Shown: positions 1-64,000 of the stretch, one piece after another | Position numbering within the stretch: position 1 is the stretch's first letter | Layout: every line of letters begins with the position of its first letter | Virus record (IMG/VR): IMGVR_UViG_3300046453_000060 | Coordinates: 2,207 to 66,206 of that record | Length of the DNA: 64,000 bases | DNA from: a virus | Lineage: Duplodnaviria; Caudoviricetes | Reading direction: 5' to 3' (one strand) | Notes under the pieces: generated by a model | What the model was told of the DNA's origin: nothing | What the model saw: the letters and a program-made list of their open reading frames with translations, nothing else | Database searches by the model: none | Position numbers and translations under genes: made by a program

Positions 1-155
1 ATGGCTCGAAAAGCCAGGCTGCTGAGGTTGATTTCGCGAGCGCCGAATCCATGCTCAGGCAAGGCCCTTGCGCCACCTCCCCTGCCCAGTTGACGCCTGC
101 CAAGTTGCTTTAAACCCAACACTGCGATGATCCCCTCATCAATACAGGAGGGGTC

Positions 156-617
156 ATGCAGAAAGAAATCTATCGAGCGAAAAGCGTCATCTATACGGGG
201 AATGTTAGCGACCTGGAGGGCCATGAGCCATTCGGCGATGGCGAGTGCGTCGCGCTGCCCAAGGCTGTCACAGACGTCGGGCACACCGGCCTATGGCGCC
301 CGGGCCCGCGCGTGGTTGACCTGAGCTACCTGAACCCAGGCACGGTTATCGCCAATTTTAAGTTCGATAAAAAAGGCGTCGGGCGATTCCCAAATCAGCA
401 CGGCTATCACGCAGCCCTCTTCATTGAGTTCGGCGCTCGGAGCCAATCGACCGGCCGGGCCACGCAAATCTGGATGATGGACCAATGGCGAAACCGCAAG
501 CCGAAAAATATCGTGCACGCGCGTTACGTGATCCCGCGCGGAGACAAGTCTTTTGCACAAGGGAATGCGTACGCCGACTCCGAGAACGCGGATCAGTTTT
601 ACGTGGTGATCGTATGA
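156..617 (+). CDS. Peptidoglycan amidase effector-like protein (BPSL0067/Tae2-like, papain-fold Cys-His)
   Basis: Motifs GECVALPK (Cys), HGYHAALF (His) and MMDQW; RBS caggagggg before ATG; no signal peptide. Confidence 0.75.
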   Translation: MQKEIYRAKSVIYTGNVSDLEGHEPFGDGECVALPKAVTDVGHTGLWRPGPRVVDLSYLNPGTVIANFKFDKKGVGRFPNQHGYHAALFIEFGARSQSTGRATQIWMMDQWRNRKPKNIVHARYVIPRGDKSFAQGNAYADSENADQFYVVIV

Positions 618-1015
618 GAACCCTGGCCTTAGCCTTCCTCTTTGCGGCGCCGGGCGCGCTGGCCCAGGTTATCGAATGCCCGAAATTCTACCCATGGCAG
701 GACACACCAATGTCCGAGACCCCATATCAACACAAGGGGAAAGGATTTGTTGCGAAGGCGAAGTTGGCCGGCGCCGGGATGTTCACCGGAGAGGCGAACG
801 GCCGTGAAGAGCTGGTGGGCGACGGTAGAAAGGTGAGGGGCGGTTGGGACGTGCGGCACGGCTTCGCCGGCGGCGAGACGAAGTGGCTTGTGTGCTCGTA
901 CGGTAACGGGGACATCACCTGGTGGGAGCAGCTGGATCCGAAGATTACCAGCTGCATCCTCCAAACGCGGGAGCGTGGGCGCGACCCGATGGACGTCAAG
1001 GCGACATGCAAGTGA
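614..1015 (+). CDS. Periplasmic immunity protein (STY0301/Tai2-like)
   Basis: ATGA overlap with the amidase stop; signal peptide MRTLALAFLFAAPGALA; four Cys; KWLVCSYG motif. Confidence 0.7.
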   Translation: MRTLALAFLFAAPGALAQVIECPKFYPWQDTPMSETPYQHKGKGFVAKAKLAGAGMFTGEANGREELVGDGRKVRGGWDVRHGFAGGETKWLVCSYGNGDITWWEQLDPKITSCILQTRERGRDPMDVKATCK

Positions 1016-1197
1016 TGGGCGAGAGCGATGGGCGGACCGATTTAGTGACTGCGAGCCGGGTCGACCTGGCGCTGATCCTGCTGCCGCTGGTTGGGTGGCT
1101 GGCGACGTCTGTCACCCTGGCGGTAAGCGGCGTGCCGGCCGACGTTGCAGTGCGAGTGCTCGTAATGCCTGCGGCGCGGCGCGACTACACAGTGTAG
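1015..1197 (+). CDS. Small hydrophobic protein (60 aa)
   Basis: TGATG coupling to the upstream gene; hydrophobic stretch LALILLPLVGWLATSVTLAV. Confidence 0.5.
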   Translation: MGESDGRTDLVTASRVDLALILLPLVGWLATSVTLAVSGVPADVAVRVLVMPAARRDYTV

Positions 1198-2420
1198 ACC
1201 TCGCGTTCATCTGGCGCTGCGATGCAGGCCTTTGCCAGCCTATCGCGGATCTCTTTGATCGTCAGTACCCGCCGCCCCTGCTCTCCATAGGTCTTCGAGC
1301 GCAGCACGATCGTGATCGACTTCCGATTGCGGTAGCCTGCGTCGTGTGCCCACTTGTCGAGCGCCGCCAGGTGGTTGAACGACTCGACGAAGATGCCGGG
1401 ATGCTCCTTCATCACCATGCCGTGATGCACGTGGCCGATGTCGACGTAGTGGAACTCGGTTTCGCCGTAGTCCTTCCGGTAGTCGTTCGTCATGACGTGC
1501 GCCAGCTGCGACGGCCGGCACTTGTCCGAATGGTGCGTCATCACCAGCGTATTGCCCATGCGGTAGGCGATGAAGACTGAATCGTTGTTCAGCACGTGCA
1601 CGCGGCCGGTGTGCCCATACGCCACGCGCAGCAGCTCCGCCATCCAGATGTCGTTCGTGCGGCTGTGGTTGCCCTGGTTGACGATGATGTCGACGTGCCG
1701 CGCCTTGGTCAGCGCCTTCTCGACGATGAAGCGCATCACGCGCGAGTACACCTTGATCATCTTCGGGAAGCGAGTGTCGCAGTCCAGGCGGTGCCGGCTG
1801 GCTTCGGTCTCACCCTGGAAATTTTCGTAATGGGTTGCGTCACCGAGATCGTTGATCACCAGGCGCTCGCAGGAGGGCAGTTCGTCGATCAAGATGCCGA
1901 TCGCGGCGCACAGTTCTTGCTCGGCGATCTTCAGGTCGAAATTCTCACCAACCTCGTTCGCATGGGCGAGCATGCCCAGATGCGCGTCGCCGATCTGGAT
2001 CCAGGGGATCACATCCGACTGAAAGTCGAGCGGCGCCGGCGCAGCTACCATCGGGCCGACATCCTCAAGGAATCCGGAGATCGCTTCGCGCATCAACTCG
2101 CGCTGCCGCTCGAGGTCGATCGCAGACTTTACCCACTGGCCAGTCGGCTTACCGTCCTTGTCGTAGTAGGTCGAGACGCCCTTGACCAAGAAGCCCTCTG
2201 GAACGGTTCGGGTCATGTCGTGCGCCGGCGAATAGCCTTGGCGCGCGGCGGCCTTCTTCAGGCGCTCGATCCCTTCCTGCACTGCGTTCTTGTGTACCCT
2301 CAGTTCGCGCGCGGCGGCCCGCATGCTGCCCAGGCGGTTCGATGCCTCGACGTACTGAGCTTGGCGCGTGGTCGGGGCGAACTCGAGCAGTCGTGGGTCG
2401 ATGATTGGTTGCTTGGTCAT
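1185..2420 (-). CDS. Phage calcineurin-like metallophosphoesterase with N-terminal HTH-like segment
   Basis: Motifs GDAHLG, NDLGD, GNHS, HHSD, GHVHH; N-terminal SMRAAARELRVHKNAV; RBS aagga before ATG at 2420. Confidence 0.75.
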   Translation of the reverse strand: MTKQPIIDPRLLEFAPTTRQAQYVEASNRLGSMRAAARELRVHKNAVQEGIERLKKAAARQGYSPAHDMTRTVPEGFLVKGVSTYYDKDGKPTGQWVKSAIDLERQRELMREAISGFLEDVGPMVAAPAPLDFQSDVIPWIQIGDAHLGMLAHANEVGENFDLKIAEQELCAAIGILIDELPSCERLVINDLGDATHYENFQGETEASRHRLDCDTRFPKMIKVYSRVMRFIVEKALTKARHVDIIVNQGNHSRTNDIWMAELLRVAYGHTGRVHVLNNDSVFIAYRMGNTLVMTHHSDKCRPSQLAHVMTNDYRKDYGETEFHYVDIGHVHHGMVMKEHPGIFVESFNHLAALDKWAHDAGYRNRKSITIVLRSKTYGEQGRRVLTIKEIRDRLAKACIAAPDEREVYTV

Positions 2421-2434
2421 GTGATCCTTTTCGA

Positions 2435-2896
2435 TTAGATCAGCGCTGCTTCGGCTTCGCGGCGCAGCACCAGGCCGCGCAGCACTCGCCCGCCGCCGCG
2501 GTTCCATTTACGGATCTCGGCCGGGACATCAGTCCAGCGGTTTGCATTGACGCGCTTGCGCAGCGTGCTTGCCGCAAGATTGCCGGCGCCGAGATTGAAG
2601 GCGAAGTCGATGAGGGCGGCCAGGCGCTCAGGCGTATCGACGGCGGGACAGAGGTGCAGTACCGCCGGAAGGTAGATCGTGCGCACCATCCACAGCAGCA
2701 GCGCTTCGGCGCGCTCGCGCGAGATTGCAGGGTCTTTGAGCATCACCCGGGCGCCGTTCTCGTAGTAGGTGGCGCCGTATCCGATCGACGGAATACCCGC
2801 TGGGCAGAGGTACGGCAACAGGAACAGACCCTCGAAGCGCCGGGCCAGCGCCGCCGCCACCTTGACGGCAAGCGCTTCGAACTCGGCCCGCGTCAT
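2435..2896 (-). CDS. Endolysin (GH24 lysozyme)
   Basis: FEG...PYLCPAGIPSIGYG, ALIDFAFNLG, GLVLRREAE. Confidence 0.92.
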   Translation of the reverse strand: MTRAEFEALAVKVAAALARRFEGLFLLPYLCPAGIPSIGYGATYYENGARVMLKDPAISRERAEALLLWMVRTIYLPAVLHLCPAVDTPERLAALIDFAFNLGAGNLAASTLRKRVNANRWTDVPAEIRKWNRGGGRVLRGLVLRREAEAALI

Positions 2897-3363
2897 CACT
2901 TGCCCCGCTTCAGCAGCGCGCGGTCCGCCACGAAGATGCCCAGCGCTGCGCCGACCAGCGCCCAGCCTTGCTCGTCCAACGTCCAGTTGTGGCGGTACAG
3001 GTGCAGGCTCCAGAGCAGCATGCACTCAGTCGCCAGCATCGGGCGGATGATGCCGTTCCAGATGTCGACCACCGCGAACCCGGTCTGCTTACCCGTCAGC
3101 TCGACAGCCTGGCCGAACACGCCGGCATCGATGCGCGCCAGGTCCGCTTCGCCCTGCACGCGGATGGTCTGTACGCCCAGGTCGGCCTGCACCTTGATGG
3201 CTTCCATGTTGCGGCCGTGCGCCGCTGCGTCGAGCTCACCCTGCAGGCGCAGGCGCTCGATCTCGTGCGAGTGGTCTTGACGGGCAGTCATCCAGGACGA
3301 GAGCTCGCCCCACATCATCCGGAAGACAGAGCCGCCGAAAAAGGAAATCAGAGCCGAGAACAT
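2896..3363 (-). CDS. Membrane protein of the lysis cassette (3TM/GTA-type holin-like)
   Basis: Coiled middle region, IIRP motif followed by two hydrophobic segments and a basic C-terminus; translationally coupled to the endolysin. Confidence 0.55.
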   Translation of the reverse strand: MFSALISFFGGSVFRMMWGELSSWMTARQDHSHEIERLRLQGELDAAAHGRNMEAIKVQADLGVQTIRVQGEADLARIDAGVFGQAVELTGKQTGFAVVDIWNGIIRPMLATECMLLWSLHLYRHNWTLDEQGWALVGAALGIFVADRALLKRGK

Positions 3364-3749
3364 TATTTGCCTCCAAGATTGCGAAGTTCGGTCGCGACAT
3401 CCGCCAGATCGGCGTTCTGCCGTTTAGCGATGTAGTTGAAGAGCCAGCGCACGATCGCCCAGCCCGGAAGGCCGCACGCGAACACCAGCCCGAACATAGC
3501 GACTAGGCCGATCGGGGTATTAGCCCAGGACTGCAGGCCGAAATGCTGGATCGCCGCGGCGCCGCCGCCGATCGATGCGACGACCGTCGAGATGATCCCG
3601 ACCGCCCACTCCTTCGGGCTACGCGGCGTCATCGTGCACATGACGACGACGGAGGCCAAGCCTGCGCCGATCGCGCCTGCACCGGCCGCGCCGCCGATCA
3701 GCTTCCAGCCAGCTACGCCGGCAGCGGTGCCGGAAATTGGTTCACTCAT
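3363..3749 (-). CDS. Putative holin
   Basis: 128 aa, three hydrophobic segments, MTPRSPKEW loop, located upstream of the endolysin. Confidence 0.65.
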   Translation of the reverse strand: MSEPISGTAAGVAGWKLIGGAAGAGAIGAGLASVVVMCTMTPRSPKEWAVGIISTVVASIGGGAAAIQHFGLQSWANTPIGLVAMFGLVFACGLPGWAIVRWLFNYIAKRQNADLADVATELRNLGGK

Positions 3750-3760
3750 GTTTTGCGCCT

Positions 3761-4321
3761 TCATTTGATCGGTGCAGGAAAAGAAAAACCCGCCGAAGCG
3801 GGTCCAGGTGGAGTCGGAGGCTTTCGCCAACGTTGGATCGGGGATTTCGGTAGGTCGGCCATGTGAAGGTCGATCGGGCGGACTCGCCGCATCATGTCGG
3901 GATCAAACAGGCGCACGCCGCCGGCTAGGACGATTGCGAAGACCAGATCGGAGCACCACCAGCAGGCGTCATCGGACCAGTCTTCCGAATAGGTCAGCGG
4001 GATGCCGATGGCGCCAGGCCAATCGTATTTTTTCGGCCTCGCCGGCGCCGCGGGTGCGCACTGCGCCTCAGCAAAGGCAATCGCGGCATCGATGTCCGGA
4101 ACCCATACGTGCATGTCCCGATAAACCGCAATCCCCTCCATTACCACGTCGACGGTGTCGGCGCGGCAGCCGTGCGCCATCGAGGCCTCGTAAGCGCGGT
4201 CCTCGATGATTGCCAGGGCGTGGCTGAACTGGCGCGAGCCGGCAGCGATGCCAACCGCGAGGCTGAGTGGGTTGTACGGCCAGCGACTGGTGAGGCGGAC
4301 AGTGATGATCCCGCTGCGCAT
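3761..4321 (-). CDS. Permuted papain-like (YiiX/YaeF, NlpC/P60-type) amidase
   Basis: N-terminal FSHA (His), KKYDW, C-terminal WWCSDLV (Cys): the circularly permuted catalytic order. Confidence 0.7.
   Translation of the reverse strand: MRSGIITVRLTSRWPYNPLSLAVGIAAGSRQFSHALAIIEDRAYEASMAHGCRADTVDVVMEGIAVYRDMHVWVPDIDAAIAFAEAQCAPAAPARPKKYDWPGAIGIPLTYSEDWSDDACWWCSDLVFAIVLAGGVRLFDPDMMRRVRPIDLHMADLPKSPIQRWRKPPTPPGPASAGFSFPAPIK
3779..3803 (-). terminator. Rho-independent terminator-like hairpin
   Basis: Minus strand acccgc-ttcg-gcgggt followed by ttttctttt. Confidence 0.6.
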
Positions 4322-4794
4322 CACAGCCCCGCTGCGGTGATGAACAGCTGGTCAAGCGCCTCTTCGTCAAGGCCGAGCGCCTGGCCCAGCATGACGACCA
4401 GCGGCCGGCTGCGTTCGACGCTGCTCGAGTAGTCCCACTCGATGCGCGCCGCTTCCCTATCCGGGCTTTCGAGTGAGTCGATCGCAGCATCCACCATCGA
4501 CAGCTTGCCGGCGGCGAGTAGCGCGAGCCGGGCCTGGCGCATGGTGACTTGCTGCGGGATCGGTGCGGGCGCAGGCGGCACAGGCGGCGCCAACTCGATG
4601 CCGTCGCGCGCTTCGTTGGCGCGGTAGTTGACCCAGTTGGCGGCCCGCTCCTCGTCGATGACGATCATGCAGTCGGCGTGCGCTTCGGGCAGGACTTGCA
4701 GGTAGCAGCCGTCGAGGCTCCCGTTGGCGTCGAAGGTCACGTAGCGCAGGGGTTGCGGCACTTTCGGTTCTGGCAGGTTTTCGAGGTGATCCAT
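4321..4794 (-). CDS. Tail fibre assembly/chaperone-like protein
   Basis: QVTMRQARLALL...IEWDYS...LDQLF C-terminal domain typical of genes following tail fibres. Confidence 0.65.
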   Translation of the reverse strand: MDHLENLPEPKVPQPLRYVTFDANGSLDGCYLQVLPEAHADCMIVIDEERAANWVNYRANEARDGIELAPPVPPAPAPIPQQVTMRQARLALLAAGKLSMVDAAIDSLESPDREAARIEWDYSSSVERSRPLVVMLGQALGLDEEALDQLFITAAGL

Positions 4795-5801
4795 TATGCG
4801 ACCTTTTTAATCCAAAGTTCCGAATAGACCTCAACGACGCTATTTGCGTTAGCGGCCGCCGTACCGAAAGTTCCCGATGCACCATTCACTTGCAAATGGC
4901 GTAACTGGATAGACTTGCTTGCGGAGATAGTGAATACACCGCGAACAAACGACCGGGACGGAACGGAGCCGGCAGACGTCGCATATTCACTAGTTCCCAC
5001 GTCGATTCGCGCAATATCGGTCACGTTCCACAACTCGGCTTGAAACGCATTTACGCCCATGCCAGGAACGCTTCCCACGTATTCGTAAGTTCCCGCAGGA
5101 AGGGTGACGGTATTGGCTGATAGCGACGCCCCGCTAATCGTGTTTGCTTTGACAGTGTTCAGCGTGCGTATGGTTGCGCCATTTGTAGCGACACCGCCGC
5201 CCGTCCCGTTTGGCTTTTCATCGCGCACATAAATGTATGGGAATGACGCTACCGATCCCGTGTCGCCCTTGTCGCCGGTGCGCTGGAAAGACAACAGGAC
5301 CAGATCGCCTTCGACAAACGGATTCGTCGAACTAGCGGCGAACACGGTGGCGATGCAGTCTTTGTAATTGGCGTACGACACGACGCTCGCCAAGTTGAAG
5401 ATAAGCCACTTCGTAGGGTCAGACGCTTTTACGAGCCGTATCTGCCCTTTGACCGCGCTGGTGGAATCATCGAATGTTTCGAGAACGGCATCGACCGATG
5501 TTCCGCCGGCTATCGTTTTATTCAGGTACAGATGGCCGGACGCGCCTTGCGCGGCAGAGTTGTCCACCGAAAGCTTACCGGTGGTGGCGGTAATAGCTCC
5601 GGTGGTGAACGTGTACGGAATCGCATACGCTCCGCCAGCGGCGATGCTGTTCAGATTGGCGGCGAGTGCGTTTGCTTGGGCGCCCCAGTTGGGCAGCGCA
5701 CGAAGCACTGCCGCCCACAGGTTGTCGAAGGTCTGTTGGTCCATGTCCTGATTCGGCATCTGCGCCGGATCGAGGAGTTCGGTAATTTGATTGCCGGCCA
5801 T
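4794..5801 (-). CDS. Tail fibre / receptor-binding protein
   Basis: Position; GDKGDTG junction; C-terminal beta-rich domain (TVTLPAGTYEY...EVYSELWIKKVA). Confidence 0.7.
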   Translation of the reverse strand: MAGNQITELLDPAQMPNQDMDQQTFDNLWAAVLRALPNWGAQANALAANLNSIAAGGAYAIPYTFTTGAITATTGKLSVDNSAAQGASGHLYLNKTIAGGTSVDAVLETFDDSTSAVKGQIRLVKASDPTKWLIFNLASVVSYANYKDCIATVFAASSTNPFVEGDLVLLSFQRTGDKGDTGSVASFPYIYVRDEKPNGTGGGVATNGATIRTLNTVKANTISGASLSANTVTLPAGTYEYVGSVPGMGVNAFQAELWNVTDIARIDVGTSEYATSAGSVPSRSFVRGVFTISASKSIQLRHLQVNGASGTFGTAAANANSVVEVYSELWIKKVA

Positions 5802-7393
5802 TAAACGGTTCCTTCAATTTGCAGGGCCATCTCCCATCGGGTGGCGCCCTTGATCACGGGTTTGAAACTGGAGTAGCGGCCGAAGGCAATGGACAAGCCA
5901 TAGTTTGGCGAGCCAATCCAGACGATCGGCCGCTGCCGGTAGTCGGCGAGCGCGTCGTACGCTGCGTCCACTTGATCGCTGTCGACCGACACGTCAGCGG
6001 TGATCCGCTTCGCCCAGGGCCGCAGGGTGGTCTTGCTCGTGCCGTCGAAATTGAACGAGGTTTCGGAAAAGTCCTTGATCTCGGCGCCGAGGCCCATCAG
6101 GGTCTTTCCCAGGTCGACAACCGGGCCGATGGCAAACATGCCGCACTTCGCGGTGCCGCCCGGCTTGCGCAGGCAGAGGGTCACGAGTGCGTTTGCGTAT
6201 GGCGGCAGTTTCAGACTCAGGGACCAGGTTCGCCGCTTGATGCGGTTGAAGCCCCAGTTCCAGAAGCTGTTGCCTGACTTTGACACGCGCAGGTTCTGCA
6301 CTTCCTGATACACCAGCCCCCTGTACAGATCGACCACCGACAGGCGCATTTCGGACGCGTCCACGTTTCCAATAAAGAGGCCGCGGCTGATTGCTTGGGG
6401 CGACAACACAATGATGATTTCCTCGGGGTTGGTCGTCTGCGTGTTGTTGTACTGGTCCAGCATGGCCCAGCGGTTCGTTGCGCCCCGCAGCGTCCAGGCA
6501 GTGGTATCGGTCAGCGCCTTGCCGACGTTGCCGGCGGCGAGCGACTGGTACACGCTGTGCGACGTCGGATCGTAGATCAGCGCATCCTTCGCGTAAGTCG
6601 TCGCCGCGTTATAGGGCGCCTCGATGATCGGCACGTTCGAATACACCAGGCCAGCGCCAGGAGCGATGACGTCAGCAGCGCGGGCGACCTGGGTAAATCC
6701 GGTCTGTATGTAGCTGGTCGCGCGGTCCTTCTCGCCCTGCACGCGCGTGACGAGTACCGCGTCGCCGACGGTCGTCGATGCGCTGGTGCCAGGATAAATG
6801 TACACGCCGGCTGTTTGCGTTACCGGGTACACGCGGGTGATCTCGATGAGCGTGTCCTCGGCTCTGCTCAAGCCCGTCACGCTATGAAGCGCGCCAGTCG
6901 CTTGCACGATCGCCCCGGGGCCGGAAACGATGCGCGCGGTGGCGTTTGCGTTCGGCCCCCATAAGGTGCCGTTCACGGGGTCGATCAGGCCGACCGAACA
7001 TTTGTCGGCTGTGTCGGCTCGCAGGGCCATCTGCAGGACAAGCTTGTCGCCCGCAGTGATGCCTGCGAAAGTATTAGAGCGGCTTTCGTTTTGCGAGGTG
7101 CTGCCCTTCGCTACGCGCACATACGGGATGCCGCGGTATGTGGCGGTCGTTGGCGACACGGGCGCCCCAGCCCACCAGTTCGCGCCGCTCAAGTCCTCCG
7201 ACCCGGTAATAAGGTTCGTTGCCGCCACCTCATACAGCGGGCGAGGCGCGGCACTCAGGTCCGCCGGGTCATACGTCACCGCCAGGGTATCGGCCGGCAC
7301 CTGTACCAGCGTGCCGTTCCGGTCGAAAACCCACTTGGGCGACGGACGTGAGCAGGCCACGTCGCCCAGGGTTACAGGGTCGATAATTTGCAT
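5801..7393 (-). CDS. Tail-tip protein with inserted carbohydrate-binding-like domains
   Basis: Directly after tape measure; CBM5/12-like YNAATTYAKDALI...VYQSL...W; GATNRWAMLD and GAEIKDFS segments. Confidence 0.65.
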   Translation of the reverse strand: MQIIDPVTLGDVACSRPSPKWVFDRNGTLVQVPADTLAVTYDPADLSAAPRPLYEVAATNLITGSEDLSGANWWAGAPVSPTTATYRGIPYVRVAKGSTSQNESRSNTFAGITAGDKLVLQMALRADTADKCSVGLIDPVNGTLWGPNANATARIVSGPGAIVQATGALHSVTGLSRAEDTLIEITRVYPVTQTAGVYIYPGTSASTTVGDAVLVTRVQGEKDRATSYIQTGFTQVARAADVIAPGAGLVYSNVPIIEAPYNAATTYAKDALIYDPTSHSVYQSLAAGNVGKALTDTTAWTLRGATNRWAMLDQYNNTQTTNPEEIIIVLSPQAISRGLFIGNVDASEMRLSVVDLYRGLVYQEVQNLRVSKSGNSFWNWGFNRIKRRTWSLSLKLPPYANALVTLCLRKPGGTAKCGMFAIGPVVDLGKTLMGLGAEIKDFSETSFNFDGTSKTTLRPWAKRITADVSVDSDQVDAAYDALADYRQRPIVWIGSPNYGLSIAFGRYSSFKPVIKGATRWEMALQIEGTV

Positions 7394-10300
7394 CAATCGG
7401 TCCTTGTTGCAGGTTGCCCAATGACGTCCCACTTATCGAGGGTGTCTTTGGTTTCCATGGTGTGTGTCGCAATGGCGCGCAGGCCGGCGTTCAGGTCGGC
7501 GCGGAGTTGACTGTTTTCCTTGCGCAGTTCCCGCACTTCCACCACAAGCTCACTTACATCCACGCCGCCGCCGGAACTAGCGCGCGCCAGGAGCGCCGCC
7601 GTCTGGTTGCTGCTCCAGATTCGCGACGGCCCGGTCGCCTCCAGTTCTGGCCCGTTCTCACCGACGATCCGAAGACCACCGGCATGCGCGCCGCCCAAGG
7701 CAAAGCCCGGGATCTTGTGAAGGCCCTTGTACTCGTCCGACTCCATGAAGAACGAGCGGATCTTGTCGAGCGACGTGCCGCCAGCAAGGATGCCCTTCCA
7801 GTAATCAAAACCAGCAGCATCCGGCGCGCGGCCGAGCAAGTCCTGATAGAAGCCGGCGATTGTTGCCGTGCCGCCTACTACCGGGTTGGTCTGCGCAGTG
7901 CTGATCGACGACTGGAACGCCGCCAATGCCTGACCCAGCGACAAGGTTGCGATCGACTGGCCATTGAGCGCATCGAGCTGCAGCTGCCCGTTCGCCACGA
8001 TGCCGTCCAGGCGCGCCAGTTGAGCCTTCAGCGCGTCGAGCGAACGCTGCTCCACCGACAGCGAATCATCGGTAAGCCCTGCCAGCTGCGCGACATCGTT
8101 TTGTGTCTGCAGCAGGTCGCGCATGTAGTCGGCGTACGAGCCAAATTGCGAGCTCGCATCCTGCGTGACTGCGCTCAGCGCTTGCTTCAGCTTCTCCGAA
8201 TCCGGCAGCGGGCCGCCTGCTTTTGCGATCGCCAGCGCGGCGCGGATCTGCGCTTGGCCGACTGCGCGCTCCATCGCCTTTTGGTCCGGGGACTTGAGCG
8301 AATCGAGCGTGCTGTGGAGTGCTTGCGACAGGCTTTGCAGCTTGCCGAAAGCAGCCGTATGCGCGTCAATGCTCACCTGGATCACCGACTTCTCGCGCGA
8401 CACGACCCTTTGCAGCACCGAATACGAATCGTTGACGCCGGCGAGCATCGTGGCGGCTGCATCCTTTACGGCCTGCAGTGCTGCGGCGGCCTTGTCGACC
8501 GCTTCCGCCGCTGCATCCGCTGCCGGGTGCACCTGGGCGAATGCTTCCGCCAGGGCCAGCAAGGAATCCAACTGCCTTGCGCCCGACTCGCTCGCCGCGG
8601 CGCCGGAAGTGATCAGGCTATTGACCAAGGACTTGAACTCGTCCCGGGTTGCGGGAATCGTGCTCAGGCCCAGGCTGGCCAGCGCCTTATCGAGCGCTTC
8701 GGCTACCGGCTTGATACGCTCGGCATCCGTCAGGAAGTTCTGATTGAAAAACGCCGCCTGGGACGACAGCGCCGACAGACCACCGGCCATGTCGATCAGC
8801 TGCTCGCGCGCCTTCGCGCCACCCAGCCCTGCCGCACCAAACAGCGTGTCAGCCGAGAAGCCCAGAAGCTGCGCAACCTTGTCCGTACCCTGGAAGTCCC
8901 CTGCCAAGCGCTGCAGCGTGGCCGACAGCGCCTCGCCGGACTTTGCGAAGTCGTTCAGGTTCGGGACCAGCTTGCCGGCGATTTCGTCGCCGATTCCGGT
9001 AAAGAAATCGGTGATCGCCTGCTGATCCTTCGCCTGCTCGCCAGTCAGCTTCAGGTCGAACTCTTTGCTGTAGTCCTTGATCCAGTCAGCCTGCACACCC
9101 AGCGACATTGCGAAGCCCGACGATGCATTCTCGATCGCCGCCAGACCCTGCGTGAACTGCTTGATCATGGCGTCGGTCAGCGCCTTGGTATCGGTCCCGT
9201 TTTTATCGGAACGGAACCAGCCGCCATCCTGGTGGTAGCTCGTGTAACTCTGACCCGACAGGCTCGACGCCGAGAGCGTGCCCTTCAAGCCCTGATCAGT
9301 CACCTCCTTCGGCCCCATGCCGAAAGCACGGTTGACCAAGCCACTGATCGCGCCAGCCACCGCACCACCGATCGGGCCAAAAATGGCACTTGCAACCGCC
9401 GTGCCGATCTTCTCGGCCGTCATGAAGCCAGATCCGGTTTCGTACTTGCCGGAGATCGCCGAATTCAGCGTCGAGCCGATCATGTAGCCGCCGACAGTGC
9501 CGCCGATCTGCCCTGCCCACTGTGCAGCTTGCCCAGGTGCGCCACTGCCCATCGACAGACCGAGCTTATCGAAGCCGGTTTGCACGCCGCTCGCGATGGA
9601 CTGCTCCATCGTTCCGCCGCTCTTGAACATGGTGTACACGTTCGATGCTGCCTGCGCCGCAGTGATCGTGCTATTGCCTGCGCCGATGCTGCCGGCTGTG
9701 GCATCAGGGCCGCCGGCCATGGCTTGCGCCATCGCCGTCGAGCCATCGAAACCGACCGATGCACCGATATTGACGATCCACTTCTTCATGGTCATCTGAT
9801 AGAGCCAGTCGAAGAAGATGTTCTTCGCCGAGTCCCGCATGCGCGCCCATGCGTTTTTGCTGCTGTCGAAGATGCTGATGAAGGTGTCGTGCGCGGTCTG
9901 CTCGATCGACGCCCACATCTTCTTTTGCTCGTCCAGTTGAGGCTTGATCGACTGGTTTCGATACCAGACGACATACTCCTGCTGCAGCAGCTTTTGAGCC
10001 TCAGTGCCATCGCCTGCCAACGCGATGCGCTCCTGCCAAAGCTGGGAATCGATCGCGAGCTGCGCGCTGGCTCGCTCCCTGTCATCAGCGATGTAGTCCA
10101 GGCCAAAGCGTTTGTTCTCTTCCGCAAGCTGAGACGCGTACTGCAGCGCCTTCGTTTGGCCAAGAGTGGCCTCGCCAACGAGGATGCGAGCCCGCTTTTC
10201 AGCATCCAACTGCGTTAACATCCGCTCAGTGATGGGTTCTTTCTTTGCCTCCAAGTCAGCAAGTTGTTGCTTTCTCCATGCTTCAGCTTCAATCGCAACC

Positions 10301-11859
10301 ATCGCAATGGCACGAGCATCGGTCGTTTTTCCGTACATCGCGTACTCGACATCGAGTACTTCGACCATCTTCTCGCGAGCGGCAGTACTTGCTGCAATGG
10401 CCAACGTCACGCTGCGCTGCGCCTTATCCGCTGAAACGGCCTTTTCCGATACATCGAGCTGATCAAGCATTGCCTGGGTCAGGCGCTTGTGACCATCGGT
10501 GAGCTTCAGCTTCCCGCTCTCCAACTCTTGATCGATTTTGATCTGCAGCTTCTGTCCCTCGGTCAGATCGCGACCCACTTCCAACTCGAGCCTGTTCTCT
10601 TCGATCTTCGACCGAATTGCTGCGGTCAGGGTAGCGAACGAATCCGCCTCCTTCTTTCGGGCCGCCGCGGCGGCTGTGTCGGCCGTGGAATCGAAGTCCA
10701 GATTCTTTTTCGCCTCTTTGGCCTCGACGCCGACTTTCCGCACCTCCTCCATGCGAGCGCGCAGCTGGCTGCCGAAGGTCTCTTCGCTCCACGTCTTGTC
10801 GAGGGTATCGCCCAGGTCTGAGAAGATTTGCTTGGTCTGGCCGACCGCAGAATTAACTACGCCGATCGCCCCGCTAAAGTCACCGTGAAGTGCTTTATTT
10901 CCAGCTTCGATCATGGCGCCGATATTTGTGCCAAGGACCGCCATCGAAGCGCCGATAACCGTGCCTATCGAGGAAAACACTCGCTTGACGCCCTCCGCGG
11001 CGTCGAAGACGTAGGTCAGCCCATCGACCGCCATGCGCGACCAGTTCGTGACCGAGCCGTCTTTCGACAGCTTCGAGATGTTGTCTTTAAGGCCGCCCGC
11101 TCCTGTGGTAACGGTGAGGAATGCGTCGCTCGCCTCATAGAGGGCTGGCAGCATGCCCATGGAGAGGTCTTTCTTCCACTCCTCGCTCGCCTTCTTAATC
11201 TTGGTGAGGTTGTCGCCAAAGTCATCGGCCATCGCTGCCTGCATGGCCTTCGATGCCTTTTCCTGCTCGGTCAACTTGGCTGTTACCGCATCGGACTCGT
11301 CCGCCAGGTCTTTCAGGAAGGGCAGCATCTTTGCCCCCTCCTTGCCGTACAGCGTCATTGCAACAGCAGCTTTACCGGTGCCGTCCCGGAACTGGTCCAT
11401 CGCTTTCGCGACGGTCAGCATTTGCTCATCCGGCGCCATGGCTTTTAGCCTGTCGAAGTCAAGACCCAAGGCTTTGATGGCTTGCCCGACACCAGCGCTA
11501 TCCTCGCCGGCACCCGACATGCCCTTGGCCATCTTTCCCATCGCACCAGTGATGCCGTCGATGGTCGTTTCCGAGGTTGATGCGACGGACTTGAAGGCCA
11601 TCAGTGATGCAACGCTGGCACCAGTCTGGATCGACAGGTCGTGCATTCCGCCGGCGGCCTCGATTGAGCCGTTGACCATGCCGGCAAACGCCTTCACCGA
11701 CGAGACGCCAGCAAACAGGATCATCGCTTTCTTGGCGAGGTCGACCACCTTGGTGATGTCGCCCATGGCGCCGCTAACGACACTGCGGGCACGGTCCATA
11801 TCAGCCTGCAGCCGAGCGATGTCAGCGCGAAGCCTGATTTCCATGTCGCCGATGATCAT
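7393..11859 (-). CDS. Tape measure protein (C-terminal DUF4214-like segment)
   Basis: About 1490 aa, Ala-rich helical; FYQDLLGRAPDAAGFDYW; IPGFALGG...VGENGPELE. Confidence 0.93.
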   Translation of the reverse strand: MIIGDMEIRLRADIARLQADMDRARSVVSGAMGDITKVVDLAKKAMILFAGVSSVKAFAGMVNGSIEAAGGMHDLSIQTGASVASLMAFKSVASTSETTIDGITGAMGKMAKGMSGAGEDSAGVGQAIKALGLDFDRLKAMAPDEQMLTVAKAMDQFRDGTGKAAVAMTLYGKEGAKMLPFLKDLADESDAVTAKLTEQEKASKAMQAAMADDFGDNLTKIKKASEEWKKDLSMGMLPALYEASDAFLTVTTGAGGLKDNISKLSKDGSVTNWSRMAVDGLTYVFDAAEGVKRVFSSIGTVIGASMAVLGTNIGAMIEAGNKALHGDFSGAIGVVNSAVGQTKQIFSDLGDTLDKTWSEETFGSQLRARMEEVRKVGVEAKEAKKNLDFDSTADTAAAAARKKEADSFATLTAAIRSKIEENRLELEVGRDLTEGQKLQIKIDQELESGKLKLTDGHKRLTQAMLDQLDVSEKAVSADKAQRSVTLAIAASTAAREKMVEVLDVEYAMYGKTTDARAIAMVAIEAEAWRKQQLADLEAKKEPITERMLTQLDAEKRARILVGEATLGQTKALQYASQLAEENKRFGLDYIADDRERASAQLAIDSQLWQERIALAGDGTEAQKLLQQEYVVWYRNQSIKPQLDEQKKMWASIEQTAHDTFISIFDSSKNAWARMRDSAKNIFFDWLYQMTMKKWIVNIGASVGFDGSTAMAQAMAGGPDATAGSIGAGNSTITAAQAASNVYTMFKSGGTMEQSIASGVQTGFDKLGLSMGSGAPGQAAQWAGQIGGTVGGYMIGSTLNSAISGKYETGSGFMTAEKIGTAVASAIFGPIGGAVAGAISGLVNRAFGMGPKEVTDQGLKGTLSASSLSGQSYTSYHQDGGWFRSDKNGTDTKALTDAMIKQFTQGLAAIENASSGFAMSLGVQADWIKDYSKEFDLKLTGEQAKDQQAITDFFTGIGDEIAGKLVPNLNDFAKSGEALSATLQRLAGDFQGTDKVAQLLGFSADTLFGAAGLGGAKAREQLIDMAGGLSALSSQAAFFNQNFLTDAERIKPVAEALDKALASLGLSTIPATRDEFKSLVNSLITSGAAASESGARQLDSLLALAEAFAQVHPAADAAAEAVDKAAAALQAVKDAAATMLAGVNDSYSVLQRVVSREKSVIQVSIDAHTAAFGKLQSLSQALHSTLDSLKSPDQKAMERAVGQAQIRAALAIAKAGGPLPDSEKLKQALSAVTQDASSQFGSYADYMRDLLQTQNDVAQLAGLTDDSLSVEQRSLDALKAQLARLDGIVANGQLQLDALNGQSIATLSLGQALAAFQSSISTAQTNPVVGGTATIAGFYQDLLGRAPDAAGFDYWKGILAGGTSLDKIRSFFMESDEYKGLHKIPGFALGGAHAGGLRIVGENGPELEATGPSRIWSSNQTAALLARASSGGGVDVSELVVEVRELRKENSQLRADLNAGLRAIATHTMETKDTLDKWDVIGQPATRTD

Positions 11860-11872
11860 CCGTTTCCCCAAT

Positions 11873-11895
11873 AAAAAAGCCGCCCGAAGGCGGCT
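11873..11895 (-). terminator. Rho-independent terminator ending the moron transcript
   Basis: Minus strand agccgcc-ttcg-ggcggct followed by a T-run. Confidence 0.75.
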
Positions 11896-11921
11896 GTCAA
11901 GAAGCTCGGTCGTGCCGAGTA

Positions 11922-12407
11922 CTAAAGGTCCATCTTAATTCGTGACGCCATGGCATCCATTCGCCGCATCTCAGAGTTAGTTCGGGCGGAAAATCCTCTA
12001 GAACCATCGGCCTCAGTCGGGCGCATAGCATCAAACACCGCACCCCATTCGGCGAAATAGTCCTTTAGCCGAGGTGAAACGGCTTCACTGGCGCCTGGCA
12101 TCGCCATCAAGGCATCAAATTCCGAAGCAACCTTTGCCTTGTAATCTGCGTTCTTTGCTGAGATTTCTGTGACTGCCCCCGCGCGAGGCACCATCATGAA
12201 GTTTTGCCACTGTAGTGTGGTGACTGCTAAATACGCCTGCGCTGACTGCATAAATTTGATCGCGGCCTGCTTGAACTCAGCGCGCGCGTCCTGACCCACG
12301 CCTGCAGCTGCATTTGCCTGAGGCAGAGCAGCTGCGATGCTCAGAGATAAGGGCGCACACACTCCAGCGGCCAGCAAAATACTTACAACCCATCCATAAC
12401 GCTTCAT
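11922..12407 (-). CDS. Moron: predicted exported protein, function unknown
   Basis: Signal-peptide-like N-terminus; lower GC than flanks; sits between tail chaperone and tape measure genes. Confidence 0.7.
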   Translation of the reverse strand: MKRYGWVVSILLAAGVCAPLSLSIAAALPQANAAAGVGQDARAEFKQAAIKFMQSAQAYLAVTTLQWQNFMMVPRAGAVTEISAKNADYKAKVASEFDALMAMPGASEAVSPRLKDYFAEWGAVFDAMRPTEADGSRGFSARTNSEMRRMDAMASRIKMDL

Positions 12408-12551
12408 ATCGCCCTCCGTTAGTAACGAATGGCAATACTACATCAGCGCAAATAGCCACCCGGATTTCTCGGGGCGGCTCTTAGGAGTACTGGTTAATCC
12501 AATCAGTTCGACGCCCGTCAGTCCCTTAGCGGGCTAGAATAGGCGCAATCC

Positions 12552-13538
12552 CTATTGGTTGAAGTCCAACTCCTTCTGGTCGCCGAAGCGATCTCGAATC
12601 TTTTGTTCGTATTCTTCCTTGGTCTTCGACGACTCGACCATCTCGAGGATGCGACCCATGTGAATCCGTAACGCGCGCGTGCCGATCTCGGAGAGGAACT
12701 GATGCAGCTTCTTTGTCCGGTCGCCACTGGCGGCTTTATTCACCTGCATCAACTCGAGCAACTTACCGTTGCTCTTGGCGAGTGGAAAGTAGATGTGATT
12801 AAGGGTCAGGGTCTTGAACTCCCAAGGGCGGCCGCGTTCGAACTTGGGGATCTCGTACAGCTTGTACCACTCCTCATACAACTGAGGAGGAAATTCCTTC
12901 TCGTACTCTTTCGCCTCCTGCTGGACGTAATTCTTGAAGGCTGTGATGATCTCTTCGCGGGTAGCATCGTACCCGGAAAGCGCATAGACCAATCCCTTAA
13001 TGCCGGCCTTAGCGGAAGCGCCAAGGATCACGTGCGCCTGACGCGCAATGTGGAGTTGCGAAGATTGGAGCTTGCCATCCGTTTCCGCATCGATGATCGC
13101 CTTACAAAGGTCGATCAGAATCGTCACGTCATACCCGTGCACCTCGGATTTCGCCTGCGAGCCCGCGCCCGGCACAACTCCTTGAAAAATAACGGGATTA
13201 TCGAGTTTTTCGCGTAGCTCGCGCCCGACATAATTCGAGATTGTCTTCCCGTTGACGAAGCTCGTTAAACGGCTGCCACCCTCACTAAAGCCGAGTGCCA
13301 CGGCCATCCCTCGCTTACTGACGACCGCTGTCTTCGCATCGTCATTTAGGACGTAGCATTCCACATCCATCCCGAAATCCTGCTTAAAGGTGCCGGTGTG
13401 CGTAGCTTGCAGCGGCTTCGCGCCCCAGCGCGCCTCAGCCGCCTTTTTAGCGATCGCACTTTTCGCCGCAGGCGTAAGTGACTGTGCGCGGGCGATGCCG
13501 CCAGCAGCTTTAGTCTGGTTTTTGGGTTTGGTAGCCAT
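12552..13538 (-). CDS. P63C-domain protein (moron)
   Basis: GGIARAQSLTP...AIAKKAAEARW N-terminus, VECYVL, YEKEFP..LYEEWYKLY, KKLHQFLSE. Confidence 0.85.
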   Translation of the reverse strand: MATKPKNQTKAAGGIARAQSLTPAAKSAIAKKAAEARWGAKPLQATHTGTFKQDFGMDVECYVLNDDAKTAVVSKRGMAVALGFSEGGSRLTSFVNGKTISNYVGRELREKLDNPVIFQGVVPGAGSQAKSEVHGYDVTILIDLCKAIIDAETDGKLQSSQLHIARQAHVILGASAKAGIKGLVYALSGYDATREEIITAFKNYVQQEAKEYEKEFPPQLYEEWYKLYEIPKFERGRPWEFKTLTLNHIYFPLAKSNGKLLELMQVNKAASGDRTKKLHQFLSEIGTRALRIHMGRILEMVESSKTKEEYEQKIRDRFGDQKELDFNQ

Positions 13539-13624
13539 GCAAGCATCCTCGGTGGTTGATGTGCTTGCATCGTATCAGCGCCGGAGAATGCATGCAAGCA
13601 TATTTTATAAAACGATGCTTGCAT
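13537..13624. promoter_or_regulatory. Two inverted-repeat operator-like sites (ATGCAAGCAT ... RTGCTTGCAT) upstream of the P63C gene
   Basis: Half-sites at 13537-46, 13561-70, 13592-601 and 13615-24. Confidence 0.6.
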
Positions 13625-13681
13625 CCAAGGTAGGGGCTAGCAGCCCCTCCCTGACATCCACCCGCAGGGCATCATGCCCGA

Positions 13682-14034
13682 TCAATCCCGTTTCATTATC
13701 TCTTCAAGCGCCACCGCGTCGAACGCCTCGATTACATCCAGCTCCCATGAAGTGAACCGCACACCGTGCAGCTGCTGGTACGCCAAAATGTTCTCCGGCT
13801 GGATCGGACCCGGCCCGTTGGCTGTCATCGAACGGCCGATGCCGCGAAATGCCTCCCAGATTGAGAGCCCGAACTTGGGCCAGGCGACGTTTAGCCGAGG
13901 ATCTGGGACGCCGGTGTTCTTGGCAGCGCGCTGCAGGTGAGTGCGCAGCGTAGCGCCGTCACCCTGCCGCGCCGACAGCTCATACTCGGCGCGGCAGCAC
14001 TCCGTCAGGCTTTCGCGGAGTCGGCGATAAAAAG
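13682..14034 (-). CDS. Tail assembly chaperone, T segment (probably expressed as a G-T fusion by -1 frameshift)
   Basis: Open -1 frame overlapping the G end; GPGPIQPENILAYQQL..TSWELDVI motif; no obvious own start codon. Confidence 0.7.
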
Positions 14035-14457
14035 CTCCGTCTTGTGGATGCCGGCGCGGACCTGGGCGCGCACCCACTGCTTGGTCGGGTCCGACAGCAG
14101 GGCGCGGACATTCGCCGGCGTGCACTCCACCGGCTGGCCACCGCGGGCGATGTTCCAGCTCAGCACTGACGCCACCAGGTAGTCGAGCTCATCTTCCAGA
14201 TCTTCCAGCGGATCGCTCGACGGCATCTTGCCGGTGGCGGCGAACTCAGCGCGCAGCTTGCGGGTGCGGGTCAGGTCGATGCGCTTGCGCGATTCGTGCT
14301 CCGGACTCGCCAGCTCGACGTAGGTACTGGTCGGCTCCTTGGTTCTCGGGTTCACCAGGATCAGCTTGCCGCTGCGGACGTCGTCGAAAGCGTCGATGTC
14401 GAGGGAGTCAATCAGTTTGTTCAGCAGGTCGGAGGGTTGTGCGGTGTTCGTGTTCAT
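14005..14457 (-). CDS. Tail assembly chaperone G
   Basis: Follows the tail tube gene; WNI...VECTPANVRALL...WVRAQV. Confidence 0.8.
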   Translation of the reverse strand: MNTNTAQPSDLLNKLIDSLDIDAFDDVRSGKLILVNPRTKEPTSTYVELASPEHESRKRIDLTRTRKLRAEFAATGKMPSSDPLEDLEDELDYLVASVLSWNIARGGQPVECTPANVRALLSDPTKQWVRAQVRAGIHKTELFIADSAKA

Positions 14458-14566
14458 AGCTTCTCTTTCGCGGAGTAGTGAAAATGTGCCCGTGCCGGCC
14501 GCCGCGCCCGCGAAAGGCGACGGCAGCCGGTCGGTGCCTGGGTTGCCGCACGAGGCGGCGGGAGGG

Positions 14567-15778
14567 TTACATCGCGCTGTCTTGAATCGCGATGGTCGTG
14601 AGGTCTTCCGGCTGGCCGGCGCCGCCATCGGCATTCAGCAGCGCCTGGAACGGGATCGTCTGCACCAGGATCTTTTCGCCGTCATCTTTCGACGCGCCGT
14701 TGACCTTGATGCGGTTCATGGCGAAGGCGATGAAGTCCGAGGCCGGCGTGTTGTCGGCAGTGAAGGCCAGGTAGGCGCTCGTTTCGACTTCGTTGTAGAA
14801 GGCGTCGCGCAGCGAGGTCGAGTCGAACTTGGCGGTGATCTGACCGGTGACGATGACGCGGCCGGTGGCGACCTGATCGGCGGTGTTGGAACCGATGCCC
14901 TGCTCGCTCGACTGCGCGCACGAGATTTCGATGCTCGCACTGGTAATGGTGCCGCCGGTCGCCGATCCGACCTTGACGACGCCGTTCACCGCGGCCATCG
15001 TGCCGGTAACGGTCACCGGAGTCGGACTGGTGAAATACTGCGCGGTGCCGGGGGTGGCATCCTTGCCGACGAATTCGACTGCCACCGTTGCCATGCCAGT
15101 CGCCGGCAACGTGAAGGTCACTTTCGACACCTTGCAGCCGCTATAGACCTCGCTGGCCGGAACATCCGGATGCCAGTGCTCGATCGAGAACGACTTGTCG
15201 GTGTGGCCGGACTGCGGAATCATGGCCTTCTTGCCGATCACGGTCACGGTCGCAGTTGCGATCGGCCCCTCGGCAACCAGGGCCGAGCCGTTCAGGACGA
15301 CGCCGGTCAGTGCCAGTGTCGTCGCATTCGTTACCTGGATGTTCTTACCCAGGTTGGCGGCATTGAAGGCGCCGGCCGTCAGACGGATCACGTCGCCGAT
15401 CTTTACACCGTCCGTCAGGAACGAGCCTGCGGCGCGCGTAATCGTCCAGGCGCCTGCAGTGCCGCCGATGGTGATCGATGCACCGGTGACAGCCACGCCG
15501 GCCACGAAGTCCTTCTTCAGAGCTGCGGCGATGAAGTCGCCCCAGGTCTTGGCCGACAGCTCGCCACTGATCGAACCGCCGACCTTGCGCAGGCCGTGAC
15601 GGAAGTCCGCCACCTGGAAGTCCGGGCGAATCTCGTTCGATTGGTAGGTATCCTTGGTCAGGTCCAGGCTCGACGTCACGCGGCGCATTGCCTGCGCGGC
15701 GGCCGCGGCCGGCATGACGCCGTAGGTAGCCTCCACCTTGTAGGTGACCTGCTTAAAAACTCCGCTTGCGGTTCCCAT
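14567..15778 (-). CDS. Major tail tube protein
   Basis: YKVEATYG, YQSNEIRPD, GGSISGELS, SFSIEHW; strong RBS aaggag. Confidence 0.9.
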   Translation of the reverse strand: MGTASGVFKQVTYKVEATYGVMPAAAAAQAMRRVTSSLDLTKDTYQSNEIRPDFQVADFRHGLRKVGGSISGELSAKTWGDFIAAALKKDFVAGVAVTGASITIGGTAGAWTITRAAGSFLTDGVKIGDVIRLTAGAFNAANLGKNIQVTNATTLALTGVVLNGSALVAEGPIATATVTVIGKKAMIPQSGHTDKSFSIEHWHPDVPASEVYSGCKVSKVTFTLPATGMATVAVEFVGKDATPGTAQYFTSPTPVTVTGTMAAVNGVVKVGSATGGTITSASIEISCAQSSEQGIGSNTADQVATGRVIVTGQITAKFDSTSLRDAFYNEVETSAYLAFTADNTPASDFIAFAMNRIKVNGASKDDGEKILVQTIPFQALLNADGGAGQPEDLTTIAIQDSAM

Positions 15779-15795
15779 GCTTCTCCTTTGGGCAT

Positions 15796-15827
15796 AAAAA
15801 AAGCCCGCAAGCGGATGCTTTGCGGGC
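15796..15827 (-). terminator. Terminator-like hairpin upstream of the tail tube gene
   Basis: Minus strand gcccgcaa...ttgcgggc followed by ttttttt. Confidence 0.6.
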
Positions 15828-15849
15828 CGGGTTGATGATGCTGATGCTG

Positions 15850-16251
15850 CTAGTTTTGTTCGTAGTACGTGACCTGAAAATCGATGCTCTGGAAGCAGTT
15901 TCCCGCGGCGTCATCTAGATCTGGGCCGACCGTGTCGCGCACAACACTGATCACACTCTCGTCGGCAATCTGTCCGCCTTGGAAGTTGCACGCGCGCCGC
16001 ACCAACTTGATCAGCGCCTTCACCTCTGGATAGGTCTCGCACATGACGGTGACTTGCACTCGCTGGGTGACGATTGAGCACTCCGCCCGGGCATCAAGCC
16101 GACCAACAGGCCTGTCGCCGACCTCGGTAATGCCCAGCGCCGGCAGCGCCGTTCCAGCCTTCACGATGCCGGCGACAATCCGCTCAACGGGCACGCGTAC
16201 CGTGACCGCGGGCACACTGGTGAGCAGTGCGCGAATAATCTTTGAGCTCAT
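15850..16251 (-). CDS. Tail completion/terminator protein (DUF3168-like)
   Basis: Position, size, RVQVTV and SIDFQVTY strands. Confidence 0.75.
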   Translation of the reverse strand: MSSKIIRALLTSVPAVTVRVPVERIVAGIVKAGTALPALGITEVGDRPVGRLDARAECSIVTQRVQVTVMCETYPEVKALIKLVRRACNFQGGQIADESVISVVRDTVGPDLDDAAGNCFQSIDFQVTYYEQN

Positions 16252-16730
16252 GATTCCTCCGGCGCCGGTACGTTGATGCCCTCTTTCGTCAGGCGCTCGC
16301 GGATTTTCGCGGCCGAGGCGGCGATTGCTGCCGCGGCAGCACTGTCAAAAGCGGGGCGCATGAAAGGCTTGGGCTTTGCGCCCGGATGATCAACTTCGCT
16401 GACCGTGACGCCGCCAAAGGACAGTGCGCGCTCGTTCTTCGCCTTGATTTTGTGCGCCGCAGTGCCGAATTCGACCCAGTGCCAGTGCGGGGCCTTTTTT
16501 CCGCCCGCTTTGAGCGAGGCATACACGGTTCCGTTCTTCGAGCGTGTAGTGACGCGAATGCTGCGCTCCAGGTCGCCGTCGTCCACCGGCACACCCTGCT
16601 TCGCTGCCTTCTTGAACTCGTTCGCGCCTGCGCGCATTGCGGCGCGCAAAATGTTGCGCTCGACTTTCACCGGCAAAGTCTGCAGGAAAGCGTCGAGCTC
16701 GCGGCCACCGACAATTGCTTGCTCATCCAC
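16248..16730 (-). CDS. HK97 gp10-family neck/tail protein
   Basis: VPVDDGDLERSI, HWVEFGT, HPGAKPKPFMRPAFD; GTG start. Confidence 0.88.
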   Translation of the reverse strand: MDEQAIVGGRELDAFLQTLPVKVERNILRAAMRAGANEFKKAAKQGVPVDDGDLERSIRVTTRSKNGTVYASLKAGGKKAPHWHWVEFGTAAHKIKAKNERALSFGGVTVSEVDHPGAKPKPFMRPAFDSAAAAAIAASAAKIRERLTKEGINVPAPEES

Positions 16731-17070
16731 GGCCGTAGCCCTCCAACATGAACTCCACGTGCCGGCGGTCGTCCAACTGCGCCGGCCCGGCGATGATTTG
16801 CATGAGGCGGTCACGCTTGCCGTGCAGCGTTACTCGCATTTCAGTAGTGATCCGGTCGTCGATGTGAATTCGGAGTCGCGTGCGAGTCACCGACGTCGCC
16901 AGGCCGTTGCTCGTCGACTCGCCGCGGCTCGGCAGCTGGTCCTGAACGTTGCACCAGATCTTCTCGGCCACCACTTCCCAGCTCTCGACTTCGGTGCCGT
17001 AGTCGGGGTCGCGCGCCGAGGTGCGCTGCTCGATCGTGCACTGCTCATCCATTCGGAACGGCGCCGTCAT
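16723..17070 (-). CDS. Head closure (head-tail adaptor) protein
   Basis: TIEQRT..RDPDYG...W...W, ITTEMRV. Confidence 0.85.
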   Translation of the reverse strand: MTAPFRMDEQCTIEQRTSARDPDYGTEVESWEVVAEKIWCNVQDQLPSRGESTSNGLATSVTRTRLRIHIDDRITTEMRVTLHGKRDRLMQIIAGPAQLDDRRHVEFMLEGYGRG

Positions 17071-17627
17071 AAGTACACCCGGCTACGATCAAGGAGTCGG
17101 CACAGGTACTGCTCGCTAGAGCTCGGGTAATACGCGCACTCAAGCTTGCCGAGGATGTACTGCTTAACCGCCGCTGGCACGCTCGCATCGTCCGGTCCGT
17201 AGCCGACGATGTACTGCACCTCGACCGCGTTAATTCGCGCCGCAGTTGCTGGCCAACCCTTTCCAGGCGCCGGCACGACGTACCCCGGTTCGCTCTTGGC
17301 GTCCACGAGGTAATCTTCCGGCGCCAGCGTCCGCAGAACACCGTCGACGTCGTAGTACTTCACCGACAGCACGTTCGCGACAGGTGATTTCGTAAGTTGG
17401 ATAGCGCCAGCGCCGCCGCGCTCCCCGGCCGGGAAGGCGTCCAGGGCCTCTTCCCACGTCTGATGAACGAAGGCGCGATTCGTCTCGTGCTCCGCGTCTT
17501 CGGTGAAGCCCTCGACCCTGCCCTTAATTTCGTCGTCGAGCCCCGTCCCGCTTGCCCGAGCCTGGCGCCGCGCAGCCTCCATCGACACCGCCAGCGCCGC
17601 CGGGGGAACGATCAGTCGTGTGCTCAT
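17067..17627 (-). CDS. Head-tail connector protein (gp6-like)
   Basis: PPAALAVS, QTW..ALDAFP, GYGPDDASVPAAVKQ. Confidence 0.88.
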   Translation of the reverse strand: MSTRLIVPPAALAVSMEAARRQARASGTGLDDEIKGRVEGFTEDAEHETNRAFVHQTWEEALDAFPAGERGGAGAIQLTKSPVANVLSVKYYDVDGVLRTLAPEDYLVDAKSEPGYVVPAPGKGWPATAARINAVEVQYIVGYGPDDASVPAAVKQYILGKLECAYYPSSSEQYLCRLLDRSRVYL

Positions 17628-19294
17628 CGGTTGTTCCTTTGCATTGCCGCTGGCCGTGACGAACTAGTCGCCGCCGGTCGGCTTTGGTATTCATGTCGTT
17701 GCGGCGTATAGCCGGATCCAGCTGGCGCTCGGGCATATTCGATCTGTGCGCTGTAATGCAGCTGAGCCGCGGCGCCCGTCAGATCGAATTCCCCGGCTTG
17801 AGCCGAGAGGCGGCGCGCGGCGCCAAACATGACCGCATTACCCTGCAGGGCGAGCGCACCAGTTGCCGCCGGCAGCCGCCGGCCATATACCAAGGCAGCC
17901 GATCCGCCCGCCAGCGCGAAGCCGCCCTGACCCGCGGTCAAGCGGCGCTGCACGCGCATTGCTACAGCCGATCCGGAGAGCCCGAACGATCCAGGTGCAG
18001 CCGTCAGCGCGTACTGCGCGGCCTCGTTCTGCCCGTGCGCCTGTTGGTACGTCAAGACCAGCGCTGCGCCGGCAAGGCCGAACACGCCAGGCGCTGCGGA
18101 CAGTCGCCGCGCAGCCCGGAGCGAGACGCCGTTGCCGGTCAGCGCGAAGCTTCCACCACCCGCCGTCACGCGGCGCCCAGCAAGAAGGCCTGCGGCACCG
18201 CTCGATAGCGCAAAGCCGCCCGCGCCGACAGAGAGGCGTCGAGCCGATGCCAGTCGAACATCCGCGCCTGCGAGCGAGAACTCGCCAGCGGCACCGAGAA
18301 GCCGCCGCGCCGTCGCCAGGCCCGCGGGCGCACCGGTCAGCGCGAAACCTCCGGCGGAGGCGGGAATCGATCGGGCGGCACGGAGCGAAATCGACGCACC
18401 TGCCAAGGCAAACGCGCCGCTCACCGCAGGCAACACTCGCCCTGCACGAAGCGAAACGGGCGCACCGTCCGACGCGAAGGCGCCCGATGCTGCCGACAGC
18501 TTCCGGCTCAACCGCAATGCTGCAGATGACCCGGCAAGCGAGAACGCCCCCGGATTGACCGCCAGGGTGTACGCCTTCGGCCCCGCAGCAGCTGCGGCAA
18601 GGAATATTTCGTCGTCCTCATAAGGATCGGCGAAGATCTGCCACGGATTTACCGAGAGGCTTTGCGCTTCTTCCTTTTGAACGCCGGCCATCAAGAAGCA
18701 CAGCGCGACATCGGCATCCCAAGCGCCGCCGGCAAACACGCCATCCTCAAAGGTGTACAGCTGAGCACCGCCATCCGATGCCGTCGATGCTGCGCCGCTT
18801 GCCACGAGCTGGCCGTCGACGAACATGAAAATGCCCGACTTGTTCGACGTGACGACGTAACGGTAGAACCTGCCGGCCGCTAGCGAAATGCTTGCGGTCA
18901 GATCCGAGCCATTGACGCGGGCGCGCAATAGCGTGGCCGACGACGGAAGGTACAGCGGGATCGTACTGGAGCTGGAGCGTGCGAACACGCCGGCACCACT
19001 GACAGCGCGGTAACGCAACACGCCACCGAAGGTGAAGTCGTTATTAACGATCCCCTTCTGGATCGTGAGGGCAGCCGCTGCGCCACTGTCCGTTAAAGAA
19101 TCGACGGAAAGGGCCAGGCCGACCGGGCACGCCGCAACCTTTTTGATCGCCGAAAACGAGGAACTTTCGGACAGCGATGCCGGGCCAATAGACGTATAGC
19201 CAGAGGGGCTTGCCACAAAGCCACCCTGGAGCCTGGCTCTCCAATTCTGCGAAAGGGTGGCGCGCCCTTGCGGCTGGTAGCGCGAGCCGGCCAT
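17624..19294 (-). CDS. Virion-associated protein: LamG/concanavalin-like N-domain plus 22-aa repeat stalk
   Basis: YVVTS...MFVDGQLVAS, QSLSVNPWQIF, then 12 repeats of about RRLxAxxGxFxLxGxxxxLxxx. Confidence 0.7.
   Translation of the reverse strand: MAGSRYQPQGRATLSQNWRARLQGGFVASPSGYTSIGPASLSESSSFSAIKKVAACPVGLALSVDSLTDSGAAAALTIQKGIVNNDFTFGGVLRYRAVSGAGVFARSSSSTIPLYLPSSATLLRARVNGSDLTASISLAAGRFYRYVVTSNKSGIFMFVDGQLVASGAASTASDGGAQLYTFEDGVFAGGAWDADVALCFLMAGVQKEEAQSLSVNPWQIFADPYEDDEIFLAAAAAGPKAYTLAVNPGAFSLAGSSAALRLSRKLSAASGAFASDGAPVSLRAGRVLPAVSGAFALAGASISLRAARSIPASAGGFALTGAPAGLATARRLLGAAGEFSLAGADVRLASARRLSVGAGGFALSSGAAGLLAGRRVTAGGGSFALTGNGVSLRAARRLSAAPGVFGLAGAALVLTYQQAHGQNEAAQYALTAAPGSFGLSGSAVAMRVQRRLTAGQGGFALAGGSAALVYGRRLPAATGALALQGNAVMFGAARRLSAQAGEFDLTGAAAQLHYSAQIEYARAPAGSGYTPQRHEYQSRPAATSSSRPAAMQRNNR
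17750..18571 (-). repeat. Degenerate 66-bp (22-aa) coding tandem repeat, 8+4 copies
   Basis: Counted in the translation; a 10-aa spacer QAHGQNEAAQ separates the two blocks. Confidence 0.85.
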
Positions 19295-19744
19295 TTAAGC
19301 GACCTTGCGAGTGCGCGGCTTAACGGTCAGCTTCCAGCCGGCCGACAGGCTTTGGCCGGTACCGTTGTTGTGAATGTAGTACTCGGCCAGCTTCGGCAGA
19401 TCGGTCGCGAAGATGCCGTTCAGCGGGATCACCTGCGGCGTCGTCACGTTGTTCACAGTGAACGTGCCGATGAAGACGGTCGCCCGGGTAGTCTCAGGCA
19501 CCTCGGCGTCGAGCGTGCCGTCGATGTCTAGCGGGCGCGCGTACAGCACTAGGGAAGAGTTTTCGGCCGGCGCCACAGCGAATGAGCCGGTCAGCACAAA
19601 TTCCGCGTTCGGATACGACAGGCCATCATTAAACACATCGTAGGTAGCATCGTCTGCCTGGGCCAGAGCATTGTTTGCGATGGCTGCGCCGTTCGCTTCC
19701 AGGGTTTTCAGCGTACCCCACACGACAACGATTTCGCCGCTCAC
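19295..19744 (-). CDS. Hypothetical beta-rich structural protein
   Basis: Coupled ORF in the head operon. Confidence 0.7.
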   Translation of the reverse strand: MSGEIVVVWGTLKTLEANGAAIANNALAQADDATYDVFNDGLSYPNAEFVLTGSFAVAPAENSSLVLYARPLDIDGTLDAEVPETTRATVFIGTFTVNNVTTPQVIPLNGIFATDLPKLAEYYIHNNGTGQSLSAGWKLTVKPRTRKVA

Positions 19745-20199
19745 AATGTCATCCTTCCTTCTGCTTTGTTGAGCGCATCGCTTACGCGGTTGACGCCGAC
19801 CGGATCACGAACCACGCCGACCAGAAGCAGCTTGTCGATGTCGCCGGCGTACTCCGGCAGTTTCCCCTTCAGCGCAATCAGGGAGGTAACGGCGGCCGGA
19901 ACGCTCAGGTCGAGCGAGCCGCGGCGCACCGGGTCCATGCCCCAGTAGACAGTCCTGTCTTCGGCGCCAAGCTCCTGCACGGCATCGAGAAACTTCCCGC
20001 CGCGCGGATCGCCCATCACGGCAATTACGGTGCCAGGCCCGATTTGCGTCGGCCCATGCACGGTGCGGCCCGCCGACAGGATTGCCTCGATTGCCACGTC
20101 GTTGCGGATGCCCAGGTGCTGCTCGATTTGGGCAATCTCGCCTGGCAGAAGCGCGCGGCCAACCAGTCCTTCGAGGGCTGCTTGCTGTTCTGGCGCCAT
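19741..20199 (-). CDS. Hypothetical phage protein
   Basis: Coupled ORF in the head operon. Confidence 0.7.
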   Translation of the reverse strand: MAPEQQAALEGLVGRALLPGEIAQIEQHLGIRNDVAIEAILSAGRTVHGPTQIGPGTVIAVMGDPRGGKFLDAVQELGAEDRTVYWGMDPVRRGSLDLSVPAAVTSLIALKGKLPEYAGDIDKLLLVGVVRDPVGVNRVSDALNKAEGRMTL

Positions 20200-20201
20200 A
20201 A

Positions 20202-20621
20202 TCAGGACAGGGTGAAGACGCCGGCGGCGCCGTCGAAGTCAATCGTCAGCGTCTCGCCGTCGTTGAGGGTGATGCTCGAGCCGTAGTCGTAGAAGCAGAC
20301 CAGGTTCTTGCTTGCCGCCGTGTCGTTGTAGACGGCGACGAAACGGAACGGGCCGACCGCGCCGCCGGCAGCGGCAATCACCTCGTCAGCGATCATGACC
20401 TTGGCAACACCCGCGGTTTCGGTCAACACGACCGCGTCGAGCGTGTAACCGCCGGCAGCGTAGCCGCCACCATTTGCGATCTGCGCGATGTCGGACAGGA
20501 CCGTGTTGCCCACCGCCGGCGCCGCGTTCGTCAGCGCAGCCTTGAACGTATGCGCACCGAAGTTGTGCACGCCGCGCAGCACCTGCTCGGCAAAATCTTG
20601 GAACTTGGTGAATGCGGCCAT
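20202..20621 (-). CDS. Conserved phage structural protein (fibre-base-like)
   Basis: TFKAALTN, GGYAAGG, FRFVAVYNDT, YDYGSSITLNDGET. Confidence 0.75.
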   Translation of the reverse strand: MAAFTKFQDFAEQVLRGVHNFGAHTFKAALTNAAPAVGNTVLSDIAQIANGGGYAAGGYTLDAVVLTETAGVAKVMIADEVIAAAGGAVGPFRFVAVYNDTAASKNLVCFYDYGSSITLNDGETLTIDFDGAAGVFTLS

Positions 20622-20630
20622 TGGGCACCT

Positions 20631-20810
20631 TTATTTTTCAGCGAGACGGCCAGCGATTAACGCCAGCAGCTCGACGTCGGTCTTACCGACTATGTCTTCA
20701 GGGGTAATCGCCACTGATCCGGATTTACCGACAATCGTGACGATAAGAGCGCCCGGAGCCGCTGCCTCGGCGCGCACGTTGGCGAGCCAGGCGGCGGTTT
20801 CGGGGCTCAT
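20631..20810 (-). CDS. Small hypothetical protein (59 aa)
   Basis: Fills the gap in the operon; ATG at 20810. Confidence 0.5.
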   Translation of the reverse strand: MSPETAAWLANVRAEAAAPGALIVTIVGKSGSVAITPEDIVGKTDVELLALIAGRLAEK

Positions 20811-20814
20811 GGGG

Positions 20815-21087
20815 TTACTGCGCTTTTGGCTTGCGGCCCGGCTTTGGCGCCGAAGGGGTTTCGGTAGCATCCGCGGCAGAGACTTCGGCCTCGTCCGCGA
20901 CGGCGCCCTGGTCGACGGCGACCTTGATCGCCCCCACTTCCTCGGCAAGGCCGGCACCGACGAACGCTTCGGCGAGGTCACGAGCGCCTGCAGTCGCCGT
21001 CAGGTCGTACTCTTCGCCGGCTTTGTACGTCGCAGTACTGATTCCGTCCACCGAGCCATCGGCGGTTTCTTTCATCACGATTTTCAT
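20815..21087 (-). CDS. Small head-associated protein
   Basis: YKAGEEYDL...AEAFVGAGLAE motif common in genes after the capsid gene; basic tail. Confidence 0.7.
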   Translation of the reverse strand: MKIVMKETADGSVDGISTATYKAGEEYDLTATAGARDLAEAFVGAGLAEEVGAIKVAVDQGAVADEAEVSAADATETPSAPKPGRKPKAQ

Positions 21088-21145
21088 TCGGTGCGCCCAT
21101 GAAAAAGGGTGGCATCAGCCACCCTTAGGGTGATCACTTGGCCGA

Positions 21146-21574
21146 TCAGGCCGGCGGATTCGCGGTCGGCGCGATACTCGGGTGGCCGAGCACCCACACG
21201 CCAGCGACGAAGATGTTGCCGGCGTCGTTGCCGCTCGGCGTGACGGTGACACGGACATAGCGCTTGGAGCCGACGTAGCCGATCTTCCGGGCCACGTTGT
21301 CGTCGGCGAAGGTGAAGCCGGCCAGCACTTCGGTGCCGAGCAGCTCGGCGTCGGCGACCGCCGCAGCGTCGGACAGGTTGGCGGTGTCGCCGTCTTCGAC
21401 CAGGACGGCGAAAGTGGTGTTCGTATCGGTGTTCGTGCCCGTCACGAGCACGAATTCGCACGACGAGAAGCCTTGGATATCGACGATGGTCGAGACAATC
21501 GGCGTGTTGTCGGTGCGTGCCGCAGCGGGCACGATGCCCGGCAGCGGATGGATATTGTTATGCAGGTCTTTCAT
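21146..21574 (-). CDS. Capsid decoration-like protein
   Basis: Directly after the capsid gene; IVDIQGF, IGYVGSKRYVR. Confidence 0.75.
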   Translation of the reverse strand: MKDLHNNIHPLPGIVPAAARTDNTPIVSTIVDIQGFSSCEFVLVTGTNTDTNTTFAVLVEDGDTANLSDAAAVADAELLGTEVLAGFTFADDNVARKIGYVGSKRYVRVTVTPSGNDAGNIFVAGVWVLGHPSIAPTANPPA

Positions 21575-21625
21575 GTAATCCTCGCTGGAACGCCCGCCGA
21601 AGCGGGCTTTGGTTTACTTGCCCGA

Positions 21626-22984
21626 TCAGGCGCCGACTTTCATCAGCTTGATGGCTTCGAAGTTGGTCACGTCGCCGCCGACGCGCTTGCGCGAGTAGAA
21701 CTCGACGAACGGCTTCGAGCTGTACGGGTCGCGCAGCACCGAGATGCCCAGACGATCGACGATGGTGTAGCCCTGTTTGAAGTTGCCGAAGGCGACAGCC
21801 AGCGCATTCGCTGCAATGGTCGGCATGTCTGCCGCGTGGCGGACGCCGTAGCCCAGCAGGGTGCTCGGCTTGCCGGCTTCGAGCGACGGGCGCCACAGGT
21901 ATTGGCCGTTCAGGTCCTTCAGCAGCATCACGGCGACTTCGGTCGCGCGGCGCATCAGCCACATGGCGCCCGGGTGGTACGGCTCTTTCAGCGAACCGGT
22001 CATCTTGATCAGGCTGTCGAAGCTGATGTCGGTTGCGGCGCCCGAGGTCAGTTGCTCGATCTTGCCGCGGCCGGTGCCGGCGCCGTAGGTCAGGATGCCG
22101 CGCGACTTCTTGACGCCGTCGCCAGCGAAGAACGAAGTGGCCTCGACGCGGCCGAATTTCTCACCCACCTTGCGCTCGAGCCAGGCGCCGACATCGACCG
22201 AGCCGTCTTCCAGCATCTTTTGCGTCGCCTTCGGCTTGGCGTAGATCTCGTGCACCGGGATGCGCTGCACACCGGTTTGCGGCGTGCCGGTTTCGCTGCG
22301 CTGCTGGACTTCGCCCACCCAGCCGGCGTCGGCTTCGCTGTCGTCGATCGGCAGCTCCAGGGCGTCGGTGCTGATCGTCTCTACGGTGGCGAGTTCGCGC
22401 ATCGGCGAGGACTCGTACACGACAGTCAGGATGCGGCCGGAGCGCGACGGCGTCACGAAATAGCCGCCATCCGGATCCGAGCCGACCATCATCGACTTGG
22501 CATCGACCGAGCCTTCGCCGCGGCGGGCGTAGATGTCGAACTGCTCGGCGTAGCGCTTGTATTCGTCGACATTGACATCTTCCGGACGAATGATCGTGTC
22601 AGCCTTCAGCTGGCCGAGTGCAGCCATGCGGGTCTTCTGGTGCTGCATCGCGGCGTCGACGAGCTTTTGCTCCACGCCTGATGCGCCGCCCAGGCCCTGG
22701 CGGTTAGCCTTCGCCTGGAACTCATCGAACTGCTTCTGCATCGCGTCCTGCTTGGCCAGAATCGATTCCTTCAGTGCGTCGATCTGCGACTGAGCGAGAG
22801 GGTCGCCTGCGCCTTTCGATTCGGCTAGCTTGCGCACGGTTTCCAGGTCGCGCTGCAGGCTTTCTTGGATATTCTTCATGTTGCCGCCCAGGCTTTTCAC
22901 TTCCTGGGCGATTTGGGTCAGGATCGCCGGGTCTTCGCCGGCGCCTTTGCGCTCCAGACCGCGGGTCATGGTCATTTGATTCAT
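21626..22984 (-). CDS. Major capsid protein (HK97 fold)
   Basis: N-terminal coiled delta domain; DGGYFVTP, AGWVGE, FGNFKQGYTIVDRLG, KRVGGDV. Confidence 0.96.
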   Translation of the reverse strand: MNQMTMTRGLERKGAGEDPAILTQIAQEVKSLGGNMKNIQESLQRDLETVRKLAESKGAGDPLAQSQIDALKESILAKQDAMQKQFDEFQAKANRQGLGGASGVEQKLVDAAMQHQKTRMAALGQLKADTIIRPEDVNVDEYKRYAEQFDIYARRGEGSVDAKSMMVGSDPDGGYFVTPSRSGRILTVVYESSPMRELATVETISTDALELPIDDSEADAGWVGEVQQRSETGTPQTGVQRIPVHEIYAKPKATQKMLEDGSVDVGAWLERKVGEKFGRVEATSFFAGDGVKKSRGILTYGAGTGRGKIEQLTSGAATDISFDSLIKMTGSLKEPYHPGAMWLMRRATEVAVMLLKDLNGQYLWRPSLEAGKPSTLLGYGVRHAADMPTIAANALAVAFGNFKQGYTIVDRLGISVLRDPYSSKPFVEFYSRKRVGGDVTNFEAIKLMKVGA

Positions 22985-23670
22985 TTTGCTGTTCCTTGTT
23001 TGAGATTGTCGAGTTGCTGGTTGGCGGCTTTCAGGTCGCCCAGCAGGTCGTGCAAACCCAATCCAGCGTCCCGCTTGGTCTTGAGTGCTTTGAACCCATC
23101 GTTGATGATCACGATGGCCTGTGAGCGGCTAAACCCAGCGTCCCGCGTGAGTAGCTGCTCGAATTCGCGCTCGGTGAGGCTGTCGCCCTTCACCGCATCG
23201 ACGCCCGCCTCCGGATTCATCGCGAAGGTCACCAGGCTGCACTCCCACAGATCGACGTCGATCAGGGTGCGCACATAGGTTTCGGTGTCGTATTCGTACT
23301 TGTTCGTCTTGTAGCCGATCGACAGGCCGCCGATCGCGCCCATCTGGAGCAGTTCGTAGGCTTCGGCGCCCTTGACGGTCTTGAGTGCGAGCTTGCCCTC
23401 GACGTAGAGGCCCTTCTCGTCCTCGTACATGTCGGTGTAAATGCCGATCGGCTGCCACGGGTCATGCTGCCAGAGCAGTTTTGGCATCGTTTTCGCCGCC
23501 TTGTGCTCGGCTAGCGTGCGCTCGAACGCGCCTTTTTGAATGATGTCGAGGCCCAGGTCGACATTCCCGAAGACGGCCCCATATCCGGAGAAAGTGCCGT
23601 CTTCCGAGAGCGATTTGAGCTCGAACGGGCGGGCCAGCTGTTTGGTCGCCGGCGCGTTCTTGAATTTCAT
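22981..23670 (-). CDS. HK97 prohead protease
   Basis: FSGYGAVF, LLWQHD, GLSIGY, ECSLVTFAMN. Confidence 0.95.
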   Translation of the reverse strand: MKFKNAPATKQLARPFELKSLSEDGTFSGYGAVFGNVDLGLDIIQKGAFERTLAEHKAAKTMPKLLWQHDPWQPIGIYTDMYEDEKGLYVEGKLALKTVKGAEAYELLQMGAIGGLSIGYKTNKYEYDTETYVRTLIDVDLWECSLVTFAMNPEAGVDAVKGDSLTEREFEQLLTRDAGFSRSQAIVIINDGFKALKTKRDAGLGLHDLLGDLKAANQQLDNLKQGTAK

Positions 23671-23691
23671 GGTTTTCCTTCGCTGGAAAAT

Positions 23692-23717
23692 AAAAAAGCC
23701 ACCCTTGCGTGGGTGGC
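23692..23717 (-). terminator. Terminator-like hairpin between portal and protease genes
   Basis: Minus strand gccaccc...gggtggc followed by tttttt. Confidence 0.55.
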
Positions 23718-23747
23718 CTTATCGGTTCTGCGACATGCGGCTACGTG

Positions 23748-24974
23748 TTATTCGACGGCGGCTGCGACTGGCTTGGTTTTGGCTGGATCGCCCACGATAT
23801 TTGCGGGAACACGAAGACGATTGCTTGCAGGGTCGTCGTCAGGATTTCGGTCGAGTAGTGCGCGGCCTTCGTTCGGCGTCAGTATCCCGCCATTGACATA
23901 GCCGAGGATGACATCTTTCGTGCCCGTTGCCGAACCGCGCAGCATCCCCTCCTCGGTGAAGTTGCAGTAATAGCCCTGCTCCTGCTCCCGATCCGACAGC
24001 AGATTGATGACGGCGGACTGCTCGAACGCTTCCCAGCGTGGCGCCAGGCAGTCTTCGCGGTGCGCTCGGTTCATTTCTTCCGCGCTGGCGAAGGTCGCAG
24101 TCTTATCCGAGTAGCCGACTTTGATCGGCAAAACGCCGAAAAACGAACAGATCTGCTCGATCTGCAGCTTGCGGGTCTCGTTCGACTGCGCGTCCACGCT
24201 GCTCATCGACGTGTTGAGGAACTTGGCGTTCCGATCGAGGATCATCGCCTTGCCGGCGTTCTGGAGTCCTGCAAACTGCTTGTTGACCCACTCAGCCAGG
24301 TCGTCGTGCTGCTTCTTATCGAGCGTCCCCTCAACCGAGTAGACGCCAGTATTGAGGATGCCGTTTTTGTGGAGCCGTGCGACCGCCTCTTCCGTCGCCA
24401 TCGCAAGCCCAATTGCCTCGCGAGCGAGCTTGACCACCTCCAGGCCAGACACGCCATCTAGCGTGGGGCCGCGCAAGTGCCAGACCTGATCCTGCGTGAA
24501 CGTGCGCATCGTCCCGTCATAGCCGACGACGCTGTATTTCAGCGTCAAGTCCATCTCGCGGCGAGTCGTAACCATGCCGGGGGCGAACGGGATCAGCTCC
24601 AAGATCTTCCCGGTCACGCCTCGATTTATAAATACGTAGGCGTTACCGCACAACTCAATGTGCCACGCCAGCATTTGCCGGAATTCGAAGCTTGTCTGCC
24701 AATTGTTCGGCTTGAGCGCTAGGAGCTTGTACAGCGGATGGCTTTTGGCCGGCAGTCGCTTTCCGTTCGCATCCTGCATCAGCTTGAACGGCACCTGGGC
24801 CATGCCGTTGCCGATCACGCGGCAGCAGGCAAACACCGTAGCAACCTGAATGGCGGTCTTGAGGTTTACCGCCCGCCCGGTTGCGGATGTGAGCCAGCCA
24901 GCCATCTCATGCCAGAACGGCTCGTTAAACGGCCCCTCGGCTTGGCTTTTTCTGGACGGAGCGAAAAGCGACAT
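23748..24974 (-). CDS. Portal protein (HK97 family)
   Basis: VFACCRVI, PNNWQTSFEF, GNAY, LTPNEGRA. Confidence 0.95.
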   Translation of the reverse strand: MSLFAPSRKSQAEGPFNEPFWHEMAGWLTSATGRAVNLKTAIQVATVFACCRVIGNGMAQVPFKLMQDANGKRLPAKSHPLYKLLALKPNNWQTSFEFRQMLAWHIELCGNAYVFINRGVTGKILELIPFAPGMVTTRREMDLTLKYSVVGYDGTMRTFTQDQVWHLRGPTLDGVSGLEVVKLAREAIGLAMATEEAVARLHKNGILNTGVYSVEGTLDKKQHDDLAEWVNKQFAGLQNAGKAMILDRNAKFLNTSMSSVDAQSNETRKLQIEQICSFFGVLPIKVGYSDKTATFASAEEMNRAHREDCLAPRWEAFEQSAVINLLSDREQEQGYYCNFTEEGMLRGSATGTKDVILGYVNGGILTPNEGRALLDRNPDDDPASNRLRVPANIVGDPAKTKPVAAAVE

Positions 24975-25135
24975 TACTCAGCCACCTTTCGCGCGATTTG
25001 CACGCCCCCGGCAATCATCAGGAGACCAGCGACGATGAAGCCGACAGCCGGATGCAGTAGACCCGCGCCATAGGACAGCGCCCCGGCGCCGCTGACGATA
25101 AGGGCGTCGGGAACCATCGCGATCAGTTTTTTCAT
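24974..25135 (-). CDS. Small membrane protein between terminase and portal (53 aa)
   Basis: MKKLIAMVPDALIVSGAGALSYGAGLLHPAVGFIVAGLL...; coupled at both ends; below the ORF-track cutoff. Confidence 0.7.
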   Translation of the reverse strand: MKKLIAMVPDALIVSGAGALSYGAGLLHPAVGFIVAGLLMIAGGVQIARKVAE

Positions 25136-26817
25136 CAGGATTCCCAAAATGATGTTGCAGCGAACGCGCCGCTAATCGCGCGAGCCACGCCCATGATCGA
25201 AGCAACGATGCCGTCGATCTTCTGTTCAGGCTTCTCTTTGCGCGGGTAGATATTGTCTTTGGCGTCCAGCTTCGCGACCACGTTCGACGCCATCCATGTG
25301 AGCACCGGGTTGCCGTCGTGGTGGACGCGGCCAGCCTTGATCGCGCTCTCGAATTCCTTCATCGGGAGCGACAAGTTTTTTACGGTTTGACCCAGCTCGA
25401 CCGCGGTGATACCGTTCTTGGTCAGTCGCTGCTCCAGCTGCGCGGCGCGGTATGGGTCAAATACAACCTCTTCCGGGCCGTACTCGGCGATCAGGTCAAG
25501 CGTGTCCTGCTCGATCAGATCGAAGTCAATCTCGGCGCCGTCGTGCTGCTCCAGGAAGCCCTCGATAACCCACTTTCGATACGCGCCCGAATTCTTCGGG
25601 TCGTTCTCGATCGCATACTCGGGCAGGTAATACTTGCCGAAGAGGTAAAAGTGCTGCTTCCCCTCGATTTCCCTCACGAACATCAGCATGATCACGCAGA
25701 CGTCCGAGCGGTGAGCGAGGTCAAGCGTCACATAGCATCGCTCACCCTTGAAGTGCTCTGGCCGCAGCTTGTAGTCCGCGCACTTATTCCACTCCAACAG
25801 GTTCAGCCAGGCCGATTTCGCCGAGCACCAAATGTTCAGGTGCTTCGTCTTGAAACGCGTCTGCTTGGATGCGCTCTGCACCGCGCCGCGCTGCTGGGCT
25901 AGCAGGAAGTCTTCATCGACCGAGATGCCAAAGTTTGGATTGGCCTTGCGCAGCGCTTCCGGCCTGGTCCAGTCGTCACCCTCGTCGATCGTGTAGATCA
26001 GGGCGAACAGCTCGGGATCGTCAAGGACGCCCTCAAGCACCTTCTTGGCGTCGACCTCCTGGTCGTAGCACGGGCCGGCAATGTTGAAGCCGGCCGTCGT
26101 GATCATGAGCAGCAGCGGCTGTTCGCGCGCGCCCATACCGGTCTCCATCGTGTCGACCAGTTCAGACGTATCGTGCTCGTGGTATTCGTCCACGATCGCG
26201 CAGGACGGCGAGGCGCCGTCGCCCGGCTTGCCGATCACCGGTTCGAAGCGTGAGCCATCAGCTGGGACTAGCAGTGCCTTGGCCCAGACCTCGGCGCCCA
26301 GCGCCTGCTGCAGATCGGGCGTGCGCTCGAGCATCTGCTTGGCCGGCCGAAACACCTCCCAGGCCTGCGCCTCGGTGGTCGCGCCCGAGTAGACCTCGGC
26401 GCCGAACTCGCCGTCGACCGAGAACATGTACAGGCCGATGCCGGAACCGATGATCGACTTGCCGTTCTTTCGCGGCACGGCGAAATAAGCCTTGCGGTAC
26501 CGGCGCCGGTCGTTTTTCTTGATCTTCCAGCCGAACAGCGAAACGAACGCGAAGCACTGCCACGGCTCCAGCGTGATCGTCTCGCGCTTCCGCGCCCACT
26601 TGCCTTTTGTGTGGGGCATCAGCGACAGGAACGTGCAGACCTTGTTGGCCGCATCCTCGTCGAAGTAATACGGGAACGCCTTGCGGCGGCTAGCCTTCAG
26701 GTCGTCCAGGTGCTTCTTGCACGCCAGCTTGACCCACTTGCAAGCGACGATTTTTCCTTTGACGACTGCCTGCGCGTACTCCTGTGCCTTGCCGACGAAA
26801 TCGGCCGGCATAGTCAA
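25135..26817 (-). CDS. Terminase large subunit
   Basis: LEPWQ, VPRKNGKS (Walker A), IVDEYHEH (Walker B), KIDGIVA. Confidence 0.97.
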   Translation of the reverse strand: MTMPADFVGKAQEYAQAVVKGKIVACKWVKLACKKHLDDLKASRRKAFPYYFDEDAANKVCTFLSLMPHTKGKWARKRETITLEPWQCFAFVSLFGWKIKKNDRRRYRKAYFAVPRKNGKSIIGSGIGLYMFSVDGEFGAEVYSGATTEAQAWEVFRPAKQMLERTPDLQQALGAEVWAKALLVPADGSRFEPVIGKPGDGASPSCAIVDEYHEHDTSELVDTMETGMGAREQPLLLMITTAGFNIAGPCYDQEVDAKKVLEGVLDDPELFALIYTIDEGDDWTRPEALRKANPNFGISVDEDFLLAQQRGAVQSASKQTRFKTKHLNIWCSAKSAWLNLLEWNKCADYKLRPEHFKGERCYVTLDLAHRSDVCVIMLMFVREIEGKQHFYLFGKYYLPEYAIENDPKNSGAYRKWVIEGFLEQHDGAEIDFDLIEQDTLDLIAEYGPEEVVFDPYRAAQLEQRLTKNGITAVELGQTVKNLSLPMKEFESAIKAGRVHHDGNPVLTWMASNVVAKLDAKDNIYPRKEKPEQKIDGIVASIMGVARAISGAFAATSFWES

Positions 26818-27218
26818 TGTGCCTTTTTAGATCCGCCCATCATGTCGGCGAACGGGTTCGAGGGAGTTTGCTTCTTCACGGAGACGCGAGAGCGATCGGC
26901 CGGCGTCATGCCGAGCACCGCCAGCGCCGTGCGGATTTGCGCGACCTGAGCGGATGTAACCTCAGCATCATCCGCCTTCCGGAACTGCGCGATCAATCGC
27001 GCCGCCAGCTCGACCGCCATTCGGTCAGTCGCTTGCAAGACGGATGCTGGCAGGACGCTGACGATTTCATTCCACACCGCCTTTTGGTGCGCCTTGAAAT
27101 ATTTCGGCGGCTCGACATCGAACTCGCCCGCCTCAAAATCTTCGCGGCGTCGGCCGGGATCCTTGTCGAACGCACCCCGAGCCTCCAGCACCGCCGAAGG
27201 GGTTCGGGGTTTGGCCAT
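26814..27218 (-). CDS. Terminase small subunit
   Basis: KPRTPSAV...RG, LGMTPADRSRV (P27-type). Confidence 0.88.
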   Translation of the reverse strand: MAKPRTPSAVLEARGAFDKDPGRRREDFEAGEFDVEPPKYFKAHQKAVWNEIVSVLPASVLQATDRMAVELAARLIAQFRKADDAEVTSAQVAQIRTALAVLGMTPADRSRVSVKKQTPSNPFADMMGGSKKAH

Positions 27219-27224
27219 CCTTGC

Positions 27225-27325
27225 GACCTCCTAGGCCCAAATTCTCAATTGCGGAAATATAAAAAACACGGACTAGACGGTCTAGGACCCAAAAGCCGGG
27301 AAGGCTAGACCCGCCCGGCGCGCTC
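27225..27325. other. Probable cos packaging region
   Basis: Between the HNH and terS genes as in HK97-like cos phages; GC-rich gggcgggt followed by gaccg and a T-tract on the minus strand. Confidence 0.5.
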
Positions 27326-27685
27326 GGTCGCCGTTTTTTCCTTGTGGCAAGTCGGGCAAGCCGCTTGCAGGTTCGAGCCAGCCTCGATCTGCGCCGTCGT
27401 CCAGCCCTGGGCGCGCGCCGCGGCCTTGCTCACCTTGTGATCGACCTCGCTCGCAACGAAGCGGCAGGCAGGCCCTTTGATCTGGCAGAGGCCGCAGTCG
27501 CGGCTCAGGATGCGCTCGCGGGTCTGCTGCCAAGCGTAGCCATAGCCGCGCTGTGCACTGGTCTTGTCGCCGTGGCTGCGCACCCAGCCAGAAGTCTGCT
27601 TGGCATGCCTCTCGCAGTAGCCCGGCGCGTCAATCAGGGTGCCGCACGCCACCTTGCGGCAGATCGACTTGGGTCTTGCTGGCAT
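27305..27685 (-). CDS. Packaging-associated HNH endonuclease
   Basis: RGYG..W, RDCGLCQ, VDHKV, NLQAACPTCHKEKT; adjacent to terS. Confidence 0.9.
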   Translation of the reverse strand: MPARPKSICRKVACGTLIDAPGYCERHAKQTSGWVRSHGDKTSAQRGYGYAWQQTRERILSRDCGLCQIKGPACRFVASEVDHKVSKAAARAQGWTTAQIEAGSNLQAACPTCHKEKTATERAGRV

Positions 27686-28379
27686 CTACGATCCTTCGCG
27701 CGCTCCCGGCGCCCACCAATAACACAGCAGCTTCTTCAGGCGACGTGTCCGACTTCAAGAGGTTGCACCGCCGGCATGCGCACTGAGTATTCCGATATGA
27801 ATGGTCGCCACGCTTTGCCAACGGGATGATGTGATCAAGCTCTGGAGCATCATCGTCAATTGTTCCGCGCTTTGCTTCCGGCGTGCTGATGCCGCAGATC
27901 TGGCATTTCCAGCCGTCGCGCTCGAAGACTTTGCGCTTGCTGACTGGCTCGTAGCTGCATCCGAACTTCTTGGCCCTGCGCCGGTGCGTGCTGTCGCTGC
28001 GCATTGCTCTTAGAGCGGCAAGGCGACACGCCTCACCGCAGTAGTACTTCTGCCTTAGGCCAACCTCAGGCACATAAGCAGTTTTGCACCATCGGCAGTC
28101 CCGCCCCATCTTGCTGCGCACGCCTCGATACCTCGACTCACTATTGTGGGCGCTTTGGCAAACAGTGGAGCAAAAGCGCTGTTGCGCTGCCTTTGGGGTG
28201 AAAGAGGTTCCGCACCCAGCCCGCTTACAAATGCGCTCACCTGCACTTTTCAAGGCATACGCTTTGCGTGGCTTTGGCTCAGGCTTGGGCGAACAGGAGA
28301 AGCAGAATTTCCGCTCTCGCCCGTTAGAAAATAGCGGCTTCGGATGCGGACAGGTAGCCCCTGCTTGATGCTTCGGCAT
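27630..28379 (-). CDS. HNH endonuclease with several N-terminal Cys zinc-ribbon motifs (homing-like)
   Basis: FCSTVC, YCGEAC, VFERDGWKCQICG, LDHIIPLAKRG..N...CRRCN..K. Confidence 0.85.
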   Translation of the reverse strand: MPKHQAGATCPHPKPLFSNGRERKFCFSCSPKPEPKPRKAYALKSAGERICKRAGCGTSFTPKAAQQRFCSTVCQSAHNSESRYRGVRSKMGRDCRWCKTAYVPEVGLRQKYYCGEACRLAALRAMRSDSTHRRRAKKFGCSYEPVSKRKVFERDGWKCQICGISTPEAKRGTIDDDAPELDHIIPLAKRGDHSYRNTQCACRRCNLLKSDTSPEEAAVLLVGAGSARRIVDASKTQVDLPQGGVRHPD

Positions 28380-28380
28380 A

Positions 28381-28716
28381 TCAACCCATCGATCCGGCCA
28401 TGTAGGCTTCGATGTCCTCGGAACTCAAGTCGCACATCAGGCGACGGGAGGTGCGCTCCATGAACTCGCGGTGTGCGCGCTCGGTGCGCTCTCGCATCCA
28501 GGTGTCGAAGTGGATCGGCGCAGCAGCTGCCGGCGAATCATCGCGCGCCAGAAGATGGTACCGAGCCAGGGCCGGCTGGAAGCTACCGTCCGGGTAGTAC
28601 TCGCACTCGACGGTCACTAGCTCGCCGGTATAGCACCGCAGGGTGAAGCCGCGCGTGTACTTCGGCAGACCGAGTGCGTCGCAGAGCTCCTTACTGATTT
28701 GCTGGCTAGCGATCAT
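28381..28716 (-). CDS. Hypothetical phage protein
   Basis: Coupled ORF. Confidence 0.65.
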   Translation of the reverse strand: MIASQQISKELCDALGLPKYTRGFTLRCYTGELVTVECEYYPDGSFQPALARYHLLARDDSPAAAAPIHFDTWMRERTERAHREFMERTSRRLMCDLSSEDIEAYMAGSMG

Positions 28717-29021
28717 CGCGAACTCCAGATGTCGAACAGTTCACTCAGCTTCGGCTGAGGATTGGCCGCCGGCGCAGGCCTGAAGATCTGCTTCAGGATG
28801 CCCGGCGAATCATTCGGCACCTCGCGCACCAGGTCAGTCAGGGTCGCAACGGCGCCGCCGTAGCCCTTCGCGCGAAGGATGCCGTGTGCAGCCTCGCTCT
28901 CAGCCAGGCGCGCCGTGATCCGACCCAGGAGCGCCGGATCGGCGACCTTCGACCCGCTGGCCTGCGAGCCAAGCACAGCTCGAAGGATCAAGGCGTGGTA
29001 GATGTCGGTGACGCCACTCAT
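28713..29021 (-). CDS. Hypothetical phage protein
   Basis: Coupled ORF (ATGA overlaps). Confidence 0.65.
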   Translation of the reverse strand: MSGVTDIYHALILRAVLGSQASGSKVADPALLGRITARLAESEAAHGILRAKGYGGAVATLTDLVREVPNDSPGILKQIFRPAPAANPQPKLSELFDIWSSR

Positions 29022-29117
29022 GCCGCAGCTCGCGCGGCGTCGATCACCGCATCCTCGCGCAGCATCTGCATCACGAAACGCAGCCAGACGACCTCAGCTT
29101 CGACGCTCATGATTGCC

Positions 29118-29312
29118 TCAGGCCGGCGATAGCTTGGTGCTGCCGAACAGGGCGGCATGCAGCCAGTCGAGCGGCTTGGCCCACAGCGGGCAGTACAGCT
29201 CCGCGGCGGCGCTGATACCGTCGACGGCGATCACCGCCTTGACGGAGCGCGTGCGCATCCACCATTTGCGCAGCATCGGGTGAGCGGCTTGAGCAGTTTG
29301 CATTTGGTGCAT
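29118..29312 (-). CDS. Small hypothetical protein
   Basis: RBS gaggt before ATG. Confidence 0.5.
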   Translation of the reverse strand: MHQMQTAQAAHPMLRKWWMRTRSVKAVIAVDGISAAAELYCPLWAKPLDWLHAALFGSTKLSPA

Positions 29313-29554
29313 GGCGTACCTCAGAAATAAAAAAGCCGCCGACGCATAGCTGCATCAGGCGGCGAAGGACTAGGTGACTAACCTAGCCTGGAGACGGGTT
29401 GCGGTGGGAGTCACCCCAGAGACTTAGTGCGCAGACACTAGGGCCGCACCATTGCGCCCACCACACAAAGCCCTCGGCCGTCATCCGCGCACGTGGAACG
29501 TGTTTGTCTAGCTTGGGCTTTATTTGGCCACTGGCATGAGCCAGTGAGCGCGCA

Positions 29555-29692
29555 TTACTTGCGGCGACCGGTGTTCAACTCGGCGACCTTCTCGATTGCG
29601 ATCTTCTCGGTCGGGTGCGTGTCGACGTCGGCGAAGCGCTCGCGGTCGAACGTTTTCCAGAAGCCGTTGCTCCATCGTGCTTGGTAGCGCAT
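29555..29692 (-). CDS. Small hypothetical protein (45 aa, MRYQARWSNGFWKTFD...)
   Basis: RBS gaagga; typical high-GC codon use; below the ORF-track cutoff. Confidence 0.55.
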   Translation of the reverse strand: MRYQARWSNGFWKTFDRERFADVDTHPTEKIAIEKVAELNTGRRK

Positions 29693-29897
29693 GGGGAGAT
29701 CCTTCTATATAGATGAGGTTATTCGTGCTGGTCACAGCGTCCAGCGGGCCGGTTGTATGGTTGGTGGCGCGCAGCTTGCGGCTGCGTCCGGCTGATTGGG
29801 TGTGGCAGAACAGCGGCGGGCGAGTGCCGAGCCGCGTCAAGCGTTGTTCGTGATTACCTGCGCCCAGGGCTATCTGCAAAGTGGCGCGTAAACGACA

Positions 29898-29920
29898 AAG
29901 CCCGCCGAGTGGGCGGGCTT
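29898..29920 (-). terminator. Terminator-like hairpin (possible tR'-like site)
   Basis: aagcccgcc / ggcgggctt 9-bp stem upstream of the late genes. Confidence 0.5.
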
Positions 29921-30045
29921 ATCTACAGTTCTTACAGGCGAACGCCGGCTGTAACGCGGGCGGGGTGTTTCGACTGCCTCTGGACAGCGGTGGCGCTTTC
30001 GCGCGCATTACGGTATCGAGAGGGAACTGTGTTGAAGACTTGAGT

Positions 30046-30567
30046 TTACGCCTGTTTTTCGGGCGATGCAATACTGTTGAGCGATTCGTGTGCGCGCCAA
30101 GCTTTCCAGACGATCTCCCAGGTATCTCGATCCACAACCTCGCTGATGTCATAACGATTTTGTGCAGCGGCCCGCTGAGCCTCAGGCAACGTTTCGAACG
30201 AGTCCTGCATCTCATTGAGCCCGCCGGCATTGTCGTATTCCTGCATCTGGAGCAGGATGAATTTCTTGTGTTTTGCGCGCACCGCCGTCGCGTAGCCGGC
30301 TATCAGTCGGCCGATCACCTCGCCCTCGCCGACATCGGGCGCGACGAATACATGCCACTCCCGCCCGGGTGCGAACAGTTTCGCGCGGCGGTACGGGGTA
30401 TCGCCACTCGGCTTGGCGCCACCTGTATCGACACACAGCCCGGCATCATCGGACGATTCGGTGATCTCGGGCGCTTGCAAGACTTCGCAAGCTGGGTCGA
30501 CAGCGATGCGCCGACCATCCCACGGGCCGCCGATGAATAAGCACTCGACTTTGTTTGTGTCGCTCAC
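30046..30567 (-). CDS. Hypothetical two-module phage protein
   Basis: LFIGGPWDG N-terminus; RBS gaaagga; GTG start. Confidence 0.65.
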   Translation of the reverse strand: MSDTNKVECLFIGGPWDGRRIAVDPACEVLQAPEITESSDDAGLCVDTGGAKPSGDTPYRRAKLFAPGREWHVFVAPDVGEGEVIGRLIAGYATAVRAKHKKFILLQMQEYDNAGGLNEMQDSFETLPEAQRAAAQNRYDISEVVDRDTWEIVWKAWRAHESLNSIASPEKQA

Positions 30568-30617
30568 GATCTTCCTTTCTTGCGCTTAAGGTATGGGCGC
30601 GGATTGCCGCCCGCTGG

Positions 30618-31109
30618 CTATGCATTCGGTGCCGCTGGGCTGATTGCCTCATCGACAATTATAGACGCCGTGCGCAATCCAAGGATGCCGGCGCCCCTGA
30701 TCACACTCGGCGGCACCTTCATCTTCTCCGCCATCATGTTGAAAAGCCGTACCTGCCAATCTTGGAATGATTGGCCCGTCAACTGCTCCATCCACTCTTT
30801 CGCAATCGGGTCCCACGTGCCAATGGCCGTCTTATCGGGGCCGCTCGCGAGATCGGCGCCGATGACTTGGGGCCAGCGTGTCGATGCGGGCTGACCAAGC
30901 AAGGCAAGCCCCTCATTTGTAAGCCACCCGCTTCGCAGGCTCACGCCGTACTCGATGTAACCGCGATCGCCGGCACGCTCCATCGCGCGATAGCAGACCT
31001 TCTCGGGCTGGCCGGTGCGCTCCATGAGCAGCGCAATTCGGGCGAGACCGCTGCGCTCATCCACGTAGACCTGCAGCACCTGGGCGTCAGAGATGTCCTT
31101 ACGTGCCAT
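30618..31109 (-). CDS. Hypothetical phage protein (winged-helix-like N-terminus)
   Basis: PEKVCYRAMERA..RGYIEYGVSLRSGWLT; RBS aagga. Confidence 0.65.
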   Translation of the reverse strand: MARKDISDAQVLQVYVDERSGLARIALLMERTGQPEKVCYRAMERAGDRGYIEYGVSLRSGWLTNEGLALLGQPASTRWPQVIGADLASGPDKTAIGTWDPIAKEWMEQLTGQSFQDWQVRLFNMMAEKMKVPPSVIRGAGILGLRTASIIVDEAISPAAPNA

Positions 31110-31182
31110 TGCGCATCCTTTCCTGTAATTCGCCGAATATTGAACGTCGCGAAGGCGCGACACCGCCAAATATAATGTCGCG

Positions 31183-31529
31183 CTACCCGAACGGCTGCCA
31201 AACTTTCACGCAATAGGCATTGGCGAGGTCGATCATGTTTGCCGTGCCCGCGCCGCCAGGGAAAGCCACGACACCATCCGGCCTGCCCTCGTCCAGCATG
31301 CGCTTATTGCGCAGCGGGCCAGCACGGCGACCGAAGCGCTTCCACTCAGCCTCAAACGTCTGCACCGACACGCCGCTCACCTCAGCCCACTCACGAGCCA
31401 ACCTGTCTGCACCGAGCGCACCACCCTCGATGATGAGCGTGATGGGCTTCCTTGCATGCAGGACGTCGAGAGCGCGGCGCACTGCGCTCCCGTGTTGTAA
31501 TCTCGACCGCCGCAGACAAGGATCTTCAT
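31183..31529 (-). pseudogene. DUF2493/YspA-like SLOG protein, frameshifted
   Basis: MKILVCGGRDYN in one frame; IIEGGALGAD...AGPLRNKRML...VAFPGGAGT in another; span is 347 nt, 1 nt short of an open frame. Confidence 0.75.
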
Positions 31530-31544
31530 GCCCGCGATCTTGCC

Positions 31545-32096
31545 TTATGCCGCCTGCCGCATCTTTGCGCCGGCGCGGGCCGAGTGCGCCTGGTAGAGCC
31601 CTTCGAGCTCGCTCACCATGTCGCGCGTACGATCCGCCACCGTGTTATCACCCAGGATTGGCGCCTTGCCGGTCCCTGCGCATGGTTTGCAGGTCAGGCC
31701 GTTGGTGCCGACCGTCGAGCCTCCGCAGGCCTCGCAATTGCCGCCCAGCCAGTGCGCGAGCGATTGCTCGGCGATCTGGTGGTAACGCTTGATGACCGCG
31801 TTGGCATCCCATTCGGCGCGCGGTTTCGGGAACCAGCCGCGCTCCAACCCGCGCTTGGCAACGACCTGCTTCCAGGCTCGCAGCAGCCCGGCAAGCTCCA
31901 TGGCGCCGGCTTCGAATGCCTTTCGGGCGCCGTTGCCATACTTGGCGCGCGTGAGCATGGAGCCGAACACGTTGCCCTGACCGCCATTCAGGTCAGCCAG
32001 CGCCGAAGCTGCCAGCGCCTCGGTCTTGCGGTGCAGCTCGTCGTCTTTCAGGTTGTTCGAGTTCAGGGCGTTGACGTAGTGGTCGGCGAAGGGCAT
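31545..32096 (-). CDS. Late antiterminator Q-like protein
   Basis: CEACGG...CKPCAGTG zinc finger; last conserved early gene before the late region. Confidence 0.6.
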   Translation of the reverse strand: MPFADHYVNALNSNNLKDDELHRKTEALAASALADLNGGQGNVFGSMLTRAKYGNGARKAFEAGAMELAGLLRAWKQVVAKRGLERGWFPKPRAEWDANAVIKRYHQIAEQSLAHWLGGNCEACGGSTVGTNGLTCKPCAGTGKAPILGDNTVADRTRDMVSELEGLYQAHSARAGAKMRQAA

Positions 32097-32199
32097 TTGG
32101 CTTGCTCCTAGTAAAGATAGGAGCAATGTAGCAGCTCAAGAATATTTTTATTGCCTGCTCCGAACTTTGCCAAATGGAAAGGTGTTGCGTATTCGCACG

Positions 32200-32412
32200 C
32201 TATTTGCAAAGCTGTAACGCCTGAGCTTCGGTAAATCCCTCCTTAATCAGGGATAGATATTTTGCGCGGATCATCTGAGCCTCAATTGCAAGGAATTCCA
32301 GGTGATCTGCCCACCCAGCCTTAATGGCACGTATGGCATGCACCCGGGCGGCGCGCTCCTTTTCATCCTTACTGAAATCTCCGGTCAGCACCTTTAGCTT
32401 GTCGTCGCTCAC
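32200..32412 (-). CDS. Small hypothetical protein
   Basis: RBS gaaagga; AKYLSLIKEGFTEAQALQLC. Confidence 0.65.
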   Translation of the reverse strand: MSDDKLKVLTGDFSKDEKERAARVHAIRAIKAGWADHLEFLAIEAQMIRAKYLSLIKEGFTEAQALQLCK

Positions 32413-32461
32413 GATATCCTTTCAATGTGCCACGCAGATCGGCGCGCAGCTTCCCGGCGGC

Positions 32462-32860
32462 TCAGGCCGCTTTGTTGCGGTCGACCGCGGCGCCTATCTC
32501 GATACGCACGCCGCCAGGCTTCGTGCCGTACTCGCGCCTGATCGTCACCGGGTCGAACTGGCTGTCATTGATTTCCAGTGCATCTGCCACGCCGTCCAGC
32601 GCCGGCTTGCAGGCGGCAAGCAAGTTGTCTCGGTCGCGGTGGCGTCGGTCCGGCTGAATGAAGGTGATCACCAGCGGCACCGCTTCAGCCTTTCGCCGCT
32701 CGACGCTGTACCAGGGCGTACCCAGCGCCGCCACCCGGGCGAGCGCATAGGCGCTTGCGCGTGCGGCCTTGCGCAGCGCCGACGTTGCGGCCCAGTGCAC
32801 ACCCTTGGAGCGGTTCGGGTTCAGTTTCGAGTTCGGGAATGGCAGGTCGACGACGATCAT
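32462..32860 (-). CDS. rusA: RusA-like Holliday junction resolvase
   Basis: LPFP..LNPN, PDRRHRDRDNL, LDGVADALEINDSQF. Confidence 0.8.
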   Translation of the reverse strand: MIVVDLPFPNSKLNPNRSKGVHWAATSALRKAARASAYALARVAALGTPWYSVERRKAEAVPLVITFIQPDRRHRDRDNLLAACKPALDGVADALEINDSQFDPVTIRREYGTKPGGVRIEIGAAVDRNKAA

Positions 32861-33210
32861 AGGCGCGCCTCCAGCTCCGCAATCGCAGCATCGACGATCA
32901 GGCGGCGCACGTTGGCGCCGTCGCCTTCTCCCGGCTGCGGATCTCGTGCCAGGTCGCTGCTCACGGTGCTCGTGCCCACAACAGCGCGGTGTGGCCAGAA
33001 CTTGGCGCGGCGGATGAACTGCACCATCAGCGGCCCGCAGGCGCTCCAGTCGCCAGCCCAATCCGGCACGCACTGAAGCTGATCGACTTCGGGCACATCG
33101 CCAGGCGGTATTCCCAGCAGCTTGCCGCCCGCGTCAAAGACCCCCATCCAGCCCTGCAGCTCCGCCAGCCGGCGGTTTGCTTGCATTCCGTCGCTCGCCA
33201 TATCAGGCAA
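32857..33210 (-). CDS. Hypothetical phage protein (NinX-like)
   Basis: [24 protein letters not shown]. Confidence 0.6.
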
Positions 33211-33760
33211 CCATCCGATGGGCAGTCGTCAATTCATCGTAACGAGCCAGGAACGCCGCTTTTGCTTCCGCTGGCGAGAGCGGGATAATCGTTTCCCGCA
33301 GCGCGGTCACGCCCTCCAGAATGCCCCAGTCCGTGGCCAGCCGGTTCATCAGGTCGCGCTGCTCGGTCTTGAGCAGGATGATATCGGCCGTCTTGATCTC
33401 CGGCGGCAGTATCGGATCGACGCCAAAACGGGTCAGCACCGCATGCTCGATGCGCTTCTCTATCGCCTTGTAGTCGGGCAGCAGCGCCTTGAGCGGGCGT
33501 GAGACATCGCCAATAAACGCCTCCGCGGCGTCGTGCAACAGGCCGGCCAGCGCGTGTTCGGGTGGCACGATCTGGCTCACCAGGACCGAGTGCTGCGCTA
33601 CCGAGTAGAACGTGTGCACGTGGCCGGCGAATCGGCAAACGTGCGACAGGGCGTGGGCAATATCATCGATTCCGAACACCGACTGCTCAGGCGTCATGAA
33701 GTTGAAGTAGTGGCCCGAGTTGGTCATGATGTCAGGGCGCATCGGATTGTGGCTGCTCAT
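33203..33760 (-). CDS. HD-domain phosphohydrolase (YfbR/YfdR-like 5'-deoxynucleotidase)
   Basis: [38 protein letters not shown]. Confidence 0.9.
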
Positions 33761-33865
33761 CGTACTCTCCTTGTTGTGTTGGTAACTGGGTTGGATGCTT
33801 GTCTTGCTGGACTTCAAGCCACCCCGCCGACTCATGCTAGCCGAGCAGGGTGGCGCTGACGGCGA

Positions 33866-34375
33866 TCAGCCAGGCACGTTGACGGCAGCCGCACGGCGCG
33901 CCGCGGCCTGCTCGGCGGTTTCGCCTTCGAACTGGCCTCCGTAGTGCGGATTCAGGCCGCTAGCGATCAACTGGCCAACGGTCTTCGGCTCAGCTACTCC
34001 TAGCGCGTGCTCGAACATGGCGCGCGCCTCTTCGGCATTGAACACGTTGGTGCCACTCGGCCAGCTCACGCCTTGCAGGTCAGCAGAGGGCCGGTCGAAG
34101 TGGATGTAGCAGTCCGGGCTAAAGGTCTTCGGCAACGGCCAGCCGAGGAAGCGGTCGACCGCAGCCTTAACGTCCGGGGCGGGCGCGCTGTAGTGGCGAA
34201 GGATGTCGTGTGCCAGTGCGATTGCGCGGCTGCGATCCAGGATGATCGCGCTGGCGTTGTTCTCGCCGGCACTGCGCACGGTGACGACGACATCGCCCGG
34301 GTTGGCGACGCGCTCGCTGACGTTGATGTAGGCCGGGCAGCTTGCGCCTTGGTCGGTGAATGCGTGGATGGTCAT
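33866..34375 (-). CDS. Hypothetical phage protein
   Basis: VDRFLGWPLPKTFSPD...GTNVF module. Confidence 0.7.
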   Translation of the reverse strand: MTIHAFTDQGASCPAYINVSERVANPGDVVVTVRSAGENNASAIILDRSRAIALAHDILRHYSAPAPDVKAAVDRFLGWPLPKTFSPDCYIHFDRPSADLQGVSWPSGTNVFNAEEARAMFEHALGVAEPKTVGQLIASGLNPHYGGQFEGETAEQAAARRAAAVNVPG

Positions 34376-34388
34376 GTGGTCTTGCCTT

Positions 34389-34652
34389 TCAGGTTGGTAC
34401 TGCGGTTGGTGTTGCTTGTGATTGCTCTTTCGCCTGGCGCTTCTCGACCCACTCCGCGCGCTCAGTCCTGTTTGCCGGCGGCGCGTATCGCTTGCACGCT
34501 TTCCTAGCCCAGTACACGAACGGCTTGATCGCCGGCGCCGTTGGTCCTTTTTGGCCTGCGCATCGCCCCAGGCCTACGCTTGCGTGTTTCGGGTAGTCCT
34601 TCATCTTGAAGTGCTTGCACATCGCGCAGATGTCGGTGCTTTGGTGGCTCAT
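34389..34652 (-). CDS. Small Cys-rich hypothetical protein
   Basis: CAMCKHF, GRC, AC; coupled ORF. Confidence 0.6.
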   Translation of the reverse strand: MSHQSTDICAMCKHFKMKDYPKHASVGLGRCAGQKGPTAPAIKPFVYWARKACKRYAPPANRTERAEWVEKRQAKEQSQATPTAVPT

Positions 34653-34855
34653 GCGGGCTCTTTTCTCAGATAAGTGATCACGCGAACCAGGCCGGCCTCT
34701 TCGAGGATCTTGGCTGTTGGTGGCTTGCGCCCGGTAAGCACGCTACTCACGAACGCATCGCTCACGCGCCATGCTCGAGCGGCGTGGCACTGCTTTCCGT
34801 ACGTACGAGCGACGTATGCGCGCAACTCTGGCAACAGGTCGATTTCTTGGCTCAT
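34649..34855 (-). CDS. Small HTH protein
   Basis: QCHAARAWRVSDAFVSSVLTGRKPP. Confidence 0.7.
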   Translation of the reverse strand: MSQEIDLLPELRAYVARTYGKQCHAARAWRVSDAFVSSVLTGRKPPTAKILEEAGLVRVITYLRKEPA

Positions 34856-35649
34856 GCAAATGCCCTTTGGCTAGCCCACCCGAAGTTGCACGGATAGCCG
34901 TTCTCGCGCAGACGGTCGAAGACGCGATCGCCCACGAAGTCCCGCAGGGTGTATGTGCGCCCAACAGGCCGCCCCTCCGGCTTCTCTTGATCTGCTTCGA
35001 GCTTTTGATTTGTGATGGCGATCACAGGTCTATGGTTGGAATACCGCCTGTTGATAACCTCAGTGAGCAGCGACATCGAGTTGTCCTTGCCGGAAATCGC
35101 GTCGATCTCGTCCAGGATGAGCAGGTCGTAGTGCGCGAAACGCTCGATTTCCGATGCTTCCGACTTTCCCTCGGCGCTGTAAGACGCCTGGATCTCGCTG
35201 ATCATGCCGCGCGCCGTGATGTATCGGGCCGAACGCCCGGTCTTCTCGATGAACACCTGGGCGAGCTCGCAGGCCAGCAGTGTCTTGCCGGTGCCGTTTT
35301 CCCCGACCAGTAGCAGTGATGCCCAGGCCGGCACTCCAGAGATGGCTTGGCGGAACTCGCGTGCGATCATGCGAATAGCCCGCTGCTCGGCCGTGGCGCC
35401 GATGAACTTCTGGCCGCGGTATCGGAGCGGGATGTCGGCGATCTTGATCATGTCGCCCAGGCGCTGCTTGGCCCACTGCGAGTCGAATTCCGGGCGCAGC
35501 TTCTGATCCTGGCAGTGCGGGCAGTACCAGGCCAGGCCGACCCGGGCGAGAACCTTGCTCGGGCCGTGCGACTCGCAGGCGCCTTCCACGTACTGAAGTC
35601 TCGCGCCCAGGCTCTGGATCAGGTCGATCGCGTTTTGTGGCTCGCTCAT
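34852..35649 (-). CDS. DnaC/IstB-like helicase loader ATPase
   Basis: CESHG...CPHC, IPLRY, GENGTGKT, LLILDEI, INRRY, ITN, DRL. Confidence 0.92.
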   Translation of the reverse strand: MSEPQNAIDLIQSLGARLQYVEGACESHGPSKVLARVGLAWYCPHCQDQKLRPEFDSQWAKQRLGDMIKIADIPLRYRGQKFIGATAEQRAIRMIAREFRQAISGVPAWASLLLVGENGTGKTLLACELAQVFIEKTGRSARYITARGMISEIQASYSAEGKSEASEIERFAHYDLLILDEIDAISGKDNSMSLLTEVINRRYSNHRPVIAITNQKLEADQEKPEGRPVGRTYTLRDFVGDRVFDRLRENGYPCNFGWASQRAFA

Positions 35650-36191
35650 AGCGGGACGTCCCCTGGCGGCGCCTCAATGCCGCGCCGCTTCATGAGGGCC
35701 GATTGCGCAGCCTGATCGCTCGACCGGTCGGCGCCTGCGAAGTTGAACTTCTGCCCTTGCGCGGCGCCGGCCTTCGGCGCCCCCTCCGCCGCACGCTCGT
35801 CGGCCAGGCGATCCCACTGCTTGCGCAGCTTTTCCGGGCAACGGATGTTCCTGCACCAGAACGAATCCCCCTGAGCCCAGCGGAACAGGGCAGCGATTTG
35901 CTTGTGCGTGCGCCCGTCACGTTCACGCATCAGGCGCACATGGTCGGCCCAAGCGGCGAGGTTTGGCGTTGCGACGTCCGGCTGCCGCTCCTGCAAGCGC
36001 TCGAACAACCATTGGGCGCACTTCTCGTCTTCTGGCGTGTGGGGGCGTGGGTCGCGCGGGCCGCGCTTTTTCTTCTCGACCTTGATCGTGATGACTTCCC
36101 GTCCGGCGAGCAGCTCGAGGAACGTTACGGCGTCAAGCGTCACATCCTGACCAGCCTCCGCCAGTTCGCGCAGCTTCGAGAGGTCACACAT
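35646..36191 (-). CDS. Replication protein containing only a lambda O-like C-terminal domain
   Basis: WADHVRLMRERDGRT...LFRWAQGDSFWCRNIRCPEKLRKQWDRL resembles the lambda O C-terminus. Confidence 0.8.
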   Translation of the reverse strand: MCDLSKLRELAEAGQDVTLDAVTFLELLAGREVITIKVEKKKRGPRDPRPHTPEDEKCAQWLFERLQERQPDVATPNLAAWADHVRLMRERDGRTHKQIAALFRWAQGDSFWCRNIRCPEKLRKQWDRLADERAAEGAPKAGAAQGQKFNFAGADRSSDQAAQSALMKRRGIEAPPGDVPL

Positions 36192-36978
36192 GGGCGCCCT
36201 CCCCGCGCTGTTTCAGTTGCCACTTCGCCCACTCGCCCGCTACCCAGTTGACGCCTTTCGGGGTGAAGCGCGCCGAGTTAAACGCGTGCCCGCTGTTCTC
36301 CGCAGTGCCGGCCTTGACGCAGAATCGCCCAGCGTCGATGTGCTGCGAGTGCGGGGTCAGTTCGCCATTGAGGCGATACAGGATCTTCTCCTCGATGAGG
36401 AAGTCGCGGAATGCGTTCTCCTTGGCGCCCAGCAGCTTCGCGACCTGGCGAAAGCCCTTAAGGCCCGTTGAGTCGACGTAGCGGCCCACGAACTCTACCG
36501 CCGGCGCAGCAGCTGCGATTTCAGCAGCTTGCGCTTCGATCGTCTCCTGCTGATCAGCTGCCAGTCGTAGCGCTTCCGCAAACGAGCGAGGCAAGGCGGG
36601 CTGCGCCACCGACGCGCCAACGACTGAATACGCTCCGGTGCGGCGAATGGATGGCAAAACGTCGTGTCGCACCCACCGCTTGAACGCCTTCGCCTCGGAC
36701 TTCCGGCTGCCCAGGATCAGGGCATACAGCCCCGGCTCATTGACTGCAACCATCTGCTGGGCGCCGCCGGGGGTCTGTATTAAACGCAGTGCTTTCTCGT
36801 CATCGTCCAGCCGGCGCGTTTGGTCCGTTGTGATGCCAAGCACGGCGCATACATCTTGCGCCACAAACCAGGCTGCGCCGTCGTCATCGGTAACGATCCT
36901 GATCTGAGCGCCCTCGAACTGGAACGGCATCGGGCCGGCGCCGCCCGTGGAATTCTGCAAACTTAGAATGCTTCCCAT
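36184..36978 (-). CDS. Phage antirepressor (Bro-N + KilA-C/ANT)
   Basis: WFVAQDVC, VNEPGLY..ILGSRK.EAKAFKRWV..DVLPSIRRTG, PRSFAEALRLAAD, FTPKG. Confidence 0.92.
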   Translation of the reverse strand: MGSILSLQNSTGGAGPMPFQFEGAQIRIVTDDDGAAWFVAQDVCAVLGITTDQTRRLDDDEKALRLIQTPGGAQQMVAVNEPGLYALILGSRKSEAKAFKRWVRHDVLPSIRRTGAYSVVGASVAQPALPRSFAEALRLAADQQETIEAQAAEIAAAAPAVEFVGRYVDSTGLKGFRQVAKLLGAKENAFRDFLIEEKILYRLNGELTPHSQHIDAGRFCVKAGTAENSGHAFNSARFTPKGVNWVAGEWAKWQLKQRGEGAHV

Positions 36979-37001
36979 ATCAATCTCCTAATGGCGCCGC
37001 T

Positions 37002-37487
37002 TCAAGCGGCATCCCTATAGACGTGGCCTTCGTCGATCCGCCGGCGAACCAGGTTCATCGCCGCAACCACCTCGGCGCGGCTTGCGATGTCCATCTGCCC
37101 ATCGTGGACCGCCAGTGCGGCCTTGATGTCGCTGAGGCCTTCGCCATCGAGGCGGAAGCTCTTGGTGCGCTCGCTGCGCGTCTTGGCCCGGAATGCCCCT
37201 TCCAGCGCGACGTTGAAGGTCGACTCGTGCTCGGCGCCAATCCCTGCCTCGGCCAGCGCGAGCCCGATGTTCAGCGCAGTCACCACGACGGACCACGCCT
37301 CTTCGGTCGCGGCGCCGGTTGCGAGCTGCTCCAGGTTGAGCCAGTACGCCAACCCCAAGTCCTGCAGCTGCCCGTCGTTCAGTGGCGCCGCATCCTGTCC
37401 GCGTGCGTGGCATTTCGCGACCACCGTGAGGCCGCCGGCGAGAGCTATCGGGCGCGGACGGTATTTCTTGTTGCGTGGCTTCTTCAT
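37002..37487 (-). CDS. Hypothetical phage protein
   Basis: MKKPRNKKYRPRP; RBS gaggagg. Confidence 0.75.
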   Translation of the reverse strand: MKKPRNKKYRPRPIALAGGLTVVAKCHARGQDAAPLNDGQLQDLGLAYWLNLEQLATGAATEEAWSVVVTALNIGLALAEAGIGAEHESTFNVALEGAFRAKTRSERTKSFRLDGEGLSDIKAALAVHDGQMDIASRAEVVAAMNLVRRRIDEGHVYRDAA

Positions 37488-38872
37488 ACCACCTCCTCAA
37501 ACAGATCACGCTGTGGCGCCGGTACCGCAGCGGCCTCCGCAGCCGCCTTGACAGCGGTCCATTCATGAGTGATTCGCGCCCTGGCAATCTCGACATATTC
37601 CGGCGTCATGTCGATGCCGATAAACCGGAATCCCTCGCGCATGCAGGCTTTGCCGGTCGAGCCACTACCCATGAATGGGTCGAGTACCAGGCCGCCGGGC
37701 GGCGTAACCAGCCGGCACAGGTAGGCCATCAGGTCAGTTGGCTTGACCGTTGGGTGGTTGTTCTGACTGGTCTTGTCGGTACCTTCGGACTGGAAGCTAC
37801 CGGGATTCTGGTCGCCGCTCGACCAGTGCAGCGGCTTGCGATCGAGTTGCCCGCAGCCCTCGTTACGGTCGGTGCGACTGGCCTTGGCGCAGTAGAAGAA
37901 CCGGGCGGCACTCCCGTTGTCACCGCGACCTATCGGCAACGACCCCATAGAGCCGCGTTTGAAGTTTGTAGCGGTTTCACTGGCCGGCGAGCGAAATCCG
38001 CCACTATCCCCAGAGTCATGGCTGGATGTGCAAGGGAAGGCCGCAAGCACTTCGTCGCTTCCATCGTGGATCAGGTTAGCGGGCCAGCGCCCGGCGGCCG
38101 CAGTGCCGCCGCCGGCATGGAGGTTCGTCGCCCCTTCTTGCTCGGCGCTGCGCGTGCCAGCGTGGCCGCGGTCGCCCGAACAGTTGCGGGCGTACTCGGC
38201 GTCAAGCACCTCGACCCGGCACCCGTCGATATTCATCGCCCCGACGCCGTGCGCCAGGACATTCGCCGCCACGGTGCCGATCAGCGGCTTGCGCGCCACG
38301 CAGATAGGTTCGTGCGCCGGTTTGAGGGCGGTGCCCCAGCCTTCCCACTGGCGGGCGGCTTCGGTTGCCGGTACCGTAACCTCTTTCCATTTCGCCGCCT
38401 CGACAGACTCAGAGCCGACCAGCTCATCGCCACCACGCGCGGCGCGGCAGCCTGCACGCACCATTTCGCCGGTACCGAACCGCTCAGCGCCCGCCGCCTT
38501 GTCGATAGCTTTCGACACGTCGAGACTTTTCGGGAACCCCGACCCATAGACCCACATGATTTGGTCGCGAATCTCAAAGCCGGCATCCTCGATCGCGCAC
38601 GCCATGCGGTGATAGGTGCGGCTGCCCGAGAACGCGAGCAGGTGGCCGCCGGGCTTGAGCACGCGCAGCGCCTCGCGCCACATTTCGACGCTGTTGGCGA
38701 TGCCGGTCGAGTCCCAGGATTTACCCATGAAGCCGAATTCGTAGGGCGGGTCGCAGACAATCGCGTCGACGCTATCACTGGCCATCGGGCGCATCTGCTC
38801 CAGGCAATCGCCCAAGCGCAGATCGAACGGCAGCTCGACTTCGCTAACTTCGCTCGTGTTCAGATCGCGCAT
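37484..38872 (-). CDS. Orphan DNA amino-methyltransferase (N6A/N4C, beta-type order)
   Basis: DPPY, GFPKS, HPTVKP, LDPFMGSGSTG. Confidence 0.92.
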   Translation of the reverse strand: MRDLNTSEVSEVELPFDLRLGDCLEQMRPMASDSVDAIVCDPPYEFGFMGKSWDSTGIANSVEMWREALRVLKPGGHLLAFSGSRTYHRMACAIEDAGFEIRDQIMWVYGSGFPKSLDVSKAIDKAAGAERFGTGEMVRAGCRAARGGDELVGSESVEAAKWKEVTVPATEAARQWEGWGTALKPAHEPICVARKPLIGTVAANVLAHGVGAMNIDGCRVEVLDAEYARNCSGDRGHAGTRSAEQEGATNLHAGGGTAAAGRWPANLIHDGSDEVLAAFPCTSSHDSGDSGGFRSPASETATNFKRGSMGSLPIGRGDNGSAARFFYCAKASRTDRNEGCGQLDRKPLHWSSGDQNPGSFQSEGTDKTSQNNHPTVKPTDLMAYLCRLVTPPGGLVLDPFMGSGSTGKACMREGFRFIGIDMTPEYVEIARARITHEWTAVKAAAEAAAVPAPQRDLFEEVV

Positions 38873-39387
38873 TCGATGACTCCTTCTTGGTTCAGTGTTG
38901 CGATGCACTCGGCCAGCAGCTCGCGCTCAGTACCGTACCGAGCCTGGAACGTCGCCTTCCGGCCGTGCACGCTGATCCGCTGGCGGATGTCGCTGTCGTC
39001 TTGCTGGTGGTGCTGCGGGCAGAGCGGAAGCACGAGGAAGTGCGCGCCTGGCTTCGTGCGCCCGTCGATGTGGTGCAACGAAATCTCGCGGTTCTCCCAG
39101 CCGTCCTTCTGGCAGGCGATGCACGGCAACTGCCCCATGCGGTCCATGAAGCGCGCTTCCTCCGCGGTCGGTGGGCGGCCCTTCATCCCGCGCGACTTCA
39201 TCGGCTTGGCCAGCTTTGGCGTCTTCGCTTCTTTTGCAGCCCTGTATCGGACTGCAGTTGAGCGCAGCATGCCGGCGCCGGCGGATGGGGTCTTGAACCC
39301 GCTGCCGCGAGACATTGGTGTTTTGCGCTGAAGCGGCTGGCCCTGCTTGAGCGGCTTGCCTTGCTTTAGGGTTGAGGTGCGCATCAT
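38860..39387 (-). CDS. Ref-family recombination enhancement nuclease
   Basis: LPCIAC, SLHHIDGRTKPGAH..VLPLC..HHQ, SVHG.K..F...YGTE. Confidence 0.85.
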   Translation of the reverse strand: MMRTSTLKQGKPLKQGQPLQRKTPMSRGSGFKTPSAGAGMLRSTAVRYRAAKEAKTPKLAKPMKSRGMKGRPPTAEEARFMDRMGQLPCIACQKDGWENREISLHHIDGRTKPGAHFLVLPLCPQHHQQDDSDIRQRISVHGRKATFQARYGTERELLAECIATLNQEGVIECAI

Positions 39388-39890
39388 GCGAATGCCTGGC
39401 GCGCGACCCGGCGCTGGCGCAGCGCCTCCTTGTAGCTGGCTTTCGCCTCTTTCTTTGTTGACTTCCACTCACCCGCAACGTCGGTCCGGTACTGCCAGTC
39501 AAGCCGCACATAGCGATATTTCGCCTCCCAGCCCCACTGGTGATTCCACTCGACGCGCGGCACGTTGATGCCCAGCCACTCGGCGAACGAATGCCCATAG
39601 TCGGCGTCCAGATATTGACCGTACCTGGTCGGCTTTGGCGGTTGCGGCAGGTTATCCAGGGCGTAGGTGCAGCCCGCGGCTGTGACGTGGAAAACCATGT
39701 CGTCGGCGCCGCAGAACTTTGGTGTCGGGCTGCGCCCCATCAGTCCAGCAGCCTCCAGCGCCTTCAGGTCGGCCAGATCATGGTGCCCCTCGGACGCTAC
39801 AAAGTGGTTACGGTACGACTCGCGGCGTTTCGGCGTCACGCCTAGCGTGTGATGTAGCAGGTGCAGTTGGTATTCAGTGGCCGCGGTCAT
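39384..39890 (-). CDS. Hypothetical phage protein
   Basis: LLHHTLG..YRNHF; coupled ORF. Confidence 0.7.
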   Translation of the reverse strand: MTAATEYQLHLLHHTLGVTPKRRESYRNHFVASEGHHDLADLKALEAAGLMGRSPTPKFCGADDMVFHVTAAGCTYALDNLPQPPKPTRYGQYLDADYGHSFAEWLGINVPRVEWNHQWGWEAKYRYVRLDWQYRTDVAGEWKSTKKEAKASYKEALRQRRVARQAFA

Positions 39891-40774
39891 GGCGCCACCC
39901 GCTTGAACTCGCCGCCAGGAAAGCCGTCGTGCTGCACGCCGTCGAGCAGGCGGCCGGCGGCTTTTTTGCCGACTTTTGTGAAATGGTGGTCATGAGCAAG
40001 ACGGAACGCGGGCTCTTTGTCTGGCGTGGCGCCACATCCATTGATGGCTGATCCGTTCGACTCAACGGGCAGCCACTCGCCCCATTGTTTGAACAACATC
40101 GGCACGTCGGCTGCGGCGCATTGATCGCGCAGACTGCGAACCCAGTCCGGATGCATTGGCCGCGCGCCGGGACCGCTCTCGCCGCCGCAAATAACCCATT
40201 CCGGCATGATCGCGAGCGGGATTTCACCCAGGTCGGCCAGCATCGGCTCGACACTCCAGAATCGCACGTGCGCAGGAATATCCACCAATTCCGCAGCATC
40301 ACGCAGCATCTCTTTCCGGCTGGTGATCGTTGCGCCGATGTGCACATTTTTTTGACGAATAAGCCATCCGGCCGACCGTGCCCTGCAAACCATCGCCCAC
40401 ACGTTGCCGATCCGCTTCGTCAGCAGCAGCCAGTCGATGTTCGGCGTCTGCTCAATCAGCGTGAACAGGTCATCGCGCCACTGCGGGTCGACCGCATTGT
40501 CGAAGACGTCGGCCAGGCTTGCGCAGAACACGCGCTGCCGGCGACCATGCTCGGCGAAGAACTTCTCGTGCGCGGCATTCCAGGCCAGTGGCTGCTTCCA
40601 GTTCGCCGGCGAGGTCCGCACGCGCTCGGCGCCTGGGCCCCACTGCACCTTCTTCAGCCGGTCGGCCATCATCGACTCGGCGTAGCAGTTGTCGCAGCCG
40701 GGGCTGACCTTCTGGCAGCCGACCCACGGGTTGAAGGTGTGGTCGGTCCATTCGATTTTGCTGTTCTGGGTCAT
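39887..40774 (-). CDS. Phage Gp37/Gp68 (DUF5131) protein
   Basis: SKIEWTDHTFNPWVGCQKVSPGCDNCYAE, LLTKR, WVICGGESG, FKQWGEW. Confidence 0.92.
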   Translation of the reverse strand: MTQNSKIEWTDHTFNPWVGCQKVSPGCDNCYAESMMADRLKKVQWGPGAERVRTSPANWKQPLAWNAAHEKFFAEHGRRQRVFCASLADVFDNAVDPQWRDDLFTLIEQTPNIDWLLLTKRIGNVWAMVCRARSAGWLIRQKNVHIGATITSRKEMLRDAAELVDIPAHVRFWSVEPMLADLGEIPLAIMPEWVICGGESGPGARPMHPDWVRSLRDQCAAADVPMLFKQWGEWLPVESNGSAINGCGATPDKEPAFRLAHDHHFTKVGKKAAGRLLDGVQHDGFPGGEFKRVAP

Positions 40775-41379
40775 GCTTCGATCCTCCGAAATTCCACCTT
40801 CCATACCCAAGGATTGGCGTCCCAGCTGCCGGCGCCATTTATGCTTTCCCATAAGTCGCGATACATCGCGCGCGGCATCGTCTCGCCGACGGGGGTGGTC
40901 ATCGGCACGCCGGCTGCGCTCGCGTTCAGGCCAATACCCTCGGCAATCGCATCCTGGTCGCTAATGTCCTGCAGCCGCTCGACGCGCACCGACACGATCT
41001 CCAGCAGGATGCGACTGGCCCAGCGCGGCATGTGGATGCTGGGCTTCCAGGGCAGTTTGCTGTCTTTCGCCCACGACGCCGGCGTGGCGCGGTAGTCGAC
41101 CTGCAGGCAATTCTCCTCATAGAGTGACCCATCGTTGAACGCACGCCACGTCTCACGCACCCACAGGCGGTCGCCCGGCTGGCCATAGGCGCAGTCCATC
41201 GGCTCCTCTTCGAGCATTTCGCTGTACGGCACGAGGTGCGGCCAGATCGGACCTTCGTCGTCGAGCGGTAAGTAATCGAGCTCGAAGCGCGATTTCACAG
41301 CGCGCCGCGTCTGCGTCTTGCCGCCACTGAGGATTGCGGCCACCATCGGGCCGTTGAACAGGATTGAGCGCTCTTTCAT
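40771..41379 (-). CDS. ASCH/PUA-like phage protein
   Basis: MKERSILFNG.MV.AIL.G.KTQTRR, GDRLWVRETW, WKPSIHMPRWASRI, NPWVW. Confidence 0.85.
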   Translation of the reverse strand: MKERSILFNGPMVAAILSGGKTQTRRAVKSRFELDYLPLDDEGPIWPHLVPYSEMLEEEPMDCAYGQPGDRLWVRETWRAFNDGSLYEENCLQVDYRATPASWAKDSKLPWKPSIHMPRWASRILLEIVSVRVERLQDISDQDAIAEGIGLNASAAGVPMTTPVGETMPRAMYRDLWESINGAGSWDANPWVWKVEFRRIEA

Positions 41380-42482
41380 GCGGCCTCCCGCAAAGCAGCA
41401 ATCGCGATCACTTTGTTGGGTGCCCGATCCCAGCCGCGAACCTCGTCGGCCGTGAACTTGCCGGCCTGCGACTGGTCCGCGGTGTAGCCGCTGAAGCCGG
41501 CTCGATGGTAGAGCTGATGCTCGTCGTGCCAGACGTTGAACAGCTGTTGATCACCCGGAAAGAGAATGTCGCGCAACTGGGCGGCACGCTCGAACTTCAT
41601 CACCTTGACCGCGCACGCCAGTTCCGCCTCCAAGCGCTTGCGACGGCGATCGGCATTGCGCCTGACCCGCAGATTGTCCGGGGCCGCGGCATAAAGCTCG
41701 AAGCTGGCAAGGTTGCGAACCTCGTACCGACCGACAACCACCCACCACATGTTGTTGATGTTGTACATGGCCGTGCCGCGGCAGATCCTGCCCTGCCAGT
41801 CGGCGAACCAGACCGTCTGCATGTGCTCCAACTGCCGCCCGTCCGCCGAGCCGCGGTTGTGTTGCATGCTCGGGTTCTTCTCGATGTAGCCCGACCAGTC
41901 GCCTTTGAAGTGCCAGCTGTCGCGATACTGCTGCTCGACCCACTCGGTGGCCTCGGCACCACCCGGGTGGGCGCCGAGCTTCTTTTCCTGCGTCTTGAAC
42001 GTATAGGCGGCGAACACGTTGCACAGGTAGTCGCGGATACGCCGGCGCGTGCGCTCCATCTCCAGGCGCAGCACATATGGCATGCGCCCCTCTTTGTTGA
42101 AGTCGTACTGGCCGCCGTTTCGATTTTCGGACGGGGTAACGTTCTGCCACATCTCGAGCTTGATGCATCGCCCGCTAATATCCAGATGGGCCTTAAGGTC
42201 GCCCTTGGCGCAGTCGCGCTTACTCTCCGCCGACCACCGCGCCACATCGCCGCCGTAGTGCTTGACGTCGCGTGGCTTAATTGCCGGCATGGCACAGGTC
42301 CAGCCGAGGCGATTCAGCGTCTGGACGATGCGTGCGAACACCTCGCGCTTGAACTTGCGTTCCCACGCTTTTTCGCCGGCGTAGCCTCCTTGGGCACGTG
42401 CAGCGGAAATGCCTTCCTCATAGATGTTGAGGCAGGCGTCGCCAAAGGTGATCGTGCCTTCGCGCTCAATTAGCGTGCTCAT
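41376..42482 (-). CDS. Conserved hypothetical phage protein
   Basis: 368-aa ORF coupled at both ends; RBS ggaggtg. Confidence 0.8.
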   Translation of the reverse strand: MSTLIEREGTITFGDACLNIYEEGISAARAQGGYAGEKAWERKFKREVFARIVQTLNRLGWTCAMPAIKPRDVKHYGGDVARWSAESKRDCAKGDLKAHLDISGRCIKLEMWQNVTPSENRNGGQYDFNKEGRMPYVLRLEMERTRRRIRDYLCNVFAAYTFKTQEKKLGAHPGGAEATEWVEQQYRDSWHFKGDWSGYIEKNPSMQHNRGSADGRQLEHMQTVWFADWQGRICRGTAMYNINNMWWVVVGRYEVRNLASFELYAAAPDNLRVRRNADRRRKRLEAELACAVKVMKFERAAQLRDILFPGDQQLFNVWHDEHQLYHRAGFSGYTADQSQAGKFTADEVRGWDRAPNKVIAIAALREAA

Positions 42483-42919
42483 GCCTCACCTCCACTGATG
42501 GTCTTGATGCTCACCGTCTCGCGCACCGACCAGGACGGCGCCAGGTCTGATGCTGGGCGCAAGGCTTGGCGGCGCGGGATGTTCTTCTTGCTGATGGCAG
42601 GGCTGGCGAACACGCTTGGGCGGTACTGTGCCGGCGTGTTCTGGCCGATCGGCTTCGATTCCTCCTGCCCGCTCGCCTGACTTTCGAGCCAAGTGCGCAG
42701 CGCGGGGCTGCAGTCAAGCTTGCCGTCAGGGAGTTGCGTCAGAACGCCGGTGCTTACGGCGCGCTGCAGTTTCTCGGCGCGCTTGTGCGAGGCGCAGCCC
42801 AGGTCGACCGCGGCGCAGAGTTCCGCCTCGACCATCGGGCCACTCTTGAGCAGGTGCTCAGCTGCCAGCCTGGGTGCAGTGCCTTTGTTGGGAACGTAGA
42901 ATTTGGGCTTGGCGCTCAT
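42479..42919 (-). CDS. Hypothetical protein (winged-helix-like)
   Basis: Coupled ORF; RBS ggagg. Confidence 0.65.
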   Translation of the reverse strand: MSAKPKFYVPNKGTAPRLAAEHLLKSGPMVEAELCAAVDLGCASHKRAEKLQRAVSTGVLTQLPDGKLDCSPALRTWLESQASGQEESKPIGQNTPAQYRPSVFASPAISKKNIPRRQALRPASDLAPSWSVRETVSIKTISGGEA

Positions 42920-43029
42920 GCGAGCCTCCGAATAGTGTATTTGGCTACCCAGCAATCAGGAGCGTGAGGCCTGCCCTGCGGGCGATAGCATGCTACGCAG
43001 CGAGGGGCGCCGTGGCGGATGTAGGTCAT
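42916..43029 (-). CDS. Small Cys/His peptide (37 aa)
   Basis: CVAC...H...C; ATGA overlaps at both ends. Confidence 0.45.
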   Translation of the reverse strand: MTYIRHGAPRCVACYRPQGRPHAPDCWVAKYTIRRLA

Positions 43030-43688
43030 GCGGCCTCCAGCATTTGTGCGCGAATGTCGCCGCCCCACTGCCGGGCGAATGCTTCTGCGATGGCGGGGTC
43101 GGTGCGGCTGCGCTCGCGCTCGCGGTTCGGGCCGGGCGGCATCATGTGGCAGGCGGCCACGATTTTTTCGAAGTCGTCCTTCTTGTGCGTCGGGACGAGT
43201 GGCGGCACGCCCTTGAGCCACAGGGCTGCAGCCTTGGTGAATGGCGAGCCAAACATCCATGGCTGGACGACCTGGTCGTACTTGCCGACGTGCTGCATCG
43301 CCAGACCGTGCGGCATCGAGTTCTCAAGCACGATCTTGGGGATGTCGCAGTTCTTGAGCTTGTTGAAGAACTCGACGCCCTTGAGGAAGTCGTCCATCCG
43401 GTTCGGGTAGCTCGGGTGACGGCGCCGCCCCGCGGCCGGGAGGTGCGTGTCGTCGGGGTGGTACATCCAGCGGATCCCGGCCAGATTGTTGAAGGTGCAG
43501 TACGGGTGCGCGATCATCATGTCGAAGCTCTCGGCGCCCGACTTGATCACGTCCAGCAGGTCGCCGCGGATATGCCATCCACGCGGGGCCTCGGTTTCAC
43601 GCAGATCGCAGGACACCGCGGTGTGCCCAAGGCGCGCAAAGGCATCCCGCACGCGGCCCGAGTATTCGCATCCAATCAGGATCTTCAT
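43026..43688 (-). CDS. DNA cytosine methyltransferase-like protein
   Basis: MKILIGCEYSG.VRDAF, SCDL, IAHPYCT, LEN, QPWMFG, LWLKG, ERSRT..IAEAFA.QWG. Confidence 0.75.
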   Translation of the reverse strand: MKILIGCEYSGRVRDAFARLGHTAVSCDLRETEAPRGWHIRGDLLDVIKSGAESFDMMIAHPYCTFNNLAGIRWMYHPDDTHLPAAGRRRHPSYPNRMDDFLKGVEFFNKLKNCDIPKIVLENSMPHGLAMQHVGKYDQVVQPWMFGSPFTKAAALWLKGVPPLVPTHKKDDFEKIVAACHMMPPGPNRERERSRTDPAIAEAFARQWGGDIRAQMLEAA

Positions 43689-44155
43689 GCCCGTACCTCC
43701 GCCAGCTCCCGAGTGAAGAAGTGCGCCATCATCGGCTCATGCACCGGCAAGGTATTGATCACGCGGATCGCGTAGTGATCGTCGTCAGCCATGATGTGGA
43801 AGCGGCGCCCCGGGCCCGCCCTCTCGCCGAGCGATTCCGAGGTAGGCGCCTTGCGCGCATACGACCGAACCGGAAGGCTATCCAGGCATTCGTCGACAGC
43901 AGCTGCGTCCAGCGCAAGACGGAAGACCGGCGAACCCATGCTGGTAGCGGTGCCGTCGACGTAGCGCGCGATTTCGATCACTCCGAGGTCGCGCAGGTCC
44001 GCAACGTATTTTCGAGCTCCGGACGGGCTCACGCTTAGCAAGTCAGCGATGTCCTCACGCATCATCTCGCGAAGCCGAAACGCGGCGATCAGGGAGCGAA
44101 TGCGCTCGATCCGGATCGCGGTGTAGCTGTGGGTTACGTGGTGGGCGCGGGTCAT
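43685..44155 (-). CDS. Winged HTH protein
   Basis: MMREDIADLLSVSPSGARKYVADL. Confidence 0.75.
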   Translation of the reverse strand: MTRAHHVTHSYTAIRIERIRSLIAAFRLREMMREDIADLLSVSPSGARKYVADLRDLGVIEIARYVDGTATSMGSPVFRLALDAAAVDECLDSLPVRSYARKAPTSESLGERAGPGRRFHIMADDDHYAIRVINTLPVHEPMMAHFFTRELAEVRA

Positions 44156-44679
44156 GATGCCCTCGCGATCTGATTGCGCGCCACGGCAACCAGGCGGTCG
44201 TCGGCGTGGTCCAGGACATCGAGCAGCAGCCGCTTTTCTTCCAGGTAGGTGACCGCGAACTTCGGATCGTTCTGCACGATCGACGAGGTGTTGCTGATCA
44301 GGTCTGCGACCTTGATCGTCTGAACCCAGCTCGGTGCCGCGGCGAGACGCAACCGGGAAGCCGCCTTGCGCTCGGCGCGATTACCCTGCTCCAGATCGGA
44401 CAGCAACATGACGCCGCGAGCGACGACGGCGCCGAACCGCTCGATCAGCTCGGCTTCAGTGACGCCTTGATCCTCGACGCAGTCGTGCAGCCATGCGACG
44501 GAAATAATCTTGTCAACGAATTCAGGGTGGATCGAGTTGAACTTTGGATCGTCGCCGGCGACAGTTGCGACGATGCCGGCAACTTCTGCCAAGTGATCTG
44601 CGTAGGGGTTGCCCGTGTAGCGCCGCGCTTGGGTTGCGTGAACCTGGCGCGCAAACACCATTGCCTCGAAGGCGATCAT
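44152..44679 (-). CDS. HD-domain (p)ppGpp hydrolase-like protein (SAH/Mesh1-like)
   Basis: FARQVH..Q.RRYTG.PY..H..EV, AWLHDCVED, FG..VA, IKVADLISN. Confidence 0.85.
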   Translation of the reverse strand: MIAFEAMVFARQVHATQARRYTGNPYADHLAEVAGIVATVAGDDPKFNSIHPEFVDKIISVAWLHDCVEDQGVTEAELIERFGAVVARGVMLLSDLEQGNRAERKAASRLRLAAAPSWVQTIKVADLISNTSSIVQNDPKFAVTYLEEKRLLLDVLDHADDRLVAVARNQIARAS

Positions 44680-45038
44680 GCTGCACCTCCGTCAGTGGCG
44701 GCATCGACCTGGCTCGCCGCCTGCTTCGCATTCATGCAGAGCGCCGCCAGGTATTCCAGGGCCTTGGCATAGCTCCACGCGTGCACCATATCGTCGTCTT
44801 CGGTCACGTCGTCGGCGGTCACGACGCCGCGATACGAAGTGTCAGTCCAGCTGATCTGGATGACGCGCTTGCGCCAGCCGATCTTGACGAGGCCGATGTT
44901 CGTTTCGACCAGCCACCACGGAGAGGCGGCGCGCTGCTCGATGTAGGCGGCGGGCCAGTAGCCGTTCGGGAGTTCGTGAATCGACTTCACATCGAATCGT
45001 GCCATCTCGAAGAGAGCGAGTGCGTGTTCGCGCTTCAT
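44676..45038 (-). CDS. Hypothetical phage protein
   Basis: LPNGYW, PWWLVET..G..KIGWRKRVI.I.W. Confidence 0.75.
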   Translation of the reverse strand: MKREHALALFEMARFDVKSIHELPNGYWPAAYIEQRAASPWWLVETNIGLVKIGWRKRVIQISWTDTSYRGVVTADDVTEDDDMVHAWSYAKALEYLAALCMNAKQAASQVDAATDGGAA

Positions 45039-45535
45039 GCCGCACCGCCAGTCTCGAACATGTCGGGAACGCGCGGGTCGCGCTCCGGCGCAGCCCGGGC
45101 AAAGTCAGCCTCAGTCAGCACGTGACGCTGTGAAGCGGACTTCACCGTCCAGATCACATCTCCTGGGCGCAGCCAGTCGTTCTCCGCGAGGATCGCGGGC
45201 AACTGGCAGCGACGGTACTGATTGCCGGTAACGGTCCAGAGCTCGATCGGGTCCGAAGTGGCGCTGACCAGGATCTCGGCGCAGGCTTTCTCCAGGCCGG
45301 CGCGGTCGGCGCCCTTGATGGCGTCGAACAGGTTGCGCACTGCCTGGTGGTGCGCGGCGCTGGCGCAGACGCGGATGTCGTCGCGCTGCTGCTGCAGGTA
45401 TTCGTCGGCGAGCGCGCGCGCTGCCTGCATCAGTTGGACTGCAAGGGTCGCCCAGTGCGGCTCGCGCGGATCGGCCGGGCTTGAAACCTGCGCTTCACCG
45501 GCGTGCGCCGCCGGATTTGGATTTGCTGTTATCAT
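45035..45535 (-). CDS. Hypothetical phage protein
   Basis: RBS gagga; coupled downstream. Confidence 0.7.
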   Translation of the reverse strand: MITANPNPAAHAGEAQVSSPADPREPHWATLAVQLMQAARALADEYLQQQRDDIRVCASAAHHQAVRNLFDAIKGADRAGLEKACAEILVSATSDPIELWTVTGNQYRRCQLPAILAENDWLRPGDVIWTVKSASQRHVLTEADFARAAPERDPRVPDMFETGGAA

Positions 45536-45689
45536 TCGTTCCTCACTTGTTTCACCGCTTCAGGAAGCCCGGTTGCCGCCGGGCTTTTTCATTTCTGCTG
45601 CTCTTTCAGCATCCTTTCGAACTTCTCCCTGCTCATCACATGCCCCGGCTCGATCGGTGGCGGCGCCGGTTGCTTTTCTTCCTCCTGAT

Positions 45690-46094
45690 TCATTCGCAGC
45701 TCTCCAGACCGAAGTCGACGCTTTCGCTGTAATAGCCGTTGCTCTCGCCGTGCCAGCGGATGTCGACGTAGCCCTTCGCGGTGGCGAACTTGTAGAAGGT
45801 CCAGGTCTCGCTGTCTGGCGTCCATTCCGGCGTAGGCACATCTGCCGGGCGCTCGTCGCTGCTCGACTCTTCGGCTCGCAAAATTGGCGAGCCAACCAGG
45901 TCGCTCAGGTCGCCGACGATGCTCTCGATACTCACGCCTTCGCAGCAGGCCTGCTCATGCCACATCAGGTACGTCTTGCCATCGTCAGTGGCGAAGCGGA
46001 TCTCGTCCTTGTTGTCATTGACGGTGACGCTGGCAAGTGTCTTGCCCAGCAACTCCGAAATCTCCTTGCGGTCCTCATAGCTCACGCGGCCCAT
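45690..46094 (-). CDS. Conserved acidic phage protein
   Basis: HEQACCE.V.IE...GD, SETWTFY, RWHGESNGYYSE. Confidence 0.8.
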   Translation of the reverse strand: MGRVSYEDRKEISELLGKTLASVTVNDNKDEIRFATDDGKTYLMWHEQACCEGVSIESIVGDLSDLVGSPILRAEESSSDERPADVPTPEWTPDSETWTFYKFATAKGYVDIRWHGESNGYYSESVDFGLESCE

Positions 46095-46130
46095 GACATC
46101 CCTTCCTTCTGTTGATCCATCTACTCCCTC

Positions 46131-46394
46131 TTATTGAGTGGCCTCAGTCACGCTGACTTGGGCCGGGTTATCGTGGTATTGCTGGGGAGCGGACTGCCCG
46201 AGCAGCTGGCGAATCTGGGAAACTGGCCAGGTCGAGCGTTCGTGGATCCGCAAAATCATCCCAGCGCTGACCCTCCCTTTTTCGCGCGCCTTGCTTAAGT
46301 CCGGTGCGCCGACCCCCAGCCAGTTCGCCAGGGCGGAATCGCTGTTGATGGCGAATTCCTGGCGCAGCCGGTCGAACAGGGTCGATGCACTCAT
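46131..46394 (-). CDS. HTH protein (paralogue of the adjacent gene)
   Basis: NSDSALANWLGVGAPDLSKAR...VSAGMILRIHE. Confidence 0.75.
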   Translation of the reverse strand: MSASTLFDRLRQEFAINSDSALANWLGVGAPDLSKAREKGRVSAGMILRIHERSTWPVSQIRQLLGQSAPQQYHDNPAQVSVTEATQ

Positions 46395-46400
46395 GGCTCG

Positions 46401-46697
46401 CTACTCGCCCGCCACTTCAGCGCCGAACGTGCCGCGGAACTTCTTGCGGCGGTCTCCCATCACCGCGCGCAGCTGGGAGATCGTCATGCCGGTCAGTTCG
46501 TGCATGGCGATGAGGAGGGTCGCGCCCACTGGCAGCCGGTTATGGCGGATCTTGCTCAAGACAGGTGGCGCCACCTCGAGCTCGCGCGCCAGGGCTGCGT
46601 CGTTCTTGACGCCCAACTTCCCAAGCAGGAAATCCAGCAAGAAGGCCTGGTCGAGAACCTGTTCCGCATTCGTTGCTCCTGCTGCCACTGCTGTCAT
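46401..46697 (-). CDS. HTH protein
   Basis: KNDAALARELEVAPPVLSKIRHNRLPVGATLLIAMHE. Confidence 0.8.
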   Translation of the reverse strand: MTAVAAGATNAEQVLDQAFLLDFLLGKLGVKNDAALARELEVAPPVLSKIRHNRLPVGATLLIAMHELTGMTISQLRAVMGDRRKKFRGTFGAEVAGE

Positions 46698-46751
46698 CGT
46701 TGACTCCGTGTTGTGGTTATTGGTGACGGCTTCCCGCCGCCTGGGCATTCC

Positions 46752-47351
46752 CTACGTCGAAGCTCGGATCGGAATCGCGGCGAGCCTAGGCTCCGCCTCT
46801 GCCAGCGCAGCTTCGATCGCGCGCTCCGTGCGGGTGGCGGCTTCGCGCTCGTCCCGGACTTCCTTCAGCGCAGCGCGCAGAATCTCGGGAGACGGATTGC
46901 TGCCAGCGCTAAGCAGAGCCATCTGGGCTTCGGAGCTTTCTTTGATCATGGTGCGCAGGTGGCCGGACGCGTCGAACTCGCCAGGCACGGGTGCATCTGC
47001 ACTACGCACCTCGACGCCCAAGGCGCCAAACATCTCGTTCAGGCAGTGAAGACGCTGATCCATCGGCAGCGCGGCCAGGACGGACGGCAGAAGGTTCAGT
47101 GGCAGCAGCGTGCTGTCCTTGGTTTCGTCGTCCAGCCAGCGGAAGATGCGCTCACCCCAGACCTTGGCGCGGGCGAAGGCATCGCGGCCCGGCAGGTCGA
47201 AGGTGATGCCAGTGACCTGGTGCGCGCCGATGGCTTCGTGCACCTCGACGATCTGCTGCGCAGCAGTCTCGCGGCTCCAGTCCTGCGACTTGCGCCAGCT
47301 GTTGACTGCACTGCGGATTACGCCGATGAGTGTCTGAGGTTCGTTCCTCAT
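46752..47351 (-). CDS. CII-position regulatory protein
   Basis: Follows cro; RIFRWLDD..KD..LLP.N, IKESSEA. Confidence 0.65.
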   Translation of the reverse strand: MRNEPQTLIGVIRSAVNSWRKSQDWSRETAAQQIVEVHEAIGAHQVTGITFDLPGRDAFARAKVWGERIFRWLDDETKDSTLLPLNLLPSVLAALPMDQRLHCLNEMFGALGVEVRSADAPVPGEFDASGHLRTMIKESSEAQMALLSAGSNPSPEILRAALKEVRDEREAATRTERAIEAALAEAEPRLAAIPIRAST

Positions 47352-47518
47352 GATCTTTTCCTATTTGCAAGCTAATCTGATAACACTGAAGAACAACAAC
47401 CGGAGCCCTACATGTCTGACGCTGCCTGGATCCTGATGAACTGCGATCTGATCGCTGTACCGCTGCAGATCAAACTCGGCGGCGTGGTCACGGTGTACTG
47501 TGGCGAGCGCCGGGCGAA

Positions 47519-47755
47519 TCAGCTACTGAGCGGCCTAGGGTCAGTTGCGCGCCGCCCAGGAGATGCCTCTAGCTCACAAACCCGCGCATGTAGATCGACG
47601 ATTGCGCGAAGCGTTGCCCCCTTGCAGTCGGGCTGACCGTTAAGGATGCGATTCACTGTTGGCTGCGAGGTCCCCAGTTCCGTTGCAATACGGGGCTCGC
47701 TCCAGTCTGTCGCGCTCTTGATTTCCCTGAGCAGGGTGGCAATGTCTTTGTCCAT
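47519..47755 (-). CDS. Cro-like repressor
   Basis: HTH SEPRIATELGTSQPTVNRILNG; divergent from cI. Confidence 0.85.
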   Translation of the reverse strand: MDKDIATLLREIKSATDWSEPRIATELGTSQPTVNRILNGQPDCKGATLRAIVDLHARVCELEASPGRRATDPRPLSS

Positions 47756-47763
47756 GCTCACAA

Positions 47764-47838
47764 GCATATACGCGAACGGATAGATTATCAATACCCGAAT
47801 GGATAGAAATTTGTGCGCGCCTATACGCGCCCGGATAA
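47764..47838. promoter_or_regulatory. OR region: three operators and the cro promoter
   Basis: ATACGCGAACGGATAG (47768), ATACCCGAATGGATAG (47791), ATACGCGCCCGGATAA (47823); minus-strand TTGATA-N17-TATGCT. Confidence 0.75.
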
Positions 47839-47846
47839 TGCGCCGC

Positions 47847-48311
47847 ATGGATACCAATACAATCGGTTGGCGCCTGGATAAGGCGATGCAGGACGCGAGG
47901 ATCAAATCGCAGGCGCAGCTCGCCCGCCTGAGTGGCGTGCCTCAGCCAACGATCAATCGAATCCTGAATGGTGAGGGTAAGCGGGGGCCGGAGACGGGGA
48001 CCCTTGTTGCGCTTGCCAATGCGACAGGCGTAGAGTTCCTATGGCTTCAACAAGGGCGAGGGCCGCAACGGCCGGGAGAGCCGGTGGAAGCTGGTGACGA
48101 AGCGCGCAATGATGAGAAAGCGCGCTTACGTGTAGTTGAGCAATCCGAGTCTATAACGCTGCAGTGGGTTACAGACCGAGAGGCTGAGCTCCTGAGCGAA
48201 TTTCGAGCTTGCGATGAGCGATTTAAAAAAGACTTACTAGCTGCCGCTCGCGGGCTTCCTAAGGTCGACGTTGTAATCGCCGCTCGCGACAAGGCGCAAC
48301 CCGGGCGTTGA
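47847..48311 (+). CDS. CI-like repressor, HTH without an S24 protease domain
   Basis: SQAQLARLSGVPQPTINRILNG...WLQQGRG; short helical C-terminus EAELLSEFR. Confidence 0.85.
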   Translation: MDTNTIGWRLDKAMQDARIKSQAQLARLSGVPQPTINRILNGEGKRGPETGTLVALANATGVEFLWLQQGRGPQRPGEPVEAGDEARNDEKARLRVVEQSESITLQWVTDREAELLSEFRACDERFKKDLLAAARGLPKVDVVIAARDKAQPGR

Positions 48312-48443
48312 ACGCCGGGGCGAGCTCCTGGCAATCGATTGCAACATGCAAAGCGCGCCGACCTGAGATTCGTCGCTCATACTGTCAAAAGCCTCGAGCA
48401 GTGCTGCTCGGCGGTCTGTCTGCTCTATTTTCTTCTGTTCCAC
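48237..48443 (-). CDS. Small antisense protein overlapping the cI 3' end; putative SOS-induced antirepressor
   Basis: Strong RBS ggagga before GTG; downstream of a LexA box. Confidence 0.6.
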   Translation of the reverse strand: MEQKKIEQTDRRAALLEAFDSMSDESQVGALCMLQSIARSSPRRSTPGLRLVASGDYNVDLRKPASGS

Positions 48444-48541
48444 TATTCCTCCGTCCGGAGTGTTCCTGTTGTTGTATTCGCCGCCAACGGTGTGCTTTAG
48501 TACCTCAGGACTCCGAGCTCGGCTTTCTGTTGTGTCAGAAC

Positions 48542-48561
48542 TACTGTACACGCATACAGTA
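48542..48561. promoter_or_regulatory. LexA (SOS) box
   Basis: TACTGTACACGCATACAGTA matches CTGT-N8-ACAG; minus-strand -10 TAAAAT abuts it. Confidence 0.85.
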
Positions 48562-48822
48562 TTTTACGCCAGCGCCCGGCTGTCCGGTCTTTCTGTGTAG
48601 AAATAACTATATGCTTTCCGGGTTATTGCCACCAATTTATTTTGCATCGGTTGGCAGTAGTTGGCTGCGAGGCTTGGACCAATGACCGCCTGTAACATTT
48701 TCTTCAGAGTGAATCGGGAGACCTCATGAGTGAATATGTAACAAGGATAACTGTTGTTTTTTGTGGTGGCAAATGTGGCACCACAACGGTTTTTCTGTTT
48801 GCTATTGCGCAACAATCGCGCG

Positions 48823-49047
48823 ATGAGCATATTGAACAAAGACCAGAGAACGAAAAGGACATTGCGCCTGCCGCCTGATCTCGATAATGAAATTACAGAG
48901 GCTGCGGCTGCCGCCGGGCGGTCGGCGAATGAGGAGATCATCCACAGGCTGCAGGCCTATGCTGAGTCCGTGGCGCTAAGCGATATTGCCAAGCAAAATG
49001 TCGAACTGAAGAGAATGGTTCAGCAGCTGATAGATCGACAATGCTAG
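48823..49047 (+). CDS. Arc-family ribbon-helix-helix protein
   Basis: RTLRLPPDL...AAAAGRSANEEIIHRL. Confidence 0.85.
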   Translation: MSILNKDQRTKRTLRLPPDLDNEITEAAAAAGRSANEEIIHRLQAYAESVALSDIAKQNVELKRMVQQLIDRQC

Positions 49048-49074
49048 GCTTATAAAGGAGATGTGCGAACGCTT

Positions 49075-49524
49075 ATGGCAATCGAACCCGATCACCTCGC
49101 CGACTTCACGTCGATCCGGCGCGTGACGCTCCGGCTGCGCGCTGGCGTGTCAGGCTTTGAAGCGGAACCAGACATGATTGCCGCCGAACCGTTGTTAGTA
49201 CCTACCTCGGCCCTGCGAGGGCTTGGCGTTGATCCTCAAAAACTGCTGGCGCTGCGCGTGCGCGACCGGGGCCAGGAGCCGATGCTGTTTGAAGACGACT
49301 GGATCGTCATCGACACGGCTGATACCGTGCGGCGTAGCCGCGAGATGTATGCCGTGAACTGGAATGGGGAGGCCTGCGTGCATCAGCTCTTGGAGCGCGG
49401 TGGGCAGTGGTACGTGAGCTATGTGAACCCGGACTTTAAGCCCATCAACGTAAGGAGCGGGCAGTTCAACATTGTTGGCCGGGCGGTCTACCAGCCCGGC
49501 CGGCTTGTCGCCGGAAGACTTTGA
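49075..49524 (+). CDS. Stand-alone S24 peptidase-like domain, catalytic residues substituted
   Basis: LRAGVSGF, VRDRGQEPMLFEDDWIVIDT (normally GDSMEP), GEACVHQL (normally VKRL), IVGRAV. Confidence 0.75.
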   Translation: MAIEPDHLADFTSIRRVTLRLRAGVSGFEAEPDMIAAEPLLVPTSALRGLGVDPQKLLALRVRDRGQEPMLFEDDWIVIDTADTVRRSREMYAVNWNGEACVHQLLERGGQWYVSYVNPDFKPINVRSGQFNIVGRAVYQPGRLVAGRL

Positions 49525-49561
49525 GTCGCCAAGGCATACCTGGATGATGCACAGAACAAAC

Positions 49562-50299
49562 ATGAAGACAATCGGTTGGATCATATTTTTTGCTTCGTTC
49601 GGCCTGCCGTCCATCGCTTTCCCTGGCGATAAGGATATGCTTCGTGACGCATGCTCTGCGATCAAGCAGGCATCGAAGCGATCGGAGTGCTTCGATGCCC
49701 TTGATCGACTCACGGCTAAAGCATCTGCGCCCGCCTCGCCGCTGGTTGCCCCTGTCGGCCCGCTCGTAGTAAATGCTCGGGCGTTTGGTGAGTGCGCCGC
49801 GCTTGAATACGCGGAGATCGACAGCATGCCGCGCGCCGAACTTGAAGGTCTGTACTGCAGCTATCTTGCTGGTGCCGATGTAGTGCGGCGCATTGGTGAT
49901 GCCTCCATCGCAAAGCAGGCAAACCTTTCGATCAAAGCCGCACTGATGGGCGACCAAATTCGAAGGCTAGAACGCTGCACTGCTGGCATGACAAAAGCAG
50001 TCGAAGCATTCAACCGTAAATTCGCCGGAGAGAAGGCCGACTGCTCGAAAATGCCTGGCCGACTAGCGCCACAGCCAAAAGAGCTTGCATCTTCGGCTGA
50101 GGTCGATGGGCTGAGCGACTCAGTTAAGGCGGTTGCCCGGGGGGAGCTCTTGGGCGCTGGTTGCGACCCCATCGGCACACCCAAGATAGATGTGGAGCCG
50201 TACAAGCAGATTCGAATCTCGTACCAATGCTCAGGCTCGAATAGGTGGCAGTCAGTGAGCTGCAGCGATACAAGCTGTCGATCAACTCCACCTCCATAG
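49562..50299 (+). CDS. Predicted exported Cys-rich protein
   Basis: Signal-like N-terminus; CSAIKQASKRSECFD and further paired Cys. Confidence 0.65.
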   Translation: MKTIGWIIFFASFGLPSIAFPGDKDMLRDACSAIKQASKRSECFDALDRLTAKASAPASPLVAPVGPLVVNARAFGECAALEYAEIDSMPRAELEGLYCSYLAGADVVRRIGDASIAKQANLSIKAALMGDQIRRLERCTAGMTKAVEAFNRKFAGEKADCSKMPGRLAPQPKELASSAEVDGLSDSVKAVARGELLGAGCDPIGTPKIDVEPYKQIRISYQCSGSNRWQSVSCSDTSCRSTPPP

Positions 50300-50396
50300 C
50301 CGCCACTGAGTGCTGCAGCTTCGCCGCTTCATGCCCGCGGTGCCGATCAAGGCGCTATTGATCGTGCCTTGATCGGCTCAGCACTAAGCCAAGGCA

Positions 50397-50588
50397 TCAC
50401 CTTGGCTTGCGCTTTTTCGGCCGTCGACCGGTGCGCGGCGTTTGCATATCGAACTTTGGCAGCCAACGCTCAAATACGGTCAGCAGCACGCCTGGCGGGG
50501 CATACCAAGTCTTCATCTCAGCATTCCACCGCGCGCCCAGCCGGCGCGCTTCGTCTTTCTCTGCATACGGCACATTTAGCTTAGTCAC
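50397..50588 (-). CDS. DUF5710-domain protein
   Basis: LNVPYAEKDEARRLGARWN...KTWY. Confidence 0.8.
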   Translation of the reverse strand: MTKLNVPYAEKDEARRLGARWNAEMKTWYAPPGVLLTVFERWLPKFDMQTPRTGRRPKKRKPR

Positions 50589-51117
50589 CGCCCTTACCTT
50601 CCCGCGCGCACGCGCATTAGATAACTCGAACTTAGAATATAGACAACTCGGCTGTTATCTAATCAAGCTGGCTTCTACTACAGCCGCTTCGCTGCACGCT
50701 TGCTTCGCAAGCTCTCGCACTATCGTGCTCGGCGGTGTCTAGTTCTTATTGCTTACTTTCTTTTTTTCTAGCCCCCAACCCCAAACTTATAGTTAATACG
50801 CGTGCATGCGCGAGCGCGTACGTTTCGCTTCCTTCAGGTGTTAGCTCGACAAGCGTATTCACGCCCGAGGCACCATCCGACAGACTTTCGGGTACAAGGC
50901 TCTCTCTTCGCCACCTTGTGTGAGTCTCACCCTTGCCCCCCCAGCTGTTCACCAGGTCGCAGTCTCACCTATCCCCCCACACCTGTGTGTTTTCTGCATA
51001 TGGGGCGGCTGATACCGTCAGCACGGCTGCTCTCTGTGCCTTTTGCGTCGGAGCTCCCGTCCCTGCTCCAGGCCTGCAATCAGCCGAACACGGCCGATGT
51101 GGGAATTTTATCTGAAA

Positions 51118-51160
51118 CTATCCATTCGCGTATTGTTTTTTCTATCCGTTCGTGTATAGT
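51118..51160 (+). promoter_or_regulatory. OL region: two operators overlapping the early-left promoter
   Basis: CTATCCATTCGCGTAT (51118) and CTATCCGTTCGTGTAT (51142) are reverse complements of the OR consensus; TTGTTT...TATAGT. Confidence 0.75.
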
Positions 51161-51197
51161 TGATTTCAAGACGCAGCGAACTCAACCAAGGATCGCC

Positions 51198-51353
51198 ATG
51201 ACGCAGACCAGCAAGCCGAGCAATCAGCAAGTGCGCAACTGGATGCAGCAGCGCCAGGTGGACAGAACTCCTCCGCCGGCGCCGGAAGAGATCCGGACGC
51301 AGCTGGGCTGGCGGTTGATTGAAGCAGAGCGCGAGGCAAAGCAGCCTCGGTAA
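51198..51353 (+). CDS. Small early protein
   Basis: RBS aagga; PPPAPEEIRTQLGW. Confidence 0.65.
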   Translation: MTQTSKPSNQQVRNWMQQRQVDRTPPPAPEEIRTQLGWRLIEAEREAKQPR

Positions 51354-51399
51354 CGAAACGATGCGGCGCACTGGGCGCGGCGAGAACTGGAGATAGGAC

Positions 51400-51627
51400 A
51401 TGGATACGCAGCAATTGTGGCTCAAGGAATTCGACACAGCCAAAGCGGAAGGCTTCACGCCGTTGCAGGCCGGGATGCTGGCAGATGTGAAAGTCCGCGA
51501 TTACGAAAGCGCGGCCAAGCACGCCGCTGCGTTGCAGGCTCAGAAAGAAGCGGCTGCTTACCACTCGCTTTCCGTGCGCGACAACGCGATTGACCGCCAA
51601 TGGGCTGCGCGTCTGTCGAGCGAATAA
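51400..51627 (+). CDS. Hypothetical early protein
   Basis: RBS ggag/agga. Confidence 0.65.
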   Translation: MDTQQLWLKEFDTAKAEGFTPLQAGMLADVKVRDYESAAKHAAALQAQKEAAAYHSLSVRDNAIDRQWAARLSSE

Positions 51628-51669
51628 CACCAACCCCGCGCTCGCTACGGTGGGCGCTCGGAGAGAACG

Positions 51670-51795
51670 ATGAGCACTACGAACACGATCAAGACCACGA
51701 AGTACAAGACCCATGACCGCATCCTTGGCGCCGTGTTTGGACTCTGTCTGGTGGCGGCAGCTGTTGGCGTACTGGACCTGCTGGGGAGCTTCTGA
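51670..51795 (+). CDS. Small membrane peptide (41 aa)
   Basis: RBS ggag; ILGAVFGLCLVAAAVGVL. Confidence 0.55.
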   Translation: MSTTNTIKTTKYKTHDRILGAVFGLCLVAAAVGVLDLLGSF

Positions 51796-51796
51796 C

Positions 51797-52054
51797 ATGA
51801 ACAAAAAGCATTTTCTCCAAGCCGTCGAGAGTTCGATCAAGGCCGCCGACGAGTCGGACGCCAATCGCTCGCACAGCTCCGGCGACGATACGCGGCGGTA
51901 CAGCCGCCACGCAGATTTCCTCGCACACTTCACTGGATACATGAGCAGGGAGTGTCCTGAGGCAACCGCGCTGATTTCCGAGTTCCAGCGTCGCGTACTC
52001 ATCGGAAAAAACCCACTGCTCGACGCAGCTGACAGCGGCAAGGAGCCGAAATGA
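51797..52054 (+). CDS. Hypothetical early protein
   Basis: ATG MNKKHFLQ; coupled downstream. Confidence 0.6.
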   Translation: MNKKHFLQAVESSIKAADESDANRSHSSGDDTRRYSRHADFLAHFTGYMSRECPEATALISEFQRRVLIGKNPLLDAADSGKEPK

Positions 52055-52476
52055 TCTCGGCGCCGAAACCATGGGACGAGGCCTACCTGCGGGAGTGCGC
52101 CGCCGACGAGATCGACCTGGCGCGTCTGCTGAAGTACGGCAAATTCGCAGCGCCGGCCGGCATGACGCGAGACACTCTGCTCGTTCGGGTCGCTGCAGGG
52201 CGCAGCTTCTCCAGTGCTGCCAGCAACCCACGCACCAGGCTTGGTGCGATCGGTGAGTTGCCGCGGTGGCGCCGCGACTGGATTGCCGCCGGCGAACTGA
52301 GCGCGCAGCTGGGCCTGAATACGCACCACGACCAGGACGATGGAACGGTTTCCGTCAGCTTCGGGAACCGGCGTCGCAACGTCACCGAGCGCTACGAGGA
52401 TCACCCGAGCAAGGATGCTGCTACCTGGGCTGCACTTACTCGCGGCGCGATCCAGATGCTCGAAGCAGGAATCTGA
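52051..52476 (+). CDS. Hypothetical phage protein
   Basis: RBS aaggag; LPRWRRDW.AAGEL. Confidence 0.7.
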   Translation: MISAPKPWDEAYLRECAADEIDLARLLKYGKFAAPAGMTRDTLLVRVAAGRSFSSAASNPRTRLGAIGELPRWRRDWIAAGELSAQLGLNTHHDQDDGTVSVSFGNRRRNVTERYEDHPSKDAATWAALTRGAIQMLEAGI

Positions 52477-52747
52477 TGCTGAAGTTCCTTTTGATGCTCA
52501 TCGCAGCCTGCCGCTATCGCTGCCTCTACTGGCTACCGCCAGTCCCGCATGCCGGCGGGAATATGCAGTCGACAACCGTAGCTGCCCGGCCTGAACAACT
52601 GGAGTACGGCTAGTTCATGCGCTTGCCGGGCGGCATTCCGGCAAGCGCCGGCGTCTAGCCAACTTTTCCGAAGTACAGGAGCACCGAAGCCCGCCGCGAG
52701 CGGGCTTTGCCACTGAAGCAGTACCCCACTACCACTCGGAGAACAAC

Positions 52748-53111
52748 ATGCTGCGCTTCATCCTGCTGCACCGCATCGAACTCACCGACCGCCATCCGGC
52801 TTTGATGCTGGCCCTGACGATCGCTGCAATGTGCCTGGCTTCGGCCATCGATCCTTCGGTGCCGCAATGAGCCGCCGTCAGATTGCCGCTGAGTTGGTGC
52901 GTTACGGAATCCTCTGCGCCGCAGCCCTGGTCCTGGTTGCCGTGATCGCCCTGAGCCCGGCGGTGCCGAAATGACCCGCACGTTCTTTCAGGCCTTCGTG
53001 ATCGTCATGGCGCTTTTGCTTTTGATGGCCGAGTCCCAGCGCCGGGATGAAGTGGCAGACGAGCAGCTCGAGCAGCTGCAGCTCGAGCGCGTCGCACAAG
53101 TCGCCCAATAA
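52748..53111 (+). CDS. Three coupled small membrane peptides (52748-52870, 52867-52974, 52971-53111)
   Basis: RBS ggag; ATGA overlaps; one hydrophobic helix each. Confidence 0.55.
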
Positions 53112-53137
53112 CTACAACACAACAAGGAATCCAAGAG

Positions 53138-54040
53138 ATGTGGTTCAAGAACCTGCAGGTATATCGCGTTCCGCAATGTGCGCCATTTATCGATCAACTG
53201 GAGTCCGCCCTTGAACGCCAGACCTTCGTGCCGGCGTCGAGCAATGAGCTGCTCCGCCAAGGATGGGCGCCCGTGCGTGGCGATGGGTCGCCCCTCGTTC
53301 ACGTGGCCAATGGTCAACTGCTGCTGAAGCTCGTCACGGAAAAGAAGATCCTGCCGGGGAAGGCAGTCAACCAGCGCGCAAAGGAAATGGCCGACAAGCT
53401 CGAAGACGAGCAAGGCTTCAGGCCTGGCAAGAAGGCAATGAAAGAGCTGAAGGAGCGCGCTGCGGATGAAATGCTGCCGAAAGCGTTCTCGGTCAAATCC
53501 CACCTCAACGTCTGGATCGACCCGAAGAACGGCTGGTTGGCCGTGGATGCCGCAAGCCCAAGCAAGGCTGACGAAGTGATCAAGCTGTTGCTGAAGTCCG
53601 TCGACAAAATGCCGCTGGAATCGCTTCGTGTACAGCGCTCGCCAGTGGCGATGATGACGGCCTGGCTGAAACAGGAGGCGTCCGCTCTCGACTACGATTT
53701 CACCATTGACCAGGATGCGACCCTGCAGGCGGTCGGCGACGGTAAGGCACAGGTCGGCCTCAAGAACCACAGCCTCGACCCCGAGGACATCTGGCAGCAC
53801 CTTTCCAGCGGCAAGCAGTGCACCCGCCTGGCGATGACCTGGAACAGCCGAATCTCCTTCGTCCTGACCGAGAGCCTGGCGATCAAGTGCATCAAGGCGC
53901 TCGACGTCATCAAGGAAAACCAGTCCATCACCTACAACGACGACGACCGCTTCGACAACGACTTCTTCCTGATGAGCAGTGAGCTGGCCAAGATGCTTGC
54001 CGACCTGGTGGAAGCGCTCGGCGGCGAAGCAAAAGGATGA
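53138..54040 (+). CDS. rdgC: Recombination-associated protein RdgC
   Basis: MWFKNLQVYR, GWAP, EKKILP, LPKAFS, GKQCTRLAMTW..RISFVL, RFDNDF.LM..EL...ALGGE. Confidence 0.96.
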   Translation: MWFKNLQVYRVPQCAPFIDQLESALERQTFVPASSNELLRQGWAPVRGDGSPLVHVANGQLLLKLVTEKKILPGKAVNQRAKEMADKLEDEQGFRPGKKAMKELKERAADEMLPKAFSVKSHLNVWIDPKNGWLAVDAASPSKADEVIKLLLKSVDKMPLESLRVQRSPVAMMTAWLKQEASALDYDFTIDQDATLQAVGDGKAQVGLKNHSLDPEDIWQHLSSGKQCTRLAMTWNSRISFVLTESLAIKCIKALDVIKENQSITYNDDDRFDNDFFLMSSELAKMLADLVEALGGEAKG

Positions 54041-54222
54041 AGCGCTCCGAATTCTGCGGGCCTCGCGAACCGATGCGCGACCGGCTCGCCCGGCTGGGGA
54101 TAAAACCGGAGCCTGGCTGGAAGCATGACAGCAGCCGGTTCTACCTCACGAGACGCGCGCGGCGGGATCTGGACGAAATCACGCTCAGCAAGCCCTACAA
54201 ACCCGAAAACGACAAGACCTAA
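54037..54222 (+). CDS. Small hypothetical protein
   Basis: ATGA overlap with rdgC. Confidence 0.55.
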   Translation: MKRSEFCGPREPMRDRLARLGIKPEPGWKHDSSRFYLTRRARRDLDEITLSKPYKPENDKT

Positions 54223-54237
54223 TAACTGGAGAGCACC

Positions 54238-55605
54238 ATGGCAAACGACTTCGACACCACCAACCCGGCACGCCGCCTCGAAGACCACCGTCCGGCCGCA
54301 CAACTCGATTGGGGTAAGCCGGATGCGCCGGCGGTGCCGAAGTCGACCACTGCCGGTGCCGCGCGCCAGGGCGGCAATACGGGCCTCGAAGGGCTGGCGC
54401 GGTACACCGAAGTTGCCGAATACACCGGCGATGAACTCGTGATCCCCGATCCTCGCGGCGAGTACGTCAAATTCAAGGACGTCGAGCGCCTTTTTGCATC
54501 CATCCCGCCACTCACCGCGCCAGTACCGCTAACCAAGGCCCTTGCCGACGATGATCGTTACCAGCATGTGCGCGATCTGCTGCTGGACTCGGTGACGGTT
54601 GCGAACAAGGATCGGTTGCATCAGGCCCTCGATCTGCTGAGCGATCTTGCTGCGGCATCTGAGGCTGCGCCAGCACCGCAGCAGAGCGAAAAGCACCTGC
54701 CGGGCTGGGAGCGCGGCATTGCCACCGTGACGCTGAGCGGCCACCAGTTGCGCATGGCGCTCGACCTGATCAACCCAGACGGCCCGAGCGACGATATCCA
54801 GATGGGTGATGAACTGACCTTTGGAATCGTGCAGCACAAAGACGACGAAGGCAAGGCCACGACCGGCATGTGCTGCTGGAATGGTGATACGGACGGCGTT
54901 CTGCCGCTCGATGGCGAGTATGAAGCCGAGGCTGAACCAGCACCGCAGCAAAGCGATCTGAGCGACGATCAGATCATGGACATCGCCGAGCCGTTCCACG
55001 ACATCAACGGCGTCAAGTTCGACGAGGTGGCATTCGCTCGCGCTTTGCTGGGCCGCGCCAAGGCTACGCCAGCCGCCCCGGTGCAGACCGCGTGGCTGCC
55101 GATGCCGAGCGCACCGAAGGACGGCACGATGGTGCGCCTGCTGGTCGAGTTCACCGAAAACGCGACCGAAGACAGCGCCGAGCCCTGCCCAACCATCGGC
55201 GCGAACAACTTCGACAACGACGAGCAGGACGAATGGAAGTTCGCCGGCTGGAACTGGTCGCACGACTGTTTCACCGAAGGCGTCGGCACGCCTGTCGGCT
55301 GGTTGCCGCTGATCGACAACGCATCGTCTGTGGCCGCTCCTGTGCATGCAGCACTGGAACAGGCGCAGTGGATTAGCGTCGATGAGCGCCAGCCAGAAAA
55401 CGATACCGAAGTCGTTGTTCGCTACTGGCCCTACAACAACCATCAAAACAGGCAGGCTATCGGCTATGCGCGCTACTACGACGGCTGCTTTTACGACGAG
55501 GACATGAACCCGCACCATCCGCCGAGCCACTGGATGCTGATGCCAGAAATCACGCGCACCCCTAGCACTCCAGAAGCAAGCGAGCAGCAGGGAGGCCAGC
55601 AATGA
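54238..55605 (+). CDS. Mosaic Ea/Eaa-like protein with C-terminal DUF551-like module
   Basis: WLPMPSAPKDGT...PVGWLPL and WISVDERQPE...PSHWMLMPE modules joined by Ala/Pro linkers. Confidence 0.8.
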   Translation: MANDFDTTNPARRLEDHRPAAQLDWGKPDAPAVPKSTTAGAARQGGNTGLEGLARYTEVAEYTGDELVIPDPRGEYVKFKDVERLFASIPPLTAPVPLTKALADDDRYQHVRDLLLDSVTVANKDRLHQALDLLSDLAAASEAAPAPQQSEKHLPGWERGIATVTLSGHQLRMALDLINPDGPSDDIQMGDELTFGIVQHKDDEGKATTGMCCWNGDTDGVLPLDGEYEAEAEPAPQQSDLSDDQIMDIAEPFHDINGVKFDEVAFARALLGRAKATPAAPVQTAWLPMPSAPKDGTMVRLLVEFTENATEDSAEPCPTIGANNFDNDEQDEWKFAGWNWSHDCFTEGVGTPVGWLPLIDNASSVAAPVHAALEQAQWISVDERQPENDTEVVVRYWPYNNHQNRQAIGYARYYDGCFYDEDMNPHHPPSHWMLMPEITRTPSTPEASEQQGGQQ

Positions 55606-55787
55606 GCGCAAAGACCTACCGCGACGTTTCCAAGTGCCCGAAGAAACACCGCATCGTCACCTTCCGCCGGTTGAGCACCGCTGGTCGCGTCGTGCGCACC
55701 TACTGCATGACTTGCGGCCGAGCGTACCAGATCAAGGCCGGCTCGCTGCCTGCCGAGGGCGCTGGCGATCATGCCTCTGGCGGGTAG
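55602..55787 (+). CDS. Small zinc-binding-like protein
   Basis: CPKKH...CMTCG; RBS ggagg. Confidence 0.55.
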   Translation: MSAKTYRDVSKCPKKHRIVTFRRLSTAGRVVRTYCMTCGRAYQIKAGSLPAEGAGDHASGG

Positions 55788-55796
55788 GGCAAATCG

Positions 55797-56027
55797 GTGA
55801 CGGTTCTCGCGTCGTGCGAATACTGCGGCAACCAGCCCGAGCGGATGAAAGGCAAAGGCTGGGCTTGCGAGTGGTTTCAAGTTCGCTGCCGCAATCCTCG
55901 TTGCGTAGAGCACGGCACCACTCGCCACATCACACAAGGCAAGGCTGATCGCCTCTGGAATATGAGGCAGGCCCAGCACCGGAACATCATCAGAAATGCG
56001 GCTCAAGCCGCATCAAGAAAGGACTGA
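55797..56027 (+). CDS. Small zinc-ribbon protein (Lar-like)
   Basis: CEYCG...VRCRNPRC...A..LWN. Confidence 0.55.
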   Translation: MTVLASCEYCGNQPERMKGKGWACEWFQVRCRNPRCVEHGTTRHITQGKADRLWNMRQAQHRNIIRNAAQAASRKD

Positions 56028-56030
56028 ACC

Positions 56031-58637
56031 ATGACCCACACCACCACGCCCGGCGCTACGACCGGCACAGATGCAGATATCGACGCATTCGCAGCGATCA
56101 GAAACCGCCTGGAACTCGCGTACCGGCTTTGCTGCAGCACGGCTCCAAAGCAGGCGGTCGGCGAACTGCTCGATGTTGCGCTCAAAATGCCCGAATGGGA
56201 AACGGTCAAGGCCGCACTCGCTCGCCGAGCTGCACCGGCTACGTCGGGTAGCACGAGCGGTGAGACTTTGCCCTGCCCGTTCTGCGGCGGTGCATGCGAT
56301 CCCGAAGGCTGGCTTGGCACTGGGATCGGCGGCGCGTCAGTTCGCGGCCCTGAGTGCGAACAATGTGGTGCAACCACTGACACCATCGAGGACTGGAACC
56401 GCCGCGCCACCACTACCGCAGCCAATGCTGTAGGAGCGGTAGACGGCCTGCCGCCGCTTCCCGCTTTCCATAACGGCCTCTACGCCAAATGGGAATTGGA
56501 GACGATGCTGAAGGACTACGCCCGCGCCGCTCTCGCCCAGCAAGCCGCATCCCAGGCGCCGATTACGCCCGAGGATCGCGAAGCCTACCGAATGGGCTTG
56601 GAGGCTGGCCGCGCTCTCGCCAGAGAAGCATCCCAGTCGGATACCACGGCAAGCGCGAGCGGCTGGAAATTTGTGCCGCTGATCGACACGAACGCCATGA
56701 TGACGGCAGCTTATGCTGCTTGCGATGCGGCGGGCGACCGCGTTTCATCTGCCGCTATCAGCCGAATTTACCAAGCAGCGGTTGCTGCCGCTCCGACCCA
56801 GCCGGTACAGGCTGGAGAAGCGGTAGACCGCCCGCTGGACCTGTTCGATGAGATCGAATGCGATCTGTCTTATCTTTTCGGCCGCGCGTCGAACGAAGGT
56901 CATGCAGCAGGTCAGGAACTGGCCCAGCAGGTCAAAGCCAAGATGCAGCGTGCCCGCGCCAGTCTTGCCCCGGTATCCGCCCAGCCCAATCCCATCGAAT
57001 ACGACAGGATTGTGAAGGCCGATGAGAAGGCGATGCGGGCCGCCGACGCGCTCGACGGCATGGGCTTTACCTACGATGCGGAAATTGGTTGGCTGGCCCC
57101 GGTATCTACTCAGCAGGGCGCAGCCGAGCTACACCATGCTGTTGAATGTGATTCCGCCCTGCGCGCGGCACCGGCAGGCCAACACAGTGCCAACCCTATA
57201 GTGATGGCCGAGTTGCGGCGCTGGGCAGGCGACGACCCTGGCTACGCTGCGATGCTGGTTCGCCGTGCAATCACAGAAATCGAGGAGCTTGAAACAGAGT
57301 TAGCTACCCGGTGCCGCGCGGAGGGCGGCGTTACGAACGACAACGAAAGCTCGGATCTCGCAGCCAAAGCACCGGCAGCGCAGGCTGATCCGATGGGCGA
57401 CAGGTGGCACAGCCTCGTCTGTGATGGCACTTGCTCCCCGCCTTGCGAAAACGCGCCTGCCGCTGCATCGGCAGCGCAGGCTGTAGATGCAGCCGAGGCG
57501 CTGGCGGCAATCGCGCGCTTCGCCAAGGCCGATCACCCGAACAGCAGTGCGACGTTCAAAGAGCGCAAGGAGGCGCGCGAGCAAATCGACGCCATCGCGG
57601 CGCGCATCGGTGCAATCGATGGCCCTGCCCCTGCACCCGAGGCGATGACATCCGGCACCCTACAAACGCAACTGGTGTCTGCATTGAAGCGATTGGAGCA
57701 AGCCAACGACGAACTGTGCAAACTTCGCACCAGTGAGCAATACCTGTCGATGATCGATGGCGGACAGCAGGATGCGCTTTATGAGTTGGATAACGCGCGG
57801 GAGGCAGCACGCCAAGCCGTAGCTGCTGCCGAGGCGATGACATCCGATCAGCAGGCGGCGCATCCTGATGACCTGGCAGTGGATCGCTTCGCTGCCGCGA
57901 TGAAGTCCAAGCTGGCGCAGAAGCGCGGCGAGGGCCGGGGCGGCTGGGAGACTGCCGAATGCGCGGACGAGTTCTTGGCCGAACTCCTGATGGGTCACAC
58001 GAAAAAGGGCGACCCAGTGGACGTGGCAAACTTCGCCATGATGCTGCACCAGCGCAATCTCGATGACATGGACATTGCGGTTCTGGTCCTGCGCTCTGCG
58101 GCGCTGGAATTCGCAAAGCGTACCGCGCCGATGTTTATGCGCGAGGCGGCGCATGCACAGCAACCAGCAGCGCAGGCTGTATGCGCCCCGAGATGGCTGA
58201 AAGACACGTGCAATCAGGGCTATCAAGTCGAGCGCTGCGCGACGTGCGGCACCTATAAAGGCAATCCGTGCCGCCTCTCCACGCCCCCTGCAGCAGCGCC
58301 GAGCGTATCGGCTACCTGGCAATGGGTGCCTAAAATCCCGACGCAAGCGATGATCGACAACATCGCAGCATTCGTGGACGGCCGTGAGAACGACGCCGAA
58401 GTTATCTACCGCGCCATGATCGCTGCCGCTCCTACCGCTGGAGCAGCGGCGACCAGCGATGACGCGGCGCTGCTCGATTTCCTCGATACCAACGTCCACA
58501 AGTTCCGCATGGGCTGGCAGGTAGGCGCGGCACCAGTCGGCAACCTGTCGGTGCGCGCGATCATCATGGGCGGCCAACCCATCCGGGAGGCAATCCGGTC
58601 CGCCATGTCCGCCCATCAGGAGCCCCGCCATGAATAA
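56031..58637 (+). CDS. Large mosaic multi-module protein including a Lar-like zinc finger
   Basis: LPCPFCGG...CEQCGA...WNRR; HPDDLAVDRFAAAMKSKLA..R..GRGGW...KGDPVDVANF; repeated linkers. Confidence 0.8.
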   Translation: MTHTTTPGATTGTDADIDAFAAIRNRLELAYRLCCSTAPKQAVGELLDVALKMPEWETVKAALARRAAPATSGSTSGETLPCPFCGGACDPEGWLGTGIGGASVRGPECEQCGATTDTIEDWNRRATTTAANAVGAVDGLPPLPAFHNGLYAKWELETMLKDYARAALAQQAASQAPITPEDREAYRMGLEAGRALAREASQSDTTASASGWKFVPLIDTNAMMTAAYAACDAAGDRVSSAAISRIYQAAVAAAPTQPVQAGEAVDRPLDLFDEIECDLSYLFGRASNEGHAAGQELAQQVKAKMQRARASLAPVSAQPNPIEYDRIVKADEKAMRAADALDGMGFTYDAEIGWLAPVSTQQGAAELHHAVECDSALRAAPAGQHSANPIVMAELRRWAGDDPGYAAMLVRRAITEIEELETELATRCRAEGGVTNDNESSDLAAKAPAAQADPMGDRWHSLVCDGTCSPPCENAPAAASAAQAVDAAEALAAIARFAKADHPNSSATFKERKEAREQIDAIAARIGAIDGPAPAPEAMTSGTLQTQLVSALKRLEQANDELCKLRTSEQYLSMIDGGQQDALYELDNAREAARQAVAAAEAMTSDQQAAHPDDLAVDRFAAAMKSKLAQKRGEGRGGWETAECADEFLAELLMGHTKKGDPVDVANFAMMLHQRNLDDMDIAVLVLRSAALEFAKRTAPMFMREAAHAQQPAAQAVCAPRWLKDTCNQGYQVERCATCGTYKGNPCRLSTPPAAAPSVSATWQWVPKIPTQAMIDNIAAFVDGRENDAEVIYRAMIAAAPTAGAAATSDDAALLDFLDTNVHKFRMGWQVGAAPVGNLSVRAIIMGGQPIREAIRSAMSAHQEPRHE
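57154..57328. repeat. In-frame cassette 1 bounded by 21-bp inverted repeats
   Basis: ccgccctgcgcgcggcaccgg (57154-74) / ccggtgccgcgcggagggcgg (57308-28), 20/21 complementary. Confidence 0.85.
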
Positions 58638-58902
58638 GCCGATCCTGCCCGCCCTGCTGTTCGGTGCTGCGCTTGCTGCGCTGCTGTTCGTGAACCCGAT
58701 GACGTTTCAATACGATCCCACCCACTTTACGGTGCTCAAGGTGCATGTGTGGGCGATTGGCTTCGCGCTGCTCGGCCTGTGGTTCGCGTTCGTCGTCTGT
58801 GGCTATCCGGCCCAGCGCGGCCAACTGGCGATACTCACCGTCCTGGCGCTGGCGCTGGTCGCTCTCGTGCGCCTGGCTACCTGGAATCCAATCTGGATCT
58901 GA
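58630..58902 (+). CDS. Small membrane protein (three hydrophobic segments)
   Basis: RBS aggag; hydrophobic. Confidence 0.7.
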   Translation: MNKPILPALLFGAALAALLFVNPMTFQYDPTHFTVLKVHVWAIGFALLGLWFAFVVCGYPAQRGQLAILTVLALALVALVRLATWNPIWI

Positions 58903-58904
58903 CC

Positions 58905-59099
58905 ATGAAAATAGAACTGATACTCCTTGCCCTGTTCGCCCTGGCCGTTACCTACACCGTCAACCCGTGGCTGATCTTTTACGCAGTCGATGTCGCGTGG
59001 AACTGGCTGTCCGACCTGAGACACTTTTACTCGCTCGTCCTGCTGCTTGGGATCGTCGTCCTTATCCGGCGCTGGTGGCGCATGACGGAGGGCGCGTGA
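58905..59099 (+). CDS. Small membrane protein
   Basis: Hydrophobic; coupled downstream. Confidence 0.6.
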   Translation: MKIELILLALFALAVTYTVNPWLIFYAVDVAWNWLSDLRHFYSLVLLLGIVVLIRRWWRMTEGA

Positions 59100-59533
59100 T
59101 GCCGATCAAGCCTGAGAACAAAGCGCGCTACCCGGCGAACTGGAAGGAAATCCGTACCGCGATCCTGGCGCGCGCCGAGAACCGTTGTGAAACGTGCCGA
59201 GTGCTTAATGGCGCACGGATTGCGCGCGGCACCGGGCCTTTTGCCGACACCTTCCAGAACGAAGAAGCTGAGGTATTCGATGCCGAAACCGGAGCGTACA
59301 TTGCACAGGTTCGCATGGGAGAGTACCAAGTCAAGAACATGGTGACGATCGTGCTGACCATCGCGCACCTCGACCACCAACCGGAGAATTGCGATCCGGC
59401 CAACCTGCGCGCGCTGTGCCAGATGCACCACCTGCGGCACGACGCTGCGCACCACGCGGAAACCGCCCGCAACACCCGCCGCGAGCGCCTTGCTGTGGCA
59501 GACCTTTTTGAATCGGATCAGACAAATGGATAA
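59099..59533 (+). CDS. HNH-like phage protein
   Basis: MPIKPENKARYP.NW, RCETC, VLTIAHLDH.PENC...NLRALCQ.HH. Confidence 0.85.
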   Translation: MPIKPENKARYPANWKEIRTAILARAENRCETCRVLNGARIARGTGPFADTFQNEEAEVFDAETGAYIAQVRMGEYQVKNMVTIVLTIAHLDHQPENCDPANLRALCQMHHLRHDAAHHAETARNTRRERLAVADLFESDQTNG

Positions 59534-60440
59534 CCGCATCAACATCAAAGCCGAGCAGCGCGCAATCATCGAACGCGCGATCAATTTTCTCGACAGCGGC
59601 ATGCACACCATCATCGCCCGCGACACGATGGCGAACGAATTGCGAAAGCTGCTCGCCACTGCACCCGCAACAGGAGAGACGGAAGACCTGCCGCCGCTGC
59701 AAACGGGAGGCATTGACGCAAACAAATTAGAGGCGATGGCGAAGGAAAGGCCCGACGAGTGCTTCCTCAAGGGTGGCGGCGTGCTGAAGCTGATCGGTGC
59801 GATTCGGCAGTTGGAAGCTGAAGCCCACTACCTGCGCAAGCAAGCCGGCCAGGTTGGCGCAGAAGTTGATTCGGATCGTAACGCCGCCCTGCGCGCGGCA
59901 CCGGCTGGTCAACATGAAGCGAGCCGTGCTGTGCTCGATGCACTGCGCTGCGGGATTCCGCTGCAAGAGCCAGTCTATATCGCCAAGGCGCTGCTTGCTG
60001 GACGAGAGGCGCGGTTATGCCTGTCCGGTGGCACGGGTCCAGTCTCGTGCGTCATGCTTTGCAATATCCAGATCAGAACATGGGCCGACACGCCGGAAAC
60101 GGCGAAATCGTTCGCCGAGGGCTACAACATGGGCGTCTCGCACTATCGCGATGCACTGATTGGGCTGGCCGAGAAAGTCGAGCGTGACGCGGCTTCCCGG
60201 TCCCGCGCGGAGGGCGGGCATGGTGACAAAGATAGCTCGGACGCCGCCCTGCAAGAGATGATCGACATAGGGCAGGCGACCCATGCGTTCACAAAGCCGC
60301 CCGGCTGGGTCAACCTGCTGAACCCCGGTCAAAACTGGGAAGACTGGACGCGCGAGCAAGGGCCGCCGACAACGAAAGGTTGGAAAATTGCCGGTCAGGA
60401 AGGCGAGCAGCCGACGATCAAGGAGAAGAACAATGGATGA
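59526..60440 (+). CDS. Mosaic hypothetical protein
   Basis: Coupled ORF; carries the second inverted-repeat cassette. Confidence 0.7.
   Translation: MDNRINIKAEQRAIIERAINFLDSGMHTIIARDTMANELRKLLATAPATGETEDLPPLQTGGIDANKLEAMAKERPDECFLKGGGVLKLIGAIRQLEAEAHYLRKQAGQVGAEVDSDRNAALRAAPAGQHEASRAVLDALRCGIPLQEPVYIAKALLAGREARLCLSGGTGPVSCVMLCNIQIRTWADTPETAKSFAEGYNMGVSHYRDALIGLAEKVERDAASRSRAEGGHGDKDSSDAALQEMIDIGQATHAFTKPPGWVNLLNPGQNWEDWTREQGPPTTKGWKIAGQEGEQPTIKEKNNG
59884..60217. repeat. In-frame cassette 2 bounded by the same 21-bp inverted repeats
   Basis: ccgccctgcgcgcggcaccgg (59884-904) / ccggtcccgcgcggagggcgg (60197-217), 19/21 complementary. Confidence 0.85.
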
Positions 60441-61263
60441 GATGAAGAAGATCGGCGCACAGATGGCGAACGTGATGTTCAACCTCGCACAGTTGCCGGG
60501 CGAGCGCATCACCTACCAGCAAGCGGAAACCTTTGACAAGCTGCGCAAGGAATGGGACGCAGCAGTCCGCGCCCCTTCCTCCGCCCCTACTGCTGGGCGG
60601 AAGAGCATTGATAGTCCGGAGTTCCGCAAGCTGATCGCGCATGCGCAAGGCTTCGACGATGGCGAGCCGATCTTCGGCGAATCGGAACTCGCCCTCATCG
60701 CCCACATCGACACCTGGGCCGGTCGCAGTGCTGAAAACATGGTGGTGGAAAAACAGCCCGAAATCGGTGCAAAAACGGCTGAAACCCGCATGGATAGTGG
60801 CTTTGCTGGTGGTGGCCGAGTCGCTCACAGCGCGGCCCCGGCGACCGATGCTGATGCGGCGGATCTTGCGGCCGCACTGAACGCCGCAGTTGATGCCGAA
60901 TTCCCGATTCCGGACACGCCTCACACCTCTGTCCTGATGCGCAACACCGAGCAGCGCGCAGCCATGTGGCGCGGCATCAATGCGGCCCGGAAGATCCTGG
61001 GCGCTCGCAGTGCTGGCGATGCAGTGCCGGCAGAGATGAGCATTGCAAAGATCCGCGAGTCCATCTTCGACTACTACCGGGCCTTAAATCGCCGCGATCA
61101 TGGCGCCGTCGCCATGGACCGTGCATTCCGAGCCATCGAGTGCGAGCTAGGAATGGGATGGTACTTGTGGAATCGCGCTGAGGAAGCCGCCAAAGCGGAG
61201 CCTGACACCACTCCTACTCCTGACGATGCCGCGCCAACCAAGGGAAATTCTAAAAATGGATGA
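60433..61263 (+). CDS. Mosaic hypothetical protein
   Basis: RBS aaggag; GAQMANVMFNLAQ; repeated RSA linker. Confidence 0.7.
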   Translation: MDEMKKIGAQMANVMFNLAQLPGERITYQQAETFDKLRKEWDAAVRAPSSAPTAGRKSIDSPEFRKLIAHAQGFDDGEPIFGESELALIAHIDTWAGRSAENMVVEKQPEIGAKTAETRMDSGFAGGGRVAHSAAPATDADAADLAAALNAAVDAEFPIPDTPHTSVLMRNTEQRAAMWRGINAARKILGARSAGDAVPAEMSIAKIRESIFDYYRALNRRDHGAVAMDRAFRAIECELGMGWYLWNRAEEAAKAEPDTTPTPDDAAPTKGNSKNG

Positions 61264-61564
61264 TTTCGACACCATTCCGGTACGCCTCCCATCGGGCACT
61301 AAGGCCGTCGTGCGGTTGCCGCGACCGTTCACACTGGAAGACGGGGTCCACCTGATGGACTTCCTGTCGCTTTATATCGAGGGGAAGAATCTGCCGGCAG
61401 CTGGCAACGCCGAAACCGCGCAGCCAGCGAAAGCCTACATTGCCGAGCGCACCGCCGAGTTAATCCGGGCCGGCTGCAGCACTGTGGCGCAGATGTCGGC
61501 TGTGCCTACTGAGGCGGAAACGGTGGTGGTGCATGTCGCGCCAGCGCCAGGCAAGAAAGAATAG
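61256..61564 (+). CDS. Hypothetical protein
   Basis: Coupled ORF. Confidence 0.6.
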   Translation: MDDFDTIPVRLPSGTKAVVRLPRPFTLEDGVHLMDFLSLYIEGKNLPAAGNAETAQPAKAYIAERTAELIRAGCSTVAQMSAVPTEAETVVVHVAPAPGKKE

Positions 61565-61576
61565 AAGGGAAATTTG

Positions 61577-61834
61577 ATGAGTGCAATGTTCGAAATGCCC
61601 CTGCCATCTGAAACCCTGAGCGCCGATGAGGTGTCAGAGATATCAGGCTGCACCCGCAAGAGCGATCAGATCGACTGGCTTTCGCAGAATGGCTGGGTGT
61701 TTCTTCGGAACCGCGCCGGCGCACCAGTGATCGGCCGACTGTACGCTAGACTGAAGCTGGCCGGGATTAATCCGGCCTTGCTGGCGGCACCCGAGGCAAC
61801 TGGGTGGCAACCAGACTTCTCGAAGGTTCGATAA
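61577..61834 (+). CDS. Excisionase-like protein (DUF4224)
   Basis: LSADEVSEISG..RKSDQIDWL..NGW.F..N..G.PVIGR...PDFS; immediately before the integrase. Confidence 0.85.
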   Translation: MSAMFEMPLPSETLSADEVSEISGCTRKSDQIDWLSQNGWVFLRNRAGAPVIGRLYARLKLAGINPALLAAPEATGWQPDFSKVR

Positions 61835-61844
61835 CGGGTAAAAG

Positions 61845-62903
61845 ATGCGACCGAAAACGAGCGGCAAGAAACTGCCGCCGCGCATGCTGGCGCGGAGACG
61901 ACGACTCAAGTCCGGGGAAATCTGGATTGGCTACTACTACAATGGCCGCGGCGACGATGGCGAGCGCAAGGAGATTCCGCTTGGGACGGACCTGATTGCC
62001 GCCATACAGAAGTGGGCCGAACTCGAGTGCAAAGAGGTGCCGCCGGATGCATCGCTCATGAGGTACGCCTTCGACCAGTACGAGCGCGACATCCTGCCGA
62101 AGAAGAAGCCGTCGACGCAGCGCGAAAATCGCCTCTGCCTGTCGCAGCTGCGCCCGATTTTCGACAGCGCGCCGATCGAGGCGATCCGGCCCCAGGATAT
62201 TGCTCGATACCGTGACGCCAGATCGGCGCCGGTCCGGGCCAACCGCGAAATCGCCCTACTCTCCCACGTCTTCAATATGGCTCGCGAATGGGGATTCACG
62301 AAGCGAGACAACCCGTGCCGCGGCGTCCGGAAGAACAAGGAAAGGCCGCGCGACTACTACGCTGAGGACGATGTCTGGAACGCGGTACGCGAAGCTGGCA
62401 CGGATGCGCTCCGCGATGCGATGGACCTGGCGTACCTGTCGGGCCAGCGGCCAGCTGACGTCCTGAAGATGAACAAGGTAGACATCCGAAACGATGAGCT
62501 GCACGTCCGCCAAAACAAGACGCAGCACGGCCTGCGAATCCGTCTGCACGTCGATGGCCAGCCAACCGAGCTAGGCATGTGCATCGACAGGCTGCAGGCC
62601 CACCCGGTCAAGGCGATGAGTGGAGCGCTTATTTGCACCGAGCAGGGGCAGCCGCTGACGGCGAAGATGCTCAGGGATCGGTTTGAGGCTGCACGATCTG
62701 CCGCTGCTGATAAGGCGACGAAGGCGCGCCAGGAGGATCTGGCGAGGCGCATAAAGGCCTTCCAGTTCCGCGACATTCGACCGAAAGCGGCGAGCGAAAT
62801 GACCAGTCTGCAGGACGCTAGCGACCTGCTTGGGCACACCGACAAGCAGATCACGAAGCGGGTTTATCGACGCGCCGGCGAGGTGGTCAAGCCGACCAAG
62901 TGA
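61845..62903 (+). CDS. Tyrosine recombinase (phage integrase)
   Basis: ANREIALLS, LSGQRPADV (Arg), QNKT (Lys), FRDIRPKAAS, LLGH, VYRR (Tyr). Confidence 0.96.
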   Translation: MRPKTSGKKLPPRMLARRRRLKSGEIWIGYYYNGRGDDGERKEIPLGTDLIAAIQKWAELECKEVPPDASLMRYAFDQYERDILPKKKPSTQRENRLCLSQLRPIFDSAPIEAIRPQDIARYRDARSAPVRANREIALLSHVFNMAREWGFTKRDNPCRGVRKNKERPRDYYAEDDVWNAVREAGTDALRDAMDLAYLSGQRPADVLKMNKVDIRNDELHVRQNKTQHGLRIRLHVDGQPTELGMCIDRLQAHPVKAMSGALICTEQGQPLTAKMLRDRFEAARSAAADKATKARQEDLARRIKAFQFRDIRPKAASEMTSLQDASDLLGHTDKQITKRVYRRAGEVVKPTK

Positions 62904-62908
62904 TGGCA

Positions 62909-62933
62909 AGTTGCGGAAACCGTTTCCGCAACT
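62909..62933. repeat. Perfect 12-bp inverted repeat after int (possible arm-type site or hairpin)
   Basis: agttgcggaaac-c-gtttccgcaact. Confidence 0.6.
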
Positions 62934-62992
62934 GCTCACGGATTAAGCAAATTGCGGCGCTGATTCTGTCGAAATGACCCGCCGCAGAAAAC

Positions 62993-63019
62993 AAAAAAGC
63001 CCTTGACTAACAAGGGCTT
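62993..63019 (-). terminator. Terminator downstream of tRNA-Ser
   Basis: Minus strand aagcccttg-ttagt-caagggctt followed by tttt. Confidence 0.75.
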
Positions 63020-63031
63020 ATCTGCGAAATC

Positions 63032-63121
63032 TGGCGGAAGCGGTGAGATTCGAACTCACGAACGGGTTCCCCCGTCGGCAGTTTTCAAGACTGCTGCCTT
63101 CAACCACTCGGCCACGCTTCC
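63032..63121 (-). tRNA. tRNA-Ser (TGA), probable integration site
   Basis: Acceptor stem GGAAGCG/CGCTTCC-G-CCA, anticodon loop CTTGAAA, long variable arm, GTTCGAATC. Confidence 0.97.
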
Positions 63122-63164
63122 TGGGGAACCGCATTATACATAAATCGTTGCCGTACAGGCAGCG

Positions 63165-64000
63165 TCACGCCACCAACAACCAGTTCTCCCGCAACGCCTT
63201 CTCGAACTCGTACGCCGGCAGCGGCTTTCCGTACAGGTAGCCCTGCACCTCATCACAGCCCGCCTGCCGCAAAAACTCCATCTGCTCGATCGTCTCCACC
63301 CCCTCGGCGATGACCCGATGCCCCAGCTTGCGCCCCATGCTGATGATGGTGCTGGCGATCGCGCAGTCGCTCGTATCCGCAGGAATCCCGGTCGTGAACG
63401 AGCGGTCGATCTTCAAGGTATCGATCGGGAACCTCTTCAGGTACGAAAGCGACGAATACCCGGTCCCGAAATCATCCAGCGACAAGGCCACGCCCAGGGC
63501 ACTGATGCGGTCCATGATGCCGATGACATAGTCGATATCGTGCATCAGCGTGCTCTCCGTAATCTCCAGCTCCAGCCAGGAGGCGTCAATCCGGTAGCGC
63601 TTCAACGTGTCGGCCACCCGCCCCGGCAGCGAGGACGTGAACTCGCGCGCGGACACGTTCACGGCCAGCCGGAACGGCGGCAGGCCGGCGCGCTGCCAGA
63701 TCGCGGCCTGGGCGCAGGCCTGTTCCAGCACCCACTCCCCTACCTGCACGATCAGGCCGGTGGTCTCGGCCAGCGGAATGAATTCGGAAGGCGGCACCAT
63801 GCCGCGCTGCGGGTGCATCCAGCGCACCAGGGCTTCGGCGCCGACCAGGCGCGCGCTGCCGATCTCGAACTTGGGCTGGTAGTGCAGCAGCAGTTCGCCG
63901 TGGCCGAGCGCGTGGCGCAGGCCGGATTCGATCTGCATGCGCTGCTGCATGCCCTCGTTCATGTCGAGGCGGTAGAAGGCCACGCCGTGGTCGGGGTTCT
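63165..64000 (-). CDS. Host EAL-domain c-di-GMP phosphodiesterase (5' part outside the window)
   Basis: YQPK, EALVRW, ELEITES, DDFGTGYSSLSYL, LKIDRSF, AEGVET, QGY. Confidence 0.95.
   Translation of the reverse strand, partial: NPDHGVAFYRLDMNEGMQQRMQIESGLRHALGHGELLLHYQPKFEIGSARLVGAEALVRWMHPQRGMVPPSEFIPLAETTGLIVQVGEWVLEQACAQAAIWQRAGLPPFRLAVNVSAREFTSSLPGRVADTLKRYRIDASWLELEITESTLMHDIDYVIGIMDRISALGVALSLDDFGTGYSSLSYLKRFPIDTLKIDRSFTTGIPADTSDCAIASTIISMGRKLGHRVIAEGVETIEQMEFLRQAGCDEVQGYLYGKPLPAYEFEKALRENWLLVA

Follow-up and report, generated by a model that had tools for sequence, protein, structure and literature searches.

The window, by which we mean the whole stretch of 64,000 nucleotides analysed here, belongs to a temperate phage in which two early genes, gene 1 and gene 2, are strings of small protein modules, see Table 1. 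In gene 1, residues 75-131 match a Lar-like zinc ribbon and residues 590-684 a module resembling all-alpha NTP pyrophosphatase, while the PHROG matches are scattered over separate segments. Nucleotides 57879-58055 of this gene match Pseudomonas phages, and one of these matches is annotated as all-alpha NTP pyrophosphatase-like. The gene 2 protein has 27 matching proteins, and the 25 best, its own protein aside, cover just 11-46% of the query; the weakest match, P0029 (E=1.7e-4), covers 84% of the query at 28% identity. One related prophage was found, in Massilia brevitalea.

Each of the two genes carries a cassette, i.e. a cargo enclosed by two short arms. The 21-mer CCGCCCTGCGCGCGGCACCGG is found exactly at 57154-57174 and 59884-59904, and its reverse complement at 57308-57328 (one mismatch) and 60197-60217 (two mismatches). 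Allowing up to three mismatches, the window contains exactly these four matches against 0.06 expected, and none of 100 shuffles reaches four. The complete 66,206-bp virus record has the identical four sites and no more, and the backwards-read control has none. The identical left arms and near-perfectly complementary right arms described in an earlier note on this DNA are thus confirmed, as are the peptides ALRAAPAGQH and RAEGG: in frame, the left arms read SALRAAPAGQH and AALRAAPAGQH and the right arms TRCRAEGG and SRSRAEGG. Both right arms are followed by a common tail, CGACAACGAAAGCTCGGA / TGACAAAGATAGCTCGGA (direct-repeat family D7), which had also been seen before. The right end of cassette 1 (57308-57336) and the left end of cassette 2 (59876-59904) are, as claimed, complementary at all but one of 29 positions, and in a repeat search this cross-cassette inverted repeat (I1) extends to 38 nt at 87%. 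The interiors of 133 and 292 nt, each inside a long ORF, differ by 53 codons, which keeps the frame, and they are indeed unrelated, with no blastn match to each other at E<=1e-3.

Table 1. Features of the cassette region and its surroundings, with junction matches among related loci.
Feature	Position	Strand	Sequence or reading	Remarks
C-side variant	54353-54374	+	AGAARQGG	1-nt insertion; in gene 54238-55605 (DUF551 at C-terminus)
Gene 1	56031-58637	+		868 aa, chain of small modules; ORF and translation
Junction	56951-56986	+	RARASLAPVSAQ	96.9-100% over 28-36 nt to 14 loci obtained by other patterns; two more matches, beginning a few bases earlier, at 84-90%
Junction, APVSAQQGAA type	57093-57126	+	LAPVSTQQGAAE	87-91% to at least 10 loci
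Left arm, cassette 1 (N-side junction)	57140-57185	+	AVECD-SALRAAPAGQH	core 57154-57174
Cargo 1	57186-57296	+	SANPIVMAELRRWAGDDPGYAAMLVRRAITEIEELETE	about 37-44 aa, helical
Right arm, cassette 1 (C-side junction)	57297-57344	+	LATRCRAEGGVTNDN	core 57308-57328
Junction	57359-57390	+	LAAKAPAAQA	100% to 10 loci; direct-repeat families D1, D3; weaker direct copies at 57465-57483 and 58161-58179
Junction, APAAQAV-type copy	57460-57491	+	AAASAAQAVDA	93-96% to 5 loci; one longer match at 79%
Junction	58142-58173	+	REAAHAQQPAAQA	94-100% to 7 loci, none fetched by its own sequence
Junction	58420-58466	+	IAAAPTAGAAATSDDA	85-93% to 8 loci
HNH endonuclease gene	59099-59533	+		phrog_1571, E=1.9e-27; between both cassette genes
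Gene 2	59526-60440	+		304 aa, mosaic; relatives each have one module in common
Junction	59823-59859	+	AHYLRKQAGQVG	89-100% to 3 loci
Left arm, cassette 2	59873-59914	+	DRN-AALRAAPAGQH	core 59884-59904
Cargo 2	59915-60185	+	…LRCGIPLQEPVYIAKALLAGREARLCLSGGTGPV…	domain of about 90 aa
Right arm, cassette 2	60186-60230	+	AASRSRAEGGHGDK	core 60197-60217
Junction	60243-60279	+	AALQEMIDIGQAT	89-92% to 2 loci
Junction, end of gene 2	60390-60431	+	GQEGEQPTIKEKNN	84-98% to 7 loci; one longer match at 75%
Tyrosine integrase	61845-62903	+		phrog_1, E=3.6e-36; sole recombinase family found

Both arm types belong to a larger set of conserved junctions, which the earlier note had missed. In a comparison with 42 related loci, about 13 stretches of 27-50 nt in the window find matches, mostly at 88-100% identity, which represent 11 junction types, both arm pairs included, with variable modules between them. 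Longer homologous stretches to the same 42 loci are just 69-80% identical, i.e. 78.5% over 461 nt for the HNH gene and 69-79% over 120-310 nt for the others. The HNH gene is not associated with the arms, as a homologue adjoins only one of the 42 loci (L008). A third exact 15-mer of the arm sequence, at 59221 in this gene, is best explained as a coincidence; the L008 homologue keeps IARGTGPF with different codons.

The conservation of the arms is partly by construction, because most loci were fetched with near-exact arm patterns. The stretches at 56951, 58142, 59823 and 60390 were never used as search patterns and are therefore free of this ascertainment bias. The APVSAQQGAA-type peptide lies upstream of modules in 13 armless loci, the LAAKAPAAQA search pattern matched 19 viral stretches, and the AAKAPAAQA junction has no arm upstream in 14 of 20 loci. 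The motif RKQA of the 59823 junction is invariant in all eight aligned relatives.

The content of the cassettes differs between phages. Among 46 non-redundant related loci with 61 arms there are 24 neighbouring pairs at most 1300 nt apart, 20 of them convergent, two divergent and two tandem. Between the arms of the convergent pairs lie 100-1005 nt of coding sequence, mostly unrelated and usually in frame. Of these 20 interiors, blastn (E<=1e-3) links just those of L113 and L128, two independent loci, which leaves at least 19 distinct cargos at the DNA level, and the proteins add further alternative cargos. The outer frame of gene 1 (AAEQHNAVECD … LAAKAPAAQA) is common to six loci, each with a different cargo. 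The same cargo also occurs in different frames: cargo 2 of the window lies between arms in a gene-1-type frame in P0032, and cargo 1 in other outer contexts in P0030 and P0031, the latter with a left-arm variant read PPFAAPAGQH.

Alleles with one arm, no arms or no cargo exist as well. A domain homologous to cargo 2 is found without arms in P0006, P0007, P0008, P0010 and P0012, P0004 has the right arm only, and other cargos stand without arms in P0005 and P0029. In P0022 and P0027, RKQA is joined straight to ALQEIIDI, so that the 60243-type junction follows directly, which represents an empty form. In a second rhizosphere run, contigs align to the junctions and pass over the cargos (for example 57184 to 57291 and 59859 to 60195); the run that is possibly the source yields a single contig with no variant, although contigs would miss rare forms. 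A constant frame with an exchangeable in-frame payload, as first proposed, is supported by these alternative, armless, one-arm and empty alleles. The interiors are not fixed, and the test which the earlier note had set for its own idea, namely that alternative and empty alleles would be missing, fails because such alleles exist. The same alleles show that the arms are not required.

Several readings of the inverted arrangement have to be weighed. One is that the cassettes are non-autonomous, coding MITE-like elements, whose ITRs would be recognised in trans by a transposase or recombinase of the host or another element. Units of 160-1050 bp are bounded by inverted repeats of about 21-45 nt, arm pairs are found in at least six outer contexts, and cargos 1 and 2 occur along with their arms in different genes. 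However, the interiors are unrelated, contrary to a MITE family, the ends of homology are variable, one-arm or armless alleles carry cargos at the same site, and right arms are frequently found alone, without a partner. The sequence is not multi-copy in hosts either: there are 98 matches in 185,579 species genomes, never more than one to a contig, and the flanks are shared in only one of them, Massilia brevitalea. A search of the record for Resolvase, Y1_Tnp, rve, RecT and ERF found none of these families, and no invertase or transposase was found in it; Int, the only recombinase seen at first, is also the only recombinase family found. Of the MITE-like element suggested earlier the exchangeable payload is supported but the MITE nature is not, and we regard this origin as quite improbable.

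The arms could also be crossover sites of an inversion switch, where the flipped cassette truncates the protein. The arms are inverted in orientation, and cassette 2 is followed, 1.6 kb downstream, by the tyrosine integrase. It was correctly predicted that an inverted cassette 1 gives ALRAAPGS-stop, since the reverse strand reads AALRAAPGS and then stops; but a stop after nine codons leaves no alternative product. The record has no serine invertase, and the run that is possibly the source has a single form (contigs only). No cargo is inverted relative to its arms, the cargo of L113/L121 and L128 having the same orientation, a comparison of little power because this is the one cargo shared between independent DNA loci. 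A switch of this kind is hardly credible.

A further suggestion was that the arms pair, either as an attC-like hairpin or as a stem that loops out the module. The hairpin is not supported, as the arms enclose 100-1005 nt of coding cargo instead of a short loop, and a search of viral contigs for an unsplit palindrome with a loop of at most 30 nt gave none, its single match being unrelated. A functional ssDNA or mRNA stem of about 20-28 bp could favour template switching or replacement of the cassette, or else regulate how the RNA is processed or the module translated. The prevailing convergent arrangement agrees with such a stem, as do the weak extension of the inverted repeat past its 21-nt core, both outward and inward, and the conservation of the arms as DNA across reading frames. 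In addition, the RNA of cassette 1 folds with its arms paired (-101.7 kcal/mol, z=-4.3). Against this, the covariation that the earlier note had proposed to look for is absent: partner arms are complementary at 18.26 of 22 columns and non-partner arms at 18.49 (permutation p=0.92, 19 cassettes). The usual pair retains two fixed mismatches (left G8/A16 against right C8/C16), and a synonymous CTC, which would restore pairing at position 8, is seen in none of 19 left arms. In these cassettes the common left arm is not partnered by RFRAQGG right arms, its perfect complement. No Rfam family is found, only two weak matches (E 0.33 and 0.69) far below the gathering score. These comparisons give no sign of selection on arm pairing, and we consider a functional stem unlikely.

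The arms are read in three frames after indels of 1-2 nt. Left-arm indel variants read SALRAEPAGQH, PPTRGTGSQH and PPFAAPAGQH, and right arms read RCRAQGG, AGAARQGG or AGSAKGG. The window itself has such a variant at 54353; at this position its relatives L005 and L007 have RCRAQGG. This shows that the junctions are conserved as DNA rather than as peptide. The opposite reading, that they act as flexible linkers or as polyprotein processing sites, for instance after …RAQGG, and that the palindromy is incidental, seems to us very improbable, although it has its points. Gene 1 fuses modules that are encoded separately elsewhere, such as the Lar-like and NTP-pyrophosphatase-like small genes of other phages. 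The motif …(Q/K)GG is retained by every frame variant of the right arm, and (G/S)Q(H/Q) by nearly every variant of the left arm. In a structure model of medium-to-low confidence (pLDDT 64.8) the arms lie in coil or at helix ends, which is consistent with linkers. But the remainder of each arm is conserved as DNA while the peptide shifts with the frame, and selection on the peptide leaves the sense-antisense match of 19-21 of 21 nt unexplained. A resemblance to ubiquitin-type LRGG sites is at most putative.

We lean towards the explanation that the cassettes are part of a modular gene-building system, in which linker-coding junctions let homologous recombination swap modules. The two early genes of this member of a group of temperate phages are chains of small, independently folding modules, joined by linker-coding junctions of 27-50 nt that are near-identical DNA between phages whose modules are otherwise unrelated. 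The arms are two of the junction types, …AVECD-SALRA(E/A)PAGQH on the N-side and R(C/F/S)RA(Q/E)GG-xT(S/N)… on the C-side. In an encounter of two phage or prophage genomes, homologous recombination at the left and then at the right junction would replace the module and keep the frame, possibly through the host RecA or an unrecognised phage function. Any cargo flanked by such a pair could thus move into any gene that carries the pair. The end point of homology varies among loci, after EPA or after GQH, which fits homologous rather than site-specific exchange. The inverted relation of the N-side to the C-side junction might reflect a historical inverted duplication of a single junction whose antisense reading happened to stay open, and not a structure that needs to pair.

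Some observations fit recombination at linkers less well. No exchange was seen directly, the run that is possibly the source having a single contig with no variant. The record lacks RecT and ERF, and with them a recognisable phage enzyme for recombining short homologies, which counts against it; a homologous core of just 21-45 nt is also on the short side for exchange by RecA. The inverted-copy relation between the junctions is a point against a simple linker, which leaves it unaccounted for. Further, the strong convergent rule, which 20 of 24 pairs follow, suggests that the junctions may be coupled beyond what simple linkers predict.

Swapping of modules at coding junctions has parallels in known systems. 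In polymorphic toxins, a conserved coding motif (VENN in CdiA, the end of the Rhs core) borders a variable module, and the DNA of this motif provides the homology through which other modules can take its place. These bacterial toxin-immunity systems have one junction, on the N-side of the C-terminal toxin domain, while here junctions lie on both sides of the module, within phage early proteins, and no immunity gene is paired with them. Rickettsia palindromic elements (RPE) are likewise repeats with inverted ends, inserted in frame in protein genes and adding a peptide segment. However, RPE copies have a common interior and no foreign cargo, whereas the cassettes here have just their ends in common, around interiors that are unrelated domains. 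Inverted repeats also bound exchangeable coding segments in invertible segments and shufflons (Gin/Cin/Min, Rci) and in integron attC sites. All of these need a dedicated recombinase; the former need both orientations to be productive and integrons a short folded attC with the cargo outside the palindrome. Neither a productive flip nor a short folded attC is present here.

Among phages, Comeau et al. 2014 (PMC4122927) reportedly treat the PeSL (promoter-early stem-loops) cassettes of T4-type phages. Arbiol et al. 2010 (PMC2839356) describe how, much as here, such short conserved sequences are found repeatedly in a variable region of related phages, on either side of unrelated inserts, and recombination between PeSLs is held to shuffle the inserts. 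In the excerpted text of that paper, PeSLs are intergenic promoter-terminator units around whole ORFs and direct repeats able to yield mini-circles. The junctions here are instead intragenic, flank protein modules and are translated in frame as linkers, and those on either side of a module are inverted copies of one another, so that exchange within one molecule would flip the module and not excise it. The gp38 adhesins of T-even phages, where conserved glycine-rich motifs separate hypervariable segments, likewise alternate conserved in-frame motifs with easily interchanged variable segments within one gene (Trojet et al. 2011, PMC3157838). In gp38, as excerpted, the motifs build the core structure of a single domain and the variable parts form loops, and no inverted-repeat relation is described; here the conserved parts are linker-like and the variable parts whole unrelated domains of 33-330 aa. 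The polyvalent proteins of phages and conjugative elements also string several small host-conflict-related domains into one mobile-element polypeptide (Iyer et al. 2017, PMC5512222); conserved DNA junctions between the domains are not mentioned in the excerpted account, and the present proteins are smaller.

The inverted 21-mers described in the earlier note are present in the window. CCGCCCTGCGCGCGGCACCGG occurs exactly in the left arm of both cassettes, and its reverse complement is found in the right arms with one mismatch in cassette 1 and two in cassette 2, see the table. These are the only four matches with at most three mismatches in the window, where 0.06 are expected, and none of 100 shuffled sequences reaches four. 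The arm peptides, the interiors of 133 and 292 nt and the common tail 3' of the right arms could all be confirmed, as could the complementarity between 57308-57336 and 59876-59904 at 28 of 29 positions. Within each arm pair, 19-21 of 21 nt are complementary; a weaker extension follows on both sides, and the outer border of the repeat is fuzzy. An exact 15-mer of the arm core inside the HNH gene (59221-59235) was considered as a third arm, but is best explained as chance codon identity, because the homologue in the related locus L008 has the same peptide written with other codons.

The window covers all but a small part of an IMG/VR virus record of 66,206 bases that is rated complete; the cassettes lie in the early region of the phage, transcribed rightward. 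No Pfam family is found in gene 1 or gene 2 at E<=0.01; the related protein P0006 has a precomputed PF26207 label, yet gives no match in the Pfam scan run here. In a structure model of gene 2 of medium to low confidence (pLDDT 64.8, pTM 0.29) the arms are predicted at helix ends or in coil. The two small hydrophobic ORFs are likely membrane proteins, and the first of them overlaps the stop of gene 1. Among cultured phages no relatives of the cassettes were found, the matches being to the HNH gene and a pyrophosphatase-like module only.

Genes, arms and junction stretches of the early region (window coordinates)
Feature	Position	Remark
RdgC homologue, full-length	53138-54040	PF04381, E=7e-100
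DUF551-containing gene, 455 aa	54238-55605	DUF551 at C-terminus
Gene 1, 868 aa	56031-58637	
Junction stretches, gene 1	56951-86; 57093-126; 57359-90; 57460-91; 58142-73; 58420-66	blastn, 42 loci
Left arm, cassette 1	57154-57174	also among conserved short matches
Right arm, cassette 1	57308-57328	also among conserved short matches
Small hydrophobic ORFs, two	58630-58902 and 58906-59099	between gene 1 and HNH gene
HNH endonuclease gene	59099-59533	
Gene 2, 304 aa	59526-60440	
Junction stretches, gene 2	59823-59; 60243-79; 60390-431	blastn, 42 loci
Left arm, cassette 2	59884-59904	also among conserved short matches
Right arm, cassette 2	60197-60217	also among conserved short matches
Tyrosine integrase	61845-62903	

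When 56000-60600 is compared by blastn with 42 related loci, nearly all matches are short (27-90 nt, 88-100% identity), and the sequence between these junction stretches is variable. Longer homologous stretches are few and only 69-80% identical: the HNH gene at 78.5% over 461 nt, and others of 120-310 nt at 69-79%. Ascertainment does not account for this conservation in several of the junction stretches, since these never served as search patterns. The peptides that they encode are rich in Ala, Pro and Gln and linker-like, for example APVSAQQGAA, AAKAPAAQA and RKQAGQVG. The AAKAPAAQA junction is found in 19 viral stretches, and in 14 of 20 loci examined, the window included, the module directly upstream of it has no arm. 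The arms are thus members of a larger set of junctions, and gene 1 can be read as a chain of modules with junctions between them. By family, the modules recognised are a Lar-like zinc ribbon of the restriction-alleviation type (aa 75-131) and, at about aa 590-684, a module resembling all-alpha NTP pyrophosphatases; several others match PHROG families whose function is unknown, and two putative small cysteine-rich units are recognised from the translation alone. Gene 1 may be a small polyvalent protein or a polyprotein.

The 21-mer arises easily in GC-rich DNA, and relatedness was therefore judged from the flanks. In 185,579 species, one genome each, the degenerate 21-mer matches 98 stretches, never more than once on a contig; most lie in Actinobacteria of high GC content, in which the sequence encodes AALRAEP-type peptides. 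Only one of these matches, on a Massilia brevitalea contig (L078), has flanks in common with the window. A REP-like host repeat family is rejected on these grounds. In viruses, the exact 21-mer is present in six contigs and a 19-nt degenerate core in 27 stretches, and an outer CGTRWYG-like extension is common to all exact matches. A metagenome scan gave 67 stretches; eight pass the flank filter, two of which duplicate viral loci.

The arrangement of the arms is highly regular. In a census of 46 non-redundant related loci with 61 arms, using a detection pattern that tolerates indel forms, 24 neighbouring pairs lie at most 1300 nt apart, and 20 of them are convergent, two divergent and two tandem, when about a quarter would be convergent under random orientation. 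Relative to the gene, the sense copy always comes first, reading SALRA(E/A)PAGQH, and the antisense copy second, reading R(C/F/S)RA(Q/E)GG-xT. The interiors range from 100 to 1005 nt. In an all-against-all blastn of 24 convergent pairs, including redundant ones, the only independent cargo match joins L113/L121 to L128, once redundant or identical-cargo copies (L171/L119, L191/L115, L121/L113) are set aside. The cargo of L110 reads as an FtsK-gamma-like winged helix, that of L113 is a cysteine-rich zinc module, and in L115 and L119 a stop lies within the interior, as does the start of a new ORF.

The interiors are not fixed, in keeping with the exchangeable payload proposed in the earlier note. 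Six loci have the outer frame of gene 1 in common (…APVSAQQGAAEQHNAVECD, arm, cargo, arm, xTSxxxxSxLAAKAPAAQA) and hold six different cargos, and protein searches add further ones in the related proteins P0028, P0033, P0035, P0037 and P0038. A given cargo can also be met in different frames: in P0032, cargo 2 of the window is enclosed by arms within a gene-1-type frame, cargo 1 stands in a different outer context in P0030, and in P0031 it lies behind a left arm read PPFAAPAGQH. Armless alleles exist as well, since the cargo-2 domain occurs without arms in P0006, P0007, P0008, P0010 and P0012. At the gene-2 site, P0004 has the right arm only, P0005 and P0029 have other cargos and no arms, and P0022 and P0027 join RKQA straight to ALQEIIDI, these empty forms being known as proteins only. 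With such alleles at hand, the refuting case of the earlier note, in which the arms would occur only here and with fixed interiors, does not apply. In related phages, some twenty or more different domains are found between one and the same junction pair.

The account with most support is a shuffling of modules mediated by the junctions. Near-identical linker-coding junctions would serve as homology for double crossovers, and these would swap modules in frame, both between phages and between genes. The exchange would be performed by homologous recombination. The record holds the tyrosine integrase, the HNH endonuclease and RdgC, whereas family searches, checked on control genomes, find neither RecT nor ERF in it. 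RdgC, which modulates RecA, could bear on recombination during infection. The HNH endonuclease was considered as the acting enzyme and rejected, as it is nearby in only one of the 42 related loci.

The arms could also be kept for their peptides, with a role in polyprotein processing. The frame of the arms is not constant, however. Left arms that have lost 1 or 2 nt keep the DNA and read PPTRGTGSQH or PP(F/V)AAP(A/V)GQ(H/Q); in right arms, a 1-nt insertion, as in a window copy at 54353, gives AGAARQGG, and a right arm with a 2-nt deletion reads AGSAKGG. Since the DNA is kept while the reading frame shifts, the arm is not conserved as a peptide; either its DNA is conserved, or it is of recent origin and was distributed by recombination. 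A role in processing is possible, at lower odds than shuffling. The window copy is a C-side junction in the DUF551 gene (54353-54374) and reads AGAARQGGNTGLEGLARY; at the matching place L005, L007 and L125 read RCRAQG(G/D)-(I/E)TSL(E/D)GLTRY.

If instead the arms form a functional hairpin, or an RNA stem that loops out the module as the earlier note envisaged, partner arms should be matched to each other. The RNA of cassette 1 does fold with its arms paired (z=-4.3), the same being expected of any such repeat. In an alignment of 19 cassettes, where the way of retrieving the loci restricts the variation and so the strength of the test, arms agree at 18.26 of 22 core columns with their own partner and at 18.49 across pairs (permutation p=0.92). 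The common arm pair keeps two fixed mismatches, the synonymous change to CTC, by which position 8 would pair again, is in none of the 19 left arms, and the RFRAQGG right arms would pair perfectly with the common left arm, yet are not its partners. No Rfam family comes near threshold. Partner arms are no more alike than non-partners; the covariation test gives no support to a selected stem, and a functional hairpin is left as a possibility of lower odds.

A cassette mobilised in trans, such as the MITE-like element considered previously, would agree with the terminal inverted repeats. The interiors of the convergent pairs share no homology except for L113-L128, and the genome matches are single and all but one without common flanks. 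Family searches, again checked on control genomes, find no Resolvase, Y1_Tnp or rve family in the 66-kb record. The MITE assignment therefore fails, and mobilisation in trans is possible at lower odds. In integrons, the attC site lies behind the cargo as a short, imperfect palindrome of about 57-141 bp with conserved core sites; here the arms enclose the cargo, and the search for an unsplit, empty palindrome with arms at most 30 nt apart gave a single, unrelated match. An inversion switch, suggested by the inverted arms, is unlikely. No dedicated invertase was found next to the segment: PF00239, the serine family, has no matches in the record, and the generic tyrosine integrase is the only candidate for an Rci-like enzyme. 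The predicted early stop holds as well, as inverted cassette 1 reads AALRAAPGS and then stops, so that one orientation would be without product. No cargo inverted relative to its arms was seen, and the run that may be the source holds one contig in one form with no variants, both of these being comparisons of low power. Two rhizosphere DNA runs hold this stretch, both as contigs, which cannot speak to rare rearrangements; no RNA run is among the holders. In the second, relatives match at the junctions and differ between them; these joints are related phages with other modules, not a rearrangement of this phage.

Junction-mediated shuffling does not account for everything. It explains neither that the N-side junction is a copy, in inverted orientation, of the C-side one nor that the two are arranged so strictly in convergence, and both features would allow for a more specific mechanism. 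The inverted pair might be what a dedicated system for exchanging cassettes in frame recognises, with a putative function of phage or host acting on the arms, or on the hairpin that they form in ssDNA, to capture domain cargos and swap them between early genes. We consider this rather improbable. It would be a domain-level counterpart of integron or shufflon cassettes, and would allow a phage to re-assort small host-takeover or anti-defence modules quickly.

Phage proteins are known mosaics of domains, and we know of little that explains how frame-preserving swaps succeed so often. The locus is a concrete, testable case, in which a small vocabulary of near-identical 27-50-nt DNA junctions punctuates early genes. 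If the junctions are recombination handles, they would explain the rapid re-assortment of small early, probably host-takeover, modules, would mark module borders in proteins of unknown function and could be natural in-frame docking sites for engineering. The defining tests failed for MITEs, attC sites, invertible segments and structured RNAs. Closest in mode of action, judging from portions of the two papers, are the PeSL cassettes of T4-type phages (PMC2839356) and the conserved-motif/variable-segment design of gp38 (PMC3157838); unlike both, the locus is in frame and of domain size, and the copies that bound it are inverted, not direct. As in PeSLs, short sequences are conserved between related phages with unrelated and alternative inserts at the same site. 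A PeSL, however, has promoter plus terminator activity and exchanges through direct repeats, giving circles; here the repeats stand in frame within ORFs and are mutually inverted, so the locus is not a PeSL, though by analogy it may work similarly. In the literature searched, no account was found of inverted junctions that flank protein modules of phages in frame; in one large survey (PMC10684548), the words 'linker', 'breakpoint' and 'inverted repeat' each occur zero times in the main text.

Some single loci deserve mention. The L008 cassette (8099-8325) is the only one with the same derived form, a 2-nt deletion (ACCCG), in both arms, and may be a recent inverted duplication or a conversion between arms. 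In P0035, the cargo between the arms holds a second, partial N-side junction (…EDEAPAGQH…), which suggests nested or serial cassettes. Modules of gene 1 are separate small early genes in other phages. Finally, the APAAQA-coding junction is present in three direct copies in gene 1 (57369-57387, 57465-57483 and 58161-58179), and these, unlike the inverted arms, could allow deletion or duplication of the modules between them by intramolecular exchange.
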